IMG/VR virus record: IMGVR_UViG_2684622552_000007
Span: 1-35,384 of that record
Length of the DNA: 35,384 nucleotides
Source of the DNA: a virus
Lineage: Duplodnaviria > Heunggongvirae > Uroviricota > Caudoviricetes
Direction: 5' to 3' (one strand)
Part shown: piece by piece, positions 1 to 35,384 of the stretch
How positions within the stretch are numbered: position 1 is the stretch's first letter
How the letters are laid out: every line of letters begins with the position of its first letter
The notes under the pieces: generated by a model
What the model saw: the letters and a program-made list of their open reading frames with translations, nothing else
Told to the model about the DNA's origin: nothing
Database searches by the model: none
Program-made: the position numbers and the translations under genes

Positions 1-108
1 GATTACATCGAAATGTTTTATAACAGTAAGCGTCGGCATGGTTCTAGCGAACAGATGTCACCGACAGAATATGAAAACCAGTATTATCAACGGCTCGGAA
101 GTGTCTAG
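1..108 (+). CDS. IS3-family (DDE/rve) transposase, C-terminal fragment truncated by the window edge
   Basis: Frame-1 translation DYIEMFYNSKRRHGSSEQMSPTEYENQYYQRLGSV then stop at 106-108; this FYN..RRH...SP.EYE tail is typical of IS3-family OrfB. Exact IS identity and right inverted-repeat boundary (somewhere in 109-200) not resolved. Confidence 0.6.
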   Translation, partial: DYIEMFYNSKRRHGSSEQMSPTEYENQYYQRLGSV

Positions 109-152
109 ATTATCCGTGGCGATTCAGCGAGCATCCCAACTTGAGCGTCTCA

Positions 153-803
153 TCATTCATCCTCCTGCTGTAATGCTGCAACCATGGCTTTGGTTTCAGC
201 GATTAGATTTCGTGGTAACTGGCTACCCGCTTTTAGCATGCCTATCCCAAACACCAGCCAGCGCTGCAGCATGTCCGCATAACCATCCGGAGTTCCCGGA
301 GAGTTGCCATTTACATCGAAGTTTGGCTCTGCGTCCTGAACCAGGAGGATGTAACCATTCTTGGCTGTATCAAGTTCTAACGCCTCGGTGACGGTACCGA
401 AATAGCGATTACCTAAATCAGCATCACAAGTGCTTACATCAATGGAAACTTCCATGCCTTCGATTAATTCTGGCAAGTTGTAAGTTTGGCTTACAGGTTG
501 GCTACCCTGAAGCATGGCGGCGCGGTGACACCAGATAATCCAGCCAAGCGCCATATCCCATGCCATGTATTCTCTATCGCCATTTTTTGCCCTACGGCGA
601 TCTACAGATTCCCCGAAACGCTTCTCCATAAATAATTCATAGGCTGCTCGTTCATCCGATACTGCTGCCAGTGATGCCAGTGCAATTTTTAATGCGGTAA
701 GCATGTTGTTTTGATCTTCATCGAGTCCGAACGGTATTTCATCCCGTGCTGACTCAATGCTGGTAATCGTGTTCTGTAACCATTCTTTGGTAAGAGTATT
801 CAT
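153..803 (-). CDS. Hypothetical phage protein (216 aa), last gene of the leftward early operon before the IS fragment
   Basis: Track ORF; start 2 nt after the stop of the upstream small ORF (operon packing). No family recognised by eye. Confidence 0.5.
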   Translation of the reverse strand: MNTLTKEWLQNTITSIESARDEIPFGLDEDQNNMLTALKIALASLAAVSDERAAYELFMEKRFGESVDRRRAKNGDREYMAWDMALGWIIWCHRAAMLQGSQPVSQTYNLPELIEGMEVSIDVSTCDADLGNRYFGTVTEALELDTAKNGYILLVQDAEPNFDVNGNSPGTPDGYADMLQRWLVFGIGMLKAGSQLPRNLIAETKAMVAALQQEDE

Positions 804-805
804 AA

Positions 806-997
806 CTATTTCACTTTAATCTCAATATTTCGCAGCTTTAGCTCTACTGGCAGGTCTGACTTTCCTGTTAATGCTAATGCGAGATTTTCAGGAGTAATGA
901 GAGCAGTTATTGTTTTCCCCATTGCCAGACGAATAATCATTCGTATCTCGCGATCGTCACATGCTCCCGGTCGAACAATTGATATTTGTCCGATCAT
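806..997 (-). CDS. Small hypothetical protein (63 aa)
   Basis: ATG at 997 preceded on the minus strand by AAAGGAGAG Shine-Dalgarno; the Ead-like stop codon lies 1 nt upstream. The 90-aa track ORF 806-1078 is an in-frame extension that overlaps the Ead-like gene and lacks an SD. Confidence 0.45.
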   Translation of the reverse strand: MIGQISIVRPGACDDREIRMIIRLAMGKTITALITPENLALALTGKSDLPVELKLRNIEIKVK

Positions 998-998
998 C

Positions 999-1748
999 TC
1001 ACTCTCCTTTGATGCGAATGCCTGCGGCGCGTGGCACATTAACTTCCACGATGCGCACAGTTGGTTTGTACATCTCAATCGCTGTCAGCCAGTCAGCTCC
1101 TGTCATGCGCTTTTCTGCATCGCCATTAATCCACTTAACCGGTACACCAATAGCCTTCATCGAGATTTCTATTTCCCCGGCAATGGCGCTTTTTCCGCAA
1201 CCAGTAAAACCAGATACAACGACAAGAACTTCGCCTTTGACTGGTTTTATTTCCCGCGCTTCCAGTTCTGCTATGCGCTTCTCTGCGGATTCCAGCGCTG
1301 CAACCAATTCGTCTACAGTTCCGGCAGCTTGCAGTGCGTAATCGGTAATAGCCATCTCATGATCAATTTCAGTACCGTTCTCATTCGTTGAGGTGATAGC
1401 AAAATAATCAGAGTCGATTTCGTTATCAGCTAAGTGGCGTAGCGTATCGGCAACAAGCTGGCCGTTTTCGATTAGCAGCCTCCCAACCGTTAGCGCAATA
1501 TCCTCGTTCTCCTGGTCGCGGCGTTTGATGTATTGCTGGTTTCTTTCCCGTTCATCCAGTAGTGCCAGCACGGTTTCTGGTCCGGCCAGAAATTTGAAGG
1601 CGTTGAGCGCATCAATATCCACACCGTAATCTTTAAGTTCCTGTTCACTTAACAAATCATCATCAGCTGGCAACATTAACAGGCGTTCCATTGCTGGAAT
1701 TGCACGTTCCGCCACCTCACGCAGTGCCTGGTAATTAATTTCGCTCAC
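999..1748 (-). CDS. Ead/Ea22-like early protein (249 aa) with C-terminal Walker-A-like motif
   Basis: N-terminus [15 protein letters not shown] resembles Ead/Ea22 proteins of lambdoid phages (recall); C-terminal segment contains VLVVVSGFTGCGKS (beta-strand then GxxxxGKS). Confidence 0.6.
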   Translation of the reverse strand: MSEINYQALREVAERAIPAMERLLMLPADDDLLSEQELKDYGVDIDALNAFKFLAGPETVLALLDERERNQQYIKRRDQENEDIALTVGRLLIENGQLVADTLRHLADNEIDSDYFAITSTNENGTEIDHEMAITDYALQAAGTVDELVAALESAEKRIAELEAREIKPVKGEVLVVVSGFTGCGKSAIAGEIEISMKAIGVPVKWINGDAEKRMTGADWLTAIEMYKPTVRIVEVNVPRAAGIRIKGE

Positions 1749-2194
1749 TGGTTGCCTCCTTTGCGAAGCTGGGCAGCAAAGTCACGGATAGTGTCATCAA
1801 GGTCTGGGCACAACAGATGGTCAGCAAACATCTCTACCCCCTGCGCCCGTACTTCAGCCAGGAAAGCATCGGTGGCTGGGGTTTCAGTAACATCATCTTC
1901 CCATTCGCCAAACTCCTCACGACAAAAGTCATTAAATTCCTTCTCAGATTGCTTAAGCGAGATATTTTCTGCAGCCATCTTCGCGCATTTAGCCTCAAGG
2001 TTATCAATCGTGATTCCAGCAGAACGACACTCCCGCAACGCCGTTTCCAGTTTTGATTCAAGTTCACCGAACTTACGGACAAGATATTCAGCATTTGTTT
2101 CGTTAACCTTTAAATCTCGTGGGATGCATTTACCTTTCAGAAATCCATCCATCTCAATTAGTGTCATTTGTTTCATTTTTTCCCACTCCGCCAC
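1745..2194 (-). CDS. Hypothetical acidic coiled-coil protein (149 aa from GTG at 2194; 143 aa from ATG at 2176)
   Basis: Track ORF. The ATG at 2176 has a GGAG upstream and forms an ATGA overlap with the stop of the small ORF 2173-2337. Confidence 0.5.
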
Positions 2195-2337
2195 ATCGCA
2201 TTCAGATATTTGTTTTGATTCACTGATGGAAAAGAATTTCTCTTAAGTAATTCCTCTCTCGATGGCATTGGCTTTACGCGTTGGCGAATAATCATTTCTG
2301 CCGGAAGAATGCCGGGATTGTATGCAAGTCCTCTCAT
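2173..2337 (-). CDS. Small hypothetical protein (54 aa), below track threshold
   Basis: Hand translation [54 protein letters not shown]; AGAGGA SD 8 nt upstream of ATG 2337; stop overlaps the next start as ATGA. Confidence 0.35.
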
Positions 2338-2353
2338 GGTAAATTCCTCTTTG

Positions 2354-2668
2354 TTAATTTATTCGTATGCCCGCTCTTTCTTCATCGAGTTTTTTTAGCT
2401 TGTATCTCATAGCTCTTACTGAATAAATTGAGCGGCAGGTTGCAATTGCTATTTCTTCTGCGGAGAACTTACCGAAAAGTGATACTTCGGCTCTTGTCCA
2501 GCGTCTTCCACGAAGTCGGCTAACAATGTCAGCTCCAATCCTTGTTGCTTTCGCCATTACTGCTTTTTCAGTCCTTTCCAGTTTTTCAGCGATAACTTCA
2601 ACTGGCATTGTCGACGCCACTTCGCGCAAGAAATCGACTTCCCATTTCTCCCATGGAGTCTTTTTCAT
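2354..2668 (-). CDS. Hypothetical basic protein (104 aa), possible helix-turn-helix
   Basis: Track ORF in operon context between Gp157-like and distal genes; no family recognised. Confidence 0.5.
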
Positions 2669-2679
2669 AGGCGATACCG

Positions 2680-3168
2680 TTATTTGATAAGAAGTGAAGG
2701 TTTCCCAACTTTGAGTTGAGCGCCGGGGATATTTATTCCTGCTTTTAGTTGGTGTTTGATTGCCAGTTTGTCGGCTTTAATTGTCGTTTCAAACTCAACG
2801 TATTCAGGAGGAAGGGCGCTTGAGTCGATGATTTCTACGGTTTCTGACGGTTTGCGGATTGTTACCTGGTGAATACCTGCTCGAATCTTTTTCTTGCCAA
2901 CCATTTCAAGCGATGACGCTATATATGATTTGATGCTGTCAATCTTATTTTGAATTACTGCGGCTCGCTCATTTAGTGACTTCGCCTCTTCCTTGAGGCG
3001 TTCAGCATAACCAGATTCATTTTTAATAATGGCAAGAAGTTGCTCTATTTTATCGGTAAATTCTCCTTCCATGCCTTCTATTGTGTCAGCAATCATCTCT
3101 GGCTCTAAATCTGAATCCATCAGCTTTGCGTATTCATTGGCTATTTCATACAGTTTGCTCACTGGCAA
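2680..3168 (-). CDS. Gp157-family phage protein (162 aa), companion of RecT-type recombinases
   Basis: Size, composition and position directly downstream of recT match the Sipho_Gp157-type proteins (recall); start overlaps the RecT-like 3' end. Confidence 0.5.
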   Translation of the reverse strand: MPVSKLYEIANEYAKLMDSDLEPEMIADTIEGMEGEFTDKIEQLLAIIKNESGYAERLKEEAKSLNERAAVIQNKIDSIKSYIASSLEMVGKKKIRAGIHQVTIRKPSETVEIIDSSALPPEYVEFETTIKADKLAIKHQLKAGINIPGAQLKVGKPSLLIK

Positions 3169-4057
3169 CCTCCAGTTTCGCTTTGCATTCTATGTAAATG
3201 GCTTGTACGTTCTGCTGCAATTTCATTCCAGATGTCAGGCGATATGCTTCTGCAAAATATCGCTTCAAATCATCCATGTTTTCTGCCTGAGCCATTTCAT
3301 CGCAAAGAAGTTGTGCTTTATCCATTATTTCCTGCTGGCGTTTCCGTTCATCTTCGCGGATATCTTCCTCTGATTTGTGCGGCATAACTGGTTCAGTCCA
3401 TACACCTTCTTCTTCGTTTAGTACGTGAATAGCACTATCAAGACGTGATGCCTTAGGCCAATACTTGCTTGCACGCTTTACGACCGTCTTTCGTGCCATC
3501 TCATTCCAGTGATTTACCCATGGTCCTTTATCGCTGAATGCTGCCTTGCTTGTTTTCCTTACAGCCTCAATTTCAGCCAGACTCATCTCTTCCGTTAGAT
3601 AATCACCTGCTGGCGTCTTAACTGTGCAGTAAACGCCAACGATATCACCACGATCACCGAAGGCGTTGTATTTATGGGTTGGTGCTTTATCAAGCCCGTT
3701 TGACTCATAGGTATCGTTAGCATGAACAAGTTTTGCCTGACCCCATGAGATAACACCAGACTCCATTGCAATATGGAGCAATCCCATATAGCTGATATCA
3801 AGGCAAACCATGCCGTCGCGCGGAACCAGATAAGCAAGTTTGCTGGCCGGGTTTAAGGTGATGCCGATCGCCGCAACATTGATGATGGCGTTCTGTGCGC
3901 TGGTTGGATTTGCCAGTGCCGTTTTAGCCAGGTAATCGTTTTTCTGGAAATACTGAATTGCAAACTGGCTTTCCTTAGCCCATGTCACCGTCTGTTCAGT
4001 CAATGCTCCGCAGAATAACTGCTCTTGCTGTTTAACGAATTCAACGATATTGCTCAT
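3146..4057 (-). CDS. recT: RecT-family single-strand annealing recombinase (303 aa)
   Basis: Motif DKGPWVNHWNEMARKTVVKRASKYWP matches the conserved RecT segment GPWVTHWEEMAKKTAIRRLFKYLP (recall of Rac RecT). Confidence 0.8.
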   Translation of the reverse strand: MSNIVEFVKQQEQLFCGALTEQTVTWAKESQFAIQYFQKNDYLAKTALANPTSAQNAIINVAAIGITLNPASKLAYLVPRDGMVCLDISYMGLLHIAMESGVISWGQAKLVHANDTYESNGLDKAPTHKYNAFGDRGDIVGVYCTVKTPAGDYLTEEMSLAEIEAVRKTSKAAFSDKGPWVNHWNEMARKTVVKRASKYWPKASRLDSAIHVLNEEEGVWTEPVMPHKSEEDIREDERKRQQEIMDKAQLLCDEMAQAENMDDLKRYFAEAYRLTSGMKLQQNVQAIYIECKAKLEVASEQTV

Positions 4058-4365
4058 GCTGCTTCTCCATAAATGTGTCTGCGTTTGAATATTGCGAAAG
4101 CATATTCAGCCTTAACTCTTTCGGTTATTGCATCCCAGAACCATTCAGCGGCTTTTTCCTGATAGTTACAGTCATCATCTTCCAGCCAGTCGATAGCGTC
4201 CTTAGTGTGTTCATCTGGTTTATATGAGCGAAGCATTTCGCTTATTGGGTCGCAACGTTTGCAGAGGCGATCAACTTCACTGTTGATTCGTTCGTAATCA
4301 TCATCGGTAAAACTTGCGATGATTTGCGATATTTCACGCTTATCATTCAGAGTCAGAATCATCAT
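4054..4365 (-). CDS. Hypothetical acidic protein (103 aa) upstream of recT
   Basis: Track ORF; ATGA overlap with the recT start; far too small to be a RecE/YqaJ-type exonuclease. Confidence 0.5.
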   Translation of the reverse strand: MMILTLNDKREISQIIASFTDDDYERINSEVDRLCKRCDPISEMLRSYKPDEHTKDAIDWLEDDDCNYQEKAAEWFWDAITERVKAEYAFAIFKRRHIYGEAA

Positions 4366-4446
4366 CTTTCTCCTGTTCTTTGTGCTGATTGAGCATTTTG
4401 TTCATCTGACGAATGAATTCTTCGTCTGACCAGTTATCTGTAAAAC

Positions 4447-4599
4447 TCATTTCCTGCGATACCACGGAAGGTTGATAGCTGATTTCATCGCTTTATTTGC
4501 TTCAAGCCACATTTTTGAATCACCAATAAATCTGGCTATTACTGCTTTGTTCTGTGCAGCACGAAGCATCTGGTGATTGATGGCTATTTCATTGCGCAT
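4447..4599 (-). CDS. Kil-like small protein (50 aa), below track threshold
   Basis: Hand translation MRNEIAINHQMLRAAQNKAVIARFIGDSKMWLEANKAMKSAINLPWYRRK; FIGD.KM motif and position (between cIII-like and the recombination genes) recall lambda Kil; GGAGG SD upstream. Confidence 0.4.
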   Translation of the reverse strand: MRNEIAINHQMLRAAQNKAVIARFIGDSKMWLEANKAMKSAINLPWYRRK

Positions 4600-4695
4600 A
4601 ACGCCTCCAGTTGTTTCTTTGCTTGTAGTGGTTTACTGAATTTGGCCACCTGAACAGAGGTGATATGCTCACCTCAGAACATTACAGGTGCCTCA

Positions 4696-5970
<1,275 letters not shown>

Positions 5971-6122
5971 GGGTAACTCCTTATATTTGATTGCATAACT
6001 AAAATGCCTCTCGTGAAGCATTATTGGTATGCATATAAAAAGGCCCTCACACTGGAGGGCAAAGAAGATTTCCAATAATCAGAACAAGTCGGCTCCTGTT
6101 TAGTTACGAGCGACATTGCTCC

Positions 6123-6150
6123 GTGTATTCACTCATTGGAATGAATACAC
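6123..6150 (-). repeat. Perfect 9-bp inverted repeat (GTGTATTCA-10 nt-TGAATACAC) between the membrane gene and cIII-like
   Basis: Seen directly in the sequence; potential RNA hairpin or protein-binding palindrome in the leftward transcript. Confidence 0.4.
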
Positions 6151-6174
6151 AGTGCAGTGTTTATTCTGTTGTTT

Positions 6175-6205
6175 ATGCCAAAAATAAAGGCCGACTATGC
6201 GGCCT
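6175..6205 (-). terminator. Intrinsic terminator after the membrane-protein gene (minus strand)
   Basis: Minus-strand AGGCCG-CATAGT-CGGCCT followed by TTTATTTTT, starting a few nt after the stop at 6210. Confidence 0.6.
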
Positions 6206-6209
6206 GAAA

Positions 6210-6659
6210 TTACTTAACCAATGATGCTGCATATTCGATAAGGTAAAGTTTTGGGGCCAGCCAAATTTTTAACCAAGTCATATTGGTTACTACACCAATA
6301 ATAAAAATCCCCCACAGAGTCAAAACTCCAACCAATGGCATGATAAGAAGATTAATATCACCTTTGCTATCCCAAACCATTGTCGGCCTGTATTTGGGAT
6401 TTCCTTTCTCCCATGAATATCCTTCATCACCGATTTTACCTGTCTCAACTCTTTGGCACTGCTTCTTCATAAACCAGAAAACCAGTGGGATTGTTAGAAT
6501 GGCTATTAATGTTTTAATCAGACTGTCAACCATATTCCATAGCAGCAACTGATGAACAACATCAGGAATCTGTGCTTGGCTAAATGAAACAGCCGCGTCT
6601 ATTCCATTACTGGCTTTTTGCAGTAGTTCTACGAGAATCTTGTTTGCTTGTTCTTCCAT
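6210..6659 (-). CDS. Two-helix membrane protein (149 aa) in the sieB position; candidate superinfection-exclusion/abortive-infection protein
   Basis: Hydrophobic segments LIKTLIAILTIPLVFWF and INLLIMPLVGVLTLWGIFIIGVV; lies between ral-like and cIII-like as sieB does in lambda. Function inferred from synteny only. Confidence 0.45.
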   Translation of the reverse strand: MEEQANKILVELLQKASNGIDAAVSFSQAQIPDVVHQLLLWNMVDSLIKTLIAILTIPLVFWFMKKQCQRVETGKIGDEGYSWEKGNPKYRPTMVWDSKGDINLLIMPLVGVLTLWGIFIIGVVTNMTWLKIWLAPKLYLIEYAASLVK

Positions 6660-6717
6660 ATATCACCTTGATTGTAATAAGCATGAAATTATTTACGGCC
6701 AAAAATAAAGGCCACCA

Positions 6718-6918
6718 TCAGGCAGCCTTGTTGTTCTGTTTACCAAGTTCTCTGGCAATCATTGCCGTCGTTCGTATTGCCCATTTATCGACATATTTCC
6801 CATCTTCCATTACAGGAAACATTTCTTCAGGCTTAACCATGCATTCCGATTGCAGCTTGCATCCATTGCATCGCTTGAATTGTCCACACCATTGATTTTT
6901 ATCAATAGTCGTAGTCAT
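6718..6918 (-). CDS. ral: Ral-like restriction-alleviation protein (66 aa)
   Basis: MTTTIDKNQWCGQFKRCNGCKLQSECMVKPEEMFPVMEDGKYVDKWAIRTTAMIARELGKQNNKAA matches lambda Ral by recall; position downstream of N in the leftward operon. Confidence 0.7.
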   Translation of the reverse strand: MTTTIDKNQWCGQFKRCNGCKLQSECMVKPEEMFPVMEDGKYVDKWAIRTTAMIARELGKQNNKAA

Positions 6919-6988
6919 ACGGATAGTCCTGGTATTGTTCCATCACATCCTGAGGATGCTCTTCGAACTCTTCAAATTCTTCTTCCAT
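6902..6988 (-). CDS. Small acidic ORF (28 aa), below track threshold
   Basis: MEEEFEEFEEHPQDVMEQYQDYPYDYDY; GAGGTG SD about 5 nt upstream of ATG 6988; overlaps the ral start by 17 nt. Confidence 0.3.
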   Translation of the reverse strand: MEEEFEEFEEHPQDVMEQYQDYPYDYDY

Positions 6989-7042
6989 ATATCACCTCAA
7001 ATAAGTGGTTTGCTGCGAAAATAAATCCGCTTAAGTTACCTG

Positions 7043-7180
7043 TTATTTATCCCACCAAGTTCCGTATCTATCTATCCAGTTACACCAATCGTCGACACTC
7101 CATTTTGCTGTGTCGCATTTTGGCAACTGGCATGAATATCTACCTTCTTTGTAAAGTCGGCGTTTTACTTTCTTGAGCAT
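7043..7180 (-). CDS. Small Cys-rich ORF (45 aa), below track threshold
   Basis: MLKKVKRRLYKEGRYSCQLPKCDTAKWSVDDWCNWIDRYGTWWDK; GAGGT SD upstream of ATG 7180; directly follows the N stop. Confidence 0.3.
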   Translation of the reverse strand: MLKKVKRRLYKEGRYSCQLPKCDTAKWSVDDWCNWIDRYGTWWDK

Positions 7181-7187
7181 GACTACC

Positions 7188-7493
7188 TCAATCGTAATAA
7201 GCCGGAATTGATTTTCCGCGTTGCTTCTGGCGGCCTGAGCAAGTCACACCCATTTCACTCCGTGGCTTGCTGTAGTAAATACGGTTCTGTTTACGCTCGA
7301 CTTCTTCTGCCTTCTTGCAGCGAAGGCTTCCGAGTGATGCTGCTTTGTCTGCTCTGACGCAACCAGAGAGCTTTAGCGCAATTTTTCGCGCCAGTGCTTC
7401 ATTACTTCGTCGCTCGGCAATAAGTTCTGCTCTGCGAGCTTTGTAGCGGCTTTTTGCTGTACCTTTGGATTCTTTCCAGACTATGGTTACCAT
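7188..7493 (-). CDS. N: N-like transcription antiterminator (phage-21 type), 101 aa from ATG 7493
   Basis: Arg-rich N-terminal motif GTAKSRYKARRAELIAERR and C-terminal YSKP...GVTCSGRQKQRGKSIP resemble N proteins (recall); AAGGAG SD precedes the second in-frame ATG, so the track start at 7523 is probably an extension. Confidence 0.7.
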   Translation of the reverse strand: MVTIVWKESKGTAKSRYKARRAELIAERRSNEALARKIALKLSGCVRADKAASLGSLRCKKAEEVERKQNRIYYSKPRSEMGVTCSGRQKQRGKSIPAYYD

Positions 7494-7603
7494 GATGGTC
7501 TCCTTTAAGTGGCTTTGGCGCATGACGCGTCGAGGTGCTTATCTTCTCGATCGCTGTCTTGCTGCTGCAATTCGCGCCATCCCCAAAACCACTCAAGTTC
7601 TGG

Positions 7604-7643
7604 TCTCAACGGTTAGGTTGAGAGTTCGTCGATGTTAAAGAGC
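7604..7643 (-). promoter_or_regulatory. nutL-like site: boxA (GCTCTTTAAC) and boxB hairpin (TCTCAAC-CTAACC-GTTGAGA) on the leftward transcript
   Basis: Seen directly between pL and N; boxA matches consensus CGCTCTTTA; boxB stem-loop seen directly, assignment to phage-21 type by recall. Confidence 0.55.
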
Positions 7644-7689
7644 CTGCCAATCTGTTCCGTTTGGCTTCCAGCGTCCTGCTGATGGCTTA

Positions 7690-7718
7690 AATTTAAGACT
7701 TCTTAATTTATTGGTCAA
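7690..7718 (-). promoter_or_regulatory. pL-like promoter with overlapping OL operator
   Basis: Minus strand TTGACC-17 bp-TAAATT; operator-like ATTTAAGACTTCTTAAT overlaps, similar to the OR sequence ATTTAAGTGTTCTTTAAT. Confidence 0.6.
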
Positions 7719-7783
7719 GCGTATTTTTGAAGAAAACTTAATTTTATGGGTGTGAATTTAGTTTGTCTTTGATTTTTAACTGG

Positions 7784-7807
7784 AAATAAAAAAGGGGCGA
7801 AAGCCCC
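7784..7807 (-). terminator. Intrinsic terminator immediately after c2 (minus strand)
   Basis: Minus-strand GGGGC-TTTC-GCCCC followed by TTTTTTATTT, directly after the c2 stop at 7808. Confidence 0.6.
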
Positions 7808-8458
7808 TTAAGGAAGGTTTGCTAGCTTGGCATCAACGACAACGCCAATGATTTTACAGTTCCCATTGATTTCAATCATTGGGTATTGTGGATTGAGTGG
7901 TTTCAGGAATTTTCTACCGGCATCAATAACTAACTTTTTGAATGTCGCCTCGTTTTCTCCTTCAAGTTTGGCGACTACCAGCTTTCCATTACGTGGTTCG
8001 ACTTCTGGGTCGACGAGAATAATCATCCCCTCAGGAATACTCAGTCCTGCCGGGGCAGTCATTGAGTCGCCTTTAACGTCGAGCCAAAAAGAGTCTTCAG
8101 AACAATCTACCGTTGTGTCGTACCAGTTATCTATTGCACGCCTATGATATGGCTCTACAGCTTCCATCCAACATCCTGCGCTTACCCAACTAATTAGAGG
8201 ATACGAACCTCTTGGATCATGCCTGCTGTGATAGGCAATGTTTGAAAGACTATCCTCTCCTTTCAACAGGTAATCAGGGGAGCACTGCAAAGCCTTGGCT
8301 AAGGCCAATAGGTTTTCGCCATTGGGCTCAGTTTCAGATCGCTCCCATTGGGAAATAGCAACATTAGACACGCCAACCATCTTGCCAAGGGCAGCCTGCC
8401 TAATCTTGAGTTCTTTTCTGCGAGCGCGAATACGCTCACCCATCAGTTGTGTATTCAT
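7808..8458 (-). CDS. c2: P22-type C2 repressor (216 aa; HTH plus LexA/S24-like autocleavage domain)
   Basis: MNTQLMGERIRARRKELKIRQAALGKMVGVSNVAISQWERSETEPNGENLLALAKALQCSPDYLL ... near-identical to P22 C2 by recall; divergent from cro. Confidence 0.9.
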   Translation of the reverse strand: MNTQLMGERIRARRKELKIRQAALGKMVGVSNVAISQWERSETEPNGENLLALAKALQCSPDYLLKGEDSLSNIAYHSRHDPRGSYPLISWVSAGCWMEAVEPYHRRAIDNWYDTTVDCSEDSFWLDVKGDSMTAPAGLSIPEGMIILVDPEVEPRNGKLVVAKLEGENEATFKKLVIDAGRKFLKPLNPQYPMIEINGNCKIIGVVVDAKLANLP

Positions 8459-8538
8459 AGTTAAGACATCTTAAATAAACTTGACTTAAGATTCCTTTGG
8501 TGGATAATTTAAGTGTTCTTTAATTTCGGAGCGAGTCT
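8459..8538. promoter_or_regulatory. OR operator/pR/pRM region between c2 and cro
   Basis: pR-like TTGACT (about 8481-8486) and GATAAT (about 8503-8508); operator-like near-palindromes ATTTAAGTGTTCTTTAAT and TTAAGACATCTTAA. Confidence 0.7.
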
Positions 8539-8724
8539 ATGTACAAAAAAGATGTTATTGACCACTTCGGAACCCAGCGTGCTGTTGCTAAAGCTCTAGG
8601 CATTAGCGATGCAGCAGTCTCTCAGTGGAAAGAAGTTATCCCAGAGAAAGACGCCTATCGATTGGAAATCGTTACAGCTGGCGCTCTGAAGTATCAAGAA
8701 AGTGCTTACCGCCAAGCGGCATAA
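8539..8724 (+). CDS. cro: Cro repressor (61 aa)
   Basis: MYKKDVIDHFGTQRAVAKALGISDAAVSQWKEVIPEKDAYRLEIVTAGALKY matches P22 Cro by recall; divergent from c2. Confidence 0.8.
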   Translation: MYKKDVIDHFGTQRAVAKALGISDAAVSQWKEVIPEKDAYRLEIVTAGALKYQESAYRQAA

Positions 8725-8731
8725 GTAAATT

Positions 8732-8771
8732 GCTCTTTAACAGTTCTGGCCTTTCACCTCTAACCGGGTGA
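8732..8771 (+). promoter_or_regulatory. nutR-like site: boxA (GCTCTTTAA) and boxB hairpin (TCACC-TCTAACCG-GGTGA)
   Basis: Seen directly downstream of cro; the loop shares CTAACC with the nutL boxB. Confidence 0.55.
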
Positions 8772-8839
8772 GCAAACATCAGCGGCAAATCCACTGGGTG
8801 TGCCGCTATAACTCCATATCAATATAGGAAAATTAACAA

Positions 8840-9136
8840 ATGGCACAAACAAGTTACAGCAAGCCAACACAGCGAGAAATTGATCGCGCAGAAACAGATT
8901 TACTCATCAACCTGTCAACGCTTACCCAGCGCGGTCTGGCAAAGATGATTGGCTGTCATGAATCGAAGATAAGCAGAACGGACTGGAGATTTATTGCTTC
9001 GGTTCTGTGTGCTTTTGGAATGGCATCAGACATCAGTCCGATTAGCAGAGCATTTAAGTATGCATTGGATGGAATCACAAAGAAAAAATCCCCGGCTGCC
9101 ACCGAGGATTCTGAGCAAATTGATATGCAATTCTGA
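8840..9136 (+). CDS. c1: C1 (lambda CII analogue) lysogeny activator
   Basis: Position after cro/nutR, size (98 aa) and HTH segment RGLAKMIGCHESKISR; recalled as P22 C1-like. Confidence 0.7.
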   Translation: MAQTSYSKPTQREIDRAETDLLINLSTLTQRGLAKMIGCHESKISRTDWRFIASVLCAFGMASDISPISRAFKYALDGITKKKSPAATEDSEQIDMQF

Positions 9137-9168
9137 GGGAATTACTGGATCAATCCACAGGAGTCATT

Positions 9169-9330
9169 ATGACAAAACGTCGTAAGAAATACCAGGAAAA
9201 AGAAGAGATTCGACACCCTGATTCACCTGAGGGATTAGTGGTAGCCGCAGCAAATAACAGGGCGTTCGCAGAGCGCCTTGTTGGTGTTTACAGACTAGCC
9301 AAAGCAGGAGTGAAACATGGGCGTCGTTAA
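9169..9330 (+). CDS. Small basic ORF (53 aa) between c1 and the replication gene, below track threshold
   Basis: [53 protein letters not shown]; AGGAGT SD upstream of ATG 9169; 3' end overlaps the start of the next gene. Confidence 0.35.
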   Translation: MTKRRKKYQEKEEIRHPDSPEGLVVAAANNRAFAERLVGVYRLAKAGVKHGRR

Positions 9331-10138
9331 GTTAGCTGATTACAGGCCTCAACTGGAGGTCGTGGAGCATCGCGTGGCAGATACCGAAGATGGTTTCATG
9401 CGCGTTGCTAACGAGATTACCGACAGTCTGCTGATGGCTGATTTAACCGTCCGGCAGTTGAAGGTGATGCTCGCTATCATGCGCAAGACATACGGATTCA
9501 ATAAGCCGATGGATCGACTCACAAACACGCAGATAGCAGCCATGACAGGTATTCATCACACTCATGTTTGCGCTGCCAAACGCCAGCTTATCGAGCGTAA
9601 ATTCCTCATTGCTGATGGCGTGAAAATCGGAGTGAACAAGGTGGTTTCTCAGTGGATTAGCCAGGACAGCTTAACATTAGCTAAAACAGCTAATAAAACA
9701 TTAGCCAAGTCGGCTAATGGGTATAAGCCAAGTCAGCTAAACACAAAAGACAATATACAAAAGACAATAAATACAAATACCCCCTTACCCCCTAACGGGG
9801 GCGGCGATGGGCAGGTTAAACCTGAACGTCGCAAGGCAGAGCGAATCGACTACGAATCCTTCCTGAACGCCTACAACACCGAAGTCGGTGACAGACTTCC
9901 ACACGCTGTTGCGGTCAACGAGAAACGCAAACGTCGCTTGAAGAAAATCATTCCGCAACTGAAAACGCCAAACGTGGACGGTTTCAGAGCGTATGTCAGG
10001 GCGTTTGTGCATCAGGCCAAGCCGTTTTACTTCGGAGACAACGACACGGGCTGGACGGCTGATTTTGATTACCTGCTGAGAGAAGACTCGTTAACGGGAG
10101 TTCGGGAAGGGAAGTTTGCAGACAGGGGGATTGCATGA
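9317..10138 (+). CDS. Replication initiation protein (P22 gene 18 / lambda O analogue)
   Basis: 273 aa, directly upstream of and overlapping the DnaB-like helicase; N-terminal region resembles P22 gp18 by recall. Confidence 0.7.
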
Positions 10139-11511
10139 GACAGGATATCGAAGCGAGCGTTATCGGTGGCCTGCTGATTGGTGGATTAACTCCAACCGCC
10201 AGCGACGTTCTGGCAACGCTGGAGCCGGAAGCGTTTTCAATTCCGCTCTACCGGAAAGCCTTCGAGGTTATCCGCAAGCAGGCGCGAAACAGAAACCTAA
10301 TCGACGCGCTGATGGTTGCTGAGGAGTGCGGAGAGGAGCATTTCACGTCAATCCTGATGACCAGCAAAAACTGCCCGAGTGCCGCAAACCTGAAGGGATA
10401 TGCCGGAATGGTCGCGGATAACTATCACCGCCGTCTGGTGCTGGAAATCATGGATGAAATGCGTGAACCAATTCAGAGCGGAACCATCGACGCATCGAGT
10501 CAGGCGATGGATGAACTTGTAAAGCGTCTTTCAGCCATCAGAAAGCCCCGTGACGAGGTTAAACCTGTACGGTTAGGGGAAATCATAACTGACTACACTG
10601 ACACGCTTGACAGGCGTCTGAGGAACGGAGAAGAGTCAGATACCCTGAAGACCGGAATCGAAGAACTTGACGCTATCACCGGAGGGATGAACGCGGAAGA
10701 CCTTGTGATAATCGCCGCTCGTCCTGGTATGGGGAAAACCGAACTGGCGCTGAAGATTGCCGAAGGCGTTGCAAGCCGCGTTATTCCTGGTTCTGACGTC
10801 CGGCGCGGAGTGTTGATTTTCTCGATGGAAATGAGCGCATTGCAGATTGCAGAGCGAAGCATTGCCAACGCCGGGAGGATGTCGGTTAGCGTGCTGCGAA
10901 ATCCAGCATCGATGGATGACGAAGGCTGGGCGCGCGTTGCTAACGGCATGAGTCAGCTTGCAGATTTGGATGTATGGGTAGTCGATGCCTCGCGGTTATC
11001 GGTCGAAGAAATACGCTCAATCGCAGAACGGCACAAACAGGAAAATCCAAACCTGTCACTCATCATGGCGGATTATCTTGGCCTGATTGAGAAGCCGAAA
11101 GCAGACCGCAACGACCTCGCAATTGCTCATATCTCAGGAAGCCTGAAGGCGATGGCGAAAGACCTGAAAACGCCTGTTATCTCCCTAAGTCAGCTTTCAC
11201 GCGATGTTGAGAAGCGACCAAACAAACGCCCGACAAACGCAGATTTGCGTGATTCAGGAAGCATTGAACAGGACGCAGACTCAATCATCATGCTCTATCG
11301 GGAAGCTGTATATGACGAGAACAGTAGCGCCGCGCCATTTGCTGAAATCATTGTGACGAAAAACCGTTTTGGCTCGCTTGGTACGGTTTACCAGCGGTTC
11401 TGTAACGGACACTTTGTTGCATGTGACCAGGATGAAGCCAGACAGATTTGCACAACATCAAATGCACCCGCTGCACGTGGCAGGCGATATGCACAAGGGG
11501 CTGACGTATGA
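10135..11511 (+). CDS. DnaB-like replicative helicase (P22 gene 12 analogue)
   Basis: 458 aa; RecA-like core with Walker [10 protein letters not shown], Walker B-like LIMADYLGL and the SLSQLSR segment typical of DnaB-family helicases. Confidence 0.85.
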
Positions 11512-11536
11512 CCATCTACATTACTGAGCTAATAAC

Positions 11537-11569
11537 AGGCCTGCTGGTAATCGCAGGCCTTTTTATTTG
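11537..11569 (+). terminator. Intrinsic terminator between replication genes and the nin region (tR2-like position)
   Basis: AGGCCTGC-TGGTAATC-GCAGGCCT followed by TTTTTATTT. Confidence 0.65.
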
Positions 11570-11584
11570 GGGGAGAGGGAAGTC

Positions 11585-12025
11585 ATGAAAAAACTAACCT
11601 TTGAAATTCGATCTCCAGCACATCAGCAAAACGCTATTCACGCAGTACAGCAAATCCTTCCAGACCCAACCAAACCAATCGTAGTAACCATTCAGGAACG
11701 CAACCGCAGCTTAGACCAAAACAGGAAGCTATGGGCCTGCTTAGGTGACGTCTCTCGTCAGGTTGAATGGCATGGTCGCTGGCTGGATGCAGAAAGCTGG
11801 AAGTGTGTGTTTACCGCAGCATTAAAGCAGCAGGATGTTGTTCCTAACCTTGCCGGGAATGGCTTTGTGGTAATAGGCCAGTCAACCAGCAGGATGCGTG
11901 TAGGCGAATTTGCGGAGCTACTAGAGCTTATACAGGCATTCGGTACAGAGCGTGGCGTTAAGTGGTCAGACGAAGCGCGACTGGCTCTGGAGTGGAAAGC
12001 GAGATGGGGAGATCGGGCTGCATGA
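11585..12025 (+). CDS. ninB: NinB (Orf-family recombination mediator)
   Basis: MKKLTFEIRSPAHQQNAIHAVQQILPDP... matches NinB by recall; GGGAGAGGGAAG SD; the track start at 11567 is a TTG extension. Confidence 0.8.
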   Translation: MKKLTFEIRSPAHQQNAIHAVQQILPDPTKPIVVTIQERNRSLDQNRKLWACLGDVSRQVEWHGRWLDAESWKCVFTAALKQQDVVPNLAGNGFVVIGQSTSRMRVGEFAELLELIQAFGTERGVKWSDEARLALEWKARWGDRAA

Positions 12026-12549
12026 CTATCAAATCAAATACGCCGGCACACGACAAGGACTGCTGGCAAACGCCGCTTTGGCTTTTTGATGCACTGGATA
12101 TTGAGTTTGGATTCTGGCTGGATTCAGCTGCGAGCGACAAAAATGCTCTGTGCGCTCACTGGCTAACTGAGGCCGACGACGCACTCAATTCTGAGTGGAT
12201 AAGCCACGGTGCAATCTGGAATAACCCACCGTACAGCAATATCAGGCCGTGGGTGGAAAAAGCAGCTGAGCAGTGCATACAACAGCGACAGACGGTAGTT
12301 ATGCTTGTGCCAGAGGATATGTCAGTCGGATGGTTCAGCAAGGCTCTGGAGAGTGTCGACGAAGTTCGCATTATCACTGATGGACGGATTAATTTTATCG
12401 AACCATCGACAGGGCTGGAGAAGAAGGGAAACAGCAAAGGCTCCATGCTGCTGATTTGGCGACCGTTCATCAGTCCTCGACGGATGTTTACTACCGTATC
12501 CAAAGCGGCATTGATGGCGATCGGGCAGGGCGTTAGGAGGGCGGCATGA
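12022..12549 (+). CDS. Phage Dam-like N6-adenine DNA methyltransferase (orphan; no restriction partner seen)
   Basis: From ATG 12022 (ATGA overlap with the ninB stop): [26 protein letters not shown]... with NPPY catalytic motif (IWNNPPYS). The track ORF start at 11962 is an in-frame extension. Confidence 0.75.
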
Positions 12550-12728
12550 GACGACAGCGACGAAGTATCACCGACATCATCTGCGAAAACTGCAAATACC
12601 TTCCAACGAAACGCTCCAGAAATAAACGCAAGCCAGTCCCAAAAGAATCTGACGTAAAAACCCTCAATTACACGGCTCACCTGTGGGATATCCGGTGGCT
12701 TAGAGAACGTGCGAGGAATACAAGGTGA
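12546..12728 (+). CDS. ninE: NinE
   Basis: [60 protein letters not shown] matches lambda NinE by recall. Confidence 0.75.
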
Positions 12729-12895
12729 TTGACCCAAATCGAAGTTACGAACAAGAAAGCGTCGAGCGAGCTTTAACGTGCGCTAACTGCGGTCAGAAGC
12801 TGCATGTGCTGGAAGTTCACGTGTGTGAGCACTGCTGCGCAGAGCTGATGAGCGATCCGAATAGCTCAATGTACGAGGAAGAAGACGATGAGTGA
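12725..12895 (+). CDS. ninF: NinF (56 aa, GTG start), below track threshold
   Basis: Hand translation [56 protein letters not shown] matches lambda NinF by recall; GTGA overlap with the ninE stop. Confidence 0.65.
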
Positions 12896-13157
12896 TTTCT
12901 CTGAGCTTATTTCCTTCAAAAAAGACAGAGAAGAAATGCGGACTGAATCTGTCTATTACGTTCAACACCGGAATAAACGCTCGGTGCTTGATCAGGAGTT
13001 GGTTATTACCGGAGACCTGGCATTCAGAACATATAAGGCCAGCATGGAAATGAAGGATTTCCCTAAATGTGGTTCTGAAAGAGAAGCCGCGTTAAAGCTG
13101 GCTGAGTGGATGCAGAGAATGGCTGCTGCAATTGAGAATTACTGGAGTGAACCATAA
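12888..13157 (+). CDS. Hypothetical nin-region protein (89 aa)
   Basis: Track ORF; start overlaps the ninF 3' end; no family recognised. Confidence 0.5.
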   Translation: MSDFSELISFKKDREEMRTESVYYVQHRNKRSVLDQELVITGDLAFRTYKASMEMKDFPKCGSEREAALKLAEWMQRMAAAIENYWSEP

Positions 13158-13447
13158 TGGCTAACCTACGCAAAGAAGCACGCGGCAGAGAATGCCAGGT
13201 ACGTATTTACGGAATATGCAATGGTAATCCTGAAACTACAATTCTGGCACATTACAGGATGGCTGGAATTTGCGGAACGGGAATGAAGCCTGACGACCTG
13301 ATCGGCGCATGGGCTTGTAGCGCGTGTCACGATGAAATCGACCGACGCACCCATAATATCGACAACAAAGACGCCAGACTTTACCACCTCGAAGGCGTGA
13401 TCAGGACGCAGGCGATACTGCTGAAGGAGGGGAAGATTAAGTCATGA
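13157..13447 (+). CDS. YbcO-like (DUF1364) Cys-rich putative nuclease (96 aa)
   Basis: MANLRKEARGRECQVRIYGICNGNPETTILAHYR...CSACHDEIDRRTH resembles DLP12 YbcO by recall; sits directly upstream of rusA as in DLP12. Confidence 0.6.
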   Translation: MANLRKEARGRECQVRIYGICNGNPETTILAHYRMAGICGTGMKPDDLIGAWACSACHDEIDRRTHNIDNKDARLYHLEGVIRTQAILLKEGKIKS

Positions 13448-13806
13448 ACGAATATCAGTTTGTGCTTCCATACCCGCCGTCGGTGAATACCTACTGGCGA
13501 AGACGGGGAAGCCAATACTACATCAGCGATAAAGGCCAGAAATACCGAAAAGACGTTCAGCAAATCATCCGCCAACTTAAGTTAGACATTTTCACCAAAT
13601 CACGACTCCGCATCAAAGTCATCGCAGACGTTCCAGACTCCCGCCGCCGCGACCTCGACAACATCCTGAAAGGTTTACTCGACTCCCTTATCCACGCCGG
13701 ATTTGCGGAAGACGACGAGCAATTCGATGACATTCGCGTAATTCGTGGCGTGAAAGTACCAGGCGGAAGGCTTGGAATAAAAATCACCGAACTGGAGAAC
13801 GCATGA
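13444..13806 (+). CDS. rusA: RusA-family Holliday-junction resolvase (120 aa)
   Basis: LPYPPSVNTYWRRRG ... DSRRRDLDNILKGLLDSLIHAGF ... GGRLGIKITEL matches RusA conserved blocks (recall). Confidence 0.8.
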   Translation: MNEYQFVLPYPPSVNTYWRRRGSQYYISDKGQKYRKDVQQIIRQLKLDIFTKSRLRIKVIADVPDSRRRDLDNILKGLLDSLIHAGFAEDDEQFDDIRVIRGVKVPGGRLGIKITELENA

Positions 13807-13991
13807 ACGCCACAATTCAAACGATACCAGAGCTTCTTATCCAGACACGAGGCAATCAGACCGAAGTGGCAAGGATGCTTTCCTGCGCAAGAGGAACAGT
13901 GCTCAAGTACAACCGAGACAGCAAAGGCGAGCGTCATGTAATAGTTAACGGCGTCCTGATGGTCAAACAGGGCAAGAGGGGGAGACGATGA
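13803..13991 (+). CDS. ninH: NinH
   Basis: IPELLIQTRGNQTEVARMLSCARGTVLKYNRDSKGERHVIVNGVLMV resembles lambda NinH by recall. Confidence 0.65.
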   Translation: MNATIQTIPELLIQTRGNQTEVARMLSCARGTVLKYNRDSKGERHVIVNGVLMVKQGKRGRR

Positions 13992-14611
13992 GACTCGAAA
14001 GCGTAGCTAAATTTCATTCGCCAAAAAGCCCGATGATGAGCGACTCACCACGGGCCACGGCTTCTGACTCTCTTTCCGGTACTGATGTGATGGCTGCTAT
14101 GGGGATGGCGCAATCACAAGCCGGATTCGGTATGGCTGCATTCTGCGGTAAGCACGAACTCAGCCAGAACGACAAACAAAAGGCTATCAACTATCTGATG
14201 CAATTTGCACACAAGGTATCGGGGAAATACCGTGGTGTGGCAAAGCTCGAAGGAAATACTAAGGCAAAGGTACTGCAAGTGCTCGCAACATTCGCTTATG
14301 CTGATTATTGCCGTAGTGCCGCGACTCCGGGCGCAAGATGCAGAGATTGCCACGGTACAGGTCGGGCGGTTGATATTGCCAAAACAGAGCAGTGGGGGAG
14401 AGTTGTTGAGAAAGAATGCGGAAGATGCAAAGGTGTCGGCTATTCAAGAATGCCAGCAAGCGCCGCATATCGCGCTGTAACGATGCTAATCCCAAACCTT
14501 ACTCAACCTACCTGGTCACGCACTGTTAAGCCGCTGTATGACGCTCTGGTGGTGCAATGCCACAAAGAAGAGTCAATCGCAGACAACATTTTGAATGCGG
14601 TCACACGTTAG
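13988..14611 (+). CDS. Q: Late-gene antiterminator Q (lambda type, 207 aa)
   Basis: MRLESVAKFHSPKSPMMSDSPRATASDSLSGTDVMAAMG... essentially identical to lambda Q by recall; followed by the pR-prime/qut region. Confidence 0.9.
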   Translation: MRLESVAKFHSPKSPMMSDSPRATASDSLSGTDVMAAMGMAQSQAGFGMAAFCGKHELSQNDKQKAINYLMQFAHKVSGKYRGVAKLEGNTKAKVLQVLATFAYADYCRSAATPGARCRDCHGTGRAVDIAKTEQWGRVVEKECGRCKGVGYSRMPASAAYRAVTMLIPNLTQPTWSRTVKPLYDALVVQCHKEESIADNILNAVTR

Positions 14612-14653
14612 CAGCATGATTGCCACGGATGGCAACATATTAACGGCATGATA

Positions 14654-14682
14654 TTGACTTTTTGAATAAAGTTGGGTAAATT
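14654..14682 (+). promoter_or_regulatory. Late promoter pR-prime (with overlapping qut region)
   Basis: TTGACT (14654-14659), 17-bp spacer, TAAATT (14677-14682); flanking DNA matches lambda pR-prime by recall. Confidence 0.8.
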
Positions 14683-14689
14683 TGACCCA

Positions 14690-14882
14690 ACGATGGGTTA
14701 ATTCGCTCGTTGTGGTAGTGAGATAAAAAGAGGCGGCGCTTACTACCGATTCCGTCTAGTTGGTCACTTCGACGTATCGTCTGGAACTCCAACCATCGCA
14801 GGCTGAGAGGTCTGCAAAATGCAATCCCGAAACAGTTCGCAGGTAATAGTTAGAGCCTGCATAACGGTTTCGGGATTTTTTA
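14690..14882 (+). ncRNA. 6S late leader RNA (pR-prime to tR-prime transcript, about 193 nt)
   Basis: Starts at ACGATGGG about 8 nt downstream of the -10 and ends at the tR-prime terminator; matches the lambda 6S region by recall. Confidence 0.7.
14823..14882 (+). terminator. tR-prime intrinsic terminator
   Basis: AATCCCGAAAC ... GTTTCGGGATT long hairpin followed by TTTTTTAT. Confidence 0.8.
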
Positions 14883-15279
14883 TATCTGTGTAACAGGTAA
14901 GAGCATTCTCCCTTATGGGGCTTGGCTTAAATGCATTGAGTGCTCTTTCCGTTGTGCTGAATTAAGCGAACACCGGAAGCAGAACCGGATCACCAAATGC
15001 GTACAGGCGTCATCGCCGCCCAGCAACAGCACAACCCAAACTGAGCCGTAGCCACTGGCTATCCTGAACTCATCAGTGATAGTTACGCTGCGGCCTTCTA
15101 TACATGAACTTCGTGAAAGCGGGTGGCAAGAGGTTGCGCTAACAACCTCCTGCCGTTTTGCCCGTGCATATCGGTCACGAACAAATCTGATTACTAAACA
15201 CAGTAGCCTGGATTTGTTCTATCAGTAATCGACCTCATTCCTAATTAAATAGAGCAAATCCCCTTATTGGGGGTAAGAC

Positions 15280-15603
15280 ATGAAGATGCCAGAAAAACAT
15301 GACCTGTTAGCCGCCATTCTCGCGGCAAAGGAACAAGGCATCGGGGCAATCCTTGCGTTTGCAATGGCGTACCTTCGCGGCAGATATAATGGCGGTGCGT
15401 TTACAAAAACAGTAATCGACGCAACGATGTGCGCCATTATCGCCTGGTTCATTCGTGACCTTCTCGACTTCGCCGGACTAAGTAGCAACCTCGCTTATAT
15501 AACGAGCGTGTTTATCGGCTACATCGGTACTGACTCGATTGGTTCGCTTATCAAACGCTTCGCTGCTAAAAAAGCCGGAGTAGAAGATGGTGGAAATCAA
15601 TAA
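15280..15603 (+). CDS. S: Class I holin S (S107 antiholin / S105 holin dual-start motif MKM)
   Basis: [60 protein letters not shown]... matches lambda S by recall. Confidence 0.9.
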
Positions 15604-16063
15604 TCAACGTAAGGCGTTCCTCGATATGCTGGCGTGGTCAGAGGGAACTGATAACGGACGGCAGAAAACCAGAAATCATGGTTATGACGTCATTGTAGGC
15701 GGAGAGCTATTCACTGATTACTCAGATCACCCTCGCAAACTTGTCACGCTAAACCCCAAACTCAAATCAACAGCTGCAGGCCGTTACCAGCTTCTTTCCC
15801 GTTGGTGGGATGCCTACCGCAAGCAGCTTGGCCTGAAAGACTTCTCTCCGAAAAACCAGGACGCTGTGGCATTGCAGCAGATTAAAGAGCGTGGTGCTTT
15901 ACCGATGATTGATCGCGGTGATATCCGTCAGGCAATCGACCGTTGCAGCAATATCTGGGCTTCACTGCCGGGCGCTGGTTATGGTCAGTTCGAGCATAAG
16001 GCTGACAGCCTGATTGCAAAATTCAAAGAAGCGGGCGGAACGGTCAGAGAGATTGAGGTATGA
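15587..16063 (+). CDS. R: Endolysin R (lambda-type lytic transglycosylase)
   Basis: [52 protein letters not shown]... matches lambda R by recall. Confidence 0.9.
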
Positions 16064-16497
16064 GCAGGTTAACCGCGATTATCTCCGCTCTGATTATCTG
16101 CATCGTCGTCTGTCTGTCATGGGCTGTTAATGATTACCGTGATAACGCCATCGCCTACAAAGACCAGCGCGATAAAGCCACATCTATCATCTCTGATATG
16201 CAGAAGCGTCAACGTGATGTAGCTGAACTCGATGCCAGATATACAAAGGAACTTGCTGATGCTAACGCGACTATCGAAAGTCTCCGTGCTGATGTTTCTG
16301 CTGGTCGTAAGCGCCTGCAAGTCGCCGCCACCTGTGCAAAGTCAACGACCGGAGCCAGCAGCATGGGCGATGGAGAAATCCCAAGACTTACAGCAGATGC
16401 TGAACTCAATTATTACCGTCTCCGAAGTGGAATCGACAAGATAACCGCGCAGGTTAACTACCTGCAGGAATACATCAGGACGCAATGCCTGAAATAA
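16060..16497 (+). CDS. Rz: Rz i-spanin (inner-membrane spanin component)
   Basis: N-terminal TM segment [16 protein letters not shown] then coiled-coil periplasmic domain; position after R. Confidence 0.8.
16259..16444 (+). CDS. Rz1: Rz1 o-spanin lipoprotein embedded in the +1 frame of Rz
   Basis: [20 protein letters not shown] lipoprotein signal with lipobox Cys, then Pro-rich mature region [13 protein letters not shown]; AAGGA SD upstream of ATG 16259. Track ORF 16232-16444 is the same frame with an earlier start. Confidence 0.6.
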
Positions 16498-16528
16498 TTT
16501 TTTTGCAAATCACAAAGTCCATTTAATG

Positions 16529-16553
16529 AGCCTCGCGATGCGGGGCTTTTTTA
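16529..16553 (+). terminator. Intrinsic terminator after the lysis cassette
   Basis: AGCCTCGC-GAT-GCGGGGCT hairpin (one G-U pair) followed by TTTTTTAT. Confidence 0.55.
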
Positions 16554-16699
16554 TGTCCGCAGTAAACGCGCTTCACACGCGCGACTTATGAACACAGAGC
16601 CTTTCAGGATGACCCTTGAGGATGCCGGTTTGGTTATCGGTGCCTTTCTGTGGGCCGGAATCCTGTGTGACAAGGTTCATCACTAAAAGGTAATTACCG

Positions 16700-17242
16700 A
16701 TGAATTATCCAACTATCGTTGACGGCATTGATTTCAAAGAACTGGTTTTTATTACCAACAATGACCCTGTCACCGATTCATTTATGGTGGCGAAAGCATT
16801 TCGTAAGCGACATGACAACGTTGTGCGTGATGTAGAAAGAACTATCGCTGCTTGTCCTGAAGAGTTTGATACAAAACTCAATTTTGAGGTTTGCTATAAA
16901 AACAATGAGTTACAGAATGGTAAGCCACAAAAATTCTATCGGCTACGTAAGGATGGGTTGATGCTTTTGGTTATGTCCTACACCAAAAAAGAAGCAATGC
17001 GTATCAAAATTGCTTACATCAACGCATTCAACTGGATGTACGCCATGCTTCAGGTTGGTCATCGTCAATTTGAAGAAGAGAGAAATGCCGTAATGCTGGA
17101 GTACATGAAAGAGAAGGATGTTGCCAGCATGTCAGGTCGCCTGCTTAATCGCTGGGGAAAAATTAAGAAGCCTCAGCTAATGGCGAGAATTGAACGCCTT
17201 GAACAGCACGGGCAAACCGTAATCCCCGGACTCACTAATTAA
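16700..17242 (+). CDS. rha: Rha-family phage regulatory protein (180 aa)
   Basis: N-terminal block VAKAFRKRHDNVVRDVER matches the conserved KRHDNV(L/V)RD motif of Rha proteins (recall). Confidence 0.7.
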   Translation: MNYPTIVDGIDFKELVFITNNDPVTDSFMVAKAFRKRHDNVVRDVERTIAACPEEFDTKLNFEVCYKNNELQNGKPQKFYRLRKDGLMLLVMSYTKKEAMRIKIAYINAFNWMYAMLQVGHRQFEEERNAVMLEYMKEKDVASMSGRLLNRWGKIKKPQLMARIERLEQHGQTVIPGLTN

Positions 17243-17469
17243 CAGCAGTACCACGAAGCAACCCAAGCCAGTAAGTGGGGAAATAACACTGGCAGCCACT
17301 GAAAGATGAACCTCCTGCCTTATGGCAAAAAAGATTCTTTGTGGTGGCGGACTGATGGAAAGACATCGGTTATTGCAGAGACCATTCAATGAGTGGTCTC
17401 GACAATGGCTTATACCCTACACGGGATAACTTAACTGATATCCCTTTTAACGGATAAACGGAGCCAACA

Positions 17470-17712
17470 ATGGCAGAGATTATTCCCATGACTGAAGAAC
17501 AGAAATTCCAGTTAGAGATTTACAAGCTGGTAATGAACCAGAACGCAGCTGCAGAGGAAGCATTTCAGTTCATTGGCACTGACGAGCTGAAGCTTGAGCT
17601 ATTCAAAATTCACTTCCAGTCAGGCGGCGCTAATTCGGATATCACGATCCGCACATTTGAAGCGGTGCGTAAATCGAAGGAAGCGTTAGACCTGTTCACT
17701 ACCGGAGCATAA
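17470..17712 (+). CDS. Hypothetical protein (80 aa) upstream of the terminase genes
   Basis: Track ORF; GGAG upstream of ATG; no family recognised. Confidence 0.5.
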   Translation: MAEIIPMTEEQKFQLEIYKLVMNQNAAAEEAFQFIGTDELKLELFKIHFQSGGANSDITIRTFEAVRKSKEALDLFTTGA

Positions 17713-17714
17713 AC

Positions 17715-18155
17715 ATGGCGCGCCCAACAAAGTATCAAGAGGCGTATGCCGAACAGGCACGCAAACTGTGCTTGCTGGGCTACACCGATGCAGAACTTGC
17801 TGATTTCTTTGAAGTCAGTGAGTCAACTATTAACAAGTGGAAGCTTGATTATCCTAAGTTTTCGGAGTCCATAAAAAAGGGTAAGGCCGTCGCTGATGCA
17901 GAAGTTAGTGACCGTCTTTATCAACGCGCTATGGGCTTCGTGGCTCCAGACATCGATATTCGTGTTATTGAAAACAGAATTGTCGAAACTCCGCTTGAGA
18001 AGTATTACCCGCCTGATACAACTGCCGCCATCTTCTGGCTTAAGAACCGACAGAAGGATAAATGGCGCGACAAGGTTGATCACGAGCTAACAGGCAAAGA
18101 CGGCGGCGCAATCCAGATTGAAACATCACCGATGAGTACTCTATTCGGAAAATGA
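17715..18155 (+). CDS. Terminase small subunit (Sf6-type, N-terminal HTH)
   Basis: 146 aa directly upstream of and overlapping the large terminase; C-terminal GKDGGAIQIETSPMSTLFGK recalled from Sf6 TerS. Confidence 0.7.
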   Translation: MARPTKYQEAYAEQARKLCLLGYTDAELADFFEVSESTINKWKLDYPKFSESIKKGKAVADAEVSDRLYQRAMGFVAPDIDIRVIENRIVETPLEKYYPPDTTAAIFWLKNRQKDKWRDKVDHELTGKDGGAIQIETSPMSTLFGK

Positions 18156-19567
18156 CCTCGATTAATCCTATCTTTGAACCGTTCATTGAGGCGCATCGCT
18201 ACAAAGTCGCCAAAGGCGGTCGAGGTAGCGGTAAGTCATGGGCAATTGCGAGGCTGCTTGTTGAAGCGGCGCGTCGGCAGCCTGTGCGTATTCTCTGCGC
18301 TCGTGAACTGCAAAACAGTATCAGCGATTCGGTAATCCGGTTGCTTGAAGATACCATCGAGCGTGAAGGGTATTCGGCTGAGTTTGAAATTCAGCGTTCA
18401 ATGATTCGTCATCTCGGAACGAATGCTGAATTCATGTTCTACGGCATCAAAAACAACCCGACGAAGATTAAATCGCTCGAAGGCATTGATATCTGCTGGG
18501 TGGAAGAAGCGGAAGCGGTAACAAAGGAATCGTGGGATATCCTGATACCAACCATCCGCAAGCCGTTTTCCGAAATATGGGTGAGCTTTAACCCGAAGAA
18601 CATACTCGACGATACCTATCAGCGATTCGTTGTAAATCCTCCCGATGATATTTGCCTGCTGACGGTGAACTACACCGACAACCCGCACTTTCCTGAAGTT
18701 CTCCGTCTGGAGATGGAAGAGTGCAAACGCAGAAACCCGACACTGTATCGTCACATCTGGCTTGGTGAGCCAGTAAGCGCAAGTGATATGGCAATCATCA
18801 AACGTGAATGGCTTGAAGCCGCAACCGATGCGCACAAGAAACTCGGATGGAAAGCGAAAGGCGCTGTTGTCTCTGCGCATGACCCGTCAGATACAGGGCC
18901 GGATGCTAAAGGTTATGCATCGCGTCACGGTTCGGTTGTTAAGCGCATTGCCGAAGGTCTGCTGATGGACATCAATGAAGGTGCTGACTGGGCAACTTCG
19001 CTGGCGATTGAAGACGGTGCTGACCATTACCTGTGGGATGGTGATGGTGTTGGTGCCGGGCTACGCAGACAGACAACGGAAGCGTTCTCCGGCAAGAAAA
19101 TTACCGCCACGATGTTCAAGGGCAGCGAATCGCCATTCGATGAAGATGCGCCTTATCAGGCCGGAGCATGGGCTGATGAAGTCGTGCAGGGAGACAACGT
19201 TCGCACTATTGGTGATGTATTCCGCAATAAGCGAGCGCAATTCTATTACGCACTGGCTGACAGGCTGTATCTGACATATCGGGCGGTTGTCCACGGTGAG
19301 TATGCAGACCCCGACGACATGCTGAGCTTCGACAAAGAAGCGATAGGCGAGAAGATGCTGGAGAAGCTGTTTGCAGAACTTACGCAGATTCAGCGCAAAT
19401 TCAATAACAACGGGAAGCTGGAGCTTATGACTAAGGTCGAAATGAAGCAGAAGCTCGGTATTCCATCCCCTAACCTGGCTGATGCGCTGATGATGTGTAT
19501 GCATTGCCCAGAGTCGGCTGCGCAACCCGACTATTCCAGTTACTCAATTCCTTGTGGTGTAGGTTGA
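18152..19567 (+). CDS. Terminase large subunit (Sf6/P22-like; ATPase plus nuclease)
   Basis: Walker A KGGRGSGKS, Walker B-like ICWVEEAE; overall match to the Sf6 large terminase by recall. Confidence 0.9.
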   Translation: MTSINPIFEPFIEAHRYKVAKGGRGSGKSWAIARLLVEAARRQPVRILCARELQNSISDSVIRLLEDTIEREGYSAEFEIQRSMIRHLGTNAEFMFYGIKNNPTKIKSLEGIDICWVEEAEAVTKESWDILIPTIRKPFSEIWVSFNPKNILDDTYQRFVVNPPDDICLLTVNYTDNPHFPEVLRLEMEECKRRNPTLYRHIWLGEPVSASDMAIIKREWLEAATDAHKKLGWKAKGAVVSAHDPSDTGPDAKGYASRHGSVVKRIAEGLLMDINEGADWATSLAIEDGADHYLWDGDGVGAGLRRQTTEAFSGKKITATMFKGSESPFDEDAPYQAGAWADEVVQGDNVRTIGDVFRNKRAQFYYALADRLYLTYRAVVHGEYADPDDMLSFDKEAIGEKMLEKLFAELTQIQRKFNNNGKLELMTKVEMKQKLGIPSPNLADALMMCMHCPESAAQPDYSSYSIPCGVG

Positions 19568-19568
19568 T

Positions 19569-21767
19569 ATGGCAGAAAAAAAGATGACTGACTGGCATCG
19601 CAAGGTGCTGTGCAACTTTGATAATGCCTGGTCAGCAACGCAGGATATGCGTGAGCAGATTATTGAGGCTCAACGTTTCGTCCGGGTATCCGGCGCACAG
19701 TGGGAAGGCAGCACAAACGCTGGTTACTCATTTGATGAAGGCAGGTTTGAGCATTACCCGCGCTTTGAACTGAATAAGATTGCCCGTGAATGTGATCGCA
19801 TCATTGGCGAGTATCGACAGAATCGCATCAGCGTTAAATTCAGGCCGAAGGACGACAAGGCATCGGAAGCGTTAGCCGAAAAGATGAACGGCAAATTCCG
19901 TGCTGACTATCAGGAAACATCCGGTGGCGAAGCGTGTGATAACGCATTTGATGATGCTGTAACGGGCGGATTCGGTTGTTTCCGCATGTGTGCCGATTAC
20001 GAAGATGAAATGGATCCGAGTAACGAGCAGCGACGCATCAGCCTTCTTCCTGTTTACGACCCAGCGACATGCGTCTTCTTCGATCAGGACAGCAAGCAAT
20101 ATGACCGTTCTGATGCTATGTGGGCTATGGAAATGTTCTCCATGACGCCTAAAGCGTTCGAGGCTGAATACCCTGATTCCATCGCGGCAAGCCTTTCTCG
20201 TGATGACACTGGCACTCAATATGACTGGTCAACGCCAGATGCCATCTATGTTGGGCGCTACTACGAAGTTCGCATAGAGAAGGTGAAGCTCACGGCATGG
20301 CGCAACCCTGTTAGCGGAGAAACGGCAATCTATGATGAAGAGCAAATCAAAGATGTTGTTGACGAGCTGACCGATGGCGCATTCGGACTGATTGGCGAGC
20401 GGACAGTGAAGAAACGCCGCGTTTATTGCGGCCTTCTGTCTGGCGCTGAATGGCTGGAAGAACCGAAGCGTATTCCGGGCGAACATATTCCTCTCATCCC
20501 GGTATATGGGCGTCGCTCATTTGTTGATAATCAGGAGCGAATCGAAGGCCACGCTGCAAAAGCGATGGATGCACAGCGTCTTGAGAACCTGATGGTTTCC
20601 ATGATTGCAGATAACGCTACTCAGGCTGGCGGTGATGGCATTCCTATCGTGGATGTTGATTTCATTCCCGGTCCATTAATGAATCACTGGGCAGAGAGGA
20701 ATAAGAAAAGACCTGCAGTTCTTCCCATGACCAGCAAGAAGGACAAAAACGGAACGGTCATTTCAGAGGCACAGGTTGCTGGCTGGACTCCTCCAACACA
20801 AATGCCCCCCGCACTTGCCGGGCTGTTGCAGTACACCGGAACGGCTATTCAGCAAATTACGGGTGCGTCGCAGCTTGAGAACATGCCGAGCAACGTCGCT
20901 ACCGATACCGTTGATAGCATCTTTAACCGGATGGACACGCAGTCCTATATCTACATGGACAACATGGCTAAATCCATGCGCCGCGCTGGCGTCGTGTGGC
21001 TTTCTATGGCGCGTGAGGTCTATGGCAGTGATACGCCGATGCGTATCGTTAATGAGGACGGCAGCGATGACGTGGCGCTGATGACTGGTGAAGTGGTTGA
21101 CCGTCAGACAGGGCAGGTTATCGCGCTTAACGACCTTTCGCAGGGTAACTATGAAGTGACTGTCGATGTTGGTCAGTCGTTCGCTACTCGCCGTGATGCA
21201 ACGGTTAAGTCGTTACTTTCCATGCTGGCACTTATCCCACCAGGAACGCCGAAGCACGACCTTGTATCGTCGATGATTCTCGACAATATGGACGGCGAAG
21301 GGATGGACGACCTTAAAGAATACAACCGCAATCAGTTGCTTCTGTCTGGAGTTATCAAGCCGAGAACGCCAGAAGAGCAGCAGATGGTTGAGCAGGCGAA
21401 ACAACAACAGGCCAGTCAGCCAGATCCGGCTATGGTTGCAGCGCAAGGTCAGCTTCTTGCTGGTCAGGCTGAATTGCAGAAAGCGCAGAACGAACAGGCA
21501 GCCATTCAGGTTAAAGCATTCCAGGCACAGACGGATGCTCAGGTTGCTGCGGCAAATGTTGTGAAAATCCTCGCATCTGCCGATAGTCAGCAGAAATCTG
21601 ATATCCGCGAGGCTCTGAAACTGCTCGGACAGTTCCAGCAACAGCAAGGAGACAATGCCCGTGCTGATGCAGAGCTTGTCCTGAAGAGTCAGGCGCAGGG
21701 CCATGCGCAGCGCATGGACATCAACAGCATCCTGCAAAAATCAACTCAGCAACAACCACAGCAGTAA
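19569..21767 (+). CDS. Portal protein (P22 gp1-like, 732 aa)
   Basis: Conserved blocks YYEV...KRRRVY...GEHIP.IPV.G and C-terminal Gln-rich helical barrel region resemble the P22 portal (recall). Confidence 0.9.
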   Translation: MAEKKMTDWHRKVLCNFDNAWSATQDMREQIIEAQRFVRVSGAQWEGSTNAGYSFDEGRFEHYPRFELNKIARECDRIIGEYRQNRISVKFRPKDDKASEALAEKMNGKFRADYQETSGGEACDNAFDDAVTGGFGCFRMCADYEDEMDPSNEQRRISLLPVYDPATCVFFDQDSKQYDRSDAMWAMEMFSMTPKAFEAEYPDSIAASLSRDDTGTQYDWSTPDAIYVGRYYEVRIEKVKLTAWRNPVSGETAIYDEEQIKDVVDELTDGAFGLIGERTVKKRRVYCGLLSGAEWLEEPKRIPGEHIPLIPVYGRRSFVDNQERIEGHAAKAMDAQRLENLMVSMIADNATQAGGDGIPIVDVDFIPGPLMNHWAERNKKRPAVLPMTSKKDKNGTVISEAQVAGWTPPTQMPPALAGLLQYTGTAIQQITGASQLENMPSNVATDTVDSIFNRMDTQSYIYMDNMAKSMRRAGVVWLSMAREVYGSDTPMRIVNEDGSDDVALMTGEVVDRQTGQVIALNDLSQGNYEVTVDVGQSFATRRDATVKSLLSMLALIPPGTPKHDLVSSMILDNMDGEGMDDLKEYNRNQLLLSGVIKPRTPEEQQMVEQAKQQQASQPDPAMVAAQGQLLAGQAELQKAQNEQAAIQVKAFQAQTDAQVAAANVVKILASADSQQKSDIREALKLLGQFQQQQGDNARADAELVLKSQAQGHAQRMDINSILQKSTQQQPQQ

Positions 21768-21857
21768 TTAACCCATAACGTGCAATGGCTGTCTTTATGA
21801 GGCCTTGCACCCTATTGCCTTCCGATGGGCTGAACATCGAGTAAACAGGGGTAACAA

Positions 21858-22751
21858 ATGGACCAGATGGCAGAAAACACACCAGAAGTTGAAATCGAAA
21901 CCGACGCGTCAGAGCAGATTCCTGATGATGTCGAACTGGCTGAAGAAGTCGAAACAGAAGATGGCAGTGAGTCCTCCGGCAATGATGTAGAGGAAGCTAC
22001 TGAAACTGATGCCGACGAATCAGAACAGGAATTCTACTTTGGTGACGAAAAGCTGGATTCGCTAACCAGCGAAGATGGCGCAGAGCATGGACTGGTAAAA
22101 CACCTGCGCAAGACGATTAAAGAGAAAGACCGTGAGCTGAAAGAGCTGATGCGTCAGTCTCAGAAACCCGTCGAGCAGCAGCCGGTAATCACTCAACCAC
22201 CGCGAATGCCAAAACTGGATGATGAGGACATCGGTTTCGATGAAGAAATCTACCAGCAACGCATGGCTAAGTGGGCGGAGGACAACGGCAAATACCAGCA
22301 ACAGGAGATGGCTCGCAAGCAGAAGGAGCAGGAGCTTCAGGCTGCCTATCAAGAGCGATTATCCAAATATCAGCAACGTGTTAAGGCTCTCAAGGTTCCT
22401 GGCTATCAGGAAGCTGAACAGGCCGTACTCGAGGAAATCCCCATCGAGACACAAAACGCGATCCTGTTTGAGTCAGAGAAGCCGGAAATCGTTGTTCTGG
22501 CGCTCGGTCGCAACGCTGAACTGCGCAAGCAACTGGCAGAAGCTACCAACCCCGTAGCAATCGGTCGTCTGCTGGAACGTATCGAATCGAAGGCCAGAAT
22601 CATGCCAAAAGCAAAAACCACGGCAGCCACAACCCCGACAGTTAAGGGGAGCAACGGCGCAGTAATCAATAACCTCGACAAACTGAAAGCCAAGGCGCTG
22701 GAAACTGGTGACTGGACGCCGTATTTCGCCGCTAAAAAGGCAAAAAAATAA
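21858..22751 (+). CDS. Scaffolding protein (P22 gp8 analogue)
   Basis: Acidic N-terminus, extended coiled-coil and basic C-terminal helix-turn-helix-like tail; position between portal and coat. Confidence 0.7.
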   Translation: MDQMAENTPEVEIETDASEQIPDDVELAEEVETEDGSESSGNDVEEATETDADESEQEFYFGDEKLDSLTSEDGAEHGLVKHLRKTIKEKDRELKELMRQSQKPVEQQPVITQPPRMPKLDDEDIGFDEEIYQQRMAKWAEDNGKYQQQEMARKQKEQELQAAYQERLSKYQQRVKALKVPGYQEAEQAVLEEIPIETQNAILFESEKPEIVVLALGRNAELRKQLAEATNPVAIGRLLERIESKARIMPKAKTTAATTPTVKGSNGAVINNLDKLKAKALETGDWTPYFAAKKAKK

Positions 22752-22769
22752 CCTATCGGAGCATTAAGC

Positions 22770-24023
22770 ATGGCTAACCAATTAGCAAAAGACCTTGAAA
22801 TCATGTTCGAAAACTACGTTGAAGGCTTTGAGGCCGCCTGCGTAGTTTCCCGTAACGCTAAAAAATTCCGTCCCGGTGATACAGCAATGCAGCGAGCAGG
22901 TGATGTTCTGTATCGTCCGCAGCATTACCACATGAACATTGAAGAAGGCCTCGATCTCAGCAGCAAAACGCCAACAGCACTGGTTCAGCGCCTTGTTCCT
23001 TCTGTGTTCAAGGAGCCGAAAAACATTCTGTACACTCTGGATGCGCGTGAAATGCGTGACCCTGAGCATAAAACTGAAGCTGGTCGCGCCGCAGGTATGC
23101 GCCTTGCTGCACAGATTGACTCTGACCTGATTTCCATGGTCACGCAGCGTGCTACTAACGTGATCACAATGGCTGACTCAACCACTGGTTCACAGGGCCG
23201 TGATTTGTGGAACTGTGCGGCAGGTATTGATGCCACCATGACGGCGATTGGTGTACCACAGGGTATCAACCGCCGCTCTTTCTGGAACCCCTTCAACTAC
23301 AAAGACCTTGCTGGCGAGCTTGGTCACCGTGCCTATGCTCAGGGCGCAACCCTGACAGCATACGAAAAAGCGCAGATCCCTCCGGTTGCTTCCTTCGATA
23401 GCTACAAGACCGATATTTCTGGTCGTGTTCCGAAGGGTACAGCAACTTCCATTACGCTGGCAGCAGCACCTGCGCACAAGGTTGAAGCGAAAGATGCTAA
23501 CGATATGCCAGTGGATAACCGACAGGGGACCATTACGGTATCTGCTGAAGGTTTGCAGGTTGGCGATGCGTTTACCATTGCAGGGGTGAATTCTGTACAC
23601 CAGATCACCAAAGATACCACCGGGCAGCCGCAGGTATTCCGCGTTCTGGCAGTAAGCGGAACGACAGTAACTATCTCCCCGAAAATTCTGCCGCCTGACA
23701 ACGCGGATGTCGCCAGCCGACCATATGCAAACGTTGATGCTAACGCGGCAAATAGCGCAGCAATCACCATTCTCAACAAGAATGCCGCACCGGCTAACCT
23801 GTTCTGGGCTGATGGTTCTGTTGAACTGATGTACGGCAAACTGGCGTTCCCGACTGGTCAGGGTCCACAGGTAATGACAGCAACCACCGAGCAGGGCGCT
23901 ACGCTGATCATGTCTTACGCCTTCGACCACATCAAAGGCGTAACCACTGCGCGTTTCACCACTCTGTACGGTTGCTCTGTACTTGTTCCTGAATATACGG
24001 GCATCGTTATTGCCGGGCAGTAA
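22770..24023 (+). CDS. Major capsid (coat) protein (P22 gp5-like, HK97 fold with insertion domain)
   Basis: 417 aa after the scaffold gene; blocks such as NVDNRQGTITVSA and FWADGSVEL resemble P22 coat (recall). Confidence 0.8.
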   Translation: MANQLAKDLEIMFENYVEGFEAACVVSRNAKKFRPGDTAMQRAGDVLYRPQHYHMNIEEGLDLSSKTPTALVQRLVPSVFKEPKNILYTLDAREMRDPEHKTEAGRAAGMRLAAQIDSDLISMVTQRATNVITMADSTTGSQGRDLWNCAAGIDATMTAIGVPQGINRRSFWNPFNYKDLAGELGHRAYAQGATLTAYEKAQIPPVASFDSYKTDISGRVPKGTATSITLAAAPAHKVEAKDANDMPVDNRQGTITVSAEGLQVGDAFTIAGVNSVHQITKDTTGQPQVFRVLAVSGTTVTISPKILPPDNADVASRPYANVDANAANSAAITILNKNAAPANLFWADGSVELMYGKLAFPTGQGPQVMTATTEQGATLIMSYAFDHIKGVTTARFTTLYGCSVLVPEYTGIVIAGQ

Positions 24024-24030
24024 TTTTGGT

Positions 24031-24053
24031 GGGGCTTCGGCCCCATTTTTATT
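24031..24053 (+). terminator. Intrinsic terminator immediately downstream of the coat gene
   Basis: GGGGC-TTCG-GCCCC tetraloop hairpin followed by ATTTTTATT. Confidence 0.6.
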
Positions 24054-24064
24054 GGGAGAAGACA

Positions 24065-24253
24065 ATGGCACGAACAATGCTCTATAAGCCTGGCAACATG
24101 ATCACCTGTGGTCAGTTTGCTGTCGATTACATCATTGTTGATGGCGAAGAAGTTAAATCTCACCTGAAAAAAGGTTGGGTAAAAACTCCTGAAGAAACCG
24201 CAACGAAGCAAAAAGTGGCTAAGGCGGAAGAAGATGGCGAAAACGAAGGGTGA
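24065..24253 (+). CDS. Small hypothetical late protein (62 aa)
   Basis: ATG 24065 preceded by GGGAGAAG SD; the track start at 24026 is a non-ATG extension that would run through the terminator hairpin. Confidence 0.45.
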   Translation: MARTMLYKPGNMITCGQFAVDYIIVDGEEVKSHLKKGWVKTPEETATKQKVAKAEEDGENEG

Positions 24254-24695
24254 TCTCGTTCTAAAGGCTTTACGAAAAGCCGGGCTGTATTCCAATGCCA
24301 CGTTGACAGATGCTGACCCTCAGGCAATTGAAGATGCCATTAATGACCTCGAAGACATGATGGCAGCATGGCAGGCGAAAGGTATCGAGCTTGGGTATCA
24401 GTTTGCTGATACAGAAAACGGCATCATGCCGTTACCTGACGATGATTCAGGCATCCCTGCATGGGCAAATGATGGCGTCGCTTTGAAACTCGCTGTGCAA
24501 GTGTGCATGGATAACGTCATTCAGCCGTCAGACGCTCTCCTTACCGCTGCTGACAGTGCATATCAAACAATCTGTATCGCTTTAACCAAAATACCACCAC
24601 TTGAGCGGCGAAATGACATGCCTCGCGGTAGTGGTAACAAAAGCGCGTTTACGTGGAATCGGTTTTACATCGAGAAAGATGATCCGAGTACGTGA
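24234..24695 (+). CDS. Head-completion / tail-adaptor protein (P22 gp4-like)
   Basis: KTKGDLVLKALRKAGLYSNATLTDADPQAIEDAINDLEDMMAAW resembles P22 gp4 (recall). Confidence 0.7.
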   Translation: MAKTKGDLVLKALRKAGLYSNATLTDADPQAIEDAINDLEDMMAAWQAKGIELGYQFADTENGIMPLPDDDSGIPAWANDGVALKLAVQVCMDNVIQPSDALLTAADSAYQTICIALTKIPPLERRNDMPRGSGNKSAFTWNRFYIEKDDPST

Positions 24696-24704
24696 GGTGA
24701 ATAA

Positions 24705-26123
24705 ATGCCGATTCAGCAACTTCCGCTTATGAAAGGTGTCGGCAAAGATTTCCGAAACGCTGACTATATCGACTATCTGCCAGTGAATATGCTGGCTACA
24801 CCCAAAGAAATCCTCAACAGCAGCGGATATCTTCGCTCATTCCCGGGCATTGCAAAACGTTCTGATGTGAACGGTGTATCTCGCGGCGTCGAGTACAACA
24901 TGGCGCAGAATGCTGTTTATCGTGTGTGTGGTGGCAAGCTGTACAAAGGAGAAAGTGAAGTCGGTGACGTTGCCGGAAGTGGTCGCGTATCAATGGCGCA
25001 TGGTCGTACATCACAGGCGGTAGGGGTTAACGGGAAACTGGTCGAGTATCGCTATGATGGCACGATTAAAACCGTCTCAAACTGGCCTACAGACAGCGGA
25101 TTCACGCAGTATGAGTTAGGTTCGGTTCGTGACATTACTCGCTTACGTGGGCGTTATGCGTGGTCAAAAGACGGTACTGATTCATGGTTCATCACTGACC
25201 TTGAAGACGAATCGCATCCTGACCGATACAGCGCACAATATCGCGCAGAATCGCAGCCGGACGGTATCATCGGCATAGGTACATGGCGAGACTTCATCGT
25301 CTGCTTTGGTTCATCGACGATTGAATATTTCTCCCTGACTGGTGCAACTACCGTTGGTGCCGCTTTGTATGTCGCACAGCCATCGCTGATGGTGCAGAAA
25401 GGTATTGCCGGAACTTACTGCAAAACGCCGTTTGCTGATTCATATGCGTTCATCAGCAATCCGGCAACAGGTGCGCCGTCTGTGTATATCATCGGCTCCG
25501 GTCAGGTATCACCAATCGCCAGCGCGAGCATTGAGAAAATCCTCCGCTCCTACACTGCTGATGAACTGGCTGATGGCGTGATGGAATCGTTGCGGTTTGA
25601 TGCTCATGAGTTGCTGATTATTCACCTGCCGCGCCATGTTCTTGTTTACGACGCATCTTCAAGCGCTAATGGTCCGCAATGGTGTGTGCTGAAAACAGGC
25701 CTGTATGACGATGTGTACCGCGCTATCGACTTCATTTACGAAGGCAATCAGATAACGTGCGGCGATAAGCTGGAATCTGTTACCGGGAAACTGCAATTCG
25801 ACATCAGCAGCCAGTACGACAAGCAACAGGAACACCTGCTGTTTACTCCACTTTTCAAAGCAGATAACGCCAGATGCTTTGATCTGGAGGTGGAATCATC
25901 GACTGGTGTTGCGCAGTATGCTGACCGCCTTTTTCTCTCTGCAACCACTGACGGCATCAATTACGGGCGTGAGCAGATGATTGAGCAGAATGAACCGTTC
26001 GTTTACGACAAGCGTGTTTTGTGGAAGCGAGTAGGGCGCATCAGGAAAAATGTCGGCTTCAAATTGCGCGTTATCACGAAGTCACCTGTCACTCTGTCTG
26101 GCGCTCAGATAAGGATTGAGTAA
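24705..26123 (+). CDS. Tail hub / head-completion protein (P22 gp10-like, 472 aa)
   Basis: [49 protein letters not shown]... near-identical to P22 gp10 by recall. Confidence 0.85.
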
Positions 26124-26971
26124 TGGCTGATTCGAATCTCAACACCCCTGTTATTGTGCAGGCGACGCGGCTCGATACATCAATCCTTCCACGCAATATC
26201 TTCTCGCAGTCATATCTGCTGTACGTTATCGCACAGGGTGCTGATGTTGGTAACGTGGCGAACAAGGCTAACGAGGCCGGACAGGGCGCTTATGATGCAC
26301 AGGTCAGGAACGATGAGCAGGATGTGATACTGGTCAATCACGAAATTCGACTGGCATCGGCCGAAGCGAAGATACAGGACCACGAAACAAGGATCACTAA
26401 CGCAGAAGCGGCGATAGTCGGCCTTGATTCACGATTAACGACAGCAGAAAACGATATTGATTATCTGACGGATGAAGTTGTCGCCATTCAAAACACGCTT
26501 TCAGACCATGAATCGCGCATCGATGCTCTGGAGTATGCCACTACTCGCAAGAAGTCAGAGGTTGTTTACTCTGGCGTATCTGTAACCATCCCGACAGCGC
26601 CGACTAACCTTGTTAGCCTGCTGAAAACGCTCACTCCGTCATCAGGAACATTAGCACCATTCTTCGACACCGTTAACAACAAGATGGTTGTGTTCAACGA
26701 GAACAAAACCTTGTTCTTCAAGCTGTCGATCGTCGGGACGTGGCCCAGCGGAACCGCCAACAGGTCAATGCAGCTAACCTTTTCCGGCTCTGTTCCTGAC
26801 ACGCTGGTAAGCAGTCGCAACTCGGCAACAACAACCGACAACATCCTGTTAGCTACGTTCTTCAGCGTGGATAAAGACGGCTTTCTTGCCACTAATGGCA
26901 GTACGTTAACCATTCAGTCAAATGGTGCGGCGTTTACTGCCACAACCATCAAAATCATTGCGGAGCAGTGA
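26123..26971 (+). CDS. Tail needle (P22 gp26-like N-terminus with a C-terminal knob as in Sf6 gp9)
   Basis: [43 protein letters not shown]... matches the gp26 N-terminal tip; 282 aa length and beta-rich C-terminus suggest an Sf6-type knob. Confidence 0.8.
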
Positions 26972-27450
26972 TGAAAATAAAGCTCATCGATAACCCGGTG
27001 AAGCTTGCAGAATTCCTCAACAACCCGGCAAACACGGGAAATATCGTAGACAGTGGAGATAAATACTACATCAAGCCTGATGCGGTATACCTCGGCATCT
27101 ACGAAGGATTAGTGCTGGCTGGCGTTCATGAAGTGCGTAACTTCTGGCATAGCGTTGTTGAATGCCATGCGGTGTACGACCCCGGATTCCGTGGTGAATA
27201 TGCACTGCAAGGTCATCGATTATTCTGCAAATGGCTTCTCGAAAACTCACCATTCCTTAACAGCATCACCATGGTTCCTGACACCACCAAATACGGACGG
27301 GCAATTATCCGTTTGCTTGGCGCTACCCGTGTTGGTCACCTTGATGATGCTTATACCAGCAATGGAAAGCCTGTAGGCATCACGATTTATCAGTTACCGC
27401 GCTCAAAATACGAGGAGCTAAAGAATGTTAATTTTCCAGATTGCCAATAA
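26968..27450 (+). CDS. Head-assembly/plug protein (P22 gp14 position)
   Basis: Synteny (after tail needle, before ejection proteins); 160 aa; TGATGA coupling with the needle gene. Confidence 0.55.
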
Positions 27451-28078
27451 GCACCTCAGCAAAACTGTTTACTGCAAAGGTGGCAGTGATGGCGGTTCAA
27501 AAGCCCAGGCACGCGCAACTGAAAAGGGCATCGAACTGCAGCGTGAAATGTGGCAAACGAACATGCAAAACCTTGCACCGTTCACGCCACTCGCTCAACA
27601 GTACGTATCAGAGTTGCAGAATCTTTCCTCTCTTCAGGGGCAAGGTCAGGCGCTTAACCAGTATTACAACTCCCAGCAGTACAAAGACCTTGCTGGTCAG
27701 GCGCGTTATCAGAGTCTTGCTGCAGCAGAGGCAACGGGTGGATTAGGCTCTACAGCGACAGGAAACCAGTTGGCAGCAATCGCACCTACACTCGGTCAAA
27801 ACTGGTTGTCAGGTCAGATGAACAACTACAACAATCTGGCAAATATTGGCCTTGGCGCTCTTACAGGTCAGGCAAACGCCGGACAGAACTATGCCAACAA
27901 CGTCAGCCAGTTGTATCAACAGCAGGCGGCAGCAGCGGCAGCAAATGCCAATAAACCGTCTGGCTTTCAGAGTGCTCTCGGTGGAGCTGCGGCAGGTGCT
28001 GCGATGGGGACTGCAATCATGCCTGGTTGGGGTACAGCAATTGGTGCTGGCGTCGGCCTTCTTGGTTCACTGTTTTAA
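27425..28078 (+). CDS. Ejection (internal) protein, P22 gp7 position
   Basis: Synteny; Gln/Asn/Ala/Gly-rich low-complexity protein with a hydrophobic Gly-rich C-terminus; GGAG SD upstream of ATG. Confidence 0.55.
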   Translation: MLIFQIANKHLSKTVYCKGGSDGGSKAQARATEKGIELQREMWQTNMQNLAPFTPLAQQYVSELQNLSSLQGQGQALNQYYNSQQYKDLAGQARYQSLAAAEATGGLGSTATGNQLAAIAPTLGQNWLSGQMNNYNNLANIGLGALTGQANAGQNYANNVSQLYQQQAAAAAANANKPSGFQSALGGAAAGAAMGTAIMPGWGTAIGAGVGLLGSLF

Positions 28079-28090
28079 TGGAGGTGTCTC

Positions 28091-29485
28091 TTGGCTACAT
28101 GGCAACAGGCTGGTAATTCAGGCGCGCTTCTTGCCGGGTTAGGCGGCCTGAACTCCAACGCTCCAAGAGCAAGTGATGCAGACGCCACGCTTGCATACAT
28201 TCGACAGAATAACGAGATGGAGCGTTCAGGACGTAATAACGTTGGTTTGCAGGCTTTGCAGGGCATTTCATCTGTCATGGATATGTATAAGCAGATGGAT
28301 CAGCAGAAGCGACAGCAAGAGTTTCAGCAGGCTTATGCTGATGCATATACATCTGGTGACCGCGATGCAATGCGAAAACTGGCATCACAGTATCCTGAGC
28401 AGTTTGACGCTGTAAGAAACGGCATGAAATTTGTCGATGAAGACCAGCGTTCCACTGTCGGTACACTGGCAGCAAGTGCCAGACTCGCAGCTTCATCTCC
28501 AGAAGCCATGATGTCATGGTTGCAGAACAACTCATCTGAGCTTACTCGTGCCGGAGTAGACCCTCTGGATGTGGCTAAAATGTATCAGCAAAATCCACAA
28601 GGTTTCACAGAGTTTGTTGATCACCTTGGAATGGCTGCACTTGGTCCAGAACAATATTTTCAGGCACAAGACAGAATCGTTGGTCGTGAGATTGACCGCG
28701 GAAAACTTGCAGAGACAATCCGCAGCAATCAGGCTGGCGAGGCGCTAACAGCACGAGGTCAGAACATCACGATGCGCGGTCAGGACTTATCTGCTTCTAC
28801 TGCGCGACGAGGTCAGGATTTGGCAATGCAGCGAGCGTCAACAAGAGGAATCGCTGGGAATGATGAGCGTACAGTTCAGTTATCAGATGGCAGAACTGTA
28901 ACGGTAGGCGGGAAGCTTCACGGTGCTGGGGCTAATGCGTTCTACGAAGGCATCGACAACGAGGGGAATATGGTTCGCGTTCCTGCCAGTTCAATCGCAG
29001 CGCCTGCAACATCGTCTGCATCAGCACAAAACTATGCCATGAAGAAGGATATCGACGCGATCGCAAATGCAGACGCTCCTGCTCTCGATTTCATGACAGG
29101 AATGACCGGCGGTGCAGGTAACCCGGCAATTGGTGCCGATGTTCGCAGCCGATTAACGGGAAAAGAGCAGCGCCAGTTATATAACTCAGCACAACGTATT
29201 CAGGGCAGAATGCAGAATCAGGGTGTGGCGGCAGCAAGGGACATGGGGGCCAGTGGTATTAACACCGTTGCAGAAGCGAAGATGTATTTTCAGGGGATGC
29301 CGCAGGTTGACTATTCAAGCCCGGAGGCTATGCAGCAGTCGATTCGTGAGATTCAGGAATACACCAACAATTACAACCAACAATATAACGTTAATGTTGG
29401 TAAATCTCAGCGGCAGCAATCTCAACCTGCACAGGTATCACAGCCAGCAGCCAGCAGTAACTTTTCTTCACTATGGGGTGATTAA
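28091..29485 (+). CDS. Ejection protein, P22 gp20 position (TTG start)
   Basis: Synteny; 464 aa; start codon TTG at 28091 with GGAGG SD upstream; no in-frame ATG alternative nearby. Confidence 0.65.
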
Positions 29486-31482
29486 TGGCTAAAGCATGGA
29501 AAGATGTTATCGCCTCTCCACAGTATCAGGTGTTAGCACCAGAACAAAAAGCGCAGGCTCAGGAGCAATACTTTAATGAAGTCGTGGCCCCGCAAGCCGG
29601 AGAAAATGCAGAGCAGGCTAAGCAAGCTTTCTATGCAGCCTATCCATTGCCATCTGTGCAGCCAGTGGAGACACAACAACCAGTAGCACAGCAACAACCA
29701 CAGCAAAGTGGATTTATGTCTGATCTTGGCGAAGCAGTAAAAGAGACTGGTCGCGGACTGGTGCAGGCTGGCGTGAACGTGGCAAATATACCTGCATCAG
29801 TTGCCGATGCTGTAACAAGCGCGGCGGCTTGGGCTGGCGGTAAACTCGGCATTGGCGATGGTACATATCAACCAGCGCCACGAGTAACAACGCAGGGATT
29901 AGAGCAGGACTTTGGCCTTCAGCAAGGTGCGCTGACTCCACAAACGACAGAGGGCAGGGTATTTGCTGAAGCATTGCCTTATCTCACTCCTGCTGGCGTT
30001 GAGAGAGTGGCAACACAGGCACCAACACTTGCTGGTCGAATTGCTCAGGGGGCAACTCGCCTTCTCGCAGAAAACGCAGTTGGATCACTTGCTGCAAATA
30101 GTGCGAAAGATGATGCGGAAGCACTCGCCACCGATTTAGGCGTTGGCGTTCTGTCTGGCGGTGCTATTAACGTTGCCGGACGTGGATTAGGTGCTGCTTA
30201 TCGTGGTGTTCGTGGTGCTATCGCGCCAGAAGCGCAGCAGGCTATCAGATTTGCAGAGCGTGAAGGAGTTCCTCTGCACACCACAGACCTGTTACAGCCT
30301 ACTTCCCGCGTCGGGAAAATGGCGCAGACGACAGCGGAAAATATCCCCCTGGCTGGCACAAGCGGAATGAGAGCAACGCAACAGGAAGCGAGAAGCCAGT
30401 TGGTGCAGAGATTTGCTGATAAATTCGGTGAGTATGATCCAGCGGTTGTTATTGACAGCCTTAAAGCGAAAACATCAGGAATTCGTCGTGCAGCCGGTAA
30501 TCGACTGGAGCAGGTTCAGAATGCTATGGCTGGAGTAAACATTCAGCCTGCGCGAGCAATTCAGCAGATTGATACAGAAATATCTAACCTGCAGAAGCTT
30601 GGTAAGGTTGCTGATAGCGAGACTATTTCAAAACTTCAGTCCTATCGTGATGAGCTTGTTCGCAATGCTGGTCCTGATGGTCCGTTAAATCTGGATTTGA
30701 AGCAATTAAGCGATCTGCGCAGCCAGTTCAGAATGGACGTGAAGGGTGAGCGACCAGTGTTACCAAACCGTTCCGATGCTGCCATTCAGCGCGTTTACAA
30801 GGCAATGACCGACGATATCAATGGTGCCATTGGTCAGAATCTTGGCAACGATACTCTCCGTAAATATCAGCAGGCCAATGCCGTCTACGCTGACGAAGCG
30901 GCGAAACTAAAGAATACCAGGCTGAAGAATGTTCTCATGAAAGGAGACCTGACGCCGGAAGTTGTCAACAACATGCTATTCAGCAAGAACAAATCGGAAA
31001 TTAAGACGCTGTATAACTCAGTTGGTCGTGTAGGCAGGGCGCAAATGCGCAATGGCATCATTGGAAAGGCGATGGAGAAATCAGGTGGTTCCCCTGACCA
31101 GTTCCTTCGACAGCTTAACATCCTACAAAACCAGACTGGCATCACATTTAAAGGTCAGGATGCTGCTTATCTGAAAGGATTGAAAAACTACCTGCAATCC
31201 ACGCAACAGGCTGCAAAAGCGGCAGTAACAACACCAACAGGGCAGCAAACCATCCCGTTCATTATCGGATATGGGACGGCAATGAACCCGGCGACAACTG
31301 GCGCAGCAGTAAGCTACGGACTTCTTACTCGCGCCTATGAGAGCGAGCCATTCAGAAATGCAATGCTCCGAATGGCAAACACCCCACGCGGATCAACAGC
31401 GTTTGAGAAAGCCATGCAGCAGGCGCAAAAGGCCATTAACGCACTGACCCAAGGCGCTAAGTCTGATGCGTTGTCAGAATAG
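29485..31482 (+). CDS. Ejection protein, P22 gp16 position (665 aa)
   Basis: Synteny; TAATG coupling with the preceding gene; large Ala/Gln-rich protein. Confidence 0.6.
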   Translation: MAKAWKDVIASPQYQVLAPEQKAQAQEQYFNEVVAPQAGENAEQAKQAFYAAYPLPSVQPVETQQPVAQQQPQQSGFMSDLGEAVKETGRGLVQAGVNVANIPASVADAVTSAAAWAGGKLGIGDGTYQPAPRVTTQGLEQDFGLQQGALTPQTTEGRVFAEALPYLTPAGVERVATQAPTLAGRIAQGATRLLAENAVGSLAANSAKDDAEALATDLGVGVLSGGAINVAGRGLGAAYRGVRGAIAPEAQQAIRFAEREGVPLHTTDLLQPTSRVGKMAQTTAENIPLAGTSGMRATQQEARSQLVQRFADKFGEYDPAVVIDSLKAKTSGIRRAAGNRLEQVQNAMAGVNIQPARAIQQIDTEISNLQKLGKVADSETISKLQSYRDELVRNAGPDGPLNLDLKQLSDLRSQFRMDVKGERPVLPNRSDAAIQRVYKAMTDDINGAIGQNLGNDTLRKYQQANAVYADEAAKLKNTRLKNVLMKGDLTPEVVNNMLFSKNKSEIKTLYNSVGRVGRAQMRNGIIGKAMEKSGGSPDQFLRQLNILQNQTGITFKGQDAAYLKGLKNYLQSTQQAAKAAVTTPTGQQTIPFIIGYGTAMNPATTGAAVSYGLLTRAYESEPFRNAMLRMANTPRGSTAFEKAMQQAQKAINALTQGAKSDALSE

Positions 31483-31647
31483 TTTCGCAAACACCAGGAA
31501 CGTGCAAAAACCAAATATGTAGAACGCAATATTCAACAGATCTCTTTGCATAGACTCATCTCATAATTAACAGATCATAACTGACATTAGTGCAATGCCG
31601 GGCAAGTTGCATCTTGTTCCGCATTGCTACGTCCGGAGCAAATTAAA

Positions 31648-34065
31648 ATGACAGACATTACAGCTAATGTGATCGTATCAATGCCTTCGCAACTCTTCAC
31701 TATGGCTCGTTCTTTTAAAGCGGTTGCCAATGGCAAAATTTATATCGGTAAAATTGACACTGACCCGGTAAATCCTGAAAACCAGATTCAGGTTTATGTG
31801 GAGAACGAAGATGGCTCTCACGTTCCTGTTTCGCAACCAATCATCATTAACGCTGCTGGATATCCTGTATATAACGGGCAGATTGCCAAGTTCGTAACTG
31901 TGCAAGGCCATTCTATGGCTGTTTATGATGCGTACGGGGCACAGCAGTTCTATTATCCTAATGTACTGAAATACGATCCTGACCAGTTGCGCATTGAATT
32001 AGCTAATGGCAATGGTTCTCTTGTAAACACCCGATATGGAACACTTGATGAATATGTAGAGAAGACACCAAGTATTCTGGCTACAAAATATATGACAGAA
32101 GCTGAACTATTATCTGTTTTGAATCGTGACAGAAGTGTTTTTGTTGATCAGGCTCTTCAGTTAGCCGCTAATGAGGCAGCAGAAAAAGGTTGTGGTGTAT
32201 TCTGTCCTCCTGGTGATTATGTTGTCGATAAGAAAGTAAATCTATGGACTGGAATAACATCATTCTGGGGGGATGGTGGGGCAACGATTGTAAGAAGTCA
32301 GCGATCATATTTCATGTCCGGTTCGACTACGGATATTGATCCTACTCAGGACCGTTCAAATATGTTGCTGGTTGCCTCAGGGGCTAGCGGTAACATTTCT
32401 ATCCATGGTTTACGTTTTGATGGAAATGCAAGGAATATGGAGGTTGGTACTTCGGGTTCGGGAACATCAATCCCCGACCAGACACGATACATAGACGTAT
32501 GTCCGACAAACGCTGAACCCTATGACAACACCCCAGATGGAGTTAAAACACCAGTACCTAATGTTTCTTGGTCTGATCACAGGTATTCAAAAGGTGGTAT
32601 TAACATTTTTGACTGTGTTTTCTACGATTCACCGGGGTCATGTATCGGTGGCAACATGCGTAATATTCGCATCCATGGTAATTCAATGGACGGATGGTAT
32701 GATCACGCCGTGTACACTGCAGGAGCTACTTGGGATACAAACGGTCAGGGAGCTTTGGTTGAAGATATCGCTGTAATTGGTAACTCGATGAAGAATAGAG
32801 TGAATACCAGAGGTAATGGATGTATAAAAGGTCGCTGTGGATTTACACGTTTATCAATTATAGGTAACAATATTGACGTTTTAGATAACGCAATTGTTCT
32901 TGATATGCCAGGATCAAACGGAAATATTCCTTGGGGGCAGATTACTGTCTCTGGAAATAATATACAAACTCAAGGTGTTGGCATTCATATTGTACCTGGT
33001 ACATCAACAACTCCTTGGATAGATACAGGGTGGATGCGATCTCTTGTTGCTTCTGGTAACACCATCAGAGCTTATGATCGCATTATGTTAATTGGGACTC
33101 CTGGTGTTGTTATTGAGTCTGCTATTATATCACTTAATAATAACACTATGATAGCACCATTGTTCATGACCAATTACGCGCAAATGAGCAATTGTGAATT
33201 TAAGATAATTGGCGGGGTAATTGCCACTACTGGAACAACATTCATGTTTGCTCAAGATTCATCAAACATATCATCAAACAGTGGCATTGAATTCAATGGT
33301 GCAACACTTAGATCTGACTCAACATCATCAGTTGGTTTTGCCGCTGTTGGAAATTTTAATAGAATAAAAATATCTAATTGCAATATTTCAAATATCAACT
33401 TTGCAACAGGATCGGCAGCAACAGAGCTAAGAGTAATAGATAACAAAGTTTCTTATTACTCAGGTTTTTCCTTAATGCCATTCATTGATGTTATGACATC
33501 CACTAATGTCGGTTTAATGAATTTTATTTCATTAACAGGAAATGAGTTCACAAATGGACCATCTTTAATCAGGATTAAGTGCTCATCAAATTGCCTTGCT
33601 TCTTTTATAGAAAACAAGTTCTATAATTGTGGCACTCGAGTTGTTAAATTCCATCCTGCAGGATATACACCAAGGTCCCTTATTGTAAGAGGCAACATCC
33701 AGATAGGCGGTTTTTTGTTTGATCAATTACAAACGGGGGTATCAAAAGCAACAGGAACTAGTTATGCAGAATTTTCTAGAAACTATATATCATCATCTAC
33801 CCCTGGAACGGCAGGAAATGCAACAATGCTGATAGATGATGGAGCAACTCCATGGCTTTCACAGTATGAGAATATCAGAATTGCTGACAACATGTTTAAG
33901 GATGCAATTAACGTCATTCAGTGCTCTGGATCTGCAGTGTCAGGGATAGCGTCACAGAACAAATTGTGGTTCGGGGATAACTCGACAACAAATTCGACTG
34001 CTACATGCCAGTACCCAGCAGCAAATAAGGCGAATACAGACATGCCGCAAAACATTACATTGTAA
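31648..34065 (+). CDS. Tailspike protein: P22-type N-terminal head-binding domain plus divergent AT-rich beta-helix receptor-binding domain (805 aa)
   Basis: From ATG 31648: [59 protein letters not shown] matches the P22 gp9 head-binding domain (recall); downstream repeats of the IGN.I / SGN.I type indicate a parallel beta-helix. The track start at 31624 is a non-ATG extension. Confidence 0.85.
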
Positions 34066-34100
34066 ATATCTAGAGCGCATTATTAGACTTTAATTGTAAT

Positions 34101-34129
34101 AAGCAACCTCCTAACAGAGGAGGTTGCTT
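34101..34129. terminator. Bidirectional intrinsic terminator between the convergent tailspike and glycosyltransferase genes
   Basis: AAGCAACCTCC-loop-GGAGGTTGCTT perfect hairpin with A/T-rich flanks on both strands. Confidence 0.7.
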
Positions 34130-34133
34130 ATTA

Positions 34134-35384
34134 TTACTGCTGAGAAACTCTAATGTATAAATCTTCGTATTGTTTAGCTACAATAGAGAAATCCCATAAA
34201 GTGGTTGCTTTTCCCCGGCCCATTGCACCCATTTCAGCATTTAATGACTCATCATCTAATAACAATTTTATACCTGCAGCCATATCTTCATGGTCAAATG
34301 CCTTCGCAAGATATCCATCTTGCATATGACTTACAACATCTGTTAGCCCTGTGCAGTCAAATGTAACAACAGGTGTCCCACAAGATAGTGATTCTGAAGC
34401 TGTTTGTCCAAAAGCCTCTTGTCGAGATGGGACAACCATCACATCTGCTGAGTTATAGATCAGTGATAGTGTCACATCATCACTGACATGCCCAAGCCAT
34501 TTTACTTTAAATGGTATATCTGTTTTCTCTTTTGGCTCACTTTGACCAAAAACAACGCAAATTATTTCATCAGTTGATACTTGATGTGATAATGAATTTA
34601 TCGCTTTGATTAGCAAATCATATCCTTTTCTTTGATCTTTGGTTCCACCAATTGCCCCGAAAAGAATAATTTTCTTATCCGCTGGGATTCCAAGAATTGA
34701 ACGAGATAAATTTTTATCTATAGGCTTATATATAGATGTATCGATTGCATTTGGTATGATTGTTATATCGCTATGCCTGAACAGCTTGCTTCTTTTTGCG
34801 CAGTTAGCCAGCCATTTGCTAGGTGATACGATATGCATTCTAGTATTCCAGGCAATCCCCTTTCTCAAATATGCAATTTTGTCAGTATCAATCCCTGATT
34901 CACCTTGTGGTCTATTTTGTGATGTATATCCTACAGCCCATCTAGCATGGGTTTCATCAGGAGCATAATGCTCACTTCCGCAGAAAGGCCACATGTCGTG
35001 TAATGTCCAAATAATTGGTTTTCTAATTTTACCAATATCATTAAAAGATATTGTTTCTCCTGAAACCCAATGTAGGTTAACTACTGTGGCATCACTGTTG
35101 TTAATTTCTTTGCTCCACATCGAAGGGAGCCAATTTCCAGAATGAAAATTGAAGTTGTCTGTTTTTTGCAGCCTATCGATTAATTGTCCTAACCTTGGTC
35201 TTATAGCATTTATTAATTTTTCTGTTTTACTGGTGGCACCAATAACTGTGTGATCATCAGAATACTTGTTTCTGACACGCATTTTTGATTCCACTCCGGC
35301 TAAGCGCAAGGCACGGTGTAGCCTATAAGTTGCACGAGCCGCGCCACCTACAATATCATTCTGAGCAATAATCAAAGGCTTCAT
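34134..35384 (-). CDS. Family GT4 (group 1) glycosyltransferase, 416 aa; start codon is the last 3 nt of the window
   Basis: C-terminal GT-B motif PSRQEAFGQTASESLSCGTPVVTFD (E-x7-E type); AT-rich; no obvious TM segments. The N-terminus could extend beyond the window. Confidence 0.8.
   Translation of the reverse strand: MKPLIIAQNDIVGGAARATYRLHRALRLAGVESKMRVRNKYSDDHTVIGATSKTEKLINAIRPRLGQLIDRLQKTDNFNFHSGNWLPSMWSKEINNSDATVVNLHWVSGETISFNDIGKIRKPIIWTLHDMWPFCGSEHYAPDETHARWAVGYTSQNRPQGESGIDTDKIAYLRKGIAWNTRMHIVSPSKWLANCAKRSKLFRHSDITIIPNAIDTSIYKPIDKNLSRSILGIPADKKIILFGAIGGTKDQRKGYDLLIKAINSLSHQVSTDEIICVVFGQSEPKEKTDIPFKVKWLGHVSDDVTLSLIYNSADVMVVPSRQEAFGQTASESLSCGTPVVTFDCTGLTDVVSHMQDGYLAKAFDHEDMAAGIKLLLDDESLNAEMGAMGRGKATTLWDFSIVAKQYEDLYIRVSQQ

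Follow-up and report, generated by a model that had tools for sequence, protein, structure and literature searches.

Organization of the early-left cassette

Near the left end of the window, i.e. the whole stretch of viral DNA that was analysed (35,384 nucleotides), a cassette of three genes was found on the minus strand, coding for proteins of 249, 63, and 216 aa (Table 1). Re-checking of the coordinates returned the junctions TGA-G-ATG and TAG-TT-ATG, in agreement with the tight coupling (1 nt and 2 nt) described in the first-pass annotation. The stop codon of the Ead/Ea22-like gene (1001..999) is separated by one G from the ATG of the 63-aa ORF (997..995), and the stop codon of the latter (TAG; 808..806) by TT from the ATG of the 216-aa ORF (803). 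The strong Shine-Dalgarno sequence claimed for the 63-aa ORF was also recovered, namely GGAG, located 6 nt upstream of its ATG. The Ead ORF itself starts with GTG, with the Shine-Dalgarno sequence AAGGAGG 6 nt upstream, and this start codon overlaps with the stop codon of an upstream Ead-like paralogue (GTGA).

Table 1. Features of the early-left cassette and its surroundings
Feature	Position	Strand	Evidence
IS3-family insertion sequence end	1..130	+	Transposase C-terminus at 13..108
EaA/DUF551-family modular protein, 216 aa	803..153	-	Alignments to prophage proteins
63-aa ORF, equivalent of HK620 hkaF	997..806	-	phrog_1222
Mini P-loop-like domain, ~70 aa (Ead aa ~171-243)	1238..1020	-	Homologue clusters, phrog_11761
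Ead/Ea22-like mosaic early protein, 249 aa	1748..999	-	Pfam PF13935, phrog_250
Second Ead-like paralogue, upstream, 149 aa	2194..1745	-	phrog_614

The gene order on the minus strand was RecT, Gam-like Gp157, DUF2737, the Ead-like protein of 149 aa, the Ead protein of 249 aa, the 63-aa gene, and the EaA-like gene, which equals the order in HK620, mEp043, and E. coli prophages. Within the early-left operon, the Ead gene lies on the distal side of the recombination genes. This gene order, together with the Pfam match of the Ead protein (see below), upholds the original assignment of the locus to a distal early-left (pL-side) cassette with an Ead/Ea22-like first gene. Both lambda/Stx-phage Ea22 and P22 Ead are encoded at the same early-left location, with the recombination genes on one side and the int/xis end on the other.

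On the other side, positions 1-132/140 match transposase ends of the IS3 family that are present in 1,202 E. coli genomes, and phage-derived homology begins at position 127. This insertion sequence end adjoins the cassette approximately 20-25 nt past the stop codon of the 216-aa gene; it lies outside the cassette and marks its left boundary. A promoter scan retrieved no site inside the cassette, the sole promoter-like site being located in the insertion sequence end (107..80, minus strand). Similarly, no terminator-like sites were retrieved in positions 1-2700 and no Rfam families in positions 1-5000. Counted together, the promoter, terminator, and Rfam scans suggest that the cassette is a single transcription unit. 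PADLOC gave no match for the three cassette proteins or for the P-loop C-terminal domain. The cassette represents an ordinary example of mosaic early-left cargo, carried by a P22-like Escherichia fergusonii prophage.

Architecture of the Ead/Ea22-like protein

The 249-aa protein is identical to E. fergusonii WP_046081846.1 and forms a singleton cluster. It is composed, in order, of an Ead_Ea22 domain, a variable middle part, a putative helical coiled-coil segment, a mini P-loop-like domain, and a tail of 9 aa (AAGIRIKGE). The Pfam model Ead_Ea22 (PF13935; 93.8 bits versus a cut-off of 27) covers aa 2-95 only; matches were further found with phrog_250 (E=6e-67) and phrog_368, and a PDB sequence search with the full protein returned noise only. 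The helical coiled-coil segment is short (aa ~145-167, ...AEKRIAELEAREIK); a low-confidence AF2 model places a helix at aa 145-164, and the coiled-coil match to DUF7310 is weak. A heptad-like sequence, KRIAELEAREIK, occurs just before the P-loop domain in nearly all enterobacterial homologues.

This architecture corresponds to the Ea22 plan known from the literature, consisting of an N-terminus, a coiled coil, and a variable C-terminal domain. Both lambda/Stx-phage Ea22 and P22 Ead have the Ead_Ea22 N-terminus, a recombining C-terminal domain, and, presumably, the helical coiled-coil middle part in common with the 249-aa protein. In addition, the Stx-phage ea22 variants display tandem paralogues and mosaicism (PMC10834534), as do the Ead genes of the window. 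Experiments on lambda/Stx-phage Ea22 revealed tetramerization and a pro-lysogenic phenotype (PMC7093339, PMC10834534), and the Ea22 C-terminal domains, including that of lambda itself, are dimeric modules of which the ligand is not known (PMC10834534). The P-loop C-terminal domain was absent from the two Ea22 papers that were text-searched (PMC10834534, PMC8614690).

Exchange of the C-terminal part was seen in close relatives. HkaG of HK620 matches the 249-aa protein at the N-terminus, in the putative coiled coil, and over the final 9 aa, whereas its C-terminal domain differs. In other genomes, the N-terminal module of the 149-aa paralogue is joined directly to the mini P-loop C-terminal domain; the homologues P0009, P0088, and P0104 start with MKQM(T/S)... 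and finish with this domain.

A conserved mini-domain with a complete Walker A motif

The Walker A motif GFTGCGKS (1211..1188) lies within VLVVVSGFTGCGKS (aa 174-187 of 249). It is preceded by VLVVV and followed, in the AF2 model, by a helix (residues 19-32 of the domain). The remaining 62 residues are, as remarked in the first-pass annotation, too little sequence for a canonical NTPase domain. The signature of the whole domain reads GEVLV-V-SG-TG-GKSA-AGEIEI ... W ... EK-MT-ADW ... Y-P-V-IVE-N. It includes, near its end, a Walker-B-like hhhhE element (VRIVE), the Glu of which (E68 of the domain) is invariant; the AF2 model of the domain shows no sheet by DSSP that would place this element relative to the P-loop.

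In the six-frame translation of the window, GxxxxGK[ST] occurs four times, twice by chance next to stop codons, once in the terminase large subunit (18152..19567), and once in the Ead protein. By itself, such a match is weak evidence, and it is conservation that raises the Ead motif above chance, as judged from the alignments. The GxxxxGKS motif is intact in approximately 340 of the 343 homologous clusters, which stem from Alpha-, Beta-, and Gammaproteobacteria, so that the Walker-like element noticed near the C-terminus can be regarded as real. An alignment of 77 sequences, down to 46% identity, revealed G18, K19, S20, G24, E25, I26, E27, I28, W39, E45, A51, P62, and E68 as invariant. The motifs are also kept in the copies from Methylobacterium, Mesorhizobium, Acetobacteraceae, Pandoraea, and Sulfuriferula. 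The dN/dS ratio of the domain amounted to 0.07-0.14, indicating strong purifying selection.

The domain was retrieved in 435 protein clusters (50% identity, E<1e-3). Among the 130 cases inspected for its position, it was C-terminal in 111, N-terminal in 15, and internal in four; in its usual C-terminal placement, it follows a coiled coil. Stand-alone proteins of 69-90 aa, among them P0345 of 69 aa, consist of the domain alone and are encoded on phage contigs, among small early genes. The end of the domain falls at a constant point in hundreds of homologues, none of which extends it into a full NTPase; in longer proteins, the sequence after the domain gave no NTPase match. These alignments indicate that the domain of approximately 70 aa is an autonomous, strongly conserved phage module and one swappable C-terminal type, and the earlier label of a small accessory module suits it fairly well.

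No Pfam or NCBIfam model matched the domain above the cut-off; it is matched by phrog_11761. A targeted literature search on Ea22 with regard to Walker A, a P-loop, or ATP binding yielded papers that do not mention Ea22 and none on the domain; another one, on Ea22-like, DUF551, EaA, or ead, returned only unrelated papers on epigenetic age. The sole match of Foldseek against BFVD was a viral protein of 82 aa (32% identity, probability 0.97), which is probably a distant stand-alone homologue of the domain.

Possible affinity with P-loop NTPases

A complete P-loop NTPase core is an alpha/beta structure with at least five strands and usually at least 150 aa. The present domain, of approximately 70 aa and matched by no family model above threshold, is not such a core. 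All of 25 diverse domain members nevertheless matched P-loop Pfam families over the strand, loop, and helix, each time below threshold (AAA_16 in all 25, APS_kinase in 24, and AAA_18 in 21), and the Pfam and NCBIfam matches to P-loop families span only approximately 40 profile positions. A profile search of PDB sequences with the domain returned mostly P-loop proteins (UvrA, ArsA, gluconate kinase, CysC, shikimate kinase, and MinD).

An earlier AF2 run on aa 140-249 with 50 near-identical homologues was unusable (pLDDT 48.7). With the diverse alignment of 77 sequences, the 82-aa domain was modelled at a pLDDT of 83.7; DSSP found no beta-ladder in this model. Three segments of the domain are extended (aa 6-12, 35-39, and 63-69). 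The weak structural neighbours of the model were enriched for P-loop NTPases, and Foldseek against PDB gave nothing at E<5. It may be noted that the AF2 loop geometry may merely be copied from the motif.

With P-loop NTPases such as APS kinase and gluconate kinase, and with the SIMIBI proteins MinD, ParA, Mrp, ArsA, and BioD, the domain shares a hydrophobic strand, GxxxxGKS, and a helix, as well as, putatively, a later hydrophobic strand with an acidic end residue. Its neighbours by sequence and structure, weak yet consistent, all belong to this superfamily. It differs from them in its length of approximately 70 residues with at most three putative strands, lacking strands 4-5 and the base-recognition or lid elements. 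Unlike P-loop NTPases, it has invariant motifs of its own (GEIEI and EKxMTHADW) and is mobile, occurring in phage and prophage contexts only.

These data leave room for the possible, albeit not likely, explanation that the Gly-rich GxxxxGKS loop serves as a conserved turn, or as a surface for interactions, and binds neither nucleotide nor phosphate, its likeness to a P-loop being due to distant ancestry or to convergence, with no function retained. The sub-threshold matches over approximately 40 positions and the AF2 model without beta-sheet are in line with this explanation, as is the dimeric nature of the Ea22 C-terminal domains mentioned above. Furthermore, conservation is uniformly high and includes GEIEI and EKxMTHADW, which are not part of a P-loop; because the whole domain is highly conserved, conservation of the Walker A motif could be structural. 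However, the full Walker A motif, including Lys and Ser, is kept near-perfectly over phages of Alpha-, Beta-, and Gammaproteobacteria, a putative hydrophobic strand with an invariant Glu occurs where a Walker B motif is expected, and the weak structural neighbours are enriched for P-loop NTPases.

It is strongly disfavoured, and indeed very improbable, that the C-terminal domain is a decaying, non-functional remnant of a captured host P-loop kinase (e.g., an APS-kinase-like one) that is passively carried. The best weak matches were APS kinase and other small kinases, confined to the N-terminal third, and the copies from enterobacteria share more than 90% identity, consistent with recent spread. 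A decaying sequence is nonetheless at odds with the low dN/dS ratio, with the occurrence, in phages and prophages from three classes of Proteobacteria, of copies that are 46-65% identical and keep the invariant motifs, and with the existence of an intact stand-alone ORF and constant domain boundaries.

The downstream 63-aa and 216-aa genes

The 63-aa ORF matched phrog_1222 over its entire length (E=1.5e-39, positions 1-63 of 63) and gave no PDB or Pfam match. Its product is near-identical to HkaF of HK620, the gene of which sits behind that of an Ead protein without the P-loop domain. The exact 63-aa sequence was found on 230 contigs, and its cluster has 395 members. Of 152 phage records that matched positions 806-1240 of the window, only one had the P-loop C-terminal domain together with the 63-aa gene; in most of these records, the 63-aa gene follows an Ead gene with another C-terminal domain, as is the case for hkaG/hkaF of HK620. 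Conversely, phage vB_EcoS-689R5 has a different gene after the P-loop C-terminal domain. This independent assortment indicates that the 63-aa gene is a conserved independent small gene. It is translationally coupled to the Ead gene.

The order and coupling of an Ead/Ea22-like gene, a 63-aa gene, and an EaA/DUF551-family gene are the same in hkaG-hkaF-hkaE of HK620 and in Orf35-34-33 of phiv142-3. The latter has the P-loop C-terminal domain in common with the window, and its 63-aa protein is near-identical. HK620 differs in that HkaG lacks the P-loop domain and HkaE has DUF551 where the window protein has an EaA-type tail.

The 216-aa protein, left unassigned in the first-pass annotation, is identical to E. 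fergusonii WP_236713854.1; a PDB sequence search with it returned nothing. Residues 1-174 are 96-98% identical to common DUF551 prophage proteins of 234-250 aa. After the linker NGNSPGTPDG, a helical tail of 42 aa of the EaA type takes the place of DUF551, with the breakpoint at ...TPDG, and Pfam gave no DUF551 (PF04448) match. The RefSeq name of the protein, "DUF551 domain-containing protein", can thus be traced to the 174 N-terminal residues that it shares with those proteins. The counterpart of the 216-aa protein in E. coli E62 was flagged by PGAP as a pseudogene, and in E. coli STEC384 the tail DNA lies behind a fragment of DUF4752 and is in a different frame. The possibility that the tail is a read-through artefact was rejected, because it is 62% identical at the protein level to the C-terminus of EaA of phage mEp043 and recurs, behind a different N-terminus, in P0382. 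The 216-aa protein can be assigned, based on these alignments, as an EaA-like modular early protein encoded by a common independent phage gene.

No P-loop match was extended when the C-terminal domain was fused in silico to the 63-aa ORF, either alone or together with the 216-aa ORF; on the fused sequences, APS_kinase still covered profile positions 3-40 of 152 and scored lower. Beyond the Ead TGA, read-through is interrupted by stop codons, which abound in the alternative frames as well. The TGA-G-ATG junction also occurs in independent phage genomes, which makes a sequencing error at this point improbable. The initial proposal of one nucleotide-binding protein that comprises the Ead C-terminus, the 63-aa ORF, and perhaps also the 216-aa ORF, its pieces having been parted naturally, by a frameshift, or through a sequencing error, draws on the very tight junctions and the few residues after the Walker A motif, but it is refuted, and retains hardly any probability, in view of these fusions, the constant domain end and the stand-alone forms of 69-90 aa, the independent assortment of the parts, the 230 contigs with the exact 63-aa protein, and the homology of the 216-aa protein over its whole length to EaA/DUF551-family proteins. 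Of the two outcomes named beforehand as counting against the first-pass idea, the downstream ORFs indeed turned out to be conserved independent genes, whereas the Walker-like segment did not prove to be a feature of ordinary Ea22 proteins.

Possible function of the mini P-loop-like domain

The favoured explanation, held with modest confidence to be the probable one, is that of a normal polycistronic pL stretch of exchangeable modules, in which the mini-domain acts as a phosphate/nucleotide-binding head. The cassette would be part of the pL operon (early-left, ea/exo-xis-type), the genes and domains of which would be independently exchangeable. The 249-aa protein would combine an Ead_Ea22 module, an oligomerizing coiled-coil stalk, and a swappable C-terminal domain. 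The latter would retain the first third of a P-loop NTPase, encompassing the strand, the Walker A loop, and the helix, and its later parts would be formed by the conserved EK-x-[ML]-T-[HG]-A-D-W and a final hydrophobic strand ending in the invariant, Walker-B-like Glu. Such a P-loop-like domain may bind phosphate, a nucleotide, or a phospho-ligand. Since a single copy is too small for a complete catalytic core, the domain would function in dimeric or oligomeric form, with the coiled coil (or, in the stand-alone forms, self-association) keeping the copies together. The mini-domain would thus constitute the end by which a non-essential early accessory protein binds its ligand or target, with a possible role of the Ead protein in the lysis-lysogeny decision or in host interaction. 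The 63-aa and 216-aa genes are separate, widespread accessory genes, merely translationally coupled to the Ead gene.

For annotation, the outcome is mostly deflationary, as no NTPase is broken here and the two ORFs left unassigned before are common independent phage genes. What remains of interest is a delimited domain under selection, with a full Walker A motif in approximately 70 residues and no Pfam or NCBIfam model. A further proposal, rather unlikely as it stands, is that this domain represents a hitherto undescribed family of P-loop mini-proteins or domains that are natural, autonomous, and approximately 70 residues long. These would be among the smallest known natural Walker-type phosphate/nucleotide-binding units and would occur alone or multimerized on coiled coils in phages of Proteobacteria. 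If so, they may sequester a nucleotide or a nucleotide-derived signal, as a sponge-like counter-defence, or, alternatively, couple nucleotide state to the activity of an Ea22-type early protein. Nucleotide binding, if true, would also provide a first biochemical handle on one class of Ea22-type C-termini.

Engineered beta-(P-loop)-alpha polypeptides of down to 40 residues bind NTPs, polyphosphate, and ssDNA as dimers or higher oligomers (bioRxiv 10.1101/2020.07.30.228619). The P-loop prototypes of the Tawfik laboratory resemble the domain in being very short and in having one Walker A element. They differ in being consensus-derived laboratory constructs with in vitro binding, whereas the domain is natural, strongly selected, and of phage origin. 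This likeness points to a possible mode of action, not to membership. If it binds nucleotides, the domain would be a natural counterpart of such engineered minimal prototypes, which model early enzyme evolution.

A conserved mini P-loop-like domain in a mosaic Ead/Ea22-like protein

The Pfam model Ead_Ea22 covers amino acids (aa) 2-95 of the 249-aa Ead/Ea22-like protein (93.8 bits), and the Walker A-like segment, VLVVVSGFTGCGKS, occupies aa 174-187, leaving 62 residues after it. HkaG of phage HK620 has the same N-terminus, the same coiled-coil segment (...AEKRIAELE(A/D)REI) and the same final nine residues (AAGIRIKGE), but it carries an unrelated module between the coiled-coil segment and AAGIRIKGE. 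These shared flanks identify the P-loop segment as a cassette within a mosaic protein. In addition, the N-terminal 43 aa (...ESKL module) of the upstream 149-aa paralogue are joined directly to the P-loop C-terminal domain in other genomes (P0009, P0088, and P0104), which suggests, and is consistent with, deletion or recombination between tandem paralogues inside repeated coiled-coil segments. The true start of the 149-aa ORF may be an internal ATG (MKQMT...) instead of the listed GTG.

The last 88 aa of the 249-aa protein retrieved close relatives in 264 clusters at 90% identity; all of the 120 clusters listed were more than 90% identical to the query, and most of these were "ead/Ea22-like" proteins of 94-154 aa with diverse N-termini. 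An exhaustive HMMER search for distant relatives (query aa 168-249, 1.84 billion representatives, E<1e-3) found the domain in 435 clusters at 50% identity, with a matched core of query residues ~4-75. Among 130 representatives inspected (110-623 aa), the domain was C-terminal in 111, N-terminal in 15, and internal in 4, and no NTPase signature was found in the rest of the protein where it was N-terminal or internal. Stand-alone proteins of 69-90 aa were returned by a profile search as well (e.g., the homologue P0345, MSKVTITVSGRVGSGKSAICGEIEILCKALGLKVEWIDGQQEKNLTHADWTEALEMYKPHVVLIESIEK), and two such copies sit in small-gene arrays of 40-54 kb phage contigs. Hosts of the domain in the genome scan were Escherichia, Mangrovibacter, Serratia, Chania, Methyloversatilis, Burkholderiales, Pandoraea, Sulfuriferula, Methylobacterium, Mesorhizobium, and Acetobacteraceae, the motifs staying intact down to ~50% identity. 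Alanine-/proline-rich homologues from the representative search (P0194-P0221) carry the domain near the N-terminus (~aa 23-96), followed by variable modules with repeated linkers between them (e.g., ARQPVGEPV and AAPPAQAVDL) and by a conserved end (...DSQAVGNG), in what looks like another kind of modular scaffold on which this domain is presented. One further copy, 94% identical to that of Escherichia, lies on a 3-kb contig (JAIHTM010000290.1; scan locus L010) in a metagenome-assembled genome of the actinobacterial Collinsella sp., and in all likelihood this contig is a fragment of an enterobacterial prophage that was binned wrongly.

In an alignment of 77 sequences reaching down to 46% identity, G18, K19, S20, G24, E25, I26, E27, I28, W39, E45, A51, P62, and E68 (domain numbering) were invariant, and V7, V9, V11, G13, G16, A21, K46, T49, D52, W53, E58, Y60, V64, and I66 were at least 90% conserved. 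Furthermore, GxxxxGKS was kept in ~340 of 343 clusters, the three exceptions being singletons, and pairwise dN/dS values of the domain versus the Escherichia, Mangrovibacter, and Serratia copies were 0.07-0.14. This conservation indicates that the domain is a functional unit under strong purifying selection, and it argues strongly against a remnant.

By itself, a GxxxxGK[ST] match is unremarkable. The six-frame translation of the window contains four, two of which adjoin stop codons, while one falls in the terminase large-subunit ORF and one in the Ead protein, so that the case rests on comparative evidence. The only other match within an ORF, KGGRGSGKSW (18215-18238, + strand), lies near the N-terminus of a 471-aa ORF (18152..19567, + strand) that precedes a 732-aa ORF, and is presumed to be the Walker A motif of the large terminase; it provided an internal reference for how often the motif occurs. 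Among 25 diverse members of the domain family, P-loop Pfam models were matched by 25 (AAA_16), 24 (APS_kinase), and 21 (AAA_18), all below threshold and spanning only the strand, loop, helix, and next strand (~40 profile positions). In a profile search of PDB sequences, most hits (E=0.01-1) were to P-loop proteins (UvrA, ArsA, gluconate kinase, CysC, shikimate kinase, and MinD), and the final hydrophobic stretch, VRIVE, closes on the invariant Glu in a Walker-B-like hhhhE pattern. The AF2 model reached a pLDDT of 48.7 with a shallow alignment and of 83.7 (pTM 0.71) with a diverse one, the latter showing helices at 19-32, 42-49, and 53-60 and no DSSP beta-ladder. Foldseek with the domain model gave no match in the PDB and a sole match in BFVD, to one 82-aa viral protein. 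The domain is P-loop-like in sequence and probably derives from the P-loop superfamily; it does not qualify as a member of any canonical NTPase family, because there is neither a complete core nor a model above threshold. It represents an uncurated and, as far as searched, undescribed mini P-loop-like family.

In the literature, Ea22 has a short region at the N-terminus, then a coiled coil, and a C-terminal domain that is separable; the genes are described as mosaic, Stx phages having unrelated C-terminal domains, and the phenotype as pro-lysogenic (PMC10834534, PMC8614690, PMC7093339). The 249-aa protein fits this plan, and its mini P-loop domain may act as a ligand- or target-binding head. 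Binding of NTPs, polyphosphate, and ssDNA by engineered beta-(P-loop)-alpha polypeptides occurs only in the oligomeric state (bioRxiv 10.1101/2020.07.30.228619), and by analogy the head would be dimeric or oligomeric when it binds a phosphate-bearing ligand. The main alternative is that the domain is a purely structural or protein-binding module.

A refuted reading: split or frameshifted NTPase

The first-pass annotation had also considered a split or frameshifted nucleotide-binding protein. This is refuted by the following results together with the stand-alone forms. Fusion in silico of the C-terminal domain with the 63-aa ORF, or with both downstream ORFs, did not extend the APS_kinase match (positions 3-40 of 152) and lowered its score, and read-through beyond the Ead TGA, as well as the alternative frames, met many stop codons. 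In addition, the C-terminal domain and the 63-aa gene occurred together in only one (phiv142-3) of 152 phage records matching window positions 806-1240. Of 40 records taken from across the ranking, most matched only over the 63-aa gene and the final ~10 codons of Ead, with a recombination boundary at ~1022-1031, within AAGIRIKGE. For two listed records, the match included the domain and left out the 63-aa gene; of these two, vB_EcoS-689R5 was inspected, and there a 118-aa ORF comes next. The other reading, a small accessory module, is supported.

Downstream genes

The whole of the 63-aa protein is covered by its match to phrog_1222 (E=1.5e-39), and the protein is near-identical to HkaF of HK620; its exact sequence occurs on 230 contigs across Enterobacteriaceae, and no Pfam or PDB relative was found. 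Its C-terminal 35 aa match the C-terminal end (positions 83-117 of 117; E=8e-6) of phrog_11564, a profile with the annotation DNA methyltransferase. This hints at occasional fusion of the small ORF, or of its tail, to a methyltransferase gene, or at occasional mis-merging of the two. The Ead gene of E. coli EFF60 has a gene for a SAM-dependent methyltransferase immediately upstream.

The first 174 aa of the 216-aa protein are 96-98% identical to very common DUF551 prophage proteins of 234-250 aa, and beyond the linker NGNSPGTPDG a 42-aa tail takes the place of the DUF551 module. The C-terminus of EaA of phage mEp043 shares 62% identity with this tail, which is also joined to a different N-terminus in the homologue P0382 and in two E. 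coli strains, E62 and CH4804; the tail is thus a legitimate alternative module, despite the PGAP call of the E62 copy of this ORF as a pseudogene. The 216-aa protein (WP_236713854.1) had no DUF551 Pfam match; it owes its RefSeq name, "DUF551 domain-containing protein", to the 174 N-terminal aa that it shares with the DUF551 proteins. The 63-aa and 216-aa genes are both ordinary, independent, modular accessory genes, conserved in their own right.

Organization of the early-left region

Features of the early-left region, in leftward order
Feature	Position	Strand	Remarks
RecT	3146-4057	-	PF03837
Gp157/Gam-like (Mu Gam-like) protein	2680-3168	-	
104-aa protein	2354-2668	-	related to D5-like regulator
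54-aa ORF	2173-2337	-	counterparts in HK620 and E. coli E62 annotated DUF2737 family
149-aa Ead-like paralogue	1745-2194	-	phrog_614, phrog_492, phrog_368
Ead/Ea22-like ORF, 249 aa	1748..999	-	GTG start
63-aa ORF	997..806	-	
216-aa ORF	803..153	-	
IS3-family insertion sequence end	~1-130	+	ORF 13..108, transposase C-terminus

The tight packing of the three cassette ORFs, with gaps of 1 nt (...AAAGGAGAG-TGA-G-ATG...) and 2 nt (...TAG-TT-ATG...), was confirmed from the sequence. The GTG of the 249-aa ORF is preceded at 6 nt by an AAGGAGG Shine-Dalgarno sequence and overlaps the stop of the upstream ORF (GTGA). Scans found no terminator-like site or Rfam element interrupting this stretch and no promoter-like site inside the cassette, the single promoter match being at 107..80 (-), within the IS end; accordingly, the stretch looks like the distal portion of an early-left operon of lambdoid/P22-like type.

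Taken as a whole, the cassette is known biology. Gene order and junctions are common to this trio, hkaG-hkaF-hkaE of HK620, and Orf35-34-33 of phage phiv142-3. RefSeq holds the exact 249-aa and 216-aa proteins under Escherichia fergusonii, both on one 198-kb contig, and the 249-aa protein forms a singleton cluster. The recombination module consists of RecT and the Gp157/Mu Gam-like protein, as against Sak4-like, SSB, and Abc2 genes in HK620 and Erf and Abc2 genes in E. coli E62. The early-left arm is a mosaic differing from that of its closest ea-region relatives. The RecT and Gp157/Mu Gam-like ORFs (2680-4057, - strand) overlap by 23 nt. The IS3-family end, which encodes the transposase C-terminus (...FYNSKRRHGSSEQMSPTEYENQYYQRLGSV), adjoins the prophage ~20-25 nt downstream of the 216-aa stop; related prophages (E. 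coli E62, STEC384) have small ORFs, torI/xis, and int at this position instead, indicating that, within the window, the IS either breaks into the int-proximal end or takes its place.

Follow-up and report, generated by a model that had tools for sequence, protein, structure and literature searches.

A terminator-bounded accessory cassette in the pL operon of a P22-like prophage encodes a predicted two-helix membrane protein of the phage family PHROG 3054

T4 Imm, T4 Sp, P22 SieA and HK97 gp15 all serve to make the cell refractory to a second attack on its envelope. Imm (PF14373), which a virulent phage produces early in infection, is a small membrane protein that lacks an enzymatic domain; according to the T4 record, it mediates a membrane change by which superinfecting DNA stays behind in the periplasm. 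HK97 gp15 and P22 SieA are each encoded by a single accessory inner-membrane protein gene, inserted between adjacent phage genes and flanked by terminators; HK97 gene 15 is an opposite-strand insertion in the structural module. SieB (lambda, P22; PF14163), likewise a small membrane protein from the pL region of lambdoid phages, combines an N-terminal pair of transmembrane (TM) helices with a C-terminal domain of ∼120 amino acids. The mechanism of SieA has been described (PMC10883804). The ral-cIII interval of the early-left operon holds ea10 (DUF2528) in lambda and orf78-orf87-17 in P22, where gene 17 (PF17420) is annotated as “allows growth on phage Fels2 lysogen”. Gene 17 and ea10 encode soluble proteins and are each followed by a terminator before c3 or cIII.

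We analyzed a gene from the same interval, the product of which is unrelated to those of gene 17 and ea10, in a 35,384-nt stretch of phage DNA (the window). The features of the locus, in the direction of transcription, are as follows.

7604-7718, minus strand: pL-like promoter (TTGACC-17-TAAATT, 7718-7690) and putative nutL (promoter scan, direct reading)
7188-7523, minus strand: gene for an N-like antiterminator, first of the pL operon (phrog_271, E = 7e-37; PF25694 weak)
6718-6918, minus strand: ral (restriction alleviation), the upstream gene of the pL operon (PF11058, E = 1.6e-48; 100% identical to lambda Ral)
6699-6729, minus strand: intrinsic terminator overlapping the ral stop codon, hairpin 6729-6708 (-16.2 kcal/mol) followed by a T-tract (scan, folding)
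6698-6713, minus strand: upstream copy of the 16-nt direct repeat GGCCTTTATTTTTGGC (repeat search, lambda alignment)
6660-6698, minus strand: 39-nt leader with an AAGGTGA Shine-Dalgarno sequence (consensus scan and direct reading)
6210-6659, minus strand: coding sequence of a predicted 149-aa two-pass inner-membrane protein of the Sf6 gp34/PHROG 3054 family (ORF, profile match, hydropathy, alignments, selection)
6175-6207, minus strand: intrinsic terminator of the cassette, hairpin 6205-6188 followed by a T-tract (terminator scan, folding)
6177-6192, minus strand: downstream copy of the 16-nt direct repeat, formed by the 3' stem arm and T-tract (repeat search)
6047-6159, minus strand: conserved non-coding block, located after ral in lambda and after gene 34 in Sf6 (Sf6 record: “bsq4; boundary sequence”)
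6043-6060, minus strand: second terminator hairpin GCCCTCCAGTGTGAGGGC (its homologue in the Sf6 record is “tL2A, homology to lambda”)
5873-5970, minus strand: 5' part of cIII (MMHFQLAGSGVMSAFYPHESELSRRVKQLIRA), cut off by an IS element (PF08134, E = 3e-26; translation across the junction)

Downstream of the pL-like promoter lies a boxA-like GCTCTTTAACA and then a 7-bp boxB-like hairpin (7643-7604), together a putative nutL, and the N-like product would be expected to let RNA polymerase pass the terminators flanking the cassette. The ral-like and cIII-like neighbors named in the initial annotation are borne out by PF11058 upstream and PF08134, from the cIII remnant, downstream. The ORF (ATG start, TAA stop, Shine-Dalgarno AAGGTGA) is a genuine gene maintained by purifying selection: each of the 72 full-length viral-contig copies is intact, and pN/pS is 0.29 overall. 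Hydropathy likewise agrees with the earlier reading of a 149-aa protein with two hydrophobic helices, as two hydrophobic 19-residue windows are found at approximately residues 44-64 and 102-126 (Kyte-Doolittle means up to 2.0 and 2.45). A consensus scan of the 39-nt leader detected no σ70 promoter; the TACAAT hexamer at 6676-6671 has no usable -35 element. Leaders differ among contexts, conservation being limited to the last ∼20 nt, and no promoter conserved across contexts was found in them. The GC content of the cassette is 38.6% compared with 47.6% for the whole window, and is also low in the neighboring ral (41.8%) and DUF5484 (40.6%) genes. An Rfam scan of positions 5800-8600 returned no match.

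The cassette terminator-like hairpin, AGGCCGCATAGTCGGCCT followed by TTATTTTTGG, lies at 6205-6188, 4 nt past the stop codon (-9.7 kcal/mol), where an intrinsic terminator had been proposed. Such sites number nine between 5800 and 8600, compared with 2.3 expected, and the terminator directly 3' of the gene recurs in relatives from unrelated contexts. A related motif had also been noticed after ral: the 35-kb window has exactly two occurrences of GGCCTTTATTTTTGG (6178-6192 and 6699-6713; none expected, 100 shuffles), so that it stands on both flanks of the gene as part of a perfect 16-nt repeat. The copies of this 16-mer are 521 bp apart, and the segment that they bracket is absent from lambda. 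In a three-way alignment with lambda and Sf6, the gene corresponds to a 521-bp insertion relative to lambda, bounded by the repeated 3' half of a terminator. The ral-overlapping terminator is also present directly after ral in lambda, where it runs straight into the bsq4 block, followed by ea10. The prophage of O55:H7 CB9615 has the order ral-[gene]-ea10-cIII, which demonstrates that the gene was inserted and did not replace another; ea10 accompanies the gene in 29 of 80 related loci as well. The gene-plus-terminator unit is found behind at least five different upstream junctions, and in phage Gally the ral-type terminator accompanies the cassette although the upstream gene is not ral. The insertion, the CB9615 gene order and these junctions sustain the earlier view of a self-contained cassette.

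The locus is a 521-bp accessory cassette, made up of leader, 149-aa ORF and terminator, at the ral-stop terminator in the pL operon of a P22-like prophage. A moron in the Hendrix/Juhala sense is a unit of promoter, gene and terminator that separates genes adjoining each other in relatives, and that the prophage expresses independently of the lytic program; the cassette resembles such a unit in its insertion between sequences adjacent in a relative, its own terminator and its deviating base composition, and is a candidate moron in that sense. It is a clean example of how short terminator and ribosome-binding-site “linker” sequences mark the module joints of the pL operon.

The initial annotation had assigned the gene to the “sieB position” between ral and cIII. 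This had to be abandoned, as the lambda and P22 records show sieB on the opposite strand, in the interval from N/24 to ral, and in P22 with its own annotated promoter, whereas the window gene is located downstream of ral and co-oriented with pL. Homology to SieB, which had been left for comparison, was not found with PF14163, BLASTP or hhalign. The Pfam search gave no PF14163 match at E ≤ 1, although the same family recovers the SieB proteins of lambda, P22 and Oslo with E values from 1e-29 to 6e-27; BLASTP against SieB reached E = 0.2 and 1.5 only, and the hhalign probability was 0.1%. We therefore reject an identity with SieB. The tail that follows the second helix is 23 aa long, compared with the ∼120-aa C-terminal domain of SieB, and a genuine sieB adjoins the window-type gene in Salmonella phage Oslo and in 10 of 80 related prophage loci. 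Homology to T4 Imm is rejected likewise: Imm_superinfect (PF14373), which scores E = 7e-16 with T4 Imm itself, does not match, and the hhalign probability is 0.2%. Imm has 83 aa and is without the conserved N- and C-terminal segments, predicted to be periplasmic, of the window family.

A true homologue is Sf6 gp34 (BLASTP, E = 2e-40, 50% identity). Like the window gene, Sf6 gene 34 follows ral and is succeeded by the same downstream terminator, bsq4 block and tL2A hairpin. Both proteins have the two-TM architecture. They agree in all of their first 40 residues and in nearly all of the last ∼22, but differ over most of the 85 central residues, which comprise TM1, loop and TM2; Sf6 gp34 is also shorter (140 versus 149 aa). 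Relative to Sf6 34, the window gene is a different allele of a mosaic gene. Residues 1-149 align with positions 1-137 of the 137-position phrog_3054 profile (E = 3.7e-64). PHROG 3054 is a very large, phage-restricted, uncharacterized family, with 2,496 clusters at 50% identity (E ≤ 1e-3). Its members come from both temperate and virulent phages of Gamma- and Betaproteobacteria, and Pfam has no entry for it. It ranks among the larger phage protein families without domain model, structure or phenotype.

The layout of the family is fixed, comprising an acidic N-terminal helix of ∼43 aa, TM1, a basic loop that varies in sequence and length (10-66 aa), TM2 and the near-invariant tail WLKIWxAPKLYLxEYAAxLxK. 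In the window protein these elements correspond to the acidic, conserved helix 1-43, TM1 at ∼44-64, the basic loop 65-101, TM2 at ∼102-126 and the conserved tail WLKIWLAPKLYLIEYAASLVK, and alignments reveal the family hallmarks (F26, P32 and QLLxW in the N-terminal helix, WLKIWxAPKLYLxEY at the C terminus). Two TM windows are present in all 86 aligned relatives. The N-terminal segment has a net charge of -3.2, and of 86 members, 75 have more Lys plus Arg in the 12-aa flanks facing the loop than in those facing away from it, and one has fewer (means 3.8 versus 1.6). By the positive-inside rule, the only basis for this topology, the loop would be cytoplasmic and both conserved ends would face the periplasm. 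An AlphaFold model of moderate confidence (pLDDT 76.7, pTM 0.52) contains helices only. Constraint differs strongly along the chain, with pN/pS values of 0.085 in the N-terminal segment, 0.14 in the C-terminal segment, 0.30 in the loop and 0.82 in TM2, which evolves almost neutrally or is diversifying. Near-invariant ends around a replaceable core point to a specific interaction in the periplasm.

No known system could be connected with the protein. It has no match in PADLOC (E ≤ 10), NCBIfam or Pfam, where its 86 relatives give scattered hits of TM noise only. Among solved structures in the PDB we found nothing but GPCR transmembrane noise (E > 0.5), and a BFVD fold search returned two family members and otherwise noise. 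Our literature search, covering Sf6 gene 34, the PHROG, VOG and POG identifiers and surveys of superinfection exclusion, found no study of the family.

Phage Gally carries a copy that is 98% identical, with almost identical leader and terminators, and for which RNA-seq data from lysogens have been published. Its mRNA is at background in stationary phase in LB (PMC9928086, tables S1 and S4), and the study authors scored the Gally prophage as moron-free in LB (PMC9928086). In DMEM and in macrophages at 6 h, its read density per nucleotide is 4-12 times that of N (PMC9928086, tables S1 and S4) and ∼5 times that of the downstream gene (PMC9928086), amounting to ∼2-9% of c2 mRNA (PMC9928086, tables S1 and S4). 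In DMEM at 6 h, log2(fpkm+5) is ∼7.0 for this copy and ∼4.0 for N, cro and O (PMC9928086). The peak might stem from a weak internal start, or the segment between the hairpins might be selectively stable. We infer that the gene would be transcribed from pL once N permits read-through of the ral terminator, as a delayed-early lytic gene, and it may be expressed at a low level in lysogens.

Close relatives of the gene occupy the early-left operon in 80 of 80 cases, in some with abc/gam in the same operon. Homologues also occur in virulent phages (N4-like, phi92-like, Vibrio and Pseudomonas), within early or DNA-metabolism regions. Since homologues occur in early regions of virulent phages and the leader has no σ70 consensus, a role in the lytic cycle is suggested. 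In Vibrio phage 120E34-1 and a Pseudomonas lundensis prophage, the gene is an opposite-strand, terminator-flanked insertion inside a structural module, as is HK97 gene 15. No conserved partner emerged among the neighbors in 33 genome loci and 80 viral loci, so we regard the gene as stand-alone. The family is common to temperate and strictly virulent phages, and moves, bounded by terminators, among at least four kinds of cargo position.

Our tentative working model, taken from Imm, is that the protein serves immunity or exclusion at the level of the envelope. It would act alone on the periplasmic side of the inner membrane, and the infected or lysogenic cell would become refractory to a second envelope attack, be it entry of superinfecting DNA or lysis from without. 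Cargo behavior of the kind seen here (opposite-strand, terminator-flanked insertions, and copies after Rz or before terminase) is typical of exclusion genes and supports such a role. The likeness to HK97 gp15 and SieA comes from gene organization, as nothing in Pfam or PADLOC links them to the window protein, and the window cassette differs from theirs in being co-oriented with pL and in having no recognizable promoter. A wider proposal, possible although we consider it doubtful, is that PHROG 3054 constitutes a novel, very widely distributed class of envelope immunity effectors, each a single protein. Their conserved ends would engage a conserved component of the host envelope and block the DNA entry or attack of a second phage, and specificity or the choice of partner would lie with the TM-loop-TM core. 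On the other side, no homology ties any family member to exclusion, and PADLOC, Pfam (including Imm_superinfect and SieB), NCBIfam and the PDB hold no match; the moron-free score of Gally in LB, the moderate confidence of the AlphaFold model and a topology from the positive-inside rule only also count against exclusion.

The conserved, predicted periplasmic parts would also suit a regulator of lysis timing or envelope integrity, the periplasmic ends of which bind holin, spanin or endolysin in the manner of an antiholin or anti-spanin, and so delay premature lysis or modulate the last lysis step. The gene comes directly after holin-endolysin-Rz in prophages of Pantoea, Buttiauxella, Proteus and Yersinia, and an Rz-like protein is the -1 or -2 neighbor in 7 of 33 genome loci. 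At two loci (L024 and L027) the gene starts within 8 nt of the Rz stop codon or overlaps it, has no promoter of its own and is followed by a terminator-like hairpin; the copy in Klebsiella phage RothC lies just before the terminase gene. Such tight coupling to Rz in several prophages suggests late expression, which fits a lysis-related role better than exclusion. Yet the window gene and all 80 close relatives are far from the lysis genes, the copies in virulent phages sit among early and replication genes rather than beside endolysin, and no Pfam holin or antiholin family matches. The Rz-terminase interval is moreover a well known cargo position, occupied in lambda by bor, and adjacency there may mean nothing. 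We consider a lysis regulator unlikely. A holin is unlikely too, given the lack of a Pfam holin match, the early-operon position and the early regions occupied in virulent phages.

The operon neighbors raise a different option, a counter-defense factor, which would neutralize abortive infection or exclusion by a membrane-acting system, whether this belongs to the host or to a resident prophage. Jobs of this kind are done by the adjacent ral, against restriction, and by gene 17 of the P22 ral-cIII interval, against Fels-2 exclusion; abc/gam share the operon in relatives, early regions of virulent phages are the usual site of anti-defense genes, and TM2 is near-neutral or diversifying. The best-conserved parts, however, have a predicted periplasmic location, while most of the known membrane Abi effectors respond to triggers on the cytoplasmic side. 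Opposite-strand, terminator-flanked copies and the transcript peak in the lysogen better suit a gene that benefits the prophage, and no sequence link to any known anti-defense protein was found. Counter-defense is in our judgment improbable.

A prophage-expressed abortive-infection effector like SieB or RexB, an option raised in outline by the initial annotation, which halts macromolecular synthesis or depolarizes the cell on heteroimmune infection, would accord with a small membrane protein in a terminator-insulated cassette, with the low local transcript peak in the Gally lysogen and with a gene left intact beside decaying neighbors (cIII split by an IS element in the window, ral and bet frameshifted in CB9615), but is very improbable for a protein that is neither a SieB homologue nor in the sieB position, co-occurs with genuine sieB, has a non-conserved loop as its sole predicted cytoplasmic part and no cytoplasmic sensing domain, gives no PADLOC match, and is frequent in obligately virulent phages, where there is no lysogen in need of protection.

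The window copy itself is ordinary: it is one allele of a gene that 130 of 5,426 complete E. coli genomes already carry under the label “hypothetical protein”.

The membrane-protein gene represents a new allele within a known but uncharacterised family, that of Sf6 gp34, and its locus in the window is ordinary. The protein matches PHROG 3054 (function unknown) over its full length (E = 3.7e-64) and shares 50% identity with Sf6 gp34. A word-indexed protein search returned 516 relatives, the named ones all hypothetical and none with a Pfam domain. When 1.84 billion cluster representatives were searched exhaustively with a profile, 2,496 proteins matched at E ≤ 1e-3 (1,134 at E ≤ 1e-10), and the best 150 matches are nearly all 100–185 aa long. 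Searches of NCBIfam, PADLOC and PDB with the window protein returned nothing, and a Pfam scan of 86 diverse family members gave scattered transmembrane noise only. Genome matches come from Enterobacterales, Pseudomonas, Alcaligenaceae, Xenorhabdus and others, and the loci whose neighbours were examined look prophage-like. Among 5,426 complete E. coli genomes, 130 carry the window allele (LF82 and O55:H7 CB9615 are two of them), and ∼114 more have alleles that share the gene ends only. The family is a reasonable experimental target.

The gene is located in the early-left operon, with the following features:

7808-8458, c2-type repressor gene (P22); the operon is read leftwards, on the minus strand
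7718-7690, minus strand, pL-like promoter (promoter scan)
7643-7604, minus strand, boxA-like element and hairpin, putative nutL (read from the sequence)
7188-7523, minus strand, N-like antiterminator gene (phrog_271)
7043-7180, minus strand, DUF5484 gene
minus strand, overlapping the ral start, orf28 equivalent of 28 codons
6718-6918, minus strand, ral, upstream neighbour of the membrane-protein gene; product 100% identical to lambda Ral
6729-6708, minus strand, terminator overlapping the ral stop codon (-16.2 kcal/mol)
6210-6659, minus strand, membrane-protein coding sequence (149 aa) with ATG start and AAGGTGA Shine-Dalgarno 6 nt before it
6205-6178, minus strand, hairpin AGGCCGCATAGTCGGCCT, then TTATTTTTGG, 4 nt past the TAA stop of the membrane-protein gene (terminator scan)
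6047-6159, minus strand, conserved non-coding block, 'bsq4; boundary sequence' in the Sf6 record
6060-6043, minus strand, further terminator hairpin; counterpart annotated 'tL2A' in the Sf6 record
6022-6003, minus strand, weaker hairpin AATGCTTCACGAGAGGCATT just upstream of the cIII start (z-score -3.7, poor T-tract)
downstream of the membrane-protein gene, minus strand, cIII (cIII domain in the ORF), split by an IS element
4624-5872, IS3-family element of 1,249 bp, splitting cIII after codon 32

The initial annotation had described a 149-aa protein with two hydrophobic helices between ral-like and cIII-like genes, an intrinsic terminator right behind it and a related motif after ral, and every sequence feature it listed is real. 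Hydropathy exceeds 1.2 only near residues 37–69 and 99–136 (peaks 2.0 and 2.45; Kyte-Doolittle, 19-residue windows), which locates two transmembrane helices at ∼44–64 and ∼102–126. The hairpin after the gene (-9.7 kcal/mol) is among nine sites found by the terminator scan of 5800-8600, compared with 2.3 expected. The motif GGCCTTTATTTTTGG has exactly two copies across the 35-kb window (6178-6192 and 6699-6713; chance expectation none). Neither lambda nor Sf6 has an equivalent of the 6003-6022 hairpin at the aligned position. The IS3-family element carries 27-nt terminal inverted repeats (81% complementary), a GCT 3-bp duplication on its flanks, orfA (4660-4998), whose product we take to resemble that of IS911, and orfB (5025-5864); the remaining cIII (AKKQLEALCAMK*) resumes at 4623, overlapping the kil start.

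Alignment of the region after ral also bears out the proposal that the gene is a self-contained cassette. In lambda, the ral terminator (…GGTGGCCTTTATTTTTGG) is directly joined to CATAAATAACAGAATAAACACTGCACTG…, whereas in the window the same terminator is followed by leader and gene, then by a new hairpin arm and the second GGCCTTTATTTTTGG, and only after these by the same CATAAACAACAGAATAAACACTGCACTG… as in lambda. The alignment thus defines an insertion of 521 bp bounded by the GGCCTTTATTTTTGG-type repeat, whose two copies, as a perfect 16-mer, have a spacing of 521 bp. The CB9615 prophage has the order ral-[gene]-ea10-cIII-kil-gam-bet-exo; this order confirms insertion rather than replacement. 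The cassette has a GC content of 38.6%, compared with 47.6% for the window. In Gally, an E. coli LF82 prophage, the gene upstream of the cassette is not ral, and homology with the window nevertheless starts at the five codons that precede the upstream hairpin, so the transferable unit appears to be hairpin-leader-gene-hairpin (roughly 6175-6734).

A 21-nt repeat (6648-6668 and 6977-6997; 20/21 identical) spans the ribosome-binding site and first codons (GGTGATATATGGAAGAA); one copy belongs to the membrane-protein gene, the other to the orf28 equivalent. Most family members start with MNEQ, the window allele and Sf6 gp34 with MEEQ; the 5' joint of the cassette may thus have been made by recombination at the shared start region. 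The leaders of the membrane-protein gene (6665-6699) and the DUF5484 gene (7185-7219) share 74% identity across 35 nt (…CTTATTACRATYRAGGT…), and variants of this linker precede the membrane-protein gene in other prophages. The linker seems to recur as a joint where pL-operon modules meet, which fits the 'boundary sequence' idea in the Sf6 annotation.

The constrained parts of the protein are its two ends, as seen from consensus agreement among 86 aligned family members and pN/pS in 49 distinct close alleles:

N-terminal segment (43 residues), agreement 64%, pN/pS 0.085
TM1, agreement 33%, pN/pS 0.16
Loop (10–66 residues long), agreement 22%, pN/pS 0.30
TM2, agreement 21%, pN/pS 0.82
C-terminal segment (23 residues), agreement 79%, pN/pS 0.14

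Invariant or near-invariant residues in the 86 members are F26, P32, V34, Q37-L38-L39 and W41 at the N terminus and W129-L130, I132, A135-P136-K137, L140 and E142-Y143-A144-A145 at the C terminus. All 72 full-length copies of the gene are intact. Antisense plus-strand ORFs lie opposite the membrane-protein gene and ral (6283-6552, 89 codons; 6584-6895, 103 codons); we found no sign of either being a gene, and it is the minus-strand frame that fits the conservation pattern and pN/pS. At both ends Sf6 gene 34 and the window allele share ∼94% DNA identity, but the cores between these ends are unrelated, and the gene itself is thus mosaic. In 75 of 86 members the 12-residue helix flanks carry more Lys plus Arg on the loop side, and in one member fewer (means 3.8 and 1.6), a pattern that by the positive-inside rule would place the loop in the cytoplasm and both conserved ends in the periplasm. 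The N-terminal segment of the family is acidic (net charge -3.2). An AlphaFold model from the 86-sequence alignment is all-helical (pLDDT 76.7; helices 2–68, 106–125, 128–134 and 136–148), and a fold search against viral models returned family members only.

The family comprises stand-alone, phage-restricted, two-pass membrane proteins that travel as terminator-bounded cargo and are used by temperate and virulent phages alike. We tentatively favor an envelope-level immunity or exclusion role by analogy with T4 Imm and Sp, P22 SieA or HK97 gp15. The conserved ends are predicted to face the periplasm, and the gene is probably expressed in lytic growth and at low level in lysogens.

The main rival, a function in lysis timing or envelope integrity, seems rather unlikely; it is suggested by distant members in prophages of Pantoea, Buttiauxella, Proteus and Yersinia (loci L013 4663-6453, L024 4270-6384, L027 4528-6420 and L032 4864-6378), where the gene immediately follows holin-endolysin-Rz. 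Two of these copies are tightly coupled to Rz, overlapping or abutting its stop codon, and three of the four have terminator-like hairpins downstream. This placement could reflect a link to lysis or merely a cargo position before the terminase gene, a well known cargo site; Klebsiella phage RothC has a family member just before its terminase gene. Close alleles are found in the pL operon in 80 of 80 viral contigs, paired with four N types and with sieB, ral, DUF5484 and ea10 each present or absent; their upstream junctions are of at least five kinds, with only ∼20 nt in common around the ribosome-binding site. Two copies are inserted on the opposite strand within structural-gene modules, that of Vibrio phage 120E34-1 (L047 3501-3905) between genes for tail completion and head closure and that of a Pseudomonas lundensis prophage (L020 6001-6498) between the portal and terminase genes. 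A bidirectional terminator follows each of the two, the Pseudomonas copy has another terminator ∼220 nt upstream, and both copies must have their own promoter. N4-like (Schitoviridae) and phi92-like (Justusliebigvirus) phages, and phages of Rheinheimera, Vibrio and Pseudomonas, also carry members, in early or DNA-metabolism regions. No gene recurs as a conserved partner of family members across the genome and viral loci examined. A putative counter-defence role we consider improbable.

A SieB-like abortive-infection role is very doubtful. The initial annotation had placed sieB of lambda and P22 between ral and cIII; this was mistaken, since the record orders are N, sieB (opposite strand), orf28, ral, ea10, cIII in lambda and 24, sieB/esc (opposite strand, promoter and RNA start annotated), ral, orf78, orf87, 17, terminator, c3 in P22. 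The place of sieB is thus between N and ral, and the ral-cIII interval holds ea10 (DUF2528) in lambda and gene 17 in P22. According to the P22 record, gene 17 permits growth on a Fels-2 lysogen, and its Pfam family name is 'Superinfection exclusion gene product 17'; the misplacement of sieB may have come from this. The proposed comparison with SieB revealed no similarity: BLASTP against both SieB proteins gave noise, and profile comparison with the 86-member alignment gave probabilities of 0.1–0.2% for SieB and Imm. The window protein has no Pfam match at E ≤ 1, with lambda, P22 and Oslo SieB (∼1e-27 to 1e-29) and T4 Imm (7e-16) as positive controls. In Salmonella phage Oslo a copy of the gene with 89% identity comes directly behind a genuine sieB, and 10 of 80 related viral-contig loci show this arrangement too. 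By these comparisons the protein is not SieB; the description had been right and the analogy wrong.

A consensus scan of the stretch from the ral terminator to the ATG detected no sigma-70 promoter. Judged by sequence alone, transcription of the gene would be expected to come from pL with N antitermination. The Gally copy (LF82_104/GALLYPH_30; L136 1611-2060) is 98% identical, with almost identical leader and terminators. Misson et al. (2023) reported Gally without morons in LB stationary phase, their scoring having used LB data only with a 5-fold cut-off (PMC9928086). In their tables S1 and S4 (log2(fpkm+5)), the gene is at background in LB stationary phase (4.5 and 3.9). After 6 h in DMEM it reaches 7.1/7.0, with N at 3.9/4.1, cro at 4.0/4.2, O at 4.0/3.8, and the upstream and downstream genes at 5.7/6.1 and 4.8/4.9 (PMC9928086). 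In macrophages the gene and N are at 7.0/7.0 and 6.7/6.6 at 1 h, and at 7.0/6.9 and 4.5/5.1 at 6 h (PMC9928086). From raw counts, the read density of the gene per nucleotide is 1.3–12-fold that of N across the four conditions in DMEM and macrophages and ∼2–9% of that of c2 overall, LB counts being too low for comparison. The gene thus forms a local peak of transcript in this lysogen that simple read-through does not explain; the source is either a weak, condition-dependent start within the cassette or selective stability of the hairpin-flanked segment. In our summary of these tables, N, cro and O stay at background during the peak in DMEM and macrophages, and GALLYPH_20-22 and GALLYPH_52, an ORF of 47 codons directly behind Rz, show a similar pattern (PMC9928086).

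Follow-up and report, generated by a model that had tools for sequence, protein, structure and literature searches.

Does the Rz gene of this prophage contain, out of frame, a second gene for the outer-membrane subunit of a spanin, and if so, to which kind of o-spanin does its product belong? The window analyzed here, which is the whole stretch of 35,384 nucleotides, matches NCBI contig JZWN02000029.1 (GCA_000968895.2) with a one-base offset, and the Rz of that contig is labelled Escherichia fergusonii by NCBI. The preliminary description had placed a lambda-type Rz1 at 16259–16444 of the window. We conclude with high confidence that this interval is a genuine Rz1 gene encoding the o-spanin subunit of a two-component spanin, the expression and function of which are expected by analogy with phage lambda. 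For Rz1 itself, the ORF, its frame, the signal sequence with its lipobox, family membership, conservation, the constraint imposed by dual coding and the cassette context were established directly.

The candidate gene lies at the end of a lysis region that comprises the following genes and control sites:

13988..14611: Q gene, lambda type (PHROG 127), upstream of the cassette
14654..14682, + strand: putative pR'-like late promoter, TTGACT-17-TAAATT, found by scan 43 nt after Q
15280..15603, + strand: holin S of the lambda family, 107 aa, starting MKM (PF05106, E=2.4e-30; PHROG 126)
15587..16063, + strand: endolysin R, 158 aa, 98% identical to lambda R (PHROG 90)
16060..16497, + strand: Rz i-spanin, 145 aa, with an N-terminal transmembrane segment and a periplasmic domain containing Cys92 and Cys143 (PF03245, E=1.6e-35; PHROG 13)
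16528..16558, + strand: intrinsic terminator-like hairpin with a T run, found by scan 3' of the cassette (9-bp stem, 6 GC pairs)

S and R are located directly upstream of Rz, with their ends overlapping, and the S-R-Rz/Rz1 lysis cassette is complete. Over its full length, the N-terminal hydrophobic segment included, Rz shares 55% identity with lambda Rz, and its residues C92 and C143 align with C99 and C152 of lambda Rz. The i-spanin partner that an o-spanin needs is thus present in the form of an Rz-family protein with an N-terminal transmembrane segment. The pR'-like site is presumed to be the source of the lysis transcript; its offset from the end of Q equals that of the mEpX2 promoter annotated as 'similar to lambda PR''. 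At the other end of the cassette, the HK75 record has an annotated terminator at the place corresponding to the 16528..16558 hairpin.

Several smaller features of these genes were recorded along the way. The Met-Lys-Met start of S (15280..15288) has the same dual-start arrangement as the lambda holin/antiholin gene, and the mEpX2 record carries the remark 'dual start motif' on the gene equivalent to S. Despite its 98% identity to lambda R, the endolysin gave no Pfam or NCBIfam match at E<=0.01, and its relatives are named inconsistently in RefSeq, as members of either glycoside hydrolase family 24 or family 104; none of the NCBIfam models matched Rz1, Rz or R. The Q-to-S spacer (14612..15279) is 668 nt long, compared with 433 nt in mEpX2 and 461 nt in a related E. 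coli prophage. In that E. coli prophage the spacer carries tRNA-Asn and tRNA-Thr, and ARAGORN and Rfam searches of the spacer in the window returned no tRNA or Rfam match.

Downstream of the cassette, the window encodes a Rha-family protein, the small and large terminase subunits, portal, coat and DNA-transfer proteins, and a tailspike. The structural region is ~95% identical to the P22/Sf6-like phages CUS-3, Kapi1 and Sf101. The prophage is a mosaic, in which a lambda/HK97-like late regulatory and lysis region is joined to P22/Sf6-like (CUS-3, Kapi1) virion genes. The Rha-family regulator, which has a C-terminal ORF11CD3 domain, is encoded at 16700..17242, between the lysis cassette and the terminase genes; at this place, lambda has bor on the opposite strand and related prophages have a KilA-N protein. 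The 813-aa tailspike (31624..35384 region) resembles many tailspike families over its first ~130 residues; for the remainder, the best match is a family whose name refers to colanic-acid degradation. Beyond the tailspike, on the minus strand, lies a 416-aa glycosyltransferase-like gene whose start codon consists of the final three bases of the window and which may be a moron that modifies surface polysaccharide.

Because the window comes from a bacterial contig, Rz1 could be intact in sequence but a relic of a defective prophage, never expressed. We consider this unlikely. Q, the pR'-like promoter, S, R, Rz, Rz1, the terminase, portal, coat and DNA-transfer genes and the tailspike are all intact, and the region is 94–97% identical to isolated phages. 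Moreover, the relic explanation concerns the activity of the prophage and not the identity of the gene.

Within Rz, the elements of the embedded gene are arranged as follows:

16246..16251, + strand: Shine-Dalgarno sequence AAGGAA of Rz1, read from the sequence, 7 nt from the ATG
16259..16444, + strand: Rz1 o-spanin gene, 61 codons and a stop, identified by Pfam, PHROG, identity to HK75, conservation in 78 homologues and dual-coding constraint
16259..16315, + strand: predicted signal peptide (residues 1–19), with R4/K7 in the n-region, an h-region and V-S-A ahead of the Cys (lipoprotein rule; helix 3–21 in the AlphaFold2 model)
16316..16318, + strand: Cys20 codon TGC, the predicted lipid-modified residue 1 of mature Rz1, also present in lambda
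16316..16441, + strand: mature Rz1, 42 aa, with a Pro-containing linker (21–33) followed by a probably helical part (34–60), from the sequence and the AlphaFold2 model

The coordinates given in the preliminary description are exact, and translation of the interval yields 61 aa. The gene starts 199 nt into Rz and is therefore in the +1 frame, wholly inside Rz as had been described; it spans Rz from 0.46 L to 0.88 L and ends 53 nt ahead of the Rz stop. Embedded o-spanins are defined by a different frame, a location wholly within the i-spanin ORF, a start at ~0.4–0.5 L and an end at ~0.9–1 L (PMC6139136). Rz1 has this architecture, with an end at 0.88 L that is marginally below 0.9. The gene-within-a-gene arrangement of lambda-type spanins claimed for the locus was likewise borne out, in that a PF06085 protein is encoded within a PF03245 Rz, 3' of a lambda-type holin and the lambda-like R.

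The lipoprotein signal and lipobox Cys attributed earlier to the embedded frame are readily recognized. The basic n-region (R4 and K7) is followed by an uncharged hydrophobic stretch at residues 8–19 (mean Kyte-Doolittle 2.76) and by the lipobox V-S-A-C20. The protein passes a PROSITE PS51257-style lipoprotein rule (Cys within residues 15–35), which is unspecific. We did not accept a lipobox by itself as proof of Rz1, given that 0–6 chance passes were obtained per shuffled window and that two unrelated ORFs of the window pass as well. According to the Lol +2 sorting rule, lipoproteins without Asp at position +2 are directed to the outer membrane. The N-terminus of mature Rz1 is C-K-S, with Lys and not Asp at +2, which implies, as read from the sequence, sorting to the outer membrane.

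Cys20 is the only Cys in mature Rz1. Pro accounts for 5 of its 42 residues (12%), all within 23–33. In a single-sequence AlphaFold model with a mean pLDDT of 70.8, residues 24–32 are disordered and residues 34–60 form a helix, with block-mean pLDDT values of ~85–88 over residues 41–60. The model is moderately confident and serves as a hint of helicity only; it suggests that the C-terminal half (34–60) is probably helical.

The position of the start codon could be questioned, since two upstream codons, ATG 16232 (70 aa) and TTG 16253 (63 aa), are both in frame, the corresponding proteins also pass the lipoprotein rule, with the Cys at position 29 or 22, and the automated ORF listing begins the Rz1 ORF at ATG 16232. 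To assess conservation, we collected 80 IMG/VR loci with Rz relatives together with HK75, mEpX2 and one E. coli prophage, which yielded 78 distinct 438-nt Rz sequences. As the Rz sequences of this set are at least 91% identical, the counts given here and below come from close relatives and do not represent independent events. The codon at 16232 is ACG in 61/78 homologues and ATG in 17/78, whereas ATG 16259 is kept in 77/78. The Shine-Dalgarno position 7 nt ahead of 16259 reads AAGGAG in 69/78 homologues and AAGGAA in 8/78, and a comparable Shine-Dalgarno sequence was not seen ahead of 16232. For every candidate start, the Pfam Rz1 match begins at Cys20, and in the curated HK75 and mEpX2 records Rz1 starts at the equivalent of 16259. 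We accepted the start at 16259 because the codon at 16232 is mostly ACG and lacks a comparable Shine-Dalgarno sequence, and because of the starts in the curated HK75 and mEpX2 records. Translation from an upstream codon thus appears very unlikely; in particular, ATG 16232, where the 70-aa precursor would begin, is probably not the real start. The mature lipoprotein is identical for starts at 16232, 16253 and 16259.

Family membership of the start-independent part of the protein is clear. The Pfam Rz1 model PF06085 matches from Cys20 on, over model positions 1–41 of 41, with a score of 70.5 bits (cut-off 27.9; E=9.9e-20), and PHROG 3198 ('Rz-like spanin') matches residues 1–61 with E=1.4e-28. 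Cys20 is unchanged in 78/78 distinct homologues, in all of which the frame is open to codon 58 or beyond. Two homologues have a stop at codon 59, which shows either that the last three residues of Rz1 are dispensable or that those two copies are decaying.

The overlap also leaves a signature in the variation of Rz. Inside the overlap, position 3 of the Rz codons is position 2 of the Rz1 codons. The diversity of Rz third positions is 0.128 on the 5' side of the overlap, 0.031 inside it and 0.126 on its 3' side. Variable third positions number 22 of 61 inside the overlap and 60 of 84 in both flanks together (Fisher p=3.8e-5, for sites that are not fully independent). A four-fold fall in third-position diversity that is confined to the overlap points to two coding frames and not to selection on Rz alone. 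It is therefore extremely improbable that the inner frame is open and conserved merely as a by-product of selection on Rz, with no Rz1 protein made: although the sampled homologues are all close relatives and lipobox-like patterns can occur by chance, selection on Rz alone leaves third positions free, whereas their diversity drops exactly in the overlap, and, in addition, Rz1 fits an independently derived model of its family, built on other phages (E=1e-19), is recognizably homologous to lambda Rz1 despite DNA that is only ~30–80% identical there, and keeps Cys20, the ATG and the Shine-Dalgarno sequence among the homologues.

Other candidates for the interval were considered and set aside. The minus-strand ORFs at 16409..16212, 16384..16274, 16485..16345 and 16320..16120 have no Pfam match at E<=0.1 and were treated as shadows of the coding strand. 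Searches of the whole window with Rfam at gathering thresholds and with ARAGORN found no RNA gene competing for the Rz1 interval.

We then compared Rz1 with o-spanins of known phages. An alignment with lambda Rz1, proposed in the preliminary description as a check, was obtained, with 22/54 residues identical (~41%; pairwise E=6e-9). The two proteins share the +1 frame in Rz, a 19-residue signal peptide, Cys20 and the same place in the S-R-Rz cassette, and the motifs AW.M and LN.II..SE are kept between them. They differ in the following features: lambda Cys29, the site of an intermolecular disulfide, is in a two-residue C-V stretch that aligns to a gap in the window Rz1, and the penta-proline fusion motif of lambda Rz1 (residues 32–36) corresponds to RPEPAA. 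Lambda Rz1 has 10 Pro, or 25% of the mature sequence (PMC5295617), against 5 in the window Rz1, and the 'Pro-rich mature domain' of the preliminary description is thus only moderately true. Lambda Rz1 has been described as unstructured (PMC6139136), in contrast to the probably helical C-terminal part predicted here by the model. Judged by lambda similarity, Cys29 and the penta-proline motif together, the protein falls outside a narrowly drawn 'Lambda' o-spanin group.

Its close relatives are found elsewhere. A census of spanins defines an 'HK97' family of embedded o-spanins that includes HK97, HK75, HK022, mEpX2, CUS-3, P22, Sf6 and Sf101 (Kongari et al. 2018, PMC6139136, Table 4). This family is separate from the 'Lambda' o-spanin family, although all of the corresponding i-spanins belong to the lambda i-spanin family (PMC6139136). 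The window Rz1 is identical to HK75 Rz1 at 60/61 positions, to mEpX2 Rz1 at 59/61 and to the Rz1 frames of HK97 and HK022 at 58/61. The GenBank records of HK75 and mEpX2 annotate the same 186-nt gene as Rz1, at the same 199-nt offset in Rz. Like the window Rz1, the o-spanins of the HK97 family have 61 aa, a 199-nt offset in a 145-aa Rz, the same lipobox and no periplasmic Cys, and only point differences separate it from these relatives, for example Ser41, which is Ala in most of them. The HK97 o-spanin has 47% predicted alpha-helical character, unlike lambda Rz1, and the helical C-terminal part of our model agrees with this reported prediction (PMC6139136). By its sequence, Rz1 belongs to the HK97 o-spanin group and not to the lambda group. 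The earlier lambda-type reading therefore holds for a lipoprotein Rz1 in a lambda-type cassette and is refined with respect to the o-spanin family.

At the DNA level, identity to lambda is 88–100% (mostly at least 97%) in a segment that begins upstream of S and extends past R into Rz for ~90 nt; from ~16150 on, it falls to 30–80%, with the junction located within 16094..16250, inside Rz. This drop near 16150 indicates a separate HK97-type mosaic module that consists of the distal half of Rz and the entire Rz1 gene.

Translation, lipid modification, sorting, complex formation and membrane fusion can be envisaged for Rz1 by analogy with lambda Rz/Rz1 (PMC5295617, PMC6139136). Late transcription from pR' under Q antitermination would cover S, R, Rz and Rz1. 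Inside the Rz message, the separate Shine-Dalgarno sequence of Rz1 would allow independent initiation at ATG 16259, in the +1 frame. After export of the 61-aa precursor, Cys20 would receive its lipid and signal peptidase II would remove the 19-residue signal peptide. Owing to the Lys rather than Asp at +2, Rz1 would then be delivered by the Lol system to the outer membrane, where it would reside in the inner leaflet. There, the C-terminal part of Rz1 would bind the periplasmic C-terminal end of the inner-membrane-anchored Rz, forming a complex that spans the periplasm. After removal of the peptidoglycan by holin and endolysin, the Rz/Rz1 complex would fuse or disrupt both membranes and thereby complete lysis.

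In lambda, function requires a homotypic disulfide, which can be formed through Rz C152 or Rz1 C29, either of which suffices (PMC5295617). More generally, the i- or the o-spanin of a two-component pair carries one or more periplasmic Cys residues through which homotypic intermolecular disulfides can form (PMC6139136, PMC5295617). In the present pair, such residues are provided by Rz (C92 and C143) and none by Rz1. As mature Rz1 has no Cys besides Cys20, the Rz cysteines would have to provide for covalent homodimerization of the complex, a role that would fall to C143, the equivalent of lambda C152. We speculate, with a low expectation of being correct, that HK97-type Rz1 proteins, including that of the window, may engage Rz and drive fusion by a different structural route than lambda Rz1, given their lack of a periplasmic Cys and a penta-proline motif and the probable helix in their C-terminal half. 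The sharp drop in identity to lambda near 16150 would in that case delimit a self-contained, exchangeable module of distal Rz and Rz1 that co-evolves.

The same task of disrupting the outer membrane is performed by P2 lysB/lysC, by T4 pseT.3/pseT.2 (overlapped/separated) and by the unimolecular T1 gp11 (PMC6139136). In these spanins, too, an outer-membrane lipoprotein works with, or is fused to, an inner-membrane anchor (PMC6139136). They have other gene architectures and no detectable sequence relationship to the o-spanin of the window, which is encoded wholly inside its i-spanin gene.

Both the embedding of Rz1 in Rz and the HK97 family of o-spanins have been published, and the finding is already known biology. 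Its practical value is in annotation, because the source assembly and RefSeq-style pipelines omit the gene, in agreement with the earlier remark that routine annotation often misses Rz1. The gene calls of the source assembly list S, R and Rz but no Rz1, and a collection of 15 billion proteins contains the exact Rz but not the exact 61-aa Rz1. Among the RefSeq E. coli matches listed, 15/15 show only 'lysis protein'. For the best 25 matches (24 annotated phage records), two spanin genes are annotated in 4 only, namely, the GenBank and RefSeq entries of HK75 and mEpX2. When Rz1 is omitted, the cassette appears to have no outer-membrane component; adding the CDS at 16259..16444 completes it.

Follow-up and report, generated by a model that had tools for sequence, protein, structure and literature searches.

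Conserved structured non-coding segments flanking the rha gene in the late operon of a P22-like phage

Two long non-coding gaps around rha

The window, a stretch of 35,384 nucleotides, belongs to a P22-like phage (HK620/Sf101/CUS-3-type) of E. coli. Its late operon is arranged in the order holin, endolysin, Rz, rha, DUF2560 and terminases. Neighbouring late genes in the window overlap or are separated by 0-3 bp, whereas the rha cargo gene (16700-17242, + strand; 180 aa; Pfam Phage_pRha and ORF11CD3, E = 2.7e-23 and 8.7e-26) is flanked by two non-coding gaps of 202 and 227 bp. Gap 1 (16498-16699) lies between the end of Rz (16497) and rha, and gap 2 (17243-17469) lies between rha and the start of DUF2560/hkbM (17470). 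A preliminary description of this DNA had placed both stretches correctly, in coordinates as in gene context, and had suggested that they may hold promoters, a pac-related element or small RNAs. The gaps are more than a chance leftover, as revealed by the conservation of gap 2 and of the gap-1 leader and by folding of the gap-2 + strand beyond that of shuffled sequences.

Analysis of open reading frames agreed with the earlier view of both stretches as non-coding. The 32-aa ORF reported for gap 1 exists (16588-16686, + strand) and was judged non-coding; it is not the only ORF there, since a 25-aa ORF with a TTG start (+ strand) and ORFs of 36 and 40 aa (- strand) are also present. Gap 2 contains only ORFs of 28 and 35 aa on the + strand and of 39-70 aa on the - strand, none of which is conserved. 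Small CDSs annotated at the gaps in several database records would fit overlooked genes for small proteins (the 32-aa ORF in gap 1; ORFs of 22, 28 or 35 aa in gap 2), but the choice of ORF differs between annotators and no ORF is preceded by a Shine-Dalgarno sequence (SD). Start codons are not conserved either: the ATG of the 32-aa ORF is missing in Sf101, VT1-Sakai, ST64B and phi80, and its span is free of any ORF of at least 20 codons in 89 of 140 distinct leaders. In gap 2, variants of the hairpin H3 gain in-frame stops, and an A6 to A7 indel in two copies of the spacer (segment A) breaks both small ORFs. We consider this explanation extremely improbable.

No tRNA or tmRNA gene was found in the whole window (ARAGORN, 0 genes), in agreement with the earlier inspection by eye. 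Rfam 15 covariance models gave 0 matches in the window at gathering score. At E<=10, nothing credible appeared in 16400-17600, where only asX2 (- strand, 24 bits against a cut-off of 70 bits) and Proteo-phage-1 (17 against 42 bits) were listed. The prophage small RNAs Pas, AgvB, AsxR, StxS and similar ones are either encoded elsewhere, ahead of the lysis genes, or represented by Rfam models that gave no match. Free-standing small RNAs of known families thus found no backing, and the covariance-model search proposed in the preliminary description, while detecting no known family, was complemented by a comparative analysis that did reveal structure. The RNA elements envisaged there appear to be cis-acting structured segments of the late mRNA, a kind that had not been anticipated. 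Both gap motifs are new and absent from Rfam. The cryptic prophages Qin and DLP12 of E. coli K-12 have neither motif, so K-12 transcriptomics is of no help here.

Terminator and structured leader of gap 1 and the cargo genes downstream

Over its first ~55 nt, gap 1 matches HK544 and Stx phages with 100% identity. The terminator noticed earlier in this gap was recovered by a terminator scan as a stem at 16528-16548 (9 pairs, 6 of them G-C) followed by T6 and located 31 nt past the Rz stop. In RNA the feature (16528-16554, + strand) consists of the 9-bp stem GAGCCUCGC/GCGGGGCUU with a 3-nt loop and U6; its fold is -14.7 kcal/mol, with z = -3.0. A G+C-rich stem-loop, a U-run and a position downstream of a gene are the features of an intrinsic terminator, and termination is predicted on these grounds. 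The homologous site carries a 'terminator' annotation in HK106, phi80 and HK544, and a hairpin with a T-run precedes the next element, P1, in 107 of 139 homologous leaders. Between R and Rz of 933W-type Stx phages lies the complete unit of terminator, P1, leader and ant; hence the terminator travels with the cassette.

The terminator is followed by a structured leader of ~130 nt, in which the elements P1, P2 and P-alpha were identified. P1 (16567-16583, + strand; alignments A2, A3 and A5) is a small GC hairpin, CGCGC-UUCACAC-GCGCG, with the conserved loop NUCNCAC. Its closing pair covaries (UA:10, CG:9, UG:7), the inner ones do not vary, and pairing holds in 88.8% of cells. P2 (16600-16690, + strand) is a long irregular hairpin in minimum free energy (MFE) folds, in whose base CCUUU (16600-04) pairs with the rha SD AAAGG (16686-90). 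Its sub-helices are 16606-12/16677-84, 16614-18/16671-75, 16619-22/16661-64 and 16625-28/16655-58, with a conserved 6-nt bulge, GUGUGA, at 16665-70. In alignment A5, 99% of P2 cells are paired, against at most 47% with slid partners, and compensatory changes from A-U to G-C and from U-A to C-G are present. Leaders of type A and type B show paired differences, one type having a compensatory insertion. Mixed alignments of the two types (MAFFT) gave a poor RNAalifold consensus and column counts blurred by register shifts; pairing was therefore scored per sequence and on the type-A-only alignment, the type-B alignment being left unscored for the same shifts.

The SD is paired in the MFE fold of 119 of 136 leaders and the terminal pair of its helix is CG:61/UG:23; the CCUUU/AAAGG helix hardly varies and AAAAGG was fixed by the search pattern, so that this pairing is read from folding and from the C-to-U wobble changes. 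Folding places the SD in a conserved helix immediately before the start codon, and the leader is predicted to sequester it.

P-alpha (16593-16652, + strand) is a long-range helix between 16593-16599 (CACAGAG) and 16646-16652 (the UUUCUGUG region), the latter located in the P2 apical loop. About 10 complementary variants of this covarying helix were found, including CACAGAA/UUCUGUG, CUCAGAA/UUCUGAG, CCAAGAA/UUCUUGG, CCCAGAA/UUCUGGG, CAAAGA/UCUUUG, CAGAGAG/CUCUCUG, CGAGAG/CUCUCG, CCCGAG/CUCGGG and CGAUAA/UUAUCG. At least 6 contiguous pairs are formed in 124 of 132 sequences, against 19% for strands mismatched between classes. Overall 97% of P-alpha cells are paired, one position showing AU:28/CG:12/UA:12; such counts of covarying cells overstate independent events, because the leaders were collected by motif-derived patterns (ascertainment) and many are kin by recent recombination. 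With its compensatory changes, the leader is conserved in more than 130 distinct sequences. The C-G to U.G changes in the SD helix and the G.U pairs in P-alpha suit the + (sense) strand only. The leader reaches a modest thermodynamic z-score (-2.2), the - strand scoring at least equally well.

For this window, nascent RNA reaching 16655-60 is predicted to form a P-alpha three-way junction, whereas the full-length leader is predicted to fold into P2 (-44.1 against -37.0 kcal/mol). Among truncated 5' RNAs, P-alpha is part of the MFE fold in just 32 of 136 leaders, and a kinetic switch is for this reason not generally backed by thermodynamics. A static pseudoknot of P-alpha with P2 is an equally allowed reading. 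Two further candidates were rejected: the conserved GUGNGA bulge does not match a K-turn in sequence, and the GGA motifs considered as CsrA sites are confined to type A.

Copies of the leader were found in 119 IMG/VR stretches and 49 genome contigs spanning many genera of Enterobacterales, where the cargo genes that follow it are unrelated to one another. They encode Rha, KilA-N, Ant/P22_AR_N, ANT, Bro-N, HNH (HNH_3) and T5orf172 proteins, and the distribution suggests that the leader opens a portable cassette of cargo. The gap-2 core is present downstream in only 35 of 80 leader-bearing loci; the leader and the core are accordingly not an obligate pair.

The topological competition between two conserved pairings, P-alpha and P2, is also what would be expected of a switch controlled by a ligand, protein or small RNA, with the P-alpha three-way junction as sensor whose stabilisation frees the SD, either as an ON riboswitch or as an rpoS-type leader activated by a small RNA. 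In size, the junction and its two small hairpins match a small aptamer, and the 5' strand AACCGG keeps two partners in one sequence type. The small inner hairpins, however, are weakly supported by covariation, and part of the strong conservation seen at unpaired nucleotides, for instance CCUUUCAG, reflects ascertainment. Nor do the cargo genes (Rha, KilA-N, Ant, Bro-N, HNH, T5orf172) share a metabolic or transport theme; no Rfam match was found and no trans factor is pointed to. Such a controlled switch appears quite unlikely. The related proposal, that the P-alpha junction senses a host or phage signal, be it a small molecule, a protein or a small RNA, and unlocks antirepressor-like and nuclease cargo in the late operons of Enterobacterales lambdoid prophages, is given a similarly small chance; if true, it would define a new class of phage-borne riboregulator that moves with interchangeable cargo.

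Spacer and hairpin domain of gap 2

Gap 2 is 96-99% identical across very different lambdoid phages. Folding of its + strand exceeds that of shuffled sequences, with z = -4.85 for the whole gap and z = -6.33 for 17368-17458, the domain of H3 together with H5/H4. Segment A (17233-17367, + strand), which covers the first part of the gap, is a near-invariant mosaic spacer bounded by BLAST breakpoints at 17232/3 and 17367-72. Two hairpins, H1 (17245-17348) and H2 (17350-57/17364-71), are predicted in it, and 31 distinct copies show almost no variation. In phiKp_30 a Gp49-family gene is inserted at 17367/17369.

H3 (17370-17408, + strand) is an extended hairpin whose outer helix (17370-75/17403-08) is separated by a 2x2 internal loop from an inner helix of 10 bp (17378-87/17391-17400) capped by the loop AAU. 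In RNAalifold analysis of 63 sequences, compensatory changes appeared in 6 pairs and hardly any pair was broken; the G.U intermediates suit the + strand only. In the predicted consensus H3 is followed by H5 (17410-17457, + strand; UUAU-CC at 17410-16 with GG-AUAA at 17452-57), which encloses H4 (+ strand; GGGAUA at 17423-28 with UAUCCC at 17439-44, then UUUU) and ends 12 nt upstream of the DUF2560 start codon. H4 and H5 are nearly invariant in sequence, their fold being a prediction, and in ST64T the H5/H4 part is deleted. The gap-2 core is abutted directly by the stop codons of varied upstream genes or, in phages without cargo, by the Rz terminator. The genes downstream of the core also differ between phages, and in phages whose packaging systems differ the structured domain immediately precedes the head/packaging module.

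A pac-related role for the gaps did not hold up. A P22-type pac site is unlikely, since the same 225 bp of gap 2 recur ahead of the HNH gene of the cos phage HK97, and Stx phages and mEp460, whose terminases differ, have the core as well.

The 96-99% identity among otherwise unrelated phages, together with sharp mosaic breakpoints (17232/3, 17367-72, 17421-28 and 17456-58) at which pid, Gp49 and various cargo genes are inserted, would be explained if the gaps were pure boundary or linker DNA, conserved only as homologous joints for module exchange and without RNA function. The CUS-3 record marks boundary sequences elsewhere in the late region, and the cargo includes HNH or T5orf172 nucleases, so that gene conversion around mobile nuclease cargo is possibly the route by which such joints spread. 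A joint, however, needs identity and not pairing; P-alpha, P2 and H3 stay complementary through two-sided changes, and the G.U intermediates are strand-specific. A joint role and an RNA role are compatible, and boundary DNA fails only as the sole explanation, in which form we regard it as unlikely. The pid moron of P22/BTP1, which is an insertion at 17428/17456 in those phages, is absent from the window.

Morons classically have their own promoter and terminator. This is also true of the neighbouring P22 pid (PMC8835761), and moron-type expression of rha would require that a promoter in gap 1 drives rha in the prophage and that the gap-2 hairpins act as terminator. The UUUU after H4 is consistent with the latter, but this U-run is replaced in some variants and H3 has none. 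As to the former, TTCACA-16-TATTAA extends over P1 in a minority of leaders (score 9/12), although the linker from P1 to the leader, where the -10 would be placed, is the most variable part. A scan of 15900-18100 for -35 and -10 hexamers with a spacing of 16-18 bp yielded no + strand site of sigma-70 type. Among 124 distinct homologous leaders, just 1 contained such a site, against 2% of shuffles; the promoters suggested for the gaps were thus not recovered. Furthermore, rha is not among the highly expressed genes of BTP1 lysogens (PMC7067206). A terminator in front of the cassette and the lack of an own promoter set it apart from a classical moron such as pid. We consider moron-type expression very unlikely.

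Proposed role and likeness to known systems

The comparisons above established how far the gap elements are conserved and distributed, and that P-alpha, P2 and H3 covary; the functional consequences of these elements are all ones that we infer. Our analysis suggests that the gaps are probably conserved non-coding cis-acting RNA of the Q-dependent late transcript and at the same time joints for swapping cargo genes. In this proposal the terminator would halt RNA polymerase that lacks antitermination. After P1, the stable ~100-nt leader fold P2 would bury the rha SD, and P-alpha would join the 5' flank of the leader to the P2 apical loop. Through competition with P2, P-alpha may act as an on/off switch or give nascent RNA a transient 'on' fold; alternatively, P-alpha may lock P2 as a folded-back pseudoknot. 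Synthesis of Rha, and elsewhere of Ant, KilA-N, HNH and others, would be confined to late transcripts that have undergone antitermination, and its rate would be limited. Gap 2 would provide a conserved spacer and then H3-H5/H4, a 5' untranslated region kept constant ahead of the first head/packaging gene. H3-H5/H4 would most likely be a processing or stability element, H3 resembling an irregular hairpin of RNase III type, or else a translation-setting element. RNase III sites are expected to be irregular hairpins of about two helical turns; H3 (6 + 10 bp around a 2x2 loop) and P2 (~25 bp with bulges) may be candidates for cleavage.

Lambdoid late operons are usually drawn as a single long message of protein genes only. 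Intra-operon terminators are known in P22-like late operons, and internal terminators and intergenic blocks of lambdoid late operons are recorded in genome papers, in both cases unexplained; one role proposed for such terminators is halting non-antiterminated transcription (PMC8022706). If the proposal made here is true, a widely shared, portable combination of terminator and SD-locking leader would explain how potentially dangerous cargo, namely antirepressor-type regulators and nucleases, can be carried among the late genes without leaky expression in lysogens. It would also offer a concrete approach to the swapping of cargo genes at fixed joints, and H3-H5 would be a candidate processing or translation signal of the head-gene message common to different packaging machines.

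Comparison with known systems revealed partial likenesses. In the early pL operon of lambda, beside nutL, the leader of the N gene forms a hairpin, sensitive to RNase III, by which the ribosome-binding site of N is occluded. The leader described here is likewise a cis hairpin in a lambdoid mRNA, a long irregular duplex of the kind cut by RNase III that is predicted to sequester the translation start of the next gene. Unlike the N leader, it is located in a late operon, is unrelated in sequence, has a second long-range helix and is common to unrelated downstream genes. Sequential folding is known from the leaders of the MS2 maturation gene (5' UTR) and of hok mRNA. In these, as predicted for this window, the SD is closed at equilibrium by a long pairing, and a competing 5' fold allows a transient translatable state; unlike in MS2 and hok, the kinetics here are a prediction for the window and not general across homologues.

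Antirepressor genes are under RNA-level control at the ribosome-binding site in P22 sar-ant and P1/P7 c4-ant, and the same has been proposed for 24B_1 and d_ant (PMC12197685, PMC4426718). The tight translational control predicted here would likewise act on antirepressor-type genes, and d_ant of Stx phages, downstream of R, is itself one of the cargo genes bearing the leader. Those systems, however, use trans-acting or antisense RNAs, in contrast to the intramolecular leader fold, and the proposed 24B_1 site is inside the ant coding region and not in the leader.

With lambdoid boundary sequences (bsq) and morons the gaps share short conserved joints of exchangeable modules and accessory genes between essential late genes. 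The breakpoints and the diversity of flanking genes agree with the definition of a bsq as a short conserved sequence joining non-homologous modules, yet the HK620 and CUS-3 records mark no boundary sequence at this site. The promoter-early stem-loop (PeSL) cassettes of T4 type are repeated regulatory stem-loops that flank variable accessory ORFs and appear to mediate their shuffling, as the segments described here may do; PeSLs differ in carrying an early promoter and in belonging to T4-like lytic phages.

In database records, several spurious small CDSs have been assigned to both motifs. The small ORFs of gap 2 are annotated as 'orf25' in P22, gp64 in Sf101 and 'orf118' in ST64T, and orf118 was recognised as an annotation artefact, an upstream over-extension of the DUF2560 gene.

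Layout of the late operon and excluded identities of the gaps

The window covers all or most of the genome of a P22-like (Lederbergvirus) E. coli phage near HK620, Sf101 and CUS-3. The 1.16 kb around both gaps matches prophages of sequenced E. coli at 99% identity; against Sf101, CUS-3 and POCJ13 the figure is 89-93%. The order on the + strand is holin (15280-15603), endolysin (15587-16063), Rz (16060-16497), gap 1 (16498-16699), rha (16700-17242; Pfam Phage_pRha and ORF11CD3), gap 2 (17243-17469), DUF2560/hkbM/orf80 (17470-17712), small terminase (17715-18155) and large terminase (18152-19567). The two long intergenic stretches around rha reported in the preliminary description are real (202 bp and 227 bp) and are conspicuous because adjacent late genes overlap or almost abut. 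PGAP placed no feature in either gap in near-identical E. coli prophages. A 668-bp non-coding stretch between the Q-like gene and holin (14612-15279) exceeds both in size and is the presumed site of the late promoter, qut and terminator region; its CUS-3 counterpart is annotated 'bsq3 boundary sequence'.

Comparative sequence analysis indicates that both gaps are conserved mosaic-joint regions that probably act in cis as RNA. The preliminary description, which under-interpreted them, was right to see real, non-coding stretches with possible RNA elements, but they are not tRNA, pac, promoter or small-protein loci. Its failure to find a tRNA cloverleaf by eye agrees with ARAGORN, which gave zero tRNA/tmRNA genes in the window. 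Rfam 15 gave no match reaching the gathering score in the whole window and only two matches at E<=10, both far below threshold. An antisense match to asX2, a Xanthomonas sRNA (16528-16606, - strand, over the terminator and hairpin P1; score 24 bits, gathering score 70, E = 0.038), is regarded as spurious. No sigma-70-like site occurs on the + strand of gap 1 or gap 2, and promoter criteria were passed by one of 124 distinct homologues of the gap-1 leader, not above shuffled sequence. The sole sigma-70-like match in 15900-18100 (ATGACA-16-GATAAT, 10/12, 16093-16120, - strand, within Rz) is probably due to chance, the match count being under the shuffle expectation. The suggested pac-related element is made unlikely by the wider distribution of the gap-2 sequence. 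At 97% identity it occurs in HK97, a cos phage, where it separates a KilA-N accessory gene from the HNH gene gp74, and in HK140, HK446, mEp235 and epsilon34; its core (17370-17457) occurs in Stx phages and mEp460, whose terminases differ.

The small open reading frames were rejected as well. The 32-aa ORF of gap 1 has no ATG in Sf101, VT1-Sakai, ST64B and phi80, and 89 of 140 distinct leaders hold no ORF of at least 20 codons across its span. In gap 2, other variants of hairpin H3 lack the ATG of the 22-aa ORF (17390-17458; P22 'orf25') and introduce in-frame stops, and the 28- and 35-aa ORFs are broken by the A6/A7 indels. ST64T 'orf118' (L007:1878-2234; window 17322-17429), whose N-terminus is the 35-aa ORF, is a DUF2560 gene with an artefactual upstream extension, fused in frame because ST64T is without the H4/H5 segment (deletion of 17422-17455). 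The DUF2560 start lies inside it (MAEIT..., with RBS GGAGCCAACA as in the window). The epsilon34 feature 'similar to N-terminus of orf118' inherits this artefact.

The leader upstream of rha

The terminator noted earlier in gap 1 was also called by our scan, as a stem of nine pairs at 16528-16548 followed by T6, with a fold energy of -14.7 kcal/mol. Of 139 leaders, 107 have an intrinsic terminator ahead of them, and in Stx phages the terminator accompanies the cassette to its position amid the lysis genes.

Alignment of gap 1 with its relatives revealed that about 130 nt 5' of rha are kept before quite different genes. The anatomy of this leader is constant among copies: P1 (16567-16583), a GC hairpin with a conserved loop; a variable linker of 10-15 nt; the 5' strand of P-alpha (16593-16599); and P2 (16600-16690), a long irregular hairpin predicted to pair CCUUU (16600-04) with the Shine-Dalgarno (SD) sequence AAAGG (16686-90) ahead of the rha start codon at 16700. 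Covariation in the aligned sequences supports both the P2 and the P-alpha pairings. In an alignment of type A only (A5; 52 distinct sequences of one of the two main leader types), 99% of P2 cells are paired and double changes turn A-U into G-C and U-A into C-G, although cell counts are not independent events since many copies are linked by recent recombination. The whole structure is 96% paired in that alignment, against at most 47% with partners slid by 1-3 columns. Between the two main types the P2 arms differ in a paired manner (GACCCUUG/CAAGGUUC versus GAGCCUG/CAGGCUC; AGGA/UCCU versus AGAAA/UUUCU), and one sequence type carries a compensatory insertion (GGAUAACCGG/CUGGUUAUUCC). The SD helix shows hardly any variation, and the invariance of CUGUG, GG.UCA and AAAAGG is built in by the motif-derived search patterns.

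P-alpha pairs 16593-99 with 16646-52 in the apical loop of P2 and occurs in about ten complementary versions (CACAGAA/UUCUGUG, CUCAGAA/UUCUGAG, CCAAGAA/UUCUUGG, CCCAGAA/UUCUGGG, CAAAGA/UCUUUG, CAGAGAG/CUCUCUG, CGAGAG/CUCUCG, CCCGAG/CUCGGG, CGAUAA/UUAUCG and GAAAG/CUUUC). At least six contiguous pairs form in 124 of 132 distinct leaders, versus 19% with a 5' strand from a different class; in A5, P-alpha is 97% paired, one position being AU:28/CG:12/UA:12. G.U and U.G intermediates of the leader fit the + (late-operon sense) strand only, as at the end of the SD helix (CG:61/UG:23). A recombinant-looking leader (L114:2503-2655), with its 5' part of one type and the rest of another, has a single P-alpha mismatch (CAAAGAA versus UUCUGUG), the exception expected if co-inheritance normally maintains the helix.

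The leader precedes rha in Sf101, phiKp_30, phi80 and P22, ant in 933W-type Stx phages (as a unit between R and Rz), sb54 in ST64B, a KilA-N gene in HK97 and a GIY-YIG-like gene in epsilon34. A pattern drawn from its 3' part retrieved 119 stretches from IMG/VR and 49 contigs from species-representative genomes, nearly all genuine copies. The contigs represent Escherichia, Salmonella, Citrobacter, Enterobacter, Raoultella, Kosakonia, Serratia, Pantoea, Erwinia, Tatumella, Rahnella, Rouxiella, Brenneria, Buttiauxella, Arsenophonus, Symbiopectobacterium and others. Contigs assigned to Cellvibrionaceae, Bacillota, Xanthomonas pisi, Collinsella and Archangium (L258, L278, L280, L282, L284, L287) hold leaders that match E. 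coli phage sequences exactly or almost exactly, which likely reflects assembly contamination or mis-binning. The ORFs directly 3' of the leader, its cargo, form at least 12 sequence clusters with the Pfam domains Phage_pRha, KilA-N and P63C, P22_AR_N, ANT, Bro-N, HNH_3 and T5orf172/MUG113, which belong to the DNA-binding and nuclease domains that phage antirepressor-like proteins typically shuffle. Two cassettes with differing leader types occur in some phages or prophages (L004:284-435 and 1599-1821; L106:700 and 2063; L248:3484-3652 and 4811-4979); POCJ13 has an ant cassette between R and Rz and a rha cassette after Rz.

Proposed control of the cargo

The 5' strand of P-alpha adjoins the base of P2 with a 0-nt linker and its 3' strand is only 2 nt from the top of P2, so that a straight P2 and P-alpha cannot coexist. 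One possibility is that they are alternative folds. Nascent RNA of the window ending at 16655-60 is predicted to form a three-way junction with P-alpha, and the full-length RNA P2 (-44.1 versus -37.0 kcal/mol). Alternative folding is attractive but, by predicted thermodynamics, not general: of 136 leaders, only 32 show P-alpha in the minimum free energy (MFE) fold of the truncated RNA. The SD is paired in the full-length MFE fold of 119 of 136. The other possibility is a folded-back pseudoknot, in which P2 would bend back at a conserved 6-nt bulge and P-alpha would lock the structure.

We infer a double lock as the most economical mechanism for gap 1. The terminator would let through only antiterminated (Q-modified) polymerase, and the ribosome-binding site of the cargo would stay closed unless freed by the alternative fold, by processing or by a factor. 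The model is consistent with the absence of promoters, with the suggestion that intra-operon terminators of P22-like late operons may block non-antiterminated transcription (PMC8022706), and with rha not being among the highly expressed genes in BTP1 lysogens (PMC7067206). With low probability, the leader may instead be a genuine switch that responds to a signal.

As a shuffling unit, the leader cassette is reminiscent of lambdoid boundary sequences, morons and T4 PeSL cassettes, but it has a terminator and a translational leader in place of a promoter. Functionally, the leader is like the lambda N leader, the rpoS leader and the sequential-folding leaders of MS2 and hok. It also parallels RNA-level antirepressor control in P22 (sar) and P1 (c4); such control has been proposed for the Stx-phage d_ant gene (PMC12197685, PMC4426718), one of the leader's cargo genes.

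Mosaic blocks and the hairpin domain of gap 2

BLAST against the retrieved loci resolved gap 2 into a series of mosaic blocks that meet at 17232/3, 17367-72, 17391, 17421-28 and 17456-58. Block A (17233-17367), in which hairpins are predicted, is near-invariant in 31 distinct copies. The core (17370-17457) is more widespread, with 66 distinct true copies in a second IMG/VR scan. The RNAalifold consensus of 63 of these predicts H3 (17370-17408; outer helix 17370-75/17403-08, 2x2 internal loop, inner 10-bp helix 17378-87/17391-17400) and H5 (17410-16/17452-57), which encloses H4 (17423-30/17437-44, followed by UUUU). Six H3 pairs show compensatory changes and practically none is broken (GAGACC/GGUCUC, AAAGCC/GGCUUU, AAGCCC/GGGCUU; outer AUUG/CAAU versus AUUA/UAAU), with G.U intermediates that fit the + strand only. 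H4 and H5 stay predictions, since neither varies. Against shuffles, the domain scores z = -6.33 on the + strand and -3.77 on the - strand.

The stop codons of differing upstream genes directly adjoin H3, as does the U-run of the Rz terminator in cargo-less phages such as mEp460 and 569R4. These junctions argue that a single ancestral lysis-to-head intergenic region was divided into gaps 1 and 2 when a leader-cargo cassette inserted. The core lies downstream in only 35 of the 80 leader-bearing loci with enough downstream sequence, so leader and core are independent modules. The sequence 3' of GGAUAAA varies with the next gene (DUF2560, Stx/HK97-type region or a third type), and in two of these three types an SD and start codon lie no more than about 10 nt further on. 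H3-H5 may be read as a constant 5' UTR element of the head/packaging message, with a plausible role in processing or stability or in setting translation; as modelled, H3 resembles an irregular hairpin of the RNase III type.

Neither the leader nor the H3-H5 motif is in Rfam, literature searches returned nothing specific to either, and both are absent from K-12 cryptic prophages. The records of HK620, CUS-3, P22, HK97, epsilon34 and Sf101 hold nothing or inconsistent small CDSs at the gap positions. Both are rated as RNA motifs for which no earlier description was found, one a translational leader and the other a 5'-UTR or processing hairpin domain.

Individual phages show further rearrangements. 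ST64T (L007:1720-1765) carries a second H3 of a different type (CCATTACAAAGCCCATCTACGGGTGGGCTTGATAATG) right after Rz and 5' of both block A and the regular H3, which suggests that H3 copies serve as recombination joints. HK97 keeps the first 80 nt or so of the DUF2560 gene after the gap-2 element (L005:2026-2105; window 17470-17549), followed by the HNH gene region, and this resembles a leftover from a P22-like layout within a cos phage. The pid moron, with its own promoter, long 5' UTR and own terminator on the - strand (PMC8835761), was rejected as an occupant of gap 2: it is absent from the window and is an insertion in P22/BTP1 (BTP1, L001:2540-3168) at a precise point between 17428 and 17456. 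In the Klebsiella phage phiKp_30 (L014:1657-2037), a Gp49-family gene is inserted at the position corresponding to 17367/17369.

Follow-up and report, generated by a model that had tools for sequence, protein, structure and literature searches.

Is the glycosyltransferase gene convergent to the tailspike gene, at the AT-rich right end of this phage sequence, phage cargo or host DNA, and does it belong to a lysogenic-conversion system matched to the receptor that the tailspike reads? The 35,384-nucleotide stretch analysed here (the window) comes from a contig of Escherichia fergusonii GTA-EF03 and holds a P22-like prophage, which occupies the lambda attachment site (ybhC/ybhB, gal-bio) in that strain. 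Features past the window end were located on the source contig (L003) and are given as window-equivalent coordinates, i.e., the contig coordinate + 21647 (Table 1). Alignment to lambda attP and K-12 attB placed attR about 2.9 kb outside the window, on the far side of two further genes, and the sequence there reads as an attR of lambda type at the att-lambda site of E. coli. The alignment covers the attR side only, as the integrase and attL are absent from the source contig. The earlier note on this DNA had left the choice between cargo and host DNA undecided; this position of attR makes the cassette phage cargo. An attR between 34065 and 34134, which the earlier note had named as the finding that would point to host DNA, was rejected: no att site or tRNA was found in this interval, the spacer holds a hairpin only, and prophage homology is continuous through it.

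The region is the receptor module at the right end of the P22-like prophage, and the window holds part of it. One half of the module is the receptor domain of the tailspike, and the other is a three-gene cassette (GT-A, GT4, and Wzx) in the "moron" slot between tailspike and attP. The GT-A and GT4 genes form a leftward operon, and the Wzx gene is transcribed divergently. Two of the three cassette genes lie past the window end, namely the Wzx gene and the GT-A gene save its last 4 nt (35381..35384, minus strand), which include the stop codon and form an ATGA overlap with GT4. The GT4 gene does stand beside the tailspike as first described; the unit is larger, as the source contig adds another glycosyltransferase (GT-A) and a flippase (Wzx). 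Genes for P22_gp7, Inj_translocase, and Phage_P22_gp16 (Pfam on called genes) are directly upstream of the tailspike gene, which closes the late operon after the genes for the ejection proteins gp7/gp20/gp16, as is typical of a P22-like order. Only three genes separate the tailspike from attR, which is not a complete Wzx/Wzy-dependent O-antigen cluster. Among the genes called on the source contig, the cassette has no polymerase, initiating transferase, or nucleotide-sugar genes and would therefore depend on the host.

Table 1. Features of the receptor module and the attachment site, in window coordinates or their equivalents past position 35384
Feature	Position	Strand	Basis or remark
Tailspike, 805 aa	31648-34065	+	P22-type head-binding domain and predicted beta-helix receptor domain
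Tailspike head-binding domain, aa 1-113	31648..31986	+	PF09008, E=8e-67
Tailspike receptor-binding domain, aa 121-805	32008..34065	+	Predicted right-handed beta-helix, 39.8% GC
Putative bidirectional terminator	34096-34134		17-bp perfect inverted repeat, 5-nt loop, between convergent genes
Predicted GT4 (GT-B fold) glycosyltransferase, complete, 416 aa	34134-35384	-	Second gene of two-gene operon
Predicted GT-A-fold GnT-I-like glycosyltransferase, 304 aa	35381-36295 (L003 13734-14648)	-	PF03071, fold model
Divergent control region, 331 bp, 30% GC	36296-36626		Invariant ATGATCGAC motif
Predicted Wzx flippase, 430 aa	36627-37919 (L003 14980-16272)	+	PF01943 92 bits, PF13440 87 bits
Lambda-type P arm	about 38067-38292		About 90% identical to lambda 27540-27738
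att core ACTTTTTTATACTAA	38293-38307 (L003 16646-16660)		Core search, 14/15 match
B' arm, then ybhB-bioA-bioBFCD-uvrB	beyond att core		B' identical to K-12 attB

The tailspike carries a P22-type head-binding domain and a receptor domain of a rare family. Its open reading frame spans 31624-34065, and the likeliest start is the ATG at 31648 (MTDITANV...). The PF09008 (Head_binding) profile is matched in full, and the PDB sequence matches of the N-terminus are the tailspikes of Sf6, P22, and HK620, in support of the head-binding assignment first made from the letters alone. The head-binding DNA is 86-97% identical to that of many P22-like phages and prophages. Near-identical DNA is limited to the first ~340-450 nt of the tailspike gene, in deposited phages and in 1,133 of the 5,426 complete E. 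coli genomes; neither collection has any for the receptor domain or GT4. An annotated twin of the region among these phages and genomes was ruled out, as only the head-binding segment was matched. The AlphaFold model of the receptor domain (pLDDT 81) is all-beta with short repeated strands, and its Foldseek matches (PL6 alginate lyases, the HK620 tailspike, AlgE epimerases, and phi29 gp12) have a probability of 1.0, yet TM-scores of 0.2-0.4. The model thus predicts a parallel beta-helix, in line with the beta-helix proposed earlier for the AT-rich C-terminal part. Like the tailspikes of Sf6, HK620, and P22 (Lederbergvirus), this protein combines the head-binding domain, a neck homologous to that of Sf6 to about aa 238, and a beta-helix; in contrast to them, its receptor domain showed no detectable similarity to any solved tailspike in a PDB sequence search, and the structural resemblance stays within the TM range given above. 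Vi01 tail spike 3 is the closest deposited phage protein to the receptor domain (38% identity; tblastn, 50,697 phage records). The family forms 22 clusters in 5.8 billion proteins and also occurs fused to PF18668 N-termini.

The right end is poorer in GC than the structural genes. The GC content is 51.8% in the portal gene and 48.6% in the rest of the prophage, compared to 42.5% in the head-binding part, 33.8% in the 68-bp spacer, and 38.3% in GT4; the contrast of about 40% (receptor domain) and 38% (GT4) with 52% (portal) is real. The receptor domain had been put at roughly 30% GC, which is the low extreme of the region and not its mean of ~40%, since 100-bp windows across it range from 27 to 52%. 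Low GC is not confined to the right end: two stretches of the early region, at about 2000-4500 and 6000-7000, have 40-42%. The hairpin in the spacer overlaps the GT4 stop codon, with folding energies of -26.9 kcal/mol on the plus strand and -25.4 on the minus strand (z = -5.5 and -5.7, respectively; 0 of 200 shuffles equally stable). Of the bidirectional terminator described earlier, the strong hairpin was confirmed, and its role in termination is plausible but unproven because the U-tracts are weak. A terminator consensus scan caught only a 5-bp version of the hairpin, on the minus strand.

The GT4 gene, which was thought to be truncated at the window end, is complete. Its start ATG forms the final three bases of the window, and the aligned homologues have this N-terminus in common and similar lengths, so the N-terminus is complete. 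The protein matches the Pfam models Glycos_transf_1 (108.3 bits; cut-off 26.4), Glyco_transf_4 (37.2 bits; cut-off 28.5), and Glyco_trans_1_4 (88 bits, above cut-off), and an EX7E motif is present in its C-terminal domain (E323-AFGQTAS-E331), with E331 invariant in 16 homologues. The family is conserved and shares the motif HDMWPFCGxEHY. With both domains and the EX7E motif, the protein is predicted to be a retaining glycosyltransferase of CAZy family GT4 (GT-B), and a hydropathy scan found no membrane segment, in agreement with the convergent soluble GT4 enzyme expected on the minus strand. With 40.7 bits, the match to the PF20706 "GT4-conflict" model exceeds the cut-off too, but it is confined to the generic C-terminal Rossmann half; an anti-phage defence reading was dropped, as the GT4, GT-A, and Wzx proteins had no PADLOC defence-system match. 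None of the three matches an NCBIfam family above cut-off, and the GT4 equivalog matches are far below. A GDP-fucose or GDP-mannose donor is kept as a lead only, because gmd is near GT4 in just 17 of 80 distant loci.

The other two proteins of the cassette are a second soluble transferase and a flippase, as judged from profiles and models. The 304-aa protein scores 29.8 bits against PF03071 (cut-off 25.4) over aa 94-150 only; its model has a pLDDT of 75.6 with two disordered stretches, and the best PDB fold match is GnT-I (E=1e-7, TM 0.37). E103-D104-D105 is invariant in 24 homologues, and no hydrophobic spans were found in a hydropathy scan. These features suggest a GnT-I-like (GT13-like) GT-A fold with a DXD-type metal/nucleotide motif. 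Proteins of about 400-500 aa with about 12 membrane spans and PF01943/PF13440 matches above cut-off were taken as Wzx (MOP-family) flippases. The 430-aa protein matches both models above their cut-offs and has at least nine separate hydrophobic segments (crude Kyte-Doolittle scan), and is predicted to be an O-unit flippase of this kind. The cassette thus appears to supply components for assembling an Und-PP-linked glycan: GT4, GT-A with its invariant EDD, and Wzx. The control region between the GT-A and Wzx genes is a putative independent divergent promoter region, with the hairpin isolating the cassette from the late operon. We make no claim of Dam/OxyR phase variation as in P22 gtr; one GATC alone is conserved across all copies.

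The tailspike and the GT pair move together. With or without wzx, they recur in P22-like prophages of E. coli, Salmonella houtenae 45:g,z51:-, and Citrobacter, and a homologous tailspike (79-86% aa identity over the receptor domain) adjoins the GT pair in every copy examined. These copies adjoin four different sets of host genes: thrS in S. enterica and C. freundii, a polysaccharide-lyase/autotransporter locus in S. houtenae 45:g,z51:-, and a LysR/MFS locus in E. coli are examples, and one Salmonella copy has an integrase directly adjacent. The other virion genes are far more diverged between copies or are different alleles. As this pairing of one receptor domain with one set of GT genes is kept across at least six different prophage/host contexts, there is strong indirect support for a conversion gene matched to the tailspike receptor. 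Between copies, dN/dS is 0.03-0.13 for GT4, GT-A, Wzx, and tailspike, with synonymous sites near saturation, which suggests strong purifying selection on the cassette and tailspike and retained function. In S. houtenae, the tailspike and GT4 are separated by an inserted IS element. The wzx gene is missing from copies in Citrobacter and several Salmonella, so the flippase is not obligatory. Public assemblies with the cassette number well over 100 and come from E. coli, E. fergusonii, S. houtenae 45:g,z51:- (about 97 contigs), and Citrobacter. It was not found in 50,697 deposited phage genomes (tblastn with GT4, Wzx, and the receptor domain; nothing >34% for the cassette), and an IMG/VR scan with GT4 returned two unrelated GT4s only (21-23% identity).

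Relatives of the trio with a full biosynthetic context are chromosomal. In Providencia (loci L008 and L009), the same trio of Wzx, a ~303-aa GT, and GT4 (49-53% identity), with the GT-A/GT4 4-nt overlap likewise present, heads a full Wzx/Wzy-type polysaccharide cluster that also holds a putative polymerase, GT2s, gmd/fcl/gmm/manC/manB, and ugd. Such clusters add a polymerase, more GTs, and nucleotide-sugar genes, whereas the prophages carry the trio or pair only, with the GT pair inverted relative to wzx and joined to the tailspike. Within 10 kb of GT4 in 80 distant genomes, a GT-A relative was present in 58% and a Wzx relative in 38%. The low GC of the cassette (34-38%) is consistent with an origin in Wzx/Wzy polysaccharide clusters. 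Relatives of the trio are also present in Aeromonas, Shewanella, Vibrio, cyanobacteria, and methanogens.

Most likely, the cassette changes the host surface polysaccharide by a route unlike the known phage conversion systems. We somewhat favor a lysogenic-conversion module that would alter Und-PP-linked O-units in the cytoplasm and export them through its own flippase. In a lysogen, the two soluble Leloir-type transferases would add one or two sugars to the Und-PP-linked O-unit at the cytoplasmic face of the inner membrane, the phage Wzx would flip the altered unit to the periplasm, and host Wzy, Wzz, and WaaL would polymerise and ligate it. The altered O-antigen would be neither bound nor cut by the linked tailspike, resulting in superinfection exclusion and a serotype change. 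Modification would necessarily precede flipping, because both transferases are predicted to be soluble, cytoplasmic, and without membrane spans. The export role of Wzx is deduced from Wzx substrate preference, reportedly the work of Reeves' laboratory. That the cassette is expressed in the lysogen is an assumption based on its position and orientation; like this expression, the O-unit substrate, the sugars, and the effect on adsorption are what we infer for the cassette.

Alternatively, the two GTs may extend WecA-made Und-PP-GlcNAc to a di- or trisaccharide unrelated to the host O-unit, which the phage Wzx would flip and WaaL would cap onto lipid A-core (or a host polymerase would extend), giving a new minor antigen and competition with O-antigen for the carrier lipid and ligase. 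A flippase with two GTs does resemble a self-contained unit-making set, and the position of the trio at the head of larger clusters in Providencia and many genomes suggests that the pair builds the reducing-end part of a unit. We nevertheless regard such an autonomous glycan as unlikely. Selection has kept copies that hold the GT pair without wzx, again with the same tailspike, and so tight a link to a single receptor-domain family points to an effect on the receptor concerned. Without a polymerase, only single units would be displayed and the O-antigen shield thinned, an odd gain for a phage that has this shield as its receptor.

Distinctly unlikely is a different target that the tailspike also reads, such as capsule/K-antigen, colanic acid, ECA, LPS core, or a glycoprotein. 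The best fold matches of the receptor domain include PL6 polysaccharide lyases beside the O-antigen-cleaving HK620 tailspike; the best full-family PHROGs match of the tailspike is "tail spike protein with colanic acid degradation activity" (aa 1-201 only); proteobacterial relatives of the GT pair adjoin gmd and fcl (GDP-fucose; fucose is a colanic acid sugar); and the Wzx has weak NCBIfam matches, below cut-offs, to EPS and O-glycosylation flippases. However, these matches are all generic or below family cut-offs, and, among characterised P22-like tailspikes sharing this N-terminus, those that came up in the searches carry annotations of O-antigen cleavage (Sf6 and epsilon34), with the exception of the CUS-3 K1 endosialidase. 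The variable antigen common to Escherichia, Salmonella houtenae, and Citrobacter is typically the O-antigen, which also counts against another glycan. It is very improbable that GT4 is part of a host polysaccharide locus past attR, or a decaying, functionless remnant acquired through imprecise excision, as the low GC, the homology to chromosomal polysaccharide clusters of other genera, the IS insertion, and the loss of wzx in some copies could suggest, given that attR lies beyond the cassette, that the cassette moves with P22-like prophages beside at least four different host gene sets, that its reading frames are intact at the low dN/dS above, and that none of the 5,426 complete E. coli genomes carries it at the megablast level, at this locus or any other.

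O-unit modification before export would set the cassette apart from the systems that occupy the same slot. Deposited annotations give the order tailspike - terminator - oac - int - attP in Sf6 and tailspike - terminator - gtrCBA - attP - int in epsilon34, which bears out the positional analogy drawn earlier. The cassette has no homology to gtrABC, and its predicted Wzx and soluble GTs contrast with GtrABC and with an acetyltransferase, in line with the different mechanistic class suggested in the earlier note. The gtrABC operons (P22, epsilon34, SfII/SfV/SfX, and Hf4s) are presumed to confer serotype conversion and exclusion of their own phage kind (PMC2629481, PMC7685785, bioRxiv 10.1101/2021.06.09.447823). 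They share with the cassette the slot, the convergence with the tailspike across a terminator, and three genes that include a flippase and glycosyltransferases. In contrast, GtrA (~120 aa) is a small Und-P-glucose flippase, GtrB a membrane-anchored GT2, and GtrC a polytopic enzyme acting in the periplasm on exported polymer, whereas the cassette has none of these three and its proteins match Wzx, GNT-I/GT-A, and GT4 models, with soluble GTs and an MOP-family Wzx for Und-PP-oligosaccharides. The oac gene of Shigella phage Sf6 has the same slot and orientation, next to tailspike head-binding DNA that is ~87% identical, but encodes a single membrane acyltransferase that adds acetyl groups with no flippase, whereas the cassette would add sugars. 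In phage-borne Wzy systems, with or without an inhibitor (epsilon15, Pseudomonas D3 iap/wzy-beta, and the phage-encoded Wzy in Acinetobacter, PMC9241936; also PMC4815439), a prophage component of the Wzx/Wzy pathway likewise rewires host O-antigen or capsule assembly; those systems alter the linkage of periplasmic polymerisation, while the cassette has a flippase and two cytoplasmic GTs and no polymerase. In the open-access literature, which is not proof of absence, we found only gtr, oac, and wzy systems and no prophage-borne wzx with cytoplasmic GTs.

Tentatively, and at somewhat short of even odds, a temperate phage remodels O-antigen before export with two cytoplasmic Leloir GTs and a Wzx, genetically bound to a tailspike whose target is the unmodified antigen. 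If true, phage seroconversion would gain a fourth mechanistic class, alongside Gtr glucosylation, O-acetylation, and Wzy replacement. The mechanisms found in textbooks and reviews act after export (gtrABC and oac) or replace the polymerase, and the cassette would act earlier. It could also explain the missing "gene elsewhere in the genome" behind unexplained side-branch differences between E. coli/Salmonella serogroups; the O151 GlcNAc side-branch transferase, for example, has not been located (PMC7685785). In Escherichia, Shigella, and Salmonella, prophage O-antigen conversion is a driver of phage host range, of serotype diversity, and of failures in vaccination and typing, and in-silico serotyping and phage-receptor prediction ignore this cassette because it is absent from deposited phages and the IMG/VR scan. 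Its fixed pairing with one rare receptor domain offers biochemistry a ready matched pair of enzyme and modification, and the cassette would give a natural test of how strictly Wzx and Wzy discriminate among modified repeat units.

The cassette adjoining the tailspike, which encodes a GnT-I-like GT-A protein, a GT4 enzyme and a Wzx flippase, is phage cargo situated between the tail genes and attR, and host DNA beyond attR, the other origin considered in the earlier note, is excluded. Exact-protein matches located the tailspike and GT4 genes in assembly GCA_000968895.2, on contig JZWN02000029.1, and the GT4 accession is assigned to Escherichia fergusonii; JZWN corresponds to E. fergusonii strain GTA-EF03, a ground-beef isolate (PMC4832150). 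To the left of a lambda-like core past wzx, about 225 nt align with the lambda P arm (attP in NC_001416) at ~90% identity, and the sequence to its right is the K-12 B' arm, as aligned with the unoccupied ybhC-ybhB site of K-12. Because a P arm lies on the left and a B' arm on the right, the junction is, on these alignments, P-O-B', i.e., attR; it lies at 38293-38307 and not within 34065-34134, the interval in which it would have refuted the earlier note's proposal. No tRNA is present. The window starts one base from the start of the contig, and its first 300 nt fall within the early-left region of the prophage, which resembles E. coli prophages in its ead/Ea22-like and RecT-type genes; integrase, xis and attL must be on a different contig. 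The host flank at L003 16751-18575 (ybhB-bioA) shows only ~95% identity to E. coli genomes, a first hint that the host, E. fergusonii, was another species. In many E. coli strains this att site is occupied by lambdoid prophages unrelated to the present one; that of strain 55989 has diguanylate cyclase cargo adjoining attR.

Features of the tailspike-cassette region. Beyond the window, positions on the source contig are in L003 coordinates; L003 coordinate + 21647 = window-equivalent position.
Feature	Location	Strand	Remarks
Tailspike, 805 aa	ATG 31648, stop 34065	+	ORF table and sequence
Hairpin, 17-bp perfect stem, 5-nt loop	34096-34134	both	In tailspike-GT4 spacer
GT4, 416 aa	34134-35384	-	Convergent to tailspike; ORF table and sequence
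GT-A protein, 304 aa	L003 13734-14648	-	Stop overlaps GT4 start by 4 nt
Divergent region, 331 bp	Between GT-A and wzx		30% GC
9-nt motif ATGATCGAC	L003 14700-14720; window-equivalent ~36350-36365		In divergent region; contains Dam GATC site
Wzx flippase, 430 aa	L003 14980-16272	+	PF01943 92 bits, PF13440 87 bits
att core ACTTTTTTATACTAA	L003 16646-16660; window-equivalent 38293-38307		Lambda-like
Host genes ybhB, bioA, bioBFCD, uvrB	Past Wzx		

The tailspike combines a P22-type head-binding N-terminus with a C-terminal beta-helix, as the earlier note had proposed. Pfam Head_binding (PF09008) matches residues 1-113 at full length (E=8e-67), and hits in a PDB sequence search were confined to the N-terminal parts of three tailspikes (Sf6, P22 and HK620), the Sf6 similarity extending to about residue 238; no Pfam match was found past residue 113. 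The AlphaFold model of the receptor domain is a long beta-helix (pLDDT 81), and its Foldseek matches, with uniformly low TM-scores, were PL6 alginate lyases, the HK620 tailspike, AlgE epimerases and phi29 gp12; at the level of the model, the beta-helix fold class is settled. The receptor-domain family is rare, forming 22 clusters among 5.8 billion proteins, and the only deposited relatives of the domain (32008-34062), at 38% identity, are tail spike 3 of Salmonella phage Vi01, the nearest deposited phage protein, and a KEP4 protein. The family is also joined to PF18668 (TSP1/Gp66-type) N-termini, and to PF12708 in one cluster (fusion clusters P0245, P0252, P0255-P0258, P0261 and P0262). Temperate P22-like phages and phages whose tailspikes attach through another domain have here clearly exchanged receptor domains.

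Judging from its Pfam matches (Glycos_transf_1, 108 bits; Glyco_trans_1_4, 88 bits; Glyco_transf_4, 37 bits) and an EX7E motif at 323-331, the convergent minus-strand protein is a standard GT4/GT-B enzyme, and a hydrophobicity scan found no hydrophobic span in it, in agreement with the soluble enzyme first described. Its start codon is the final triplet of the window, and the gene had been regarded as truncated; since aligned homologues share its N-terminus and are of similar length, it is complete. The GT-A protein scores above the Pfam GNT-I threshold across the DXD region, its E103-D104-D105 residues are invariant in 24 homologues, and its AlphaFold model (pLDDT 75.6) adopts a GT-A fold, rabbit GnT-I being the best match among solved structures. 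Many hydrophobic spans were detected in Wzx by the same type of scan.

Base composition sets this region apart from the structural genes. The GC content is 42.5% in the head-binding segment, 39.8% in the receptor domain (27% to 52% in 100-bp windows), 33.8% in the tailspike-GT4 spacer and 38.3% in GT4, compared with 48.6% in the remaining prophage within the window, 51.8% in the portal gene and 52.4% in the coat gene. The contrast reported earlier therefore holds, whereas the 30% given for the receptor region describes its lowest stretches and not its mean. All three cassette genes have 34-38% GC, with an abrupt change to 55% at the host genes. The prophage early region is likewise AT-rich at 2000-4500 and 6000-7000 (40-42% GC in 500-bp windows), and thus low GC alone does not mark out the receptor module. 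The spacer hairpin folds at -26.9 and -25.4 kcal/mol on the two strands and is much stabler than shuffled sequences (z ~-5.5). The U-runs beside it are weak, and a role as bidirectional terminator is likely for this putative element. In the S. houtenae loci L092/L093, an IS element at 12315-13355, whose rve-family transposase has 346 aa, sits exactly in the tailspike-GT4 spacer and replaces or disrupts the hairpin region.

The gene orientations show that the cassette is transcribed away from the late operon, out of a divergent AT-rich region of its own, and the strong hairpin sets it apart from the tailspike gene. The motif ATGATCGAC in this region does not vary among the five prophage copies aligned, although the intergenic DNA around it has become near-random in two. 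In window-type copies another GATC occurs ~35 nt from it and overlaps a predicted sigma-70-like promoter (10/12). This layout is reminiscent of the Dam/OxyR phase variation of P22 gtr (PMC2909390), to which it may be analogous.

The receptor domain and the cassette appear in the traced loci as one travelling unit. Contigs were traced from cassette-protein and receptor-domain homologues, and in every copy the GT4 neighbour is a tailspike 79-86% identical to that of the window across the receptor domain. The other virion genes of these prophages are far more diverged or are different alleles, and window homology to the other copies stops where the lambda-type P arm starts. About 97 contigs carry the GT-A protein in its S. 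houtenae variant. The module is also present in the assemblies GCA_002918505.1 (C. freundii) and GCA_024755885.1 (E. coli).

Copies of the module in other genomes, with tailspike identity to the window tailspike.
Locus	Host and site	Cassette	Tailspike identity
L005/L006	S. enterica, adjoining thrS	Wzx, GT-A, GT4	85% (C-terminal part only)
L007	C. freundii, adjoining thrS	GT-A, GT4, without wzx	79%
L092/L093	S. houtenae 45:g,z51:- (CP075174.1, CAADIQ010000001.1; commonest Salmonella copy), polysaccharide-lyase/autotransporter locus	Wzx, GT-A, GT4, IS element	86%
L096	E. coli, LysR/MFS locus	Wzx, GT-A, GT4	85% (partial)
L104-L106	Salmonella, integrase adjacent (L104) or thrS (L105/L106)	GT-A, GT4, without wzx	85%

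Identity to copies L092 (S. houtenae) and L096 (E. coli) amounts to 98-99% for Wzx, 78-89% for GT-A and 78-81% for GT4, and this mosaic of gene identities indicates recombination inside the module. The dN/dS values between copies are 0.03-0.13 for GT4, GT-A, Wzx and the tailspike; by this measure, all four genes are maintained as functional under purifying selection. Two-gene cassettes without wzx stand beside the same tailspike in L007 and L104-L106, and these copies suggest that the GT pair is the functional core, with the flippase a host-dependent helper. In L104, the integrase directly abuts the GT pair, by a formate/nitrite-transporter-family gene, comparable to the conversion gene-int order of Sf6.

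The cassette has relatives in distant genomes. The GT4 family is tightly conserved and has the invariant motif HDMWPFCGxEHY; members from Providencia, Aeromonas, Shewanella, Vibrio and Edwardsiella are 50-56% identical, and those from cyanobacteria, methylotrophs, candidate-phyla bacteria and methanogens 36-51%. Such conservation across phyla (36-56% in 80 genomes) is unusual for a polysaccharide glycosyltransferase. Within 10 kb of GT4, a GT-A relative is present in 58% of the 80 distant loci retrieved and a Wzx relative in 38%; in several, a ~310-aa gene lies just upstream of GT4 and overlaps it by the same 4 nt. Many of these loci carry a same-family Wzx, and cyanobacterial loci a Wzy_C-type protein. 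In Providencia, the trio (49-53% identity) heads a complete Wzx/Wzy-type cluster with a putative repeat-unit polymerase, three GT2 genes, gmd, fcl, gmm, manC, manB and ugd. Several proteobacterial relatives have gmd and a true GDP-L-fucose synthase directly after GT4, and gmd, present in 17 of the 80 distant loci, gives only a lead toward a GDP-sugar donor. The prophage has thus taken a flippase and two transferases from a polysaccharide repeat-unit pathway; the polymerase, initiating transferase and sugar-nucleotide genes are absent from the captured cassette.

Lysogenic conversion through pre-export modification of the O-unit is the reading we favor, at slightly better than an even chance. 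The two cytoplasmic transferases would add sugar(s) to the Und-PP-linked O-unit of the lysogen before export, the phage Wzx would ensure flipping of the altered O-unit, and the resulting O-antigen would block the linked tailspike. It is unlikely that the cassette makes a short glycan of its own, independent of the O-unit, with which the LPS core is capped; action on another polymer (capsule, colanic acid or ECA) is slightly less probable again, and we find it very hard to credit that the genes are an inert passenger. O-unit modification agrees with the conversion role first hypothesized for GT4, an interpretation now supported and extended. The deposited annotations read tailspike-terminator-oac-int-attP in Sf6 and tailspike-terminator-gtrCBA-attP-int in epsilon34; by analogy, they confirm that the cassette occupies the same tailspike-to-attP slot, the classical conversion-gene slot of P22-like phages.

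The cassette shares with gtrABC and oac the position and presumed purpose of a lysogenic-conversion module, but it contains neither a Gtr protein nor an acyltransferase. Like phage-borne Wzy systems, it carries a piece of the Wzx/Wzy pathway, although a different piece. Open-access searches of the literature on phage O-antigen conversion found only gtr, oac and wzy/iap systems described, and no close cassette homologue was found in deposited phage genomes or in the IMG/VR contigs found by a GT4 pattern scan. The database names of the cassette proteins are generic. Widespread but undescribed, and fixed to a matched tailspike, this probable conversion cassette would intervene at a step other than those used by the known conversion systems.
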